Positions 1 to 64,000 of a DNA stretch of 64,000 nucleotides are shown in pieces. The translations under genes and the position numbers were made by a program. Under the pieces are notes generated by a model. The model saw only the letters and a list, made by a program, of their open reading frames with translations. It had not been told where the DNA came from and did no database searches. Each line of letters opens with the position of its first letter. Positions within the stretch are counted from its first letter, which is position 1. The DNA is taken from contig NC_134030.1 in the NCBI RefSeq assembly GCF_964204645.1, positions 6,800,778 through 6,864,777 on the forward strand, written 5' to 3'. The stretch comes from Tubulanus polymorphus. Lineage: Eukaryota > Animalia > Nemertea.

Positions 1-291
1 TATCATAATCGAAGCGATGATACGGTGTTCGTGAAGGCGTGCGCCCGGAATAACGAACGAGTGGCGAACGTGTCGTGCAATTATTTTCTAACAAAGGAAC
101 TTTAATTCACAATTCTATCTATCTACCAAGGTTATGTACAAGGGAGGTGGAAGAAATACCCCCGGATGTATCAAGATTCGACCGACTGTAGGCCCTATGA
201 CGATAGGAAGAAATATGGATTTTCCAACATGGTACTATGAAACGTATCATTTTTTATTTTCTAAACGCGCATAACGCATAATCGTGTAGAT

Positions 292-2648
<2,357 letters not shown>

Positions 2649-3599
2649 GCGTTCTGCGGTCGTAATCTGCTATGAACAAGAATACCAACTTGAAAATTTG
2701 ATAATAAAAGTTAAAAGGATTATATGGTTTATTTTTGTTGTGGATCAAAAGAATAAATTTATCTACAGGTTTTAGGCATAATTTTGGATAGAGTTAATAG
2801 GTTTCCACAGGTTTTTGGCAACATTTTTCCTTTGATATTGGCGGAATTCTTACGGTCGCTTCTACCGTACGTGCCTTCGCATATATGCTTTGTTTCGAAT
2901 TGTAAGGGTGTTAAATCTACGTCCGGTAATATGTTTGAAATATACGACGAATTAAATCTAAATCTAAATAAGAGCAATACAAACGGGCACGCAATAAATA
3001 GATCGTCAATTTCATGCCCGTACCAAGGATTTTGTAGGGGACGTTCTCACTTGAAAATGGGCACAATAATTTCTCAGCAAAATGTGCAATATTCTAAAAG
3101 TGATTTACATTACTTCAACGCGTGGTGCAGAGATCTACTAAGGACCAGCTGCGGCGGATCAAAAGCTTTCTGTAGGTAGTACTGAATTTTGATGGATTGT
3201 AGACAGCCATTAAAACTCACCGCCCCCTTTATACTGCTATATCCGGACTTAATTTTCTTTGTAATGAATTTTCATGCCTTTGAGCCGAACCTTTTCTTTT
3301 AAACAATATTCACTCAATTGTTATTTTGAAACGCCAATATCAATGGCGCAGTGCACATCTACTCACACGGTGGTTATCATAACATTATTTTAACAGTTTT
3401 TAAGGCGTTAAAAGAAAACTTTCACTAACAGCGGGCTGGACGAAATTGAATTATGCAATGCAAATATGGAACAGTGTAGATTTGTATGAACATTCTGGAG
3501 TCATTGCGAGACAACTGGGTCCTGATCTCCGACCACGTCACCAAATCAAATTGAGAGCTAGGTTAATTCTCTAAGAAATAAAATGACTTGGCTACTCAC

Positions 3600-3688
3600 A
3601 AATTTATAACTATCTTCTGCGAGTGTCGAATCCTACGTGTGCGCGGTTAAACTGGCATAAAACACTAGCTGCGAGCACGCGTTTTATA
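3600..3688 (-). promoter_or_regulatory. TATA box, Inr-like start and non-coding first exon for the small secreted-peptide gene
   Basis: Minus strand TATAAAA (3682-3688), CCAGTT about 35 nt downstream (~3653), donor GTGAGT just below 3600; matching acceptor at ~2667 just before the signal-peptide ATG. Confidence 0.45.
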
Positions 3689-5967
3689 GCATGTGTAAAT
3701 TGTTCGTTTGCAGAAAAATCGTTTATGTAAATGTTTACCTAATACCCCAGCGCTGAATATATTTCAAGACGTCGTCTGGATAGGATTTCGAAAATAGTCA
3801 ATAGACCGATAGGAAATAATATCAGCAATCTAATATTTCAACAAAGGCAATTGTATAATTCGTTGATCGAACGCAGATGGGGGCTGAATCCGATAACTAC
3901 GGATAACAACGTTTAGGAAAAACTTATTTCGTGGAGTGACCCAATCTAATCGCAATAGTGGAAACTTTATTGACAATAGGCTGAAAGAAGCCGTCGATTC
4001 ACGGAACCAGAGGGTATCGACGATATCGACGAAGGGATTGATTCATCGCAAAAAGGACGTATATATCGAAACTAGAGGTTCCGGGTTTGTAAATAGGCCC
4101 ATAGCCTTGGTAATCTCAATACGACATGAATGGCGTTTTAACTTACTTGTCTTAAGTCTATTCATTTTTGTTTGTCCACTATCTTTTTGGATATTTCGCT
4201 TAATTTTCGACGTGCATACCTCAAATAGGTCTTAATCGAATCAGTAGAGTTGTGCAGTCCAGATAAATCATCGTTTTTATATCCATTTTGTAACGAGTTG
4301 AAGGATTGATGAATATTCTCGAAAATTGGGCTTTAAATCGGCGTTTAATTTTAGTTGGGGAGGTGAAAAAGAGCGATGCATTCGATTTTTGTAACTTGAA
4401 GAAAAGTGCCACCGTCTGTCTTAATATCACACAGATGATAAAGGTATCGGTACTGTTATGTGCGAAGTTGAATCGTAGTCAATGGGCGTCCATTTCCGAA
4501 AGTTTCAGATGATCCCCCGCGATGTCGGGAGCAGGCTCTATGATATACTTGACACTGGATTCGGTAAGGTCATCATAGAACACCTTCTGCGAGTTAATTT
4601 AAGGGGAAAACATAGAAACGTCCAAACTAAATTTCTGGAACAACATTAAATTTCTTTTTCTTAAAATAGTTTTTGCTTGTAAAATGAAATAACCATTTTA
4701 CGGGCGATTCTAAGGCGAACGGAATTCATCATTTGAAAGCCAACAACATACCATGAAAAATAGGTAGTTAGAAAAGTGAATGACAAATCATGGATAAAGC
4801 GGGATGCGACAATAAATACCATCGTGTTCTGTTCTACCATTCACCGGTCACACCAATGCGAGCACGTTTACGATTTGTTTTATTGATTACTGAAAAAATC
4901 GTTTACGAAAATGTTTGCACAAACCCATCAGTAGTTTTGATTATTAAAACGAATGGATTTACTTTCGAATTATCGATAGTCGTTATGAAAAAGTATTGAC
5001 AAAGCGCCAATAATTCGACAATAGTAACAAGTTTTCTCTCAGTCTAACATGGTACCCAACTCAATTAGTGGGTACCGTTAGAGTCGAGTGTAGGTATACT
5101 TCTTCGATATGGCGAACAAACAAGTCCTCAAAGGTGAAATTTCACGAACCAAACGAATGATGTAATAAGTCGATAAGTCGTCTTATGTGCATATATAATA
5201 ACCATAATTTTCCAGTAATATTGAAGAAAGTCCATATACTTTCTAATTCGTACCAATTCGTGAAAATCCATCGCCATACATTTACTCAACATAATAAATA
5301 TGGAATATCAGGAAATATACGCGGGATTAAGTCAAAAGCCCTAATAATGCAAGATAACAGGATAAGTATTCGAATTCTGATTTTCTCTGATAACACTAAT
5401 TCAAAATCTTTACAATAAAACCATAAACACATATTTAAATCTTTCATGTCTAAAAGAACATTTATTAAATACTACCATCATATAAATGTATTACATGCAC
5501 AGGTTTTAGATCATTTAAAAATTGTAAGTAAAAAGAAAAAAAGTTCAAAATTTTGACAAATATATTGGCACAAGTCTTTTAAACTAGAGCGCATGGACTT
5601 TGATGGGATAGATGGAATCTCTTTCGAAATAGCATGTTTGAATTTACAAAATTAAAGCAGATTTGCAAACCCTAACACAAATTGTACTTATGCGAAGCAA
5701 AGCATAATTGAGTAAATATAAATAACCTGTTTTGAAAAAGTTCATGAACTGCAAGCAAAACCAAAATCAATCGTTGAATCATTTACTCCCTGACCCTGGC
5801 CAATTCGTTACCAATCATGTGGGAAAAACCTTGTGACAGGACTCAGTTGAAATTCCTAATTCCCTGAGATAAAATCTCCGAATACTTAACTCGGTAAGTA
5901 AACGTCTTCTAACCAGAGAATTTTGAACATTACGAAATTTTCAGTCTGTCCAAAGTCTATTACGCGG

Positions 5968-16125
<10,158 letters not shown>

Positions 16126-16814
16126 TATTAGTACCGTTTTTGGCCCATGAAGTGTGAAGTTCTTCAAGTTGATGAGTTGAGATGTTGAAGTTGGTTTATC
16201 AGCTTGTGTAGGTCAAGTGAAGTAGCGCCCTCCTCATATTGGGGGTCGTTTAAAAAACAACAACATCAACGCCAACTCTGGGTTTACAATGGCATCTGAT
16301 CAAAGAGGAAAAGCGAAAAGAAAATCTATTTGCTGGATTAGGAAAAGTATTTACATTGAAAACTAGATGTTCGGCAGTGGGTTTCGAACCTACAATACAG
16401 CGCTGAAAAGTAAACATTCACCCTTTTCTAACCGGCAATGATTGAATTGTGGATACTAATGGTGGCGCCACTAGACGGGCCATTATTCACAAAATAGTGC
16501 GCAAAAGCCGCTGAAATAATTAGGCATGTTTTTCACGAAAATAATGACATATTGTATAAACGGTGAATTGGTAATTCAAACATTAGAGATACGATTGTAT
16601 TTCCTAGTGATTCAATAGCTTTTGAATGCTTTCGGTGGAGCGATACGATTCGACGACGTGGCCGTAAACACGTCGCGTAGGACGAAGTGTTGTTCGGCTC
16701 CTACACCATCACGGATGTCAAAAAATTTCAAGTGAAGTCTAAAAGAGGTGTATTATTTCAATATTTTGCGGCGTTTTCACCCAAGACTAGATCAAAACTA
16801 CGCTTTTTAACAAC
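16126..16814. promoter_or_regulatory. Bidirectional promoter region HMBS/ARCN1
   Basis: Divergent start codons (16125 minus, 16815 plus) only ~690 bp apart. Confidence 0.7.
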
Positions 16815-19800
16815 ATGGTAAGGTTTTTCTGATATGTGCATTTTCAATTTCGATGATTGTTGGGTAAAATCGGTGTAAAATCTGCCGATATGTGGCTTGG
16901 GCACAGGGGTTTGGCGATGGGCTTGGATTTTATTTCCGGGTTGTTGATAATCTCGCGAGAATGGCGCTAAATATGAACTGCGAATAAATTCAAAATATCA
17001 CGGAAATACCTTGTGTTTATATTGTTTATTTATCCGCTATAAAGTTCTGATAAACAATTGGTCGTTAAGAATCATTATCAGACGGTCGTCATGCTTTACT
17101 ATATAAAATCACAAGGGATGAAACGCCAGGCCTCCGCTGTACTTAAATTTTCAGCCAGAAAGTTGGGACAGTCACGTGACATTCTGATGGCGTCATCGCA
17201 TTTAAAACTTCAACACGAAAAGTTAACATATTCACAGACCGATATCAATTGTCAGATTATGATTCATATGAAATAAATAACTTATAAGGAATAAATTATG
17301 ACGAAATATATAATTCATAGTAAAAAATGCATTTGAATGTAAGTTATTCTCAAATATTTTTCGTATCATAGTTTCCATCTTATATAGCTTCAGGTTCGCG
17401 TTCAGTCAAATAAGAAGCGTTAAGTCACGTGACTGTCCCAACTTTCTGGCTGGCACAACTCTGAAGGCGTTTCATCCCTTGTTCTTTTATATAGTAGCGT
17501 GACGACCGTCTGATAATGATTCTTAACGACCAATTGTTTATCGAAACTTTATAGCGGATAAATAAACAATATAAACACAAGGTATTTCCGTGATATTTTG
17601 AATTTATTCGCAATTCATATTTAGCGCCATTCTCGCGAGATTATCAACAACCCGGAAATAAAATCCAAGCCCATCGCCAAACCCCTGTGGGCTTGGGTTG
17701 GAAAAACACTTCCGTGTTCTCAAATCTCACTTCCATTCCTGTCCACAGATTTTCTGTCACCTCTCTTTGGCTCAATCATTCCACAATCCATCTTCTAGCT
17801 TAGTAAAGTGCTGGATGAATATGGGATTGGAACTATACCATACCTCCTGTGGGATGGAAGACCTAGCTACGCTACGTGGCCATAAGACAGGTTAACAGGT
17901 GTGACCCCAAATAAATCTGAATCTATCAGTGTAATGAATTTGATAGATGCGAGTAGTCTTATTAGGCACTTGGAAGGAGAGCGTCAGTCACTTTGAGCAC
18001 AGGCCAATCATATACTGGAACTGATCAAAGATAGACGCCGTTGTCTGTTGGTTCATTTGGTTCAAGTCAAGGACTGATTTCTTGATTTCACAAGAACAAA
18101 TTTCGTTTTCGATCTTGAGACAACGAAGGTTTGCTATCATTCAAAGCCTACTGTCTAACCCTTATAACACAAGCGCCACAAAGTTAGTGCAAAACTGCAG
18201 GGATCTTACACACAGGTGGTATATTTGTTATTTAGTTAGAATTTGAAAACAACTGTTTTCATTGATTTTAGGTGCTTTTGGCCGCGGCTGTTTGCAACAA
18301 GGCTGGTAAAGGTAAGCAAAGCTGTAAAGAACTAACATCTATGCAACGATTTTTTGGTGGATTACTTGAACCACCAGATTTACCTAATGCTTGTTTAAAT
18401 TATTTCTTGGTCTAAAAGACTGGGCGTTTGGACTGTTCGTGGCCATTTTATTTGAACGCCATGAAATGGACTTTAAAACTAATGTGTTATGTTTTCTTAT
18501 TTTAGCCATTGTGTCGCGACAATTTGTCGAGATGACCCGTTCGCGCATTGAAGGCTTGTTGGCGGCATTTCCAAAATTAATGAACACTGGTAAACAGCAT
18601 ACGTTCGTTGAAACTGAAAGCGTGCGCTACGTGTATCAACCGTTAGAGAAACTTTACGTGCTTTTGATCACGACGAAAGCTAGCAATATTCTCGAGGATC
18701 TAGAAACTCTTCGTCTATTTGCGCGTGTGGTGAGTAAATTTTAAAGATTTAATCAACAGGGTTTTTATAGGTCAGAGAATTCCGGTTTGATTTTTCCCTA
18801 CGAGGAAAATCAAGGAATTCTTGACAATCATAGAAAAGGGGTGCCACTTTTCGCCAGTTTTTCACCAGTAAAACAACTGCTAATACCTCAAATGCTCTGA
18901 CTTTTCTGAAAATCATAGAAAAGAGGTGCCACTTTTCACCAGTAAAACAACCGCTAATACCTCAAATGTTCTGACTTTTCTGAAAATCATAGAAAAGTCA
19001 GGGTATTTCACTTTTAGTGTCTTGTTGTTTTTGCTTGTGACAAGTGCATATGTTTGAAATTTAACCAGGGAACTTGATGGTCAGGGGTCAGTAAAATATC
19101 ACAGAATATTCTATTCCTGATCTGTAAGAACCCGAATAAAGGAATTCCAGAAATATATTAACATTTGATATTTTTCTGTTTATGACAGATTCCTGAATAT
19201 TCGCGTAATTTGGAAGAAAATGAGATCATCAATAACGCATTTTCTCTAATTTTCGCGTTCGACGAAATTGTAGCTCTCGGTTATCGCGAGAATGTTAATT
19301 TGGCGCAGATTCGAACATTCACAGAAATGGACTCCCACGAGGAAAAGGTTTTCCAGGCTGTACGACAGGTAAGAGCTGCTTGATTCAGGTGGTCGCACAA
19401 TGAATGCCTTTAACAGGTTGTTCCATAGAGCTAAGTAATGGCAAACAGTACTGGTGTCGGCTTTTGATGACAGGTATTAATTTGAAATAATTCTTACTAG
19501 ATGGTCTAACTGTTTCTTGTGTTACAACCAGCAAAAGTCAGATAATGTCGAAAGTAGAGAAGCGTACCTGGTATTGATGTACATTGTGTAAACGATAGGT
19601 GACACCATTGTCCACTACACTAGACTCCACTTGCCATGATGATGATGACCTATGGGCAGCACTCCTAATACTCCGGAATTAGCTTGGCTAATCAGTCTTA
19701 GCTATTTGGACCTACGTCACTTAGTTTGACCAGGCAATCCCCGGTTATAGTACATCTTACTCGCGCATGAAGATCTTAATTTGAGATTCTCATAATTCAT

Positions 19801-22712
19801 TCCATTAAGACGCAAGAACGTGAAGCGAAGGAGAACATGAAACGCCGCGCGAAGGAACTGCAACAACAACGCCGCGAAATACAGAAACGAGGCGGTAAAT
19901 CGGCAGTCGGTTACGGCGGAGGCTTCGGTAGTAGTTCGATGAGTGGCCGCGTTGGCGTCGATTCAGGCATTGTTGAAGTCACGATGCCAGACATTCCGAA
20001 ACAATCTTACACTTCAGCACCAAGGTAATTGTAAAAGTTTTAAGTGAACATTTTAAACTTAGAAATTCCTAAGATTTAATCAGGGAATTTGCGTAATCAC
20101 ATGCAAAAATCAAGGAATTGGTAAATGGGCGTAAAGTAGGCACCCTGTTATTTGCGTAATGATGTGAACAAAACTGTATGAATGATGTTTCGACCTATTT
20201 GTTTTAGCAAACCAAGTGGAACCAGCCGGGCTATGAAATTGGGTAGCAAAAGCAAAGATGTTGATATGTTTGTCGATCAACTGAAATCTGAAGGACAACG
20301 TTAGTATCTGAGTTGATAACTTACTGTTCTCTGTTGATATCAAATCTAATATTCGTTGGTCATTGTTTGAGCGAGTGGTGTGGGCGATTGGTTAGAGGGC
20401 TTGACTCTGGGATGCCAGGTAGTGAGTTCGAACCCTGTATATGACCGTCGTGTCCTCGGGCAATCCTCATTACCTCTCTCCACCCACCAGTATATGGGTA
20501 CTGGCCTGATAGATGACTCCTGTGCGCCTGGTAGTTGCTCGGATGTTGCTTCTCCCCAAGCAGTGATGACCGATGCTTGGAATAGAGTGATAGGCTGGGG
20601 GTAATAGTACGAATTTAGAGCGCATTTGAACTAGACGACTCTGCTTAGGACACCTGCATTATTATTTTGACTTTATCATTATTAATTTGTAGAGGTTACC
20701 AGTACTAACGCGAAACCAACAGCAGTACAGAAGATTTCTACTCCCGCTGTCAATCAAGAAAGGTGAGTGTTCGTCGGTGTTTTTGTGAAAAAAATACTTT
20801 TCACAATATAATATTAACGGTCAATATTTTGCCGATTCAGTGTACATTTGAGAATGGAAGAGAAGATATCGTTGACAGCCGGCCGCGATGGTGGCCTTCA
20901 GAATATGGAAGTTCATGGTCTAGTCATGTTGCGCATCAGCGATGATACATTCGGGCGAATTAAAATCGGCGTCATTAATAATGATACGAGAGGAATCCAG
21001 TTGCAGGTAGGTTTTTCACATTCGCGAAATAATGAAAGGCTTTAAATGCATGAGAACCTTGTGTGTCTGCTTCACGTTTTGCTAGTTCTAAACTTCGAAA
21101 CTTGACTATTTCTAAACTTAAGTTCTGACTTGCGTAGCTTTTTAGTCAGCATTATAGAATTTCATGCGTGCATATTTTCAGACACATCCCAATGTTGACA
21201 AAAAGCTTTTCCAAGCTCAATCGACGATTGCTTTGAAAAATCCATCCAAGCCGTTCCCCGTAAACCAAGACGTCGGTGTTTTAAAATGGCGATTCCAAAC
21301 ACAGGATGAAGCGAACATACCTTTGTCGAGTAAGATTATCAAATTGTGATTTATTAGGGTTCGTGGCAGTTAGTCCAAGTGGTCGATTCTAGACCTTGAA
21401 AAGCATGAGCTCTGGCCAATGGCAATAATGTTTACAATTTTCCTCGCTTGCCTACAAACAAAAGGTTTTTGAGCTATCACCCTCTCCCTGAGCTGGGAAG
21501 AAAATGTCTAGTCATGAACCATTTCATGTACTCTCAACAGAAACCTTTGAAAGCTCTTTTGTTGAAAACAATAACAATTTCGGTCAAATCATGAGTTAAT
21601 GTTCTGTAGGACGAAAAAGTAAAATTCACGAATTTTATCAGGTCCTGTTAGTCGCATGAACCCTGCTTCAGCCATTCGGTGTCAGAATTCTGCTGTCATA
21701 TTTTTTGCTGACCATTCGTTACATTTCTAATTTAGTTAATTGTTGGCCATCGGAAAATGGGCCAACTTGTGATGTAAATATCGAATACGAATTGGAAAAT
21801 GAAGACCTCGAATTGAACAATGTTGTTATTAGTATACCAGTGCCGTAAGTAGAGTCGCTGTGTCGCTTCAGATATATACGAAATCTAAGAAAATCGATCG
21901 CGTCAATTGGATTGTTAGTTTTGTATTTGACGCAGGTCTGGAGTCGGCGCTCCGGTTGTGAATGAATGCGAAGGTGAATACACGCATGACAGTCGTAAGA
22001 ATATCCTCGAATGGCACCTCGACGTTATCGACAGTTCGAATAAAAGCGGTAGCATGGAATTCAGCATCAACGGGCACCCGGACGACTTCTTCCCAGTGAA
22101 TGTAACGTTTTCATCTCAACGACCGTTCTGTGAATTAGAGGTGAGCCATCGTAGTCCTATTGTCGATGCGGTAAACCTTGTCTTGGTCTGCATTGCGCAT
22201 TACCCATTTGAATCTGTACTAAGCCATAACAGGGTCCCTACGACTCTTTGATTCCCTAAAAACTCCTTCTAAACAGAAATTGTTTTTAAAAGTGCTTGAA
22301 ACTTCTTTAATTTGAGCAAGATGCCCAAAACTCTTTCAATTTTGAGGCAATTAGAAATGTTTGTAGTTGCATGGTTGGCTACAACCTAAATTGATCGAGT
22401 TGGGACCAGGATGTTTTCTTTACCTTATTAGGCAGTTACCGAATTGGAATCCATGTTTAGTGGGATAAAGGATAAAAATTTGCTTAAAAAACCACTGAAT
22501 TACAGGTTTACTGAGATAAACAGTACCTATTTTGGAGGAGTTTACTGTAATTGGGATATATATAAAGTGATATAGAAATGGGAGTAGAATTAAAATGATG
22601 TTTCTTTGTATTCTATTTACAGCTAATGGATGTTAAAACAATCGATGACTCCTCACCCGTCAAATTCTCGAAGGAAATTCTATTCTACGTGGAAAAGTAC
22701 GAAATAGTTTAA
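16815..22712 (+). CDS. ARCN1: Coatomer subunit delta (archain), 12 coding exons
   Basis: ATG-only first exon 16815-16817, then 18272-18311, 18506-18729, 19189-19368, 19810-20024, 20208-20299, 20693-20762, 20841-21006, 21182-21329, 21736-21844, 21936-22140, 22623-22712. Reads [40 protein letters not shown]...[11 protein letters not shown]...INCWPSE...VEKYEIV. Confidence 0.97.
16902..17689. mobile_element. Foldback DNA transposon / MITE, ~270-bp TIRs, 8-bp TSD (P- or hAT-like)
   Basis: Near-perfect inverted arms 16902-17180 and 17424-17689 starting CACAGGGGTTTGGCGATGGG; flanked by GGCTTGGG on both sides (16894-16901, 17690-17697). Confidence 0.9.
18757..19133. mobile_element. hAT-like MITE remnant with internal ~75-85 bp tandem duplication
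   Basis: Termini CAGGGTTTTTATAGGTCAG / CTGATCTGTAAGAACCC; a related end CAGGGTTCTTACAGG occurs at ~10003; internal unit AATCATAGAAAAG...CTGACTTTTCTGAA repeated (~18826-18997). Confidence 0.5.
20370..20670 (+). mobile_element. tRNA-derived SINE
   Basis: A-box-like TGGGCGATTGG and B-box GTTCGAACC, followed by GTGTCCTCGGGCAA and CACCCACCAGTATATGGGTAC central blocks typical of SINE core domains; ARCN1 intron 6. Confidence 0.65.
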
Positions 22713-23940
22713 ATTCGCTGTGCTGCTTCGAACTTTACAAACTCTTGATAATACATGCGTATGTCTACATATTATGTCGATACGTCGACGTTGGTTAGTT
22801 TAAGCCAAATATTCGAACTATATCTCCTGCATTTAACGGAATTGCAAGTATTTTTCAATCCAATTGTGCTATTGAAGATATTTACAGTTGCGTAAAATGT
22901 TGAAAAAAAGCGATCTATTGAGAAAGCAGGATTCTCTCGCACGACGGGAAGTTTGTTAGACGTCAGTTTTAGTTTGAAAGCTTGGAGACTGCTTCACACT
23001 TGTCGGTTAAGATTAGACATTTGTACACGAGTGTTTAATTTTTATGAGACTGTTATTCTTTGATTTAATGTTTATGTGATTTCTGAGGTTTTGGTTGGTA
23101 CCAGCTATGATGTTTTGAATCTAATCATTATTGTCCTTATTTTTTGTATCAATAGGCATCTAATTGATCTGGACAAACAACTTGTATATACTAAACCATT
23201 AAACTTTTGTTTTCACTAACTTTTGACTGTTGGATCTCACCCAAATGAGAAAATTTAATTAATTTCATACAGGATAAAGTGATCTATGGGTTTGTTGTAA
23301 TGAACAGATTTTCTGGTCCCCCAGAGTATTAAAGCTCTTGTATCATCCTCAATCTCCATTCATTTGAAACAATGAGTTTATTGTGTCAGGGTTTTCACTG
23401 TTTAAACAGAAAGTGTCAATTTTTGTGCAAAGGTTTATTTATATTTTACGCAATGGGAGATATAATGATCGAATAAAATTGTCATATAATATATCAAAAA
23501 AAGTGTCAACTTTGTTGCATAGGGTCAATACCAAAATCCAATATAGTGATAGAAATATAGAAGAGAATCCCTAAAACTTCTGAAAGTTTCAATGAAAGAA
23601 TTATTATGGGTATATCAACACACTTTCAAAAGGAGAAAGCTTGAGAAAATCTGAAAGATGGATCCTGAGATTTTTCTGACTACTATACGTATGTTCTGCC
23701 AATCGCCATAATGGTCCTAGTTCAATTTCATAAGAAAACTTCAAGAATGTGGCAGACACTATGTAAGATTCATTTTTTATTGGAAATGCACATGATAAAA
23801 AGATGATGTTACAAATTATCAGTTACAACGGACAGAGTGTATCAAAATCTCCGGTGAACCAGTAATTACATCACATGGTCATGGACGGAATTTAACAAAA
23901 TATGTATCACAGTAACAAGTAATTACGTTATTTAAAATAA

Positions 23941-24098
23941 CAGTGGAACTTCGTTATAACGAACTTGGATACGATTCATCGGATGTAACAAATGTAGAAT
24001 TCTATCCCGATGATTGAATTAATTTCTTACTGTGGGTTATAATGAACAGATTTTCTGGTACAATTATGGTTAAGTTCGTTGTAATGAGGTTCCCCTGC
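23941..24098. mobile_element. pogo/Tigger-like MITE
   Basis: Termini CAGTGGAACTTCGTTATAACGA / TCGTTGTAATGAGGTTCCCCTG; related copy at ~25121-25302. Confidence 0.6.
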
Positions 24099-24259
24099 AA
24101 CTCATACAAATAGATGTTACAAATTATCAGTTACAACAACAAAGATTTATTAGTCCCCTATATGTATTGTAACAAGATTCTATTGTATTAAATCCTCTGT
24201 GGAACCAGCAATAACAACACACGGGTCATGGACGAAATTAAAAAATGCATGTATCACAG

Positions 24260-27231
24260 TTATGCCTTTCGCGTCAGCACAAATATATCCCCGTCATCAA
24301 CTCTGTAGGAATGCAACCTACGAGAACGACCAGTAGCATGATCCATATGTAAATATATAGGTGCATCACCGCTGAAATGACTGACGGTGAATTTTCTCGG
24401 CGGTAAGTCCGTGAATCCTTTTAATCGTTCCTTAAATTCGGACAGAGTCCAGTTCAAATCGACCCTGAACACTTTCACCTTGTTTTCGAATTTGATTTGA
24501 ACAGTCGTCTGTTTATGCGAACTTAAATCCACTTCAACCAGAGCGTTTAATTTGCCGTGTTTCATTTCTAATTCGTCGAATCTGATTCGAAAATAAAGAG
24601 GAATTAAAACGTCATCTCAGACCTGAATTCTCTGCGATCGAAAAAGCCGCCATTTTGTTTTTTGATCTATCGATGAATCCTACTGTCACAAGTGGCATCT
24701 TGCAAATCGAATTAAAGCGTCATGAGGAGTGGTTTGGCTGCGTTTGTTCCGTGTTGATACGAGTTGCGTAAATGAAAACACCAAAAAGCAATGATTTGGA
24801 AATATCTGACAATTTTGGAGCATGCGTTGCATACCGGTTTGTGAACCCCCTGGCCCCCGATTCATTCTGCAAAATCTTTACCTTGCTGGCTTTTCAGCTT
24901 TATTCATATAGTGTCTAAGAAAAGCCCGTTCTGCATCTTCGCGTTCTAAATCTTTAACGCTACTTCCGTTTAGTCGGGTGATGGCTGGAAGTCGAGCTAG
25001 GACAAACATGCGCCGTTGTTTTTCGTTGTAATCCTGAAATGATTACCCGGGTCCACTACGTACGATTTATCAATATAATCAGTTAGATACAGTGAGACTG
25101 CTAGAGCAAGTAGACATATACCGTGGAACCTCGTTACGACAACCTCGGTAATAATGATTTATGGATAATTAGAAACCTAGAATTTCGCCCCAGCTAAAAA
25201 TGTTTTACGTTTTGATAAATTCAAATTGGATATAACAAAACTATCGGTTATGACGAACAGATTTTGTGGTCCTCTGAAGTTTGCTGTAACGAGGTTCCAT
25301 TTTACTACCAGTATACCTGAAGCAGTGGAATTCCTTGCAGTCTAATTTCCGTTAGATTTGGGAATGATGCTAATTCCTGCACGGCTTCCCAGTTCGATAC
25401 TAGCGTGTTACTGACCGAAAGTGTTTTCAAATTAGGAAATGTATCAGCATTCGTTCCCAACTCATCAATCGAAAAATCTTCCAGTTTGTTCTCGGTTACG
25501 ACTAAATTCTGAAGCTTTGGGAACATATTGCCTAGTTTGCCGATTTCACACCATTTGGTGATGTCAGTTTTGTTCATATGCAGGGTTTCTACAGTATCAT
25601 ATGTACGGAATGTCTTTGCATCATTATTTGTTTGAGTCATTGGCAATTTCACGCAATCATAACTGTTCAAACTCAAATGCAGTTCTTTTAGCCTGGAAAA
25701 ATAAATAGACAGGCAACAAAGTAAATGAAAAAGTCCTCTAGAAATTGAGTTCCATTCAACAGAGACACAATGGATAAATTGGGTACCATTCGAAACTTAT
25801 GCATCTTGGCTTCAGGAAATCGATATGAAAACTGGTGCAATTTCCAATTAGGAAATAGTAGATTCCTGATGACTTTGCACTGGTCGGTGTACTAAAGGAG
25901 TATACGCTTCAAATTGTACATTTCAGCTTTGATGTGCAGTAATTGTATATCAATGATACATTGTAATGATAATTTATTTTCTGATATAGCACTACATAGC
26001 TTTATAATTTGACAACTTACTTCGGCAATGTGTCCAAAACTATGAACAAAGTGTCCCATGATGCTTGGCAACCATTAAGAACAAGATGAGTAAGTTGAGG
26101 ATATGGGTGCTTGCAGTGATCTGCATTCAAAACGCTGCTCAGTGGGTTGAAACTCAAATTCAAATGTTTAAGCGATGTTAGACATTCTAGGATTTTCATC
26201 ACCTGCAAACAAATCAATGATTTACCAGTCGAGCTCTGGTTTTTTTCACAGAATGAACCCTGTGACTAAGTCTGAATACCAGACAATCTCGAATTCCCCT
26301 ACGAACCCATTGTTTGGAAATAATGGCTAGATACTAAATTAGCTAATTCGTGCTAGTTTTCTAGTTTTATTGCGGTGGTGTAATATAAGTATTTTTCGTG
26401 TAGCCTATTCTGTTGTAACGGTACCTCTTCCCAGCTGCTGATCTCATTGTTTGAGAGATCAAGTTCAGTGATTGATTGACTAAATTTCCGCAAGTCTTCA
26501 AGGTTTTCTGCAGCTGATTTGATACGACGACTCGCTAGAGACACAAGCGGTGGCAATCTTAAATTTCCTGAACCTAGGAAAGAATTGAAAGTTTTATTGT
26601 AATTACATGGTATTCCGATATGATGTTAAGAAACACCCTCCCTCGACAGGGATTCCAACCAGAGGTCTATTAGGAAGACATCAGCTTTGAATAGGGAAAT
26701 CTAAAGGTATCATAAAAGGTTGAACATATTTTTGAGAGGATGTAAGTGTAAGGCATCTGAATACCTAATGAGCCCTTGTGAAATACAAAATTGAGTAAGA
26801 TGGTCACTAACCAGGCACTTAAAGCTTTGCATAGTCTGAATACCAGTCATTTTTACGGGTTCCCCTCAGGAACTGCGGCTAGGTACTAGACTTAGCTTAG
26901 AACTATCAAAATATTCTCACTCACTGATAGTCAGTAACCTGACTGGTTTAGTTTCACGATCGGATATTTTCACAAACCACATACCATTTTATAATCGGTT
27001 GGTATAAGCCCATCCGATTATAAAAAGCTTACCACCAACGAGTAGGTTACTAACTATGACAGACACTACTGCTGTGGACACACAGTTACGGTAGTTCTGT
27101 CTGGAGTAGATGTTGTTACCTGCTGCAACGGGTTTCTTTGGAGCTAAAATCTTCCACGAAACATCGATAGATTGGTCTGCAGCGTCGTCTGCATATTTAT
27201 CATGTATTTCCTTCACCAAAGTCGAAGTCAT
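24260..27231 (-). CDS. TBCEL: Tubulin-specific chaperone cofactor E-like (LRR + C-terminal ubiquitin-like), 6 exons, ~430 aa
   Basis: Exons 27120-27231, 26425-26573, 26021-26202, 25317-25692, 24882-25033, 24260-24581 join in phase. LRRs ELDLSNNEISSWEEV and HLNLSFNPL; LARLPAITRLNGS..EREDAERAFLRHY; KHGKLNALVEVDL; UBL end LHSYRVDDGD. No N-terminal CAP-Gly, which distinguishes it from TBCE. Confidence 0.92.
25121..25302. mobile_element. pogo/Tigger-like MITE, second copy
   Basis: TA|CCGTGGAACCTCGTTACGAC ... TGTAACGAGGTTCCAT; TBCEL intron 4. Confidence 0.6.
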
Positions 27232-27310
27232 CTTTCTTCTCTTTGGTGTTTACATACTAGTGTGGCGTTTTGGAGTGAGTCAGTTTTCTATTTACGAGTT
27301 TGACATAAAC

Positions 27311-27351
27311 CCGGAAGTGCTTAACAAAGCTCCCCAGAACTCGTGACGTCA
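27311..27351. promoter_or_regulatory. TBCEL proximal promoter motifs: ETS and CRE
   Basis: CCGGAAGT at 27311-27318 and palindromic TGACGTCA at 27344-27351, 80-120 bp upstream of the TBCEL ATG. Confidence 0.55.
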
Positions 27352-27868
27352 TTATGTTTGAATTCTGGCATCACACGTTGGGTTCGAATCCATAAATATA
27401 CGAATATGTACTGAATTGTCTAAAATGAAATGATGGCGCGCTAAAAAGAATTTAGACGTACAAACGGATTCGCAGGGATCTAATGGGAGGCTTAAGTAAA
27501 GGCTTCTCGCGCGGCCCCCTGGCCAGCACCCGGCGCCGTGATAAGTTCTTACACGATTGATTCATTGCAAAAAATGATCCACGGCAAACGAAAGAAAATA
27601 TCACACATTATTAAACAGGAAATTGTAAGCAAATAGGCATTGGGTCCAGCCAGTGGTCAGATCTTTCCGTCTCGATCTATGATTGAGCCGTACGGTACAG
27701 AACGAAACAGGGGGTTTGATTTTGAAATCGGAAATCGACATCGAAGTAAAGATATGTATAGTTGTGGGATTGGTTGTCGAGGTTTTGTTTATCGAACATA
27801 TAGGAAATTTTGAGTTAGGTTCATAAAACAATTTCACTATAACCGGCAAAGTGACTGGCAGACCGTAA

Positions 27869-28011
27869 CCGTTAAGTGCTGCCGCTAGAAATGTTATTAG
27901 CGGTGAATACATGAACTAACTTTACCGCGCCATATTCCTACTGTGGCATGCGAATAATAAGTTAGTTCACATATTAACCGTCTACGATATATCTAGCGGC
28001 AGCACTAACGG
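27869..28011. mobile_element. Short palindromic piggyBac-like MITE
   Basis: GTAA|CCGTTAAGTGCTGCCGCTAG ... CTAGCGGCAGCACTAACGG|TTAA, with further internal inverted symmetry. Confidence 0.6.
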
Positions 28012-29041
28012 TTAAAGAATTGTTGATAATGAGAGCAATGATCAGGTAGCCTAAATGGAAAGCCTTCAATAGGGGACAATAGTAGATCGGATCAGTTTTT
28101 CGCGACTGTTGAATAATTATATGACATTGGCTTTAATGATTAACCTTTGAATGGATTGCAGAATTCAAACTATTCGCTATTGCTTTTAGCGGTAAAGTGA
28201 GCGTACGCGATTCTCTTAAGACCGGAGTTCGGATATGAAATGTAGTGTACATGCTTAAGTTCATATCATCGCTTTTTGATATTTTTCATAAATGTATTTC
28301 ATAGAGTTTATAGTCTACAGTATGGCCAGGTTTAATGTCTAGAAAGCGGTCCCTCTTCGATCCCTGCATCAAGATAAATTCTAAATTTTCTCCGCGTGGT
28401 GCGCATCATCACGGTTCTCGTGTGCCGTGCGTTGCTATTGACAATCAATATCAGGAGCCATGGCAGTTGCAGGAACGGCAACCATTAGTCGCTGGCATGC
28501 CTACCCGGCACTGTACTGAGGAGGCATAGTTGACGCTGGAATAACAGGTATGTATGCCCGGGTATGTCTCTATGTGGTCGTGTAAGGTCAAAATTGACAA
28601 GTTCTATGAAATTATTCAGCCTACTTATTCAGCTTAAATGTCTGAAGAATCGATTTCCTGTAAGGGAAGCAATATCTCCGTCGTGTCGGTGGTTCAGGAT
28701 TGGTCTTATTTTGTTCAGACTGGATCATTTGATTCTCAAACTCTTTTAAAATGAGTAAGAATGTTTGCGGGATGTTCCGATGGAGCGATCTTTCAGTGTG
28801 CAGCTGGACCTTGAGATCAGGTACGATAATTTACATAAATTCTTCATTGCTTTGTAGTTTTTATGTACGTTGTCGTGTGTTGGAGGTTCCCACGGGCATT
28901 CTTGACAATCGTATCTCTATGGTGATGGAATCATTGAATAAAGCCATCGGATTCGATCGCCGTGTGGTCAATTGAGGAAACCGATGCCGGTAGCCTACTC
29001 AGTGCGCTTTCCAAGTGAATACTAAAACTAACCAATTGACA

Positions 29042-29450
29042 ATGTCCATGTGGATGAATGGACCGTCGCAGAAACGAAGGTTTTTTATCATCATGGTTGT
29101 AATTGTGATCGTTGAAATTTTCATATTAATCTACATTATATCGAAGGAACATCAAACAATGGACTCTCCGAATCTTTCAATTCTATACCGAGAAATCAGA
29201 AACCGCAAGCTCAAGCTCACGAAATCGAATTGGGAGCTATCTCGCGTTGTTTTACCAGACGCATCTCGGATCCGCAGGTAATTTCGATCGCCGTGTGGTC
29301 AATTGAGTTCCAAATTTTAAAGTATGATACGTGGAAATGTACTGGCACGTTCACAGGAAGTCAATCCTCAAGAGCCGACGATCAACTGGGCTTTTTATCA
29401 CCCTTTTACCGGGTGTTTTGGATGCTCAACATCCTCTTGATGAAGACTGA
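29042..29450 (+). CDS. Hypothetical small type II single-pass membrane protein (~110 aa, 2 coding exons)
   Basis: MSMWMNGPSQKRR followed by hydrophobic FFIIMVVIVIVEIFILIYII; donor CAG|GTAATT at 29277 and acceptor TTCACAG at 29356 join in phase to a stop at 29450. No recognisable family. Confidence 0.3.
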
Positions 29451-30878
29451 CGCTGCTCGAATCGATATCAATTCATATCATGATAAAACGTTTGTTCGTA
29501 TTGTTTTTTTTACCCGTTCATAATTTTTCAATTTTCATCTTTATTACAGTAGTATTACAATATTTATACATTATTTATACTCGTTTTTGCCACTAGACTG
29601 TACAATTGTTTTTATAACATACCTATAACATGAATATATACATAATGCCTGAATAACCGTTCTTTAATCATTGTATCGTACAGAATTTGATGTTAGCCAA
29701 CGCACGCCGTGGGAACGAAAACAAATTTGGAAAAAAATAGAAGAAATCCTCGTTCATTTAACAAACAGGCAAACAAACTAAATCACAATCAAACAAATAG
29801 ATGGAGATCTATGTATCTACAACTTATTTACGCTTAAGTAAAATGTAAGTGTTAAACAAAAATATTTTCTTCTTTATGTCACTTTGATATAAATTATTAA
29901 AATATTCTTAAGTAAATACTATCGATTCTGATGACCCTGAATCATGAAGTCCATAATCAAAATTCAAAAATACCACCTAACCAAAACCTCGCCGAATTTC
30001 AAATGGAAAATGCACGATAATCAACAATACTCATTTACGTGTATCAATATGCAATATTATCATTAATTACACCAATTGAGGATATGCGCCACGTACTCGA
30101 ATGACGTTTACTTAAATCGATTCATTTTAGCGTGGACTCTAAAATGATTCTATTTATAGTCCCTGCTAAAATGAACTTTAATCTGGTTATGAGACGCAAC
30201 GACGCAGTAACAACACAACGCTAAAGGTCTGGACATCTAACAGATTTATTGCAATCGCAAGCGTAAACAGACACTGACAAGACCAAACCTTTTGATGATG
30301 AAAAAAGGAAATATCCCATCCATTTTACAAACTTAATAAAATCTGATAATACTATTTTAACCCACTAATCATTCCAGTAAACTTCCCCTCTATCCATGTG
30401 CGTAACCCACACTATAATAGTCTACCTCAATATACATCAAATTTTGATCACGGTCACATCATTTCGCACGATCTGCGTCTTGGAATGTATATGTGTTACA
30501 GCTTTTGATTATTAATTGCTACTGCATACAGAATAAATGTTACGATGATATTTTGCTGGTCTCTACGTCGAGGTTATTCCCCGGTCTACATGGTTCTAAA
30601 TGTGATTTGTGCCAGTTGGGGAAATCACGAATTATTGAATTGTGATCTCTTGACTGTTACTTTTCAATTGTCTTTGACAGCGTTCAAATAGCGCAATACG
30701 ATTTTATGTTTTTTATGTGGACGGGGTGGGGGTAAAAGAATTGAACGCTGTTAACCTCGCATGGCTGTGGGGCGGGAGGGGTTTCAGTTTAGAGAAATAT
30801 TGGCCGTATGTACTATTTGAACGCTTCGTTTGATGTTATTGCATGTGAGACAGATTGAACACTGGGAAGACCGGGCAG

Positions 30879-33800
30879 TCAGTTGCATTCGACGACCCAT
30901 TTCACTAGAGCCTGTAAAGCATTAAAAAAAGAATCAATCAATATTCGAAAATAAGAAGTTGGTGATTTTCTATTACTGCTATCAAGTGAAATTACCTTGA
31001 TTCCGTCATAGGTAACCTGGCAGTAAGTCTGAATAAACTGATCATCTAGGTTTACATCCAATCCTATATCACGACTTGCTTTCAATGCTAGAGCCCCGTC
31101 AAAGTTCACGAAACATAACCGAACCGTAAGTTCAGTGCTGGGCCGCAGGAATGCTGGACCACCAGCCATCAGCTATACGAACAGATAGAGATAAACCGTT
31201 TTTGTGATGTGCCATACAGTTACATTGTCCTAATCAGGGTACTGGGCACTATACGACTATAGGCTGCATCTGGGGATATAACGGTTTTGGTAATTGGACC
31301 CACTACCATTATCAAACTTGATTAGTCCCTGTGGCACGAGGTTGGAAACTTTTACTAAGCTTACCGTCACCACGGGATAGATGGCAGCTTTGTTCAACTT
31401 TAAAAATAAAGTCTAATTAGATTAAGATGCAAAATCCACAACTTACGGCAACTGAGCATTCTCGAAGTATTGCTTGGCACATTTCTTTACCGGTAGAAAT
31501 ACCACGTCGAGTTAAGTTCGGGCGGATAATCTCAAAATCAGGTAACATGTAAAATCCACCTCGTGGTTTCACGACTTTTACACCAACGGATGTTAGTTCC
31601 CTGCGGAATATAGGCATAAAAGAGGTTGGAAATGATATTGAATAATGGTGAATGATATTGGTTATACTTTTTCTGCGGCTTATACAGAAATTATCCAAGA
31701 ATAGAAAAATAATCACGCCATATTGAACGCTGATCAAAATGAAGATAAATCCACCGCCCCAGACTATATCGCGACTATTACCTGTAACAAAAATCAGCAA
31801 TGACGGCCATAATTCTCGTTGTATGTTTCATGTACTCCTCACATTGTGGAATATCTTTCATCACCTAAAAAACGATGTAAACATCGAAGACCCGTCAATT
31901 TTAAAATTCGTCATAAGATGAAGATGTTTGAATCACTGATACGTCGCCATGCACAGAGTAATCTGTCAACAAATCAAAGACCGATCCAGCGATATCAAGA
32001 AGTAACGTTTTCGTCATTACGCATGTGATCTCTAATTTCAAGTGATGAGAACTATTTTGATCTATTATGCACTCGTTTTGGCATATCGTGAATTTCATTG
32101 TATAGACGCTATGTTCGAAATACACAGAGCTAATAATTACCCACCAGTCGGGTGTCAATATCGTGAAATTAGTGCAACTTTATCTCAAATCCCTCGAGGT
32201 AACGCGTATTTCATATTGCTGTCATCAATAGATTAAGTGCGATATCTTATCGAGTTCGTCCGAGTTGCATATTACATAAACTGAAGCTAGTTTAAGAGAA
32301 AATGTACCATGGGACTCATATGATAACTTAGTTTCAAATCTGCTGAGAGATATATTTATAGCCAGTTGATTGAGTCATAGCATAGCGAAAAGGCCACGGT
32401 AAATATTGGTACAATATTGATAAGTGGTTAATGGTTATCTTCCATGATCATTCTCAACCATTGATCTGCTGCTTGAAGCCTTTTTTGCGATATACATTGG
32501 AATAATATTCATCGGAATAATCTATTCTTTGATTATTCTGCAGCCACTTTGTACGTACCTTCAGAGCGGCATACTGCATCGGGGAGGGGGCACACGAAAA
32601 CGTGTGCGTTCCAGCGCTGATCACTGCATTTTTCAACTCGTTTAGTTCATCGGGGAAAATGTGATAGCCGAGCTACATGGAGGAGAAACATTTATCCTAT
32701 TATCGCATTTATCGAATACGCCATTAGTCATGGAAATGCAGGAGCACCTCTCTTCGATGCTAAATTGTTATAAATGACAAATCAGTTTTAGCGACAACAA
32801 AAATGAACGTCGACAGTATATTAAGGACGGAAACAAGCACCAGCGAGGCGAGCGTAATGTTATATTACAACAATACATATATAAGTTTGTAAATAGAGAC
32901 TGTCTAATTTATTTATCCTGCTTTGCAGCCGATTTGTTTCATGAAATATCAAAGGTAGTTGTAGTCATATCGGCTGTAAATGTATATTCATAAATTCACA
33001 TATATGTCAGGGCCAGGACCGCACCCGTGCCAACTTACCCGCCAACCTCCTGCGCCTGCCCATTTTGACAATGATGAACTAAGAATACTGCCCTCAGGGT
33101 AATACTGTAAATGAAGAGGCAAGTTGTTTTTAAATCTCTCTTGAAATATTAATTTTTCACATCTTTTGTGAAAGCAATCACGTAATACCATTGCATATAG
33201 AAAACATTGATAGCTTTAACCATGTTTTTCATCAGCGATAGCCTAAATCTTAAAATTCCGTATCATGGATGGACAATGAGAGCATTTTAATCTATTATTT
33301 TATACACTTTATCTTTGGAAGTTCACCTAATCATTATTCGACATGCAGCTTAAACTTGTACTCGAATTGAATTGTTCCAGAAAACAAACTTACATGAAGG
33401 ATTTGATTTTGCAAAATTTAAGTATGGCTGTTTCTTTTAGTTATCTATTCTATACTCGAGTATGTTTGATATTGAATATTCGGATGATTCTCCCAAGGTC
33501 TGATACACCGTATCTTACCTTCACTAGAGATTCATGAGTGCCATCGTAGTTCATAAACCCATAAATCTCATCTGCTATGACGTAGATATTATTTTTGCGG
33601 AAACAGTCGCTAAAAACAATACGATTAATTTTTACAAAATTAATTGCATTTAAAATGAATAAATACTTAAATGCGTAAGAAATTTCAGATTGCGATTCAG
33701 ATTCAGTTCAATTTCAGATTCAGATTTCAATTTGTGAGGTATTTTAACCGTGGGAAAATGATAGCCTGTTTAGCAAATGATTATATCTTATCATATTCTT

Positions 33801-36800
33801 TTTACATTAGTCACGAACAGAAACAGACGCAAGTGTATTCTTCTTTTAACAAGAATTTCGTGACATGACACCGATATACCAACATAGCACGCGAATCCGT
33901 AGGAACTCTTAATTTAGTCTAACATTTGGGAAAATTATTAACTAAGTCGGCTAGCGCGTTGCCCATCATAGCTAAACCAGAAACCGATGTTTTACGAGTT
34001 AATTGAATGTTTTATGACTATCGTTCTCCATTCGGTATTCAACACACTAATATGCAGAAACATGATTGCAATCTGCCTTGTTCACCACTGCAACAAGGTA
34101 GCCACTTACGCTAGTTCTCGAAGCTCGTCGGCGGAGTATGCTGTACCAGCTGAAAAATGATAGCATTGGAAGTCATAAACATTAAAAAGTATCGCTTCAA
34201 ACGAGTCACAAGTAGGTAGGGCGTCCTCAAATATATCAATTGTATATTCCGTGAATATGGGTATAGCATGAATAAATTTTGTGTGAGGTCTATCTTCCGA
34301 CGGAATCGTATCGAATCAGTGGTGCCTGGTGTGATTCATTGGGTACACATGATAGCAAATAAGACTTAAAACAAGACAAAACGATTATAGCTTTTTTTTC
34401 ACTTGAATACTATTTCATATCCCATATATAGAGTTGTTAGTGCGGTATAACGATGTATCAGACGAGAGCACGTGGAAAGAGTTTAAACGAATGAACCATC
34501 TTTCACGCGGGACTATATCGAATAGACACGAGGGAAATAAACACATTGCGCTGACAGTCATTTATGTTTTATTCATCGACAAAATGAAGAAACTGCTGGA
34601 TTCCCCTCAGAATTTTCCACGTATCTGAACTCGAAATGACGACACTTTTTCAATCTCGTCAATGAGGAATTGCGCATGATGCTTCCGGCATTTTCCCCCG
34701 AGTACCCCGCACTAACGACAATATCGTTTATGATAGCCCGCGTTTCAAGCCGAACTTAATTTATAGAACTCATCGAACATTGAATAAAACAAGTTCTTTG
34801 ACAGACACCTATAGTTGTGACGTCTCATAAACGAGAACTGTCACTCGAGAGTCAGGTTGTTGTTAATTTTATGAATATCGGTGACGTAGGTTGAATAGAA
34901 TCTCGTTCGTGAATGCTACGGCACGATTTTACGAGATTTTCCATCCGCCCCAACAGGCCAGTCAGTAGTTGTAATTATAAATTACGTTATATTGAGTCGA
35001 TTGTGTTGTGATGAAATAATCATGAATATTTCAGTTGTTCTATCGCGTGCACACTGCGCCGATGTGGCAGAGAATGATTCGTGACGCATGAGCAATCGGT
35101 CAATTTCGTTGTAACTCACGCATACCTCGCATCAGCGACAGGTGAAAGCATTCTCAAAAATAGCCGCCCGCGGACGTTTTCACTAATTTATCTGTATTTA
35201 TCCATCATACCGATTCGACAGCAGCCGCATGGCTTCAAGTCACGATCTTCGCGCTGTGTCAACAGACGAATGTCGTAGGCCGTAAATATCATAACAGAAA
35301 TATGGACGAATCGCTGTCATAAACACTTCGGTCATATAGTTTCAAATCAGATATAATTGGCGTAATTTCTGGGCCAATTGCATAGGTCAAAACGCCAAAG
35401 GTTCATTCGATATGACTATTGGGGTATGTTCAGTGACATCTTCTACACGCGCTCTAATGATATCACTACCCCTATAATATATATTTGATAGACTACCCCT
35501 ATGATATAGATTTTACAATTTCTGTGATTTTTTGTACAAAATATTCACTCACATGGATTGCAGGGATTACAGAGAATGAGAAGTCTGTTCGGATGACAAT
35601 CATTTTGCTCGAACACCTAAAAAATGAAAATTGAAAAAAAAAACGATTCGAATAGAATATATACAGTATGTCCATCGACATGAATTTTGCACGGAACAAA
35701 GTAGAACATATTGAAATTGCAGCATTAACACGAAAGTCGAGAGCAACACAGTTGGCAACTATATACATGTAATACAAGTAATAGAAATATGGCTATTTCT
35801 TCTTACGGACGCAGATTTTAGCACATTTACAAATTAATAAGTGCCATCCAACACATTCAAGTATACCCTTTATACAGGATAACCATTGTGGACTTGATAA
35901 AAGTGTCAATTTCTTCCAGAAACAAGGCTGGTCCAAAATTTCACCAAAATTACTTGTTAATATCATTCATGTACATAATCAAATCCTCGTTCATGTATTG
36001 ATTTACACGTTTCTATAATTGATGATGTTTTCGAATGAAACTGAATTGAATAATCCGTTGTAATGAATTATGAATGAACTTTTCTTGCCTAATTTGACTT
36101 ACATATAATAAGGATGACGCGTTGAAGAAACACGTCTCGAAAAGTTTCGCACAGCAATGAACCATTCAGTAAACAGGAAACAAATGGAACGCGAAGCGAT
36201 ACAACTTATGATTTAAGGCATGTCGAGCAAGCGTTATTTTCTGGTGGAATTTGTCAAAGATGTCGTAAAATCTTGATGAAATTTCATTCTTATTTTAATT
36301 AAAGAATCATCTTGAATTACGTCATTCTTGCTACGATTTTAATTACCTGCTGCAGCCCAAGCGGTGTTACTCGCCAATCATCCTGTTGTCTAGTGGGGAT
36401 GGTAACTAAATGTCTTCTATTGTAACGAACCTGGGCGTTGTAGATTAACCAACTAGGGGAGGCCAGCAATATATCTGTAAGCAACAGAGTAAATCACGAT
36501 GTACGACTTGGGTGGGTGTTTGAAATAAGCTGAATTAGCTAAATTCTATACCGCAAAAAGGTAAAGGGCAGAGATATAGCTTGCGAAATAGCAATCATTG
36601 GATTTAAAGGCGGCAAACAACCTCGAAAATTCTCGTTTTGAATTGCCACTATTTTCTATATAAGCAATATACATGTGCATATTGTTGTATAAAGCTGTCG
36701 GGGCTTGTCTATGATATTAGGTTTAAAACCCACTATATACATAACATAAAAGATTAAAATCTAAATTTATTTTTCAAGAATTAAATCAAAATACACGACG

Positions 36801-39800
36801 TTTCAGATCCTCTCTCTAGAGACCATCGTCAGGTGCGATGATGTAATCTACAACGCCCACACTTGACGAAAGTCTCTAGAGATGGAGTCCGAAACGCCGT
36901 GCATTTTGATTGTAATTCTTGATAATTAAGATTCGATTTCACTCTTTTAAACTCTGTACATAATGGGTTTTAAACGTACTATCTGTTCACCACGTCTGAG
37001 TGTGGCTTTTCTTCCATTATCTAAAATATGTTGTATCGGAAAGGTAAATTGTTATGATCTAAATATTGGCGGAAACATGCATCGAGGCCAATTATCTGAT
37101 CAACTGTTATCACTAGTAGGAATATACCGTTGAAATTGATATGCTAAATTTGATATGCCTCTTGCTTATTTTGAAATTAATGCCCGTGAATTTGAAGTGC
37201 AACAGTCTTCCCACTCCCGCTCATGGTCAGTTCTGATTATTTCAAAAAATCGAGTAAGGTCTGATTATATCAATAGATGAATTATAGCGCCAATATTGAT
37301 TTCGTTATTAGTAAGTAGCATGACGGATAAAAGAAAGCGAATCAATTAGATAATATATATACAAAAAGATTTGTGATTAAATGCAGGCGATGGTGCAAGG
37401 GCGATCTCACCTTCTCGATGGCGCTGGAAGAGATTTTCCATTGGCCATCGAGGGAAGTGTTAATAACGAATGACCGATGTCTAGAAAGGTGGCTTTGTGG
37501 CCGGTAAGTTGTCCATGTTGGTGAAACTACCAGAATATCTGTCAAATAAATTCATAAATTCTGTCATAAATGATAATTACCTTTTTAATATTTAGTTTAT
37601 TATGCGTGATGATGTCATATTATGAATGACAGTTTCTTCCTAATTTGCATCTTATCGGTTTAAGTATTGTATTCAAGCATCAGACGAATAGCAGCTGGTT
37701 AAAATGTATTGTTTTTTTAGCAAATTATCATCTATATTTATACGTATCAGTTACTTATAGTAAGGAGAAGCTGACCCTCCGAGTTTTGAAAATTCATTGA
37801 TAACAATTTTTTGGTTCTGATAGATACATGCAGTCAATTAACACGTGTTCACCCCGACACCAAGTTTAGGATCCAACGATGCCGGCAGCCAAAACAACAT
37901 CTTATAGATAACGAATGGATTTCTATTTTCCACGTTATCATATTTTCAAAAATTCGGAAAAAGGTGGAATACAAGATTCAGTAATACTTTTTTGCTGATG
38001 GATATCGATGTTTTTAGTACCGCTATCGAGCTATGACGGAGACAAACTCATACAGTTTGTTCGGCATGTCAATTTTGTATGTGTTGGGGGAAAATTTGTC
38101 GACGCCAAGCAGTAATTAACATTTGCACAGACGGCAACGGCTTTAACACTAATCAATCGTACCTGCACCTGAGTTTGAAGTTCGGCGTTCAAATTGAATT
38201 ATTGAAATGATGCACTGCGAAACCAGAGTTTCGACAAGCGATGTAAAAATGACGCTGATCACAAGATAGACTTCTCTGTACCATTTCGAGAATTGTTTCA
38301 AAGGTGTCTCTCATTTCGAAGATTCAAATGCATACCTCCATTGAAAACAAGCATCAGCAAATATATGAGCTCCTTGGATCCCGGTCCTACTATGACATTT
38401 TCTTGTTTGAGGCTGGTGCCGTCAAATCGTGAGTGAAAATCACAAATCGTCTGTCTCAGTTCAGGAATTCCTGAAATAGAAGTTGATGATATTTCCATGA
38501 ATATCATTATATAGCACCAGAGTGTTCTGCGCAAAAACATTTCTCTATATGAGCAAACTAAATCACACTATCAAGTGATATTTCTAAAAACGTGAATCTT
38601 GAAAATATGCTTTAGCGGAAGAACTTTACATTCTCGAAACACCTACGTAAGAGCCTGACGAAGCCGAACCGATGAAATATGTCGATACGTACACGTACAT
38701 GTAATATGATAAGTTGAATGAACTTTCTTCTTACCAAATGTTAAAGTATAAAAAGTATCATTTTATACATGTACTATTGATTGTTTTAGGTAAGAATCAA
38801 ATATTAGCACGTGTTTGGCTGTTATCCTAAACTAATATCGTAATTAATCTAGCATACACGCATCAATGGCAAAGTAGTTGTTCTACGAAGCGAGAGGGCC
38901 TTTTTGAATGTGTCTGACACGAGCTCAAACAGGCTGTACACCTTTTTAGAATGTGATCTAAATCATAATCGCATTTTGCATAATTTCAACCCTCTGAAAC
39001 CAAGACACATATTTTTCATCAATGAAAAGTAATCAATATCCTATGTGCACTGGGGCCTCGGAAATACAAAAAGAAAACACATTTTGAAGACATAAATTTT
39101 ATAAAAATATGATATTATTAACATATTGAAGAGAGCAGTATAACTGGAATTAATTTTAAGCCATCACATTCTCGGTGACCGGCGGAAAACGGGTTTTTCC
39201 CAATAAATACTTTTTACCTGACATTTGACAGACACCTGATACAGAGTACCATATGACAAGTTCACAAGACTTTCATTGTTCAGGTCACGTGTACTGAGCA
39301 TTCGTCTTATGGAACAGTATTCGCCATAGATTAATAAAATGATATGTTCTGATCTGTATACGACTTCTTTACAAGAAATTCTCAATCAATTACAGTTATA
39401 GTTCTATATTTTAGTGACAGTGATTAGTTTTTTTGGACGTTATAAACATAACTATTTTCGGGTAAACAGCTCCAACTTTCCAGAACCTCTCGACCTGGTG
39501 AACTGAAAAAAAAAACACACGGGTGTGAGGATTTATTTATGTTGCTGTAAAGATATAACTAACTTCATACCGATGTAGATTAAACAGAATATTACGAAAA
39601 TTCGCATTGTTAAGTATTATATTTTAATAGGGGTTATTAAAGTATGATAATTTTTTATAACCAGCATTCATGACCCGGTGTGACACCGGTGTCACCCTAT
39701 ACAACATGGCTTATTTCACCATCAGATTGAATCCTTTTTTCTTACCTTCTCTTTTTCTGCTTGGTATTTGCTTCTGACATTAAACCTTCTACTGCATTCG

Positions 39801-41068
39801 GAAGATGCGCGGAAGATGCCTTGATTGGATCATGTGATTGACAACAGTTTGACATATTTCACCATCAAATGATATCTGCGACATTGTGTCACAACAGGTT
39901 TTTTAATGTTGTAAATCATCAGAATTGAAATAATGCTATGTACCACGAGGAATCAAGTGTAATTTTGTATAGGGTCAAAGTTAAGTTTAACATTTCAATG
40001 GCAACAAGTACACAAATCAAACGACACATTTCACGAGATGACATTAATGTTTGCCTTTTGATAAATGCTAAAAAGGTTTCAAACGCCATAAGGAAAATTC
40101 AAAGTTTATACCACGGCACGGCACGATACTTTCATATGTAACATTTGCCATGCGTCTAATTCTTCGTACCGTATATACATATACAAATGTTGATAATGAA
40201 TATTATATTGATATGTATTGTGTTACTAATTCAATGATGACGCCAACACGTGGATGACCCCAAGGCCTTAATGAAGAATGAAGAAGCTGGTGCTATAAGG
40301 AATAAAATGCGGATACAATGATTTCTCATTCATATCCATACATTGTGTTGGGCAATGCTCCGTAAATTCTGCGTTGGCATCTAAAAGAATGATTCGAAGT
40401 ATCTTCTCGCGTTAGTCGAATATTATATAGACCCGATACGACATTCTACCTAAATACATGTTTCACAGCCAGCAGCCAATAGCCAATATCTGGACAGGGA
40501 AAATTGATATTGAAAAACATATGCATTTATCAGCGTAAATAAGATTCTATGCATAATGAACGACCCCTCCTCATGGTAAATGTTACTTAGCGTAGAATAC
40601 TGATGTGCATACATACATAGTGACGTTTTATGTAATTAACGGCGTCGAGTTTATAAGTCACCGGGGAAATCATTCACGGAAAAAGGAACAAAAATATAAC
40701 AACATCCATTGCAGAAATGTATACGATTGTAGAAGTGCAGTATATAGTTATGATATATAGGAAAAAGCTTTACCTTGTACGGGAAGATAGTCTTTCTCGT
40801 GTGCCGATTCTTGCAGCGCTTTTACCGCGCATTCGATAACTGGAAACGGTGACTGACCAAACCCGAAATGGTACACCGTTTCACCTGACGCCATCATTTT
40901 CTTAATTCGTTGGTTGAACGCCAGGTTCGATGCCGGACTGTAATTCTGCAGGTGCGACGATATAAGCGATTGTTTTGCCGATATTCTGGCGTTTTTTTCG
41001 ACCTCGTGTTTTCCATTTTCAATTCCGTTAGTTACGGCATCATATGCAGACGAATAAGAATACGACAT
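30879..41068 (-). CDS. PLP-dependent class I/II aminotransferase (aspartate-aminotransferase-like), 12 exons, ~459 aa
   Basis: Exons 40774-41068, 38336-38470, 37411-37538, 35553-35616, 34110-34149, 33519-33609, 33039-33104, 32559-32672, 31782-31864, 31447-31600, 30996-31172, 30879-30911. Motifs FGFGQSPFP, YLPVQGIPELR, GPGSKELI, CNPCNPSG, IADEIY, SLSKWAGAGGWRLG (PLP Lys), PRGGFY, VRLCF. Confidence 0.93.
36713..36983. repeat. ~120-bp inverted repeat with a hammerhead-ribozyme-like motif in each arm (Penelope-like LTR remnant)
   Basis: Arms 36713-36835 and 36860-36983 are reverse-complementary, roughly three-quarters identical by eye. Confidence 0.75.
36793..36836 (-). ncRNA. Minimal hammerhead ribozyme motif
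   Basis: GCAC-CUGACGA-UGGUCUCUAGAGAGAGGAUCU-GAAAC-GUC-GUGU: intact core boxes, stem I GCAC/GUGU, imperfect stem II, essentially no stem III. Confidence 0.55.
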
Positions 41069-41729
41069 AGCGAATACAACGAACTGCTATTATTTCTGAA
41101 ATAGCATGAATAGATTCAAATAAATCCTGTTTTACTGTATTTTGCAATGTTGTGTAAGTAAAGAATTACAGGGATTACACTAATGCCAACAGATCTGGTG
41201 CGAGTGGAAAGTTTGCCTACGAATAGCACAGCAACGCGATGACTTGATTTGTATCGCTCTACGCGCGCAACTAACGCGACACTCACGAATAATTAGTAAT
41301 GACGTTTATACTTGTATTCGAATTTGACGGTTGCATGAATGTATTTGTGAGAAATTATGCTAGGACCTGATGATAACTTTGCTTAGTAGAACTTAGTAAT
41401 AGTAATAGTAATTTATTTCATCATCAACTTCCTCTTTTTCGATTCATTGCACGTTATTATATTGTAAAGAACCCGCATAAAAATGTGGCATGTGATCTCC
41501 AATACCCGTATACCATACGGGATTGCGGGGACTTGACCTGTGTCTGTGGAGACTTGGTCGTTCGATCACCTATTGAAGATATGAAATGCCCGTGGAGGCC
41601 CCGGGTAACAGAACTATAGATAGCAAACAGACATGTCCGTGAATTAAGTAGCCTCATTTTATGATGTATCAATATCATGAACTGAACTGATGATCTGAAT
41701 GCCACAGGTAACAAATTGATCGACATTTG

Positions 41730-41972
41730 TACCTATTTTTGACCCAGGCCAAATTTGGCCCAATCAAAAAACGTCGGACCAGGCCCGAACAACATTCTAG
41801 CACGAGTCAAATCATTGCGTGTAGATTGCTGGTTCCAGAAGTGAATCACTTCGTTTTGTTCAATCGTTGTTCAGTATCGAATGAGTGGTTTACGTGTGAA
41901 CGCGCTCTCTAATTAGGCACGGGCCAAATTTGACTCGGGCCTGAACCGGGCCAAATCGTTCCCGTGTGATGT
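41730..41972. mobile_element. Partial copy of the AGCCGCGATCACAC-TIR MITE family
   Basis: Shares GGCCAAATTTGG motifs, CTCTCTAATTAGGCACGGGCCAAATTTGACTCGG and a CCGTGTGAT end with the copies at 45863 and 52052 (opposite orientation). Confidence 0.6.
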
Positions 41973-43020
41973 CAGCCCGGTGGTTTTTGGAGCCGACGTC
42001 GCCCTGGCTTCGTCCGTCCGGCATACAACATGCATGATCGCATAAAAAAGGAAAAGAATATTATCTCCCCGACGCGTTTTAGGGAGAATAAAATGCTATC
42101 ATTACAATTTTTCATGATTAAAAAAACGTTTATTTCGAATTTGCAGTACGTACGTACTGACTCCACCCTATCCATAGAAGTTAATTCAGTGTTACGAATT
42201 ATCCTTACCGGGATCAGTTAAGTCGTGTTATGACGATGTCGAGAGAACTAAACAGCTGTAAATGATTTGATTTTTGTCTCGCCGATAGCACAAACGAGAG
42301 AGTGTGGAAACCGCCGAATAGATCTCCAATTCACAAGTGGTTATGTCGAGTTCTCATTCTTGTCATCTTGCCACTACACACTTCAGTTTAATCGATCTAT
42401 AAATCGGTTTATTGTAGGACATGATATGAATCGGTGTCTATACGTATCAATATGCGTGATAAGCGTCAAAGTTAATCTTGAAATTCAACCACATCCCTAA
42501 TCCTATATATATGTATTAGTACAGACGTTTGGGTACAACTCTACGGCAGAAATTGGGGCCATAAATAATGCACTGATAGCTTTTATTCACGTTCGCTCCA
42601 AAGTTCGCCAAACGTCCGATTATTTTTGATTTGGCACGAATACCTGGGAAGACTTTTTGAGTCCTTTCTAAAGGTTAATTAACCCAATACCTCGCTCGCT
42701 CGCGTATGGTGATTGACCTTTCTTTTCTCTCGTTAATACCACCGAGGTTGTTGTTTTTTATCGTTTTGCCAATGTCTCCCACATGATGCGTTACATTTAC
42801 CACTAGTATTTAAACGAACGCAAGACGAAAACGTAAATCCATTTGACCGTAGTGAGAGAATTACATACCCACTCTCACATGAGTGCTAGTTAGGTTGGGT
42901 TTTCGAAAATTGGAATATTTGGGTGCATTTATCTAATTGCATTAGGTTTTCGACGACTACAATATTCAACTCTGTTCATCTTCGAACTCCGCAAATTACG
43001 GTATTGAGCGCCACGCGAAT

Positions 43021-46000
43021 ATGGAAAAGAAAGGCCAGCGGAAAACGGAATATTTCACTCGATTCTTTCGAGGCTGTTTCGGCACCAAGCAAAAAGATAA
43101 ATGCGGAAACAGACCAAATATCGAACGGAAATATTCAGACCAATTCGACAGATCTGTTTTAGCAACTCCGGTCATGGTTAGATTTTGTAAGTACTTAAAG
43201 ATGTCTGTTCATTCCTGTGAAGGTTAACTTCGATGTAACATTTTGATAGTGTGTCAAATCGATCTAAATCTCTCATATATTGAATGCCACAGTAATACGT
43301 TGAAATAGTTCATCGTAACCGCACTATGATAAAATCCGTAGAAGATGATCATCCAAAATGAAAAGTTTTTTACTAAAGATTTTTCAACCCTCCGTCATAT
43401 TCTCAAACAATCGAACTGTACGGAATATAATATAGATATTTTTTTATCAAATTCAATCACAGTTAATCTAAACAACACTTCGGATAAGACTGGTTCACTC
43501 ACGACATTGATGAAGAAATTACGGAGTCACCCGACCGATTGCGCTCTACATCTCGACGGTTGCAAGGCGCTCAACACTCTTACCAATTTAGGTTGGTGTT
43601 GTATTTACACTGTAAAAAAAAGTAGCGGACTAATTCCGTTTTTTTGTTACTCCAAATAGGTGATTAAACGCCCTATTTCCGTCATTATGAGGAATAAATC
43701 GCTTTAAAACTGAAATTTTGATTTTGAAACGGATAAAAATGATTGTCAACGTTGATTCCGTAATTTTCACGTTTATGACCGGATTTATTTTTTACAGTGT
43801 AGGCTATCACTATATGATTAATAGGAAAGTTGACAAAGCTTATCAATATTATGTCAACACCTTGCAGTTTTTTTAAACAAAAATACTAAAAGAACTGAGT
43901 TTCATATTAACAAGATTCTATTTTCCTATTGTAGACGACGTCACAATTCTTTTATTGCACAAGGAGATGATTGATTACATTTTGGAATCGATCAAAAGTT
44001 TCTCAACCAAGCCACATCTCATACAGCAAATATCTATAACGCTTCAACGAGTCGTGGAAACGTCAGGTTGAGACAATATAGATAGATATTCTTTTATTCA
44101 ATTCATTCTTGACGGCACGGTGATCGTAAGATTTATAATGCGTAACCCGCCCGTGAATTCTAACTAAAACGAAATTCCTGAAATTCGTTGCTAGAGTACG
44201 GCGTAACCAAAAGCACGCAGTTCCAAAAAAGAAATCACAAAAAAAGTTCCGGGGTAAAATATAATGATCACGACAGAAATGCGAGATTGAAAATTCTGAA
44301 AAGAGCACGGCCTCCGTTTATTTTAAATTTTGCTTATTTTGTTATTATCAATATTTGACTATACGTATTACGCAAGCACCTCTTTATCCTCATTTTGATT
44401 TGAGCACTTAGTATAGACTTCGATTGTAAAAAATCTTCGGTATGGCGATTTAACAATTTTGGTCATATCGGAGTACGACCACAACAACATACTTCTAAAT
44501 GCAATTCTGTACTGTTTAGTTACATTAATTTCTAACGATTTAGTGTGAACAAATTCAATTATGATATATCCTTTAATATTGTTGTTTCACAGCCGATGGT
44601 TGTAGGTATTTTGCGAAGATTGGAGGAATCGGGGTATTGTTCGACCTTATCAACGCGTTTATATCTGAAAATTTCATCGTGACGCAACTATCACAAATCA
44701 TTTCGACGATGACCAATGACGGTACGAATTCGCCGTATAGTTACGACAAATCTTCTCTCATAATAACGCGTGACATACGAAATATTGTTGCGGGCCAAAA
44801 TGAGAAAAAAACGAAATGTTTTTTAACACGAGGTTGAAACTATGGTAGATGATTCGGGCCACCATTAAAAGATATATGACATTCAAGTTCCACAAAAAAA
44901 TTTCCCCTTTTCGTTTTGACGCCAGTTAAAAACTGGCTTTAACGTGGCGTTAAATCGAAAATTGAAAATGTTAATAAGAAATTGGTGCAAATCGAGTGTC
45001 ATATCTCTTTTGATATGGCCCGAGTCAACCACCATATGAAACGGATTTTCGTGTTATGTAAGCATTTTGTTGTTAGAGATTGATTAACCAAAATAGGCAT
45101 CCCGCTGTATATACCCCCGAGACAAAGATTTTAATAACGTAATCGCTTAAAATAAATAGATGTCTATCGTTCTCCCGCAATTTTAGGAGGAGCTGCTATG
45201 CGAGTAGTGAGTGATGCCTACCACAAAGATATTTTGTGGTATCTACAAACAACTAAAACGAGAGATGGAGCCTCTGTTTATTTAACTTCGATATTGTCAA
45301 ATTGCGCTAGACTTGGTACGTAAGTACAATTTGTCGAACATAAAAGAAAGCAATTTCAGGAAATGTTGATTGATAAAGCTGCTGCAATACTTGTAACAAA
45401 AGCAAAACGACCCATCCATATAAAAGTCCGATTTTATGCATGTTTGATTTCACGTTTTAACCTTTTTCAAAGACGGAGCGCGAGCTGAACTCATCAAAGA
45501 TGGCGCTATTCACGCATTAGTCAAAACTTTACTTACGAATTCTAACGACGCGAGGGTGGCTCAGTACGCCATACAAGCGCTCGGTTATCTAGCAAATGAA
45601 GGTAATTCTCATCCCAGATGGAAATCGTTCTCGTCGATTTAAAATCTGTCTCTCAACCGCTAAAGATATGCATGATAATCATCATAATTAGCCAGCATTA
45701 TAGTGTACGTATTCCTTATAGATCGCCGCGGTTCAAAGGAGATCATAGTCGCTGGTTCTGTATTTGCGGTTGTAAAAACCTTGCGTACGTCGACCAGATG
45801 TAAATCCGTTCAAGAGAATGGGTGTAGCATGTTGGCTCAAGTATGCAAACATGGTAAGTATAAGCCGCGATCACACGGAGACGATTTTTGCCCGAGCCAA
45901 ATGGGCACAGTTCCGAGCCGAGTCAAATTTGGCCCCTGCCTAATTAGAGAGCGCGTTAACACGTTCACTTGATACTAAACGATGCTTACGCAAAGGGAAG

Positions 46001-49000
46001 TGAGTCACTTCCGGAACCATGCAGTTTTAATAAGTACGCAATAATAACCAGTGCTGAATTTTGGTCCGGACATGGTCCGACGTTTTTGGGCCGGGCAGAT
46101 AACGCTCGTGTGATCGCGGCTCTATAGTAAAGGTATGAATCGTCGCATTTTGTACATTTTGTATACGTCGATATTACACATCTTAAGTAAGTCCTTCTCA
46201 AGAAGAAGGGTTTATCGAATTTCTAAAAAAGATGAATTCATTTAGGTTCTGGTCGCCAGCAGCTGGCGAATTCCGGCGGGTTGGATACGGTACTCGAGGC
46301 GATGAAACGCTTTCCGGGCAATGAAACGATACAGCTTCAAGGCACGGCCATATTCATGTCTCTGTCGGAAAAAGGTACGAATTAAGAACAATCTGAATGA
46401 TAGAAATAGGTTTCACGCATTCCAAGGCCGATTCAATTAAATCATCCCTTTGTCGGACAGTCGTCGATTCCGTAGCCTATATATGCGAAGGCGTTGAGCT
46501 CGTTTGTTGTCTTACAGTGGTCTTTCTATTTTCAACGAATATACGTAGGTGCCGCATTATTTGTATTTGATCAATGTTCGGCTAAAAATGATACCTTGTT
46601 TCTCCTAACCGGCTGTCATTTTGTAAATCGTTATACAATTTGTATTCAGTTCATTTCTAGAGCTGCTGGGTCTGTTATGTATGGTGGCTGATAAGGGCCA
46701 AGGTTTTATTTCGTTTTGGCGTTCTGGCGTTCTGGCGTTCTGGCGTTCTGGCGCCCTTATTTGCATGCCAGGTATTTTATGTAATGGCCCGAATCAGCCA
46801 ACATAGTTATGGTTTACCTGATCATGATTTAAAGAAAAGTAATATACAGGGCATATAGGCGGCCGGTCGGGTCATCTTTTAAGTTCAGCAGAAAGGAGAA
46901 ACAAGGTATCATTTTTAGCCTTATCTTGAATGTTATACGATTAAGGGGAAATTCGCTCATTTTTTACACGTTCTTCTGTATTAAGATATATTCTGACTCG
47001 AATGACGACAGAGTACGTTACGTAGTTCAGTCGGTCTTTGTGATCTTCTCGGTTAGTGCTACGCATTTTATCAAGTCGCGACATCATTTTATCTAATTTT
47101 ATTTCTTTTTAAATGATTCGCAGAATTGGCGGAAGATTTGGCTAAGAGATCTGGGACGTCTATAATTACGGCAATGAAGAATCACCAACATAACGTTTAC
47201 ATCAACCAGTATGGCTGTAAAACTATTTGCAATATCATTCAGCAAACAGGTAGATATACAAGGTTAATGGTTGACTTTGAATCTATTCAATCCAAATGTC
47301 TTGCTATTTTTACTCGTTTGTCGGGACAAGTTAAGTATTTTAAAAATCGTAACGTACACGAACTTAAGTATTTTCGAAGTATTGTTTTCAGATACATTTT
47401 ACATTAAAGTCCAAACGAATTGACTAAAGTTTGATTTTTTCACCAGGCTATTCCGGCTACGAAACAGTCTTGAATGTCAATAATAAACGAAACGCCAAAG
47501 CGAACTTCATCCTTTTCCGATGAAGGCAACATGGGTTAGCGAAACATGTTAACATTATCATAGTATATATGTAAGATGTAGCAAAAAGGATACAAATTGT
47601 TCACCTGGCGTTTTGTTTATCACCAGGTTATTTAGTAGGATAGCGAGTTTATAGAATTGTCAGCTGAGATGCGCGATAATGACAAACATTTCATATGTAG
47701 TCTTACCGAGGACTTGTTACTTACAGGTGCAGTCCGCAGAATGATGATTGCAAATAATGGTGTCCTCACAATTATAGGAGCTATGGATACATTCCCCGAA
47801 GAACCAGACATTCAGTTCTACGGGTGTCAAATATTTTCAGTATTCGCCCGGGAAGGTAGTTGCCTATCAATTCTTCAGACATAGCTGCATATCTATCTTT
47901 TTTTCTCGCGCACTTATTGACGCTTGTCCAAGTTTCACTGACAAACAAGATTCTGATTATTCCTATACGTTTTCAATACCGGATGCGGAACTGAGACCAG
48001 TTTCATATACATTTGTTTTCAAAGGGATACAAAACGAAAAGCTAACTATATCTAATTCATAGAACCCAACCGATTAGACTCATGTATTTCCGTAATATAT
48101 GCGCCATCTTCGTTTATCATAGATGAATCAAGGCGAATTCTAATTCAAAACGGCGCCGGTCGTGCGACGATAAGCGCGCTATTGACTCTTGACGATCTTG
48201 ATAACATCCAACTAATCGGATGCCAAGTGCTCAACAGTATGATTACAAAATGTGAGTATATATTTATTGATTCTCGGACTTCCGTGAGACCCTTCTAATA
48301 CCGGTCTGTGTGTGTGCGGTCTGGCTTTCAGCTACTTAGCTTAGTTAATAGTCGGTCGATCTTGATGAAACTTGGCGGATACAATGATAATATGGGGGGT
48401 CGGGTTATGCAGTGTAAAAATGGGCCCAGTGCGCTACCTAGCGACAGAAATAGGTACTGAAAACCCTGTATTTCAGCGATATGACCTTGAAGATGACCTC
48501 ATTACTGAGGAACGGGTGGTCGAAATTCAAAAAGTTGTTTTCACTAAGTTCTGCTATTGGCCCTTACAATATATGAAAATGCACTGGGAACTAACAAAAT
48601 GATTTCGGAGTTTGAGTTTGAAGCAGAGCCATTGTCACCTATGGCTCGCTTCATCTCATAAACTCATGATCGTTTTCAAAGACCTATTGCGAAATGTTAC
48701 GGTCCAAAGAACCGAGAAAAATATGGGTATTAGAAACAACGAGAAAAACCGGAAATTAATCGAACCGCACATAAATTGCCCTATTTCCACAGCAAACGCT
48801 CATAAGGTTCAGATCGTCAACTCAGGAGGTATAATCGCATTACTGAATACGATTAGAAAACATGACAACGATAGAGAATTGGCATCCATTTGTTTGAAAG
48901 CTCTCAACAGTTTGATCGAAGTAGGTGAGTCTATTGGTTGACATATGATTCATGTGGATTGGTTTTGTAAATGTTGAGCTGACAATCGTGGTAATTTCAA

Positions 49001-51538
49001 GAAGTAAACCGAACCGAAAACTATGGTGGCTGATAAGGGCCAAATGCATTACTTTTTACACGACCTCGATCATAGAAAAATGCAAAACGAAACCAATAGA
49101 GCAAAAACGAAAATTTCGTTTTTGCTAGGCCGCAAAAACGAAATATTATAGAGCAAAAACGAAAATATTCGTTTTTGCTCTATGATTTTTCGTTTTGGCT
49201 CCATAATATTCGTTTTTGCACCCTAGCAAAAACGAAAAGTTCGTTTTTGCTCTATTAGTTTCGTTTTGTATTTTTCTATAATCGAGGTCGTGTGAAAATT
49301 ATTGTATATGGCCCTTATCAGCCACCATAGAAAACATATTCATTCCTCAACAAAGGTTTTCCTTGACACAATATCATTTAGAAATGAAAATAGAATCTAC
49401 TTTGAAAATAAATGTTATGGAAAATACAAATGTATTTCAGACGCAACTTGTTGGATATTGGTGCAAAATTCTGGCCACTGCACTATATTGGATAAATTTG
49501 GAAATAGTTCAGACAACGAGATCATCGTGTTCTCTTGTCGGATATTAGGTGAACTACTTTACATGGAAGGTCAGTAGATTAGAATCCATAGAATGTGAAC
49601 AATTAGCAAAGTATTCCTATTACATATTACGATTTACCTTTTCAGAGCTGGCTTCGGATACAAAGCTGCGTATAATTGGACACTTGAAACAGAAATATCT
49701 CGACTACTCGCAATCAGAAGACATAACCAAAATAGTCTGCCAAGGACTGGAGAATGTAATTACAAGTACGCACGAATTTCAAATAGAATCGCGATAAACA
49801 TATCAAATGTAATTCAGGCAATGTGAAAATCATTATTCGTTTTTCTCTAATTCATTCGTATCAGACATTCTTGTTATGTTTGATATATATGTACCCGTTA
49901 TAATATATGTCATGTATCCGTCAGCTTTGAGTTGATTAAGTTATGATATTCTTTACAAGGTGGTAGCCGTGAATTGTTTGACACCGTAGATGGTCTAAAA
50001 GTGATTAGCGACGCAGTTGCGAGGTTTCCCGATTCGGAGGATATTCATCAGAGTGTTTTCAATATCTTGGTTGATCTAGAACCGACGAAACCAGACGGTA
50101 TTCTTCATTTTGATTAAAAACCATAAATTGACGTCGAAGAGCTATCGTTATCAGCATAAAGTGTTATCTTGTTACAGAGGCAATGTTTTTGTCAATGCGA
50201 GCTCTTCCACTCGTTCTTCACGTGATGAGTAATTTCAAGCACAATGTAAACCTTCAAATTGTTTGCTGCGGTGCGTTTGAGCAAATTCTCGGTAAAGTCG
50301 GTACGTTTTGCAGATCGATTTGTTGATAGTAACCATTGATATCCTTGTTGCGACTATAATGTATTGAGAATCCCACAATCAAAATGAAAAGATAATATTA
50401 CAATATTAAATCCGAAAATGTCTCCTTGAGCTAGTAGTTAATTCTATTATTTCAGTATTCCTGAAGATGACTATGAGAATATAGAAATTTTGAATAAACT
50501 ACTAGCTCAATTTTGAAAAAGCAATGGAAAAACATGTTTCCAACTGAAAGACCGTTTTTTTTCGCATTGTGCAGTATTAGAAACAAAAAGGACATTGATT
50601 GTTTTTCTCTTGTTTCGCGCAACAGAAAACATCAATTAGTTGCATATCTTCGTACGTGTGTGCACGCCCGGCTTCGGAAAAAATCGAACATTGCCAGCTC
50701 TAACATTTCAATTCCAGAGCGAATATCTGTCAGTGGATGGTTGATGAGAGACATCGCCGGTGCTATCTTAGAAACTTTGAAGATGCACTGCAAGGATGTG
50801 CGAATACAAGTCGTAGGACTGCTATCACTTAAATATACCACTCGATACCGTAAGTGACATTGAACATTCTTAAAATGTCACTGCTCTTTGCTCTCACAAC
50901 TGGATGAAATGATTTGTAATAGCGTAATGTCTTGAAATAGGTCCAGTTCTCGAGAAATATCACAATCAGATGCTGGTTACTGTTCTTGCCGCTATGGAAC
51001 GATTCCCAGAAAACGCAGACGTCCAAACGACTGCCCTTGACCTGCTTCAAGATGTTATAGATAAAGGTAATTATGCCTTGGAGACATGCTATTAGAATTA
51101 GATCCCTGAGTCCGAGTTCATTACCTCAGAAGATAAGTCGTCTCTCAGTATTTGTACTTGTAGTTAGGGATGACAGTACTACTAGGGTACAGTCTACCGA
51201 CTTAACTATACATAATTGTGCTCACTCAGACCTACGAGCAATCCGTAGCTCAGACTTAAATAAGCCGCGATCGAGCATTTTTGCCCGGAATTGAACAACA
51301 GAACTGTTTACCAAAAACGTCAGAACAGACCCAATTTCAGCCCGGGTCGAAGTATTGTGTGATTGCGGCTATTTGTACCGGGGTTGATTTTTTCTTCTAT
51401 TTTTCTTCAGGACAAATCGTCCTCGAAACACAAAAAGGAATCCATTCGCTGATACAAGACGCGCTGCGACGACACCGTAGCGACCAAGGCATCGTAAAGA
51501 CCGGTCAATCGTTGACGCGTCTGTTGTCACTCACGTGA
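43021..51538 (+). CDS. Armadillo/HEAT-type repeat protein, 19 exons, ~830 aa
   Basis: Exon 1 43021-43186, 17 internal exons of ~120-138 nt (e.g. 43463-43591, 44593-44721, 45473-45601, 46246-46374, 47727-47855, 48793-48924, 50941-51066), last exon 51411-51538; all introns phase 1. Each exon encodes a repeat such as GGLDTVLEAMKRFPGNETIQLQGTAIF or GVLTIIGAMDTFPEEPDIQFYGCQIF. Confidence 0.85.
43608..43799. mobile_element. CACTA/EnSpm-like MITE (TA TSD)
   Basis: TA|CACTGTAAAAAAA ... TTTTTTACAGTG|TA. Confidence 0.7.
45863..46121. mobile_element. MITE with AGCCGCGATCACAC TIRs (Harbinger-like)
   Basis: AGCCGCGATCACACG ... CGTGTGATCGCGGCT; related copies at ~51263-51370, ~52052-52376, ~41730-41972. 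Confidence 0.7.
46680..46805. mobile_element. MITE, TATGGTGGCTGATAAGGGCCA family, 6-bp TSD
   Basis: Flanked by GTTATG on both sides; internal TTCTGGCG tandem repeats. Confidence 0.8.
48265..48680 (+). mobile_element. Possible Helentron/HINE-like repeat
   Basis: GTCTGTGTGTGTGCGGTC microsatellite head, TTGATGAAACTTGG and TGACCTTGA blocks resembling invertebrate DINE/HINE-type repeats. Confidence 0.35.
49022..49329. mobile_element. MITE, TATGGTGGCTGATAAGGGCCA family, 6-bp TSD
   Basis: TIRs TATGGTGGCTGATAAGGGCCA / TGGCCCTTATCAGCCACCATA, flanked by GAAAAC on both sides; fully palindromic with GCAAAAACGAAA subrepeats. Confidence 0.88.
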
Positions 51539-52051
51539 CCTCAGTGTCGTTGTGCCTCAATGAATAATGTATATTTAAGGACAATTTCCTGATGACGATG
51601 AAGATTGGGAATTTGTAAATGATGAGGGAGCTAATTCAGAAAAGGCGCCTTGTAGACGAAGCAATCGAACCAGACAATTTTGGACGTGGCTGGACAAGGG
51701 AACGGGGCGTCTTTAAGCAATGCAGTTCTGATATTCAAGGGCCTTAAATATAGTGATTAGAATTATATACTTTACTGTATCAATAATAATGCATGCTCCA
51801 TCATCGCTTATGATTTCTCATTGTAATTGTGCATATTCCTCATATTATCCAAGGCCGTTGTTTATGTGCGCGTGCGTGTTGCGAAGGTTGAGATGTTACG
51901 GTGGTTATACTGGTTCTGTTTGGGATAGGTGATGGGTGTGACCATGGACATAAGTTTATACGTCCATGTGTGACTGATTGTCCGCGTGTCATTTGGCAAT
52001 CAATCCGTAAGATTTATGGTGGGCCAAGCTACATCTGAGCAACGCACCAAT

Positions 52052-52376
52052 AGCCGCGATCACGCGGAGACGATTTGGCCCGGGCCAATTTGGCGCGAAT
52101 CAAGCCCAGTTCAAATTTGGCCCGTGTCTAATACGAAAGCGCGTTCACACGGAAACCACTTTTCGATACTAAACAATGCTTAAACAAAGCGAAGTGAGTC
52201 ATTTTCGGAACCAGTTTCAATTCAAACGCAATAATTTGACCCTAAAATTTGTGCTAAAATTTCTGGTCCGACGTTTTTGCTCGTGCCAAACAGACACGGG
52301 CCCATTTGGCACCCATGTGAATAGTTGTTCCGGTCCAAATTTGGCACAGGCCAAAAAAGCTCGTGTGATCGCGGAG
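52052..52376. mobile_element. MITE with AGCCGCGATCAC TIRs
   Basis: AGCCGCGATCACGCGGAG ... CTCGTGTGATCGCGG; internal sequence homologous to the 45863 copy. Confidence 0.7.
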
Positions 52377-52678
52377 CTATAGATTGACTTCAGTCGGAAT
52401 TTTCCGAGTGCAGTTACCAATGAAAGGTTCTTCGGAAAAATTGTTTTTCATTTATTCATGTTTACCCGATTAATAAAACTAGTAGCCGTTTAGTCATCGT
52501 ATTGTGTTGTTATTATTTCCTTCGCATTTGATGTCACGGAAACTGTGCAGCTGAGTCTGATGTCGTCGCTGATTGGTAGTTATACGAACTGTCTCGTGTT
52601 TCCGCATTCGGGTGTCGCAGTCTCTCTCAGCAGGAAATGTTGTCATTCTTCGACTGATGACTGTAAGAAACTTAAACG

Positions 52679-55600
52679 ATGCAAACGATTCACGCAGCTG
52701 GAATTATTTTTATGGCTCCGTTGTTAGTGATATTTAATTTCATATTCGCAGTTTCGCTGGTAAGTGAAAGTTTTGTTTAACCGACAATAAGCGATACTTT
52801 TGAAATTCCGAAGATTATTTTTGGTGAACGTATATTTTATCGCATGCTCTTGGTTGTACTGGATTCATCTTTTAAAGAAACTCGATAAATACCGGTATAT
52901 CTATATAACGGCTGTTGCATTGTTTTAGGACGCAAATAAATACTCTACAATAATCATATATATACTTCGATAGTTCCACAACAACATCTAAAATCCTCTG
53001 CTCTTTGGGTCGTTGTTGATTAGCTTTTATAGATCGGGTGGACTAGGATGAGAAATACTCAGGCTCTTAGTCGCAAAATTTTCGGCTTAGCGGGGGCGTT
53101 GTCTTCGTATGGAATTTCAGACGGAGGTTGATTAAATTTTCAACGTGCGTCAATTTGCCGCCGCCAAAAAAAATCAATTAAAGTTCTAATTAAGGGGGTT
53201 CCGCTGCCACGATTCGACGTGTGGCGAATTGTTTTCTAATCAACAAAAACTCATTATCTCCCACTCACGACTTTACGCGTCAATTCTATTTATATCACCG
53301 GTAAACGTAAAATATTCGAATTAAATGTGAAAAGGGAGAGGCGTTATTTCAGCTATACTCACCAATCTCGTAAGAAGCAAGTTATTATTCTTTGACGCCG
53401 CAAAAGCCTTTAAAATAATGTTTATATACACTGATACCTAGTAGGCATTATTGGGGGTTCTGTGAGAGTCGATGTGCACTACGTCATCAATATAGGCGTT
53501 TCAAAATAACAAATATAAACTATGACTTTTGGCGATTGTTTTGTAGTTAGACATTTCATAACTCATATTTCATTTTGGATAAATTTCAATAATAATATTT
53601 GAGAGGATGTGCACTATGTCATCAATATATCGGGGCTAGACTGGTAGCCGGTCAATTCAATTGTCGATATACTCAAATCCAAATAACTTGATTGATGGTT
53701 ATCCTAGAGAATTTATTTTATGTTATTTATAGTCGACAATATAAAGCAATATATGTGTTATTTTTCAAGGTGTCAAAAAACTTTAAATTTAGTTTTCTTG
53801 TTATGTCCCTCAGTGAATAGTTTAGTCATGCGTTAGAGATTTTATTTTCATTTTTTTCGCATTCTGAAATGGTGGAAGCAAGCGAAATAAGGCCGCGCAT
53901 TCCTTTTACACAATATTTTCTTATCGTATTTTTGAAGCGTGAATCCCCGAAAGGCCAAACGTCATTTGCGAAATTAATCGCCGCCAAGCATTGCGTGGTA
54001 GTTTATATTCATCACGGATACAAACACCTGGTTATGTCAGCATTCTGAAATCATCGGTGAAATACCACACTTAGATACGTTAAACGTCTGTTATGTCATT
54101 ACAACAATCCTAGACCCACACTTAATTAACGATCGGTGATGCTCTAAGCGAAATATTAGCTGTTGCCTATGCTACTTCAAGGAGGAAAAACTACACCATA
54201 TTCACATCTCGGCAGCAATGAAAATCTATACGGTCCAGTTTTATCGACCGAGAAGAAAATCCACTCAAATCTGTCTTATAGAATTATGAATATTTTATGC
54301 TTATGCATTTATCGTGAAGTCGGTTTTTAAATTCAAATCTGTTCGCATTCGATGCAGATTGTATATGAATTAGACTTGCTTTTTGGTTTATTCGGGAATC
54401 ATTATGGACTCATGTCTTTGAACACAGACTTTGATTGACTTTGTCAATTAAAACGACCATGACAGGACATGCGCTTACGTAAATGTGTTTAATCTCCTGA
54501 CGGTTTCTATTACGTCAAGCTCCCGAAGAGAAAGATACACAGTAATATCCCATCATATGCCTTAATAAGGAACCAATAAATAACTTTAATTAGACTGTTC
54601 GACTGACGTCTATAGATTCTCAGAAGGGTGAGACCCAGTTGGGGCTCTAGATTAAAGGTTAACAATTTATCCTATCAATAAGATTAATAGTTATTCTTAT
54701 TTTGCCAATAAGTAAATTAGATTCCGGAGCCATCATCATATGATAACATATTCCAAACCCGACGTTGATCTTAACAGGAGTCAAAATGATAACCACGCAC
54801 GGCCAGTGAAGCAATCATTGGGAGCTCGTGCGACTTCAATTTCTAACTTCGCTTTTATAGAATCCATTTGTAGTTTAGCTGACCAGCGAGGTTTTCATTA
54901 ATGCTTATTCGTTAACGCATCTGGAATAGACGGAAATGATTATCGATATCATCGGTGAGAACTAAAATACCATGTAATCATCTCGGATTACCGCGCCGAT
55001 AAAATAAGAATACTAGTCTGCCCGCTTTAAGTTTAATAAATATCGGCCAAAATGGTTCAATAAGATTTTAGTTAGAGATGCGTATTGAATTATTCTTCAC
55101 CTATCCCGTCTTGTTGGCCGTTGGGGCTGACATCTTGAAATTTCTCTCTGTCTTCAGACATCCGTATCAAGGTGTTCCAATTCACGCCAGTCCATTCCAA
55201 TTTTTTTCTATATCTTCCTCTCCCTCTTTGTACGGTTCCCTGGTCTTGGCCAGTTCAGATGATCATTGAGTGTTAGATAGTTTTAATATACGTCGTAGGT
55301 TTTTCGATTCAATTTTTGAATTGCGCTTTTGATGTTGTACGGTGTCGAGTAACGTTGACACGTGGGGCGCGGTGCGTTGCGAGTCTTTGTAAAAAAAACC
55401 ACTATACAATTCATAATCTCATCTCGAGTGTAAACTTAACATTTGATATCTCATAAAGCCTTGTTTGCGCGCGCACGCGGAGCTATGATTGTGCTTATCT
55501 GATCGTTCCAGTGTCAAGCTAGTTCACTGGGTTCCTTTAAACCACACAGCATTCTCGAAAATATTAATAAGTTAGCAAACTTCATGAAAAAATCTATGAC

Positions 55601-58600
55601 AGACATGAATTTTATGAATAATGATTTGCCTTTCCTCAGGTGGATGCATTTCCGATTTCAAGCTACTCAGATTATAAAACATGGCCACTACCCGGAGGTA
55701 AGTATACTTTCATCTTGCCTTCGTCAGGATCTTCGTTAGAACGGACGATTGTTCATTCATCGCTTATTACGAAATTTCCGAAACTATGCAGCTTCGTTCT
55801 TTAGGTAATTCTATCGGTTTGTAGTCATGATATCACTAGCAACGTCGATTAACAAAATGAAAGATTCTAAATCATTAATCAGAAAATCCGTTGAATGGCG
55901 TATACGGATACTACTTTTTGTGAAGAGAAATTTTAGTCGCGATTCACCAGAAACGATAGCATCAGATGCTTTCATTTTCTACGAAGATAGAAAGAAAAAA
56001 CTTTTTATTGTTAGTTCCTTCGAAAGGGAATTTCTTGAATCACAAATGATGACTAATATGGTCTTAACGTGGGCGGCTTGGGGACATTAGTGATATTTCC
56101 AAGATTATAAACATGTATGAAGATCCTGATGAGTTATAAACAGCTTAGTTTGTGTAGCCTTAAGGTTATCTAATTGTTTTGTAGTCTGATGATAAAACAA
56201 TTAGACATGTCTATATGTCTATGATGATATCACAAGAATTATCTTTCTCTGAACATTTGTAATTTAGAAAGATCTAGGTAGATAAGATCATTTTATTGTC
56301 CACAGAAATATTTGCAAAAAACTGGTTCAATGGTTTAGTGCGTGATATCAATGTCAATGTTGTAAGTGACAAGAGATTTAACAGCCGCGGAAGCGAACAT
56401 CTTTTAAAGTTCAGTTCATCTACGTTAAGTTTCCGTCCAAAAGACGTAACAACATGACTTGTTCTGATTTATTAATTGGCTTATCTACTGTATAGAAATG
56501 AAGTTCATAATTGGTGTTTCATTTGTGTTCAGGTTCGTTTATCTACGAGGATGACAGCGGTTGTCGGTGTTACTCGCAGTACTGGACCAATGAACCATTA
56601 GCGAAATGTATCGTTGAATACGGCAGAAACCCTTGCGAATCGGCGCAGCTTGTTCCGTACAGACATGTTGCCAAGAGGGGACGCAGATACTGTAAGTACC
56701 CACCGCCAAGTGCGGTAGCTAATGCGATTTAGGTAAAGTGAACCCATATATTCTAGAAACGGGTATCCTTGTGATGCATGAAGTGGATGTCGCCCAAAAA
56801 TGCAGTAAAAATGTATCACAAAAAACTAAACTCTTGATAATCAACGAACATATATGAAATGAATCATGATGGTCAGTATCATTCGTTTCTATAGAAACTG
56901 AATTGATTTTATCTTTAAGTATTTCCCCACTTGTTTTTTTGAGTGATTGATTAATTTTTGATTTGATTTGAGTTTAGTTTAGTTACCTCACAAACCTACC
57001 ATCACCTGCCGGGAACAAAACAGGGGACATTTGAAATTGGAGACCGAAGTAGCAGAAATGTTGTATGATCGCCGCTCAAACTTACAGAATCTTTTGTTTT
57101 AATCGAAGTACAAGAAGCAAATTTTTGTTCCGGTTCATTATCATAATCTTTCAACCAGTCTGAACCGGCAAGCGGCTAACCCCAGAAATCCGATCTGCTA
57201 CCACGATGAGAGCTAAAGTAGCCATTAGCCATATTCGGTTTTCTAAATAATTAAGTTTATAGTGGATTGTCTGTCAGTGCTTACACCATTATCTCATTAG
57301 GGCCCCACTGTTTATTACATCGAGCACAACCTTTCCTTCAAGCGACGTTCATAAGAAGAAATATCAAAAGGTTCTCGCTAAAACTAGGCATCAGATGTGT
57401 ATGGTGGCTTATAAGGGCCATAGCGTAAAATTCCTGGTATGTAAATGAGGGCGCCAGAACGCCAGAACGCCAAAACGAAAAAAAACGTCCAATTTTCTCT
57501 AAAAGTTCGTTTTGGCGCGCCAAAACAACGAATATTCCGTTTTGGCGCCCCCGCCAAAACGAACTTTCGTTTTGGCGCCCCCGCCAAAACAACGAAAAAC
57601 GTCCAATTTTCTCTGAAAGTTCGTTTTGGCGCGCCAAAACAACGAATTTTCCGTTTTGGCGCCCCCGCCAAAACAACGAAAAACGTCCGATTTTCTCTGA
57701 AAGTTCGTTTTGGCGCGCCAAAACATCGAATTTTCCGTTTTGGCGCCCCTGCCAAAACGAACTTTAAACCACGTAAAATAATTCTATATATACGTTAAAT
57801 ATTTTCATATATGCAAATTTATGCAAATTACACACAAGATCAACGCGCCAAATTGAAAAACAATTTTACTGTGGTTGAATGCTTGTTTTGGCGGGGGCGC
57901 CAAAACGGAAATAACCGCGCCAAAAAGAAATTTTCTTTGGTTTTGGCGCGCCAAAACGAACTTTTAGAGAAATTTCGACGTTTTTCGTTGTTTTGGCGGG
58001 GGCGCCAAAATGAAAGTTCGTTTTGGTGGGGGCGCCAAAACGGAATATTCGTTGTTTTGGCGCGCCAAAACGAACTTTTAGAGAAAATTGGACGTTTTTC
58101 GTTGTTTTGGCGGGGGCGCCAAAACGGAATATTCTCCGTTTTGGCGCGCCAAAACGAACTTTTAGAGAAATTTCGACGTTTTTCGTTGTTTTGGCGGGGG
58201 CGCCAAAATGGAATTTTCTTTGTTTTGGCGCGCCAAAACGAACTTTCAGAGAAAATTGGACGTTTTTTTTCGTTTTGGCGTTCTGGCGCCCTCATTTACA
58301 CACCAGGAATTTTACGCTATGGCCCTTATCAGCCACCATAGATGTGAATAGTTGTACCAATAAAACATGGAAAAAATGTCACATTGGACGCTGCGATTCA
58401 ACTAGTAACGCAGTTTCTTTATCGGTGAAAAAGCTAAATGTCAGCGTGTTAGTTTGTTCATCACTTAAACAGCCTTTTTACCATGTTATTTAAATATATT
58501 CGATGCAACGCTTATTGATCAAAGTGACCAAGGTCAAAGAAAGCGTTCGTTCATTTCTTAAGTGACACTTACGAATAAGCTCTCAAGTCTCGTCGACAAG

Positions 58601-58927
58601 CATCAGAGTGCGCTCTACAAAAATTCTCTACAAAATACTCTGGTGATGGTTTCTATGTTATCATTCTTAGTAAACGTAGAATTGTTTCTTAGTTTTTCGT
58701 TCTTTTGAGATAATTTGTAGACGAATGTTTTATATGAGACTCATGTTTGTATTTATACAATTTTCATCAAAAATCTATTATCAAACAAATGAAAGTAAAT
58801 TAATGAACTTTTATTCACATTTTCAGCGATATTCAACGAGCCACTCGGCTGTGTTTGTTTGGATCAGTCGATGTTTAGTATTCCTATGAGAAGATGCTAC
58901 GACGAAAACGGAATGTTGTTGTGCTAG
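52679..58927 (+). CDS. Secreted cysteine-rich peptide precursor (132 aa) with two tandem 4-Cys modules
   Basis: Exons 52679-52759, 55640-55697, 56533-56691, 58827-58927, all three donors GTAAGT and all acceptors pyrimidine-rich CAG, join in phase: MQTIHAAGIIFMAPLLVIFNFIFAVSLVDA-FPISSYSDYKTWPLPGGSFIYEDDSGCRCYSQYWTNEPLAKCIVEYGRNPCESAQLVPYRHVA-KRGRR-YSIFNEPLGCVCLDQSMFSIPMRRCYDENGMLLC*. Confidence 0.8.
55070..55270 (-). mobile_element. Possible degenerate 3' end of a LINE (RTE-like)
   Basis: Minus-strand fragments LNWPRPG..., IGMDWRE..., EDREKF resemble C-terminal residues of RTE/L2 ORF2; broken frame. Confidence 0.3.
57086..57242 (-). pseudogene. Frameshifted exon of a small secreted peptide, nested antisense in intron 3 of the Cys-rich precursor gene
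   Basis: Acceptor TTATTTAG, signal-like NRIWLMATLALIVVADRISG, then after a 1-nt shift PLAGSDWLKDYDNEPEQKFASCTSIKTKDS, donor GTAAGT. Confidence 0.35.
57400..58340. mobile_element. ~940-bp foldback MITE, TATGGTGGC family, 6-bp TSD
   Basis: TIRs TATGGTGGCTTATAAGGGCCATAGCGTAAAATTCCTGG / CCAGGAATTTTACGCTATGGCCCTTATCAGCCACCATA, flanked by GATGTG; arms built of TTTTGGCGCGCCAAAA and TTTTGGCGCCCCCGCCAAAA arrays. Confidence 0.92.
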
Positions 58928-60451
58928 TGGTTAAAACGTATATAACCTTATAATCATTTTTGAACTATTTATTCAAATAGTATGCATACGAACATCGATC
59001 GTGAATCGTGAAAGTATTTTTTGAAATAACAAGTTGAACTGTCCTATTAATGTTGGTAATTATCAATTTGCTTGAGCTACGGGATAAAAGCTGCTAGATT
59101 ATTATGTTTCGATAAGTAGCTAGGGAATGATTTGATATACCATAGTCATCAAGATCTGATTAAGAAAAAGTATTCACCTTAGAAACTCTAGTAAAAGCGA
59201 TTGAAAAATGCTGAAATTGTTTACCGCTATCTTCTAAAACTATTGTTTATCCATATAAATTTGCCGATCAATTTTCATTTCGTGATTCTTTGAGTATCGT
59301 TTTTTATCTTGATATATTTACACCAATCAATTATATTTGTTTGCTTGTACATGTAATGAATTATCAGTTTTACATATATTGAACTATCGTCAAAATAAAA
59401 TCAACAATGTCAGTTATAGCTTTGTTTTGCACGAATGACGCGGAGATAGCGGTATGATGACTTGGTCTCTAGAAGGCTGGAAAGGTTTTTCCAGCTTATT
59501 TTCAGCCACTTCATTCCATACATCACACAGCCGTATTTTTCGGCGAAGTAAATAGTGTGATGAACCGCGGACAACGCCGTCGCATTATTTTAGTTTGCCT
59601 TAAATATACATTTGATAGAATTACCGAGTGTTGTATTTAACGACGCAGGATCTGGGAACAGCCAACCTTTTTACGTCATTGTGCCTTGGTGTCTGAAGTA
59701 TTGACATTTGTATTGCGGAATAATTGATAGATAGATTGTCCATTCACGTTAGTCTCCTAAACAAACCCCTGTCAGCCGATTAGCTATTCAAGTTCGTACG
59801 CCAGACGATTGCTGTGAGCGACATTAAACAATTTATCAGATGGAAAATGTCGTAGAAACTGCCAAGAATGATCAATTATTGTTTGTTTTCTTTTCTATGT
59901 CTAGATAATTCACTGTGTGCGCCCTAAAATCGCGCGTATAAGGAAAAATGAAATGAAATCCCAAAGCCATTAAGCAGTGAAAATACCCCTCAGCATGCAT
60001 GTAAAAAAATGATGATTCTTTTTTCCTTATGCGGAGGAGAGGCATTAAAAAGTTTAACAGTGACTTCTCGTATGATGTCTAAAGTATACTTTTACGGATG
60101 TTATAAGGATTATGATTATTCTAGTCACGACATCGGTAAACTTGACTGATAGAGGATAATAAGTGGATTAATTCCTCTTTTATTACTCCCGATCGCCCGA
60201 AACGCGTTACATCTGCAGGAATTAACATCAATTTATGTGCATTAACTTGCATCACAAATAGTCGACGGAAAACTTTTATGATTGAAGTCAACTTTCATAG
60301 AGTTTCATAGCCTGCGCAAGAACACCGATTATCTAACGCGTTTTATTAAGAGAAAGGATTACGTGTACATTTACCACTGAACACCGAATGATTAAGAAAC
60401 ATATGCAGCAAATGGCCCGGCCCAAAAAGTTTATTCAGTTAATAATATTAA

Positions 60452-63400
60452 CTAAACTTCGAAAATGGTCAACGAGTTGTATGTTTTCTGTGACGTGATC
60501 TTCTCCACGAACGCCACCATCCGGTCAAGGAGTGAGTAACTGTTGGTAAGAGCCAAAGCCAAACTCGGTCGATACGCCACTGCTTTCAGGAAGTCCTCAA
60601 CTCTACCACCTATACGGACGATGATGATTTTGTTGTTGAGTTTTCTGAAGCGATGAGCTTCGCTTTGAAGAAGGGCCGAATTTTGCAGCCGTCCACCGGC
60701 TATAATGACGGTAAACTGATTCTTAGACCGGTTCGAGTGTTTTTCGAATATGTCCTGAAAATAAAAGATTGTTTATGAGATAAAATTATCGAACAATACA
60801 ATGAGTCCTAAGGCTTCTAACTCAAAAGATGTATCATTTATCATAAATTCTACGCTTTCCACATTATAAAAATAGATTTAAGATAAAATGAATTTCTCCT
60901 GCAAACCTTTCTTGCTTTGCGTAAAGTTTGACCGAACTCAACAGAACCTCGCGCGAACGACGCAGCCGCCAAACGTTGCGTGATTGCTGCCTTCGACCGG
61001 TCACCCAAGTTTACATAGGTGTTGTTGGCACCCATAACAGCAACACGAATCTTCTGCAAGTTCACCAGCTCTACATACGCCGCGACGAATATTTTGGCCA
61101 CCGTATATTCGTCACTGCTCGAACAAGTAGCGCCATTTATAATGAACACGACATCCGAAATGCAGGTAGCTTAAAGAATAAGATCAGAAATTTAATGACG
61201 ACTTAACTCAGTAATACCAGTAAAACTTCATCACAGAACTTCTACCAGGCTAAAACCTTTTAAACCCGATTAAACCTTTTGATCGAAAGAAGTGATTACA
61301 ATAAACGTACGTGGTTTTGGGCCCTTAGGTGGTAGCGTAGGTGTCACCGATGTGCGTCTCGACGTGGCTGTAATAATCAAGATTTTCATGGTGCAATCTA
61401 AGAGTAGTATTTGATTTTGATTACTCCGTAATTTCCAAGAGCAAAATGAGTTAACGAAATAACGAAGTATTGAATAGGATACAATGAAGCAAAGTAAGTT
61501 TTACCCGTCACGCTGTTTTCACATTGTCTTCCGCAGAAGCCACTGCGGCAATCACAAATGAAAGAGTGACCGATTGGAGTGCACCTTCCACCATTTTTAC
61601 ACGGATGACTAGAACATGGGTCTTCTGGCCCTTAAATAATAAAAAAATTATTGCTAACGTCAGTTCAAGAAATCTGAAGGACACTCATACAATTTATTTT
61701 ACTTATCTATTTCTAATCACCTATTTCACATCGTCTCCCTCGATAACTGTTAATGCAATCACAAATATACGACTGTCCAATTGGGTTACAGCTACCGCCA
61801 TTTTTACAAGGATTGGTAGAACAAGGGTCTTTTGGTCCTTAAAAGCGAATCACACATTCAATGTAGGATAAAGGTGCACGAACAAAGGGAAGAATGCGCC
61901 TGTTCTAGATTCTAGATTGATAACCTGAAACTAACCTGTGGTTGTAACTGTACTTTGATGTGGTGATGGAGACGGGGTATTCAGAGTAGTTGTAGATGTT
62001 GCTGGTGGAGAAGTTGTGGGAGAAGTCGATTTTGGGGGTTCTGTTGTTGTTATTGTTTTTTCCTGTCCTGGATACGAAGGAGTTGTCGTCTCCGTGGGCG
62101 TTTTTATCGTGGACTTGTTTTGTGCTGAAAATATTTCATTGAGTCTAACGTATGGAAAAATGACGTTTCAATTAGTATCATCTAAAATTTGTTCACTTAC
62201 GACAAATAACATTGCGCAGACCATGCGATATCAGAAGAAGTTTGTCGTAGGATACAATCGGTACGACCCAGGTTCGTTGAAACGCCGCAGCTCGCAGTTT
62301 GTCGTTGATCTCCCCACGTCCAACGCGTATGAATATGACTTTATCGCCGCTTTGACGATATTTAGCACCTTCCCGCTGTAGATGTTCATTATCATGAGGC
62401 TGTCCATCGGTAATTATGATCGTAAATCGTGGATCATTTTTGCGAGACTCGTTGAATGTTTTCTGGAAATTCGGAATTTCCTAGAGTCAAGTATTTTCGA
62501 AGAGGGAATATCATTTCTGGTCTTAGAGAAAGAAAAATGAACAGAACTTACTAATCTCGCAAATTCCATGCCGTTGCCGATGGAAGTCTTGCCCGTTACG
62601 AATGGGATTTTGTCTATTTTCTTTATTACGGAAGGCCTATCGACATCGGTGAAACTGACAAACTGCTTAGTAGTCGCCTTATCACTGAACCTTATCACGG
62701 CGACCCGTACCCGTGTCTTTCCTAGTTCAACAGAGCTGATGAATCTATTAATGAATCTTTTGCCATCGGTGAAATCACTTTTTCTGAGATCTGACGAACT
62801 GTCGAGCAAAAATACCACATCTGCGACACACCCTGCTTACAAAAAGAAGGATTGATCGTTTTATAACGGTACTAATAACACATACAATTCGATTCAAGCA
62901 CGTTGGATTATTACCGGTCGATGGACTTTCAGTGGTTGTTTTGGACTGGCTAAACGGACATGTATTGGTGGCTTCACTGGTACTAATTGTTGTAGTTGTA
63001 GGATGTCGCGTCACTGGTCCTGCGACTAGAGTTAACGACAAAAAAAATAAAAAAGCTACTTGAATACATTTTCATCTAGATATCAAGCCGTTTCATTTTC
63101 TACTCACGACACGTCAAATTATGCAGAGCAGGTAGGGCCTGTCTTAGATCGCTATAATGCTTCAGACGAACAACAAGATCAAAATTGAATGCCGCTTGTT
63201 GCAGTATGGAATTGTCTTTAGCGCCACCGATTTGGAAGAAGATAATCTTGTTACTATTTTTCCTGAAGATCTCGGCTTCTTTTTGCATGTTGGCATTGTT
63301 AGTCGGCAAGCCATCGGTTATAATGACAGTCATACGCTCGATACCTTTTCTTGTATTGGTGAAAAGTTGCTGAAGAACGAATACAAAATAATATCAGTAA

Positions 63401-64000
63401 TTACAAACATACTTAATAGGTTAAATGAGGAAGTTAACTTGTCATACCGTTCTTGCAATTTTCATAGCGTGACCGATGAAAGCCATTCCTTTGACAAATT
63501 CCATACTATCGATTTTACGTTCGACCATCTCCTTATCATGCTCACTCAAGTTTACAAATACTTTCGTCGAGCCCATGTCGCTGAATCTGATAACGCCGAT
63601 CTGAGTATGATTACTACCGAGTCGAACTGAATTGACGAACGCTTTCACGAAATTCTTGACATCTACGAACGAAGACTTTTTCACTCTATTTGAAGTATCA
63701 ATGAGGAATCCTATATCAACTCGACAGTCGGGTTGAGACGGAGGCGTCGTTTTGGTACTACTAGGCGTAGTTGTTTTGCTCTGTACAACCTCTGTTGTGT
63801 TATCAAATTTAACCGGCGTTGTTGTTGTATTTCCAGATTTAATCGGTGTCGTTGTTGTATTTCCAGATTTAATCGGCGTGGTTGTTGTATTTCCAGATTT
63901 AATCGGCGTTGGTGTGTTATCAGATTTAACCGGTGTTGTTGTTGTATTTCCAGATTTAATCGGCATTGTTGTTGTATTTCCAGATTTAATCGGCATTGTT
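60452..64000 (-). CDS. VWA / EGF / Thr-rich extracellular matrix protein (matrilin- or collagen-VI-like), 5' end outside window
   Basis: Three VWA domains (VDIGFLIDTS..IGVIRFSD, DVVFLLDSSS..VAVIRFSD, DVVFIINGAT), two EGF exons (DPCSTNPCKNGGSC, DPCSSHPCKNGGRC at ~61505-61837), Thr/Pro-rich linkers; stop TAG at 60452-60454. Confidence 0.88.
63790..64000 (-). repeat. Coding ~27-30-bp tandem repeat (PIKSGNTTTT units)
   Basis: Repeated CCAGATTTAATCGG units translating to a mucin-like segment. Confidence 0.9.

Follow-up and report, generated by a model that had tools for sequence, protein, structure and literature searches.

Four exons in the window (the whole 64-kb stretch of DNA analysed, contig positions 6800778-6864777, G+C ~38%) are a real annotated ribbon-worm gene, LOC141907907 of Tubulanus polymorphus. 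The reading we prefer, to which we give a probability of about 0.5, is that this real, single-copy and lineage-restricted gene encodes a 132-aa secretory pre-pro-protein that would be cleaved between two homologous cysteine modules. The hydrophobic N terminus would target the protein to the ER and would likely be cut after V-D-A30, and the two anciently duplicated CxC-x12-C-x8-C modules, each on its own phase-1 exon, would fold with two disulfides each. Furin or a prohormone convertase would then cleave at R95-G-R-R98, and trimming of the basic residues would leave a 63-aa N-terminal and a 34-aa C-terminal peptide, both of which would work extracellularly as a signalling or defensive pair. From the gene's sequence we infer transcription, secretion, disulfide pairing, cleavage and any function of the products.

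Gene model and locus

Translating all four exons (window 52500-59100; Table 1) reproduced letter for letter the protein proposed in the preliminary description, which had spliced the exons in phase into 132 residues. The spliced product is identical to RefSeq XP_074653766.1 (132 aa, gene LOC141907907, Tubulanus polymorphus), already listed as an uncharacterized protein, and NCBI's pipeline therefore reached the same splice model independently. We obtained XP_074653766.1 through a protein search with exon 3 and ran all full-length analyses on it. Exon translations, splice sites and the RefSeq record agree throughout. All three donors are perfect GTAAGT sites (CTG/gtaagt, GAG/gtaagt and ACT/gtaagt, the slash marking the junction), and all three acceptors are pyrimidine-rich and end in CAG (...cctttcctcag/, ...tttgtgttcag/ and ...cacattttcag/). 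The + strand of the 64-kb window contains just 27 copies of GTAAGT, so its presence three times exactly at the ends of frame-compatible open reading frames is not chance.

The introns are in phases 0, 1 and 1, and the two split codons encode G47 (g/gt) and S100 (t/cg) of the 132-aa protein. Exon 2 supplies VDA, with a candidate signal cleavage after A30, and then a Cys-free pro-region, FPISSYSDYKTWPLPG. Exon 3 runs from module 1 (G-CRC-x12-C-x8-C) through the tail ESAQLVPYRHVA to the multibasic KRGRR, which contains the furin-type RGRR.

Table 1. Features of LOC141907907, in window coordinates
Feature	Position	Strand	Length	Content	Remarks
Exon 1	52679..52759	+	81 nt	start codon and hydrophobic N-terminus MQTIH...FAVSL, 27 codons	residues 1-27; phase-0 intron after
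Exon 2	55640..55697	+	58 nt	VDAFPISSYSDYKTWPLPG and one base	residues 28-46; phase 1 at end
Exon 3	56533..56691	+	159 nt	module 1, Cys-free tail, KRGRR	residues 48-99; symmetric 1-1
Module 1	56559..56636	+		G-C-x-C-x12-C-x8-C	contig 6857336-6857413
Multibasic site	56673..56687	+		KRGRR	protein residues 94-98
Exon 4	58827..58927	+	101 nt	module 2 G-CVC-x12-C-x8-C, last Cys, then TAG stop	residues 101-132
Candidate poly(A) signal	59394..59399	+		first AATAAA after stop	~470 nt downstream; inferred

Neighbouring features suggest no functional link with LOC141907907. Intron 3 holds a ~940-bp foldback resembling a MITE (window 57400-58340), with terminal arms at 57400-57475 and 58265-58340 (76 nt, 93% complementary) and long inner arms of ~84-bp subrepeats rich in GTTTTGGCGCGCCAAAAC palindromes; the long open reading frames on both of its strands are repeat artefacts. 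Upstream on the + strand, ORF fragments between 43000 and 51538 stop ~1.1 kb short of the LOC141907907 start codon and may form one multi-exon gene, with a faint ARM-repeat match that falls below the cut-off (14.9 bits). Farther away, a single open frame of 307 aa at 12492-13415 (+) matches Pfam Apolipoprotein L above the cut-off (41 bits) and marks an ApoL-like ribbon-worm gene. Downstream, two exons on the minus strand (62414-62818 and 63442-63996) carry von Willebrand factor A domains that score 58 and 54 bits, with a Thr/Pro-rich repeat (TPIKSGNTTT...) ahead of the second domain. Long (TA)n-type dinucleotide microsatellites at 352-903 and 8459-8794 appear as poly-(IY) open reading frames.

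Relationship of the two modules

With the cysteines held in register, 10 of 32 residues are identical between the modules (I, G, C, C, Q, P, C, E, G, C). The identical Cys spacing, the Gly before Cys1, the Pro at -4 from Cys3 and the E-x-G noted in the preliminary description are all present in both, the last of these as Glu at +3 and Gly at +5 after Cys3. Similarity extends to the non-Cys positions, whose BLOSUM62 score is 14, while 100,000 shuffled versions of module 2 score -30 +/- 11 (p = 4.8e-4), and phmmer with exon 3 as query aligns a second domain at residues 101-129 of the protein (E = 3.5e-4). BLASTP of module 1 against module 2 returned no local alignment, so the relation is visible only with a fixed Cys register and with phmmer.

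The corresponding DNA is identical at 44 of 96 positions and at 12 of 32 third positions, and blastn found no similarity between the two module flanks or flanking introns. This lack of DNA similarity, with third positions randomised, implies that the exon duplication is old, and an old duplicate that has nevertheless preserved its scaffold argues for selection on the protein, present or long past. On these comparisons the modules, each on its own phase-1 exon, are to be read as ancient exon duplicates related beyond their cysteines.

Probable secretion and proposed processing of the precursor

The N terminus has a hydrophobic core but no basic n-region, and it is uncharged over residues 6-28, a run of ~23 residues that is long for a signal peptide. 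Candidate cleavage sites judged by positions -3/-1 fall after A24, S26 and A30, and the protein is probably secreted. The uncharged run is also of transmembrane length, no Lys or Arg stands ahead of the core and AlphaFold predicts a single helix over residues 4-30, features that would suit a type II (signal-anchored) membrane protein holding both Cys modules on the cell surface and possibly shed by furin. We think such an anchor very unlikely, given the good -3/-1 sites (AVS/L and VDA/F), a core broken by Pro14 and Asn20, and the lack of a positive charge on the N-terminal side that would fix the orientation.

Furin recognizes the consensus R-X-K/R-R. RGRR at residues 95-98 fits it and lies in the Cys-free tail, after Cys4 of module 1 and before module 2, which bears out the layout originally proposed of hydrophobic N terminus, Cys scaffold and multibasic site. 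Cleavage there, followed by trimming, would give a 63-aa peptide with a predicted pI of ~5.0 and a 34-aa peptide with a predicted pI of ~4.3, each with 4 Cys. The expected masses are ~7.26 kDa for the first (residues 31-93) and ~3.95 kDa for the second (residues 99-132), against ~11.8 kDa for an uncut chain, and two disulfides would lower the mass of each peptide by 4 Da. As both predicted peptides are acidic, a classical cationic antimicrobial role is unlikely. The protein contains no amidation signal.

Module 2 contains a second RR (residues 121-122), an indication that a dibasic pair in this protein need not be cut. This bears on a different account, in which a small two-domain protein is secreted and stays whole, KRGRR being a basic linker between disulfide-stabilised domains and the ~102-aa chain acting intact, say as a binding protein or as part of the mucus or tube. 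Cleavage of dibasic pairs is not universal, and the whole mature chain would be near neutral (predicted pI 6.7). The library searches returned no orthologue with which to compare the basic site, and hence no sign that the site is conserved. We nonetheless judge an uncut protein unlikely, though it deserves to be taken seriously: RGRR, with Y next, matches the furin consensus in full, and processing sites usually lie where this one does, in a Cys-free tail beyond module 1, here at the end of exon 3. Our preference therefore stays with a cleaved precursor.

Relatives and known systems

We searched the genome (268 Mb, 77 contigs) for paralogues with exon 3, with exon 4 and with a two-module profile, and the gene itself was the sole real match; the profile search gave two further matches at chance level (E 0.76 and 1.65). 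A degenerate DNA pattern for G-C-x-C-x12-C-x8-C matched 90 times genome-wide, against 31 for a control pattern, and most of the matches were CTG repeats. Among the matches inspected, the repeat-free ones in open frames comprised one EGF-like exon, one Cys-richer ORF and the two modules, which share a strand and are separated by 2.3 kb; this pattern search, which the preliminary description had suggested, uncovered no other plausible module among them. LOC141907907 is accordingly single-copy.

The exhaustive phmmer search used exon 3 (module 1) as query. Against 1.84 billion representative proteins it found no relatives besides XP_074653766.1, in a setting where a 52-residue query needs ~45 bits to reach E = 0.001 and distant relatives could escape. 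Four other phmmer matches were long repetitive proteins whose scores are summed over repeats, and we rejected them as homologues. A word search of 5.8 billion proteins with the full protein returned XP_074653766.1 alone, and the PDB gave no match by sequence or by profile. Across 27 supplementary files of the nemertean neuropeptidome (PMC8557429), none of 11 motifs of 5-6 residues occurred in any peptide precursor; their sole sequence occurrences in those supplements were in a receptor alignment. The gene is most likely lineage-restricted, with no detectable relatives.

Structure prediction, which had also been proposed as a check, yielded models of limited use. AlphaFold (AF2) reached a pLDDT of 54 on the whole protein and 76 on the 32-residue module, with disagreement among the five models; the whole-protein model is unusable, and Foldseek matched the module model to nothing in the PDB. 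The ESM Atlas offered no usable neighbour, the TM-scores of its low-confidence model being <=0.42. No described family was matched in Pfam, the protein libraries, the PDB or the nemertean neuropeptidome supplements, in keeping with the original statement that the family was an unrecognised one. Taken as a whole, the interpretation given in the preliminary description is partly supported.

An isolated gene could also be an annotation artefact, or one no longer expressed, with good-looking exons and no protein product. The 90% cluster of XP_074653766.1 has one member, whose source is genome annotation, and look-ups found no contig encoding it, in a collection from which entries of this genome may have been withheld. 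Neither a transcript-derived copy of the protein nor any relative turned up in the databases searched; a widespread gene should show ribbon-worm transcriptome proteins in a 15-billion-protein collection. We hold this to be improbable, because the three perfect GTAAGT donors join compatible phases, every exon keeps an intact open frame, the ancient duplicate keeps four Cys together with G, Q, P, E and G despite randomised third positions, and NCBI's pipeline arrived at the same model on its own.

Pfam offered a single candidate family, DUF4789 (PF16033), an insect domain that is uncharacterised and whose function is described as unknown (10.1101/2023.09.03.556149). Residues 6-43 of exon 3 (module 1 and the tail after it) align to profile positions 15-54 of 101 at 16.9 bits (E = 0.009), below the gathering cut-off of 27 bits. 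This weak local likeness would be expected if the gene were a very divergent member of DUF4789 or of another Cys-rich family, a prospect we regard as highly unlikely. With the whole protein the score drops to 13.3 bits (E = 0.12), also below the 27-bit cut-off; the alignment takes in just 40 of the 101 profile positions, module 2 has no match in Pfam, and a six-frame search of the genome found no DUF4789 match anywhere. Weak cross-matches of this kind are common among Cys-rich sequences.

The preferred reading, a convertase-cleaved precursor of two peptides, can be carried further only tentatively. The two-disulfide scaffold may be an undescribed one, with the exon-duplicated precursor yielding two homologous acidic peptides, possibly as one two-chain molecule, whose role would be that of a hormone, pheromone or mucus/proboscis toxin specific to nemerteans and acting on a receptor or target of its own. 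The ribbon-worm peptide repertoire has been mined for neuropeptides and toxins, and if both peptides are made they would enlarge it by a new small disulfide scaffold and provide a clean case of precursor diversification by symmetric phase-1 exon duplication. At present LOC141907907 has value as a candidate to be taken up by peptidomics and in situ methods, and not as a result in itself.

Among known precursors, those of endothelin and sarafotoxin offer one point of comparison. They contain a two-disulfide CxC peptide and a homologous 'like' module with the same Cys spacing, on separate exons, and are restricted to vertebrates and snake venom. The likeness lies in two homologous CxC-...-C-...-C modules on their own exons with adjoining basic sites. 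Endothelins and sarafotoxins are, however, spaced CxC-x7-C-x3-C and have a hydrophobic C-terminal tail ending in Trp, whereas the spacing here is x12/x8 and module 2 has no residue after its last Cys. The Cys spacing excludes membership of this family, and no match to it arose in Pfam, in the PDB or in the exon-3 phmmer search.

Insulin and relaxin prohormones share the order of signal (here a candidate one), N-terminal Cys chain, basic site and C-terminal Cys chain ending at or near a Cys, and the last two Cys of the insulin A chain are likewise spaced x8. They have 6 Cys in non-homologous chains (B chain C-x11-C, A chain CC-x3-C-x8-C) from between which a C-peptide is excised, whereas LOC141907907 has 8 Cys in two homologous CxC-x12-C-x8-C modules with one basic site between them. 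We rejected membership here too, as there is no CC doublet and no Pfam insulin match at E up to 10.

CLCCY, CCWamide and prohormone 3 (PMC8557429) are small secreted lophotrochozoan precursors that combine conserved cysteines and basic sites with a signal peptide, and the present protein, with its candidate signal, resembles them. The CLCCY proneuropeptide family is reported missing from nemerteans (Thiel et al. 2021, PMC8557429); its sequences have one KR site followed by a lone module of 8 Cys, which includes a CC doublet and, towards the C terminus, a C-x-C (PMC8557429). A different Cys framework and the lack of an internal repeat in the sequences of that supplement led us to reject identity with CLCCY. 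Across the CLCCY, CCWamide and prohormone-3-related sequences (PMC8557429) there are CC doublets and a single Cys-rich module, in contrast to the two CxC modules found here. The design of LOC141907907, that of a putative convertase-processed Cys-rich secretory precursor, is an ordinary one, built on a CxC-x12-C-x8-C scaffold that is undescribed.
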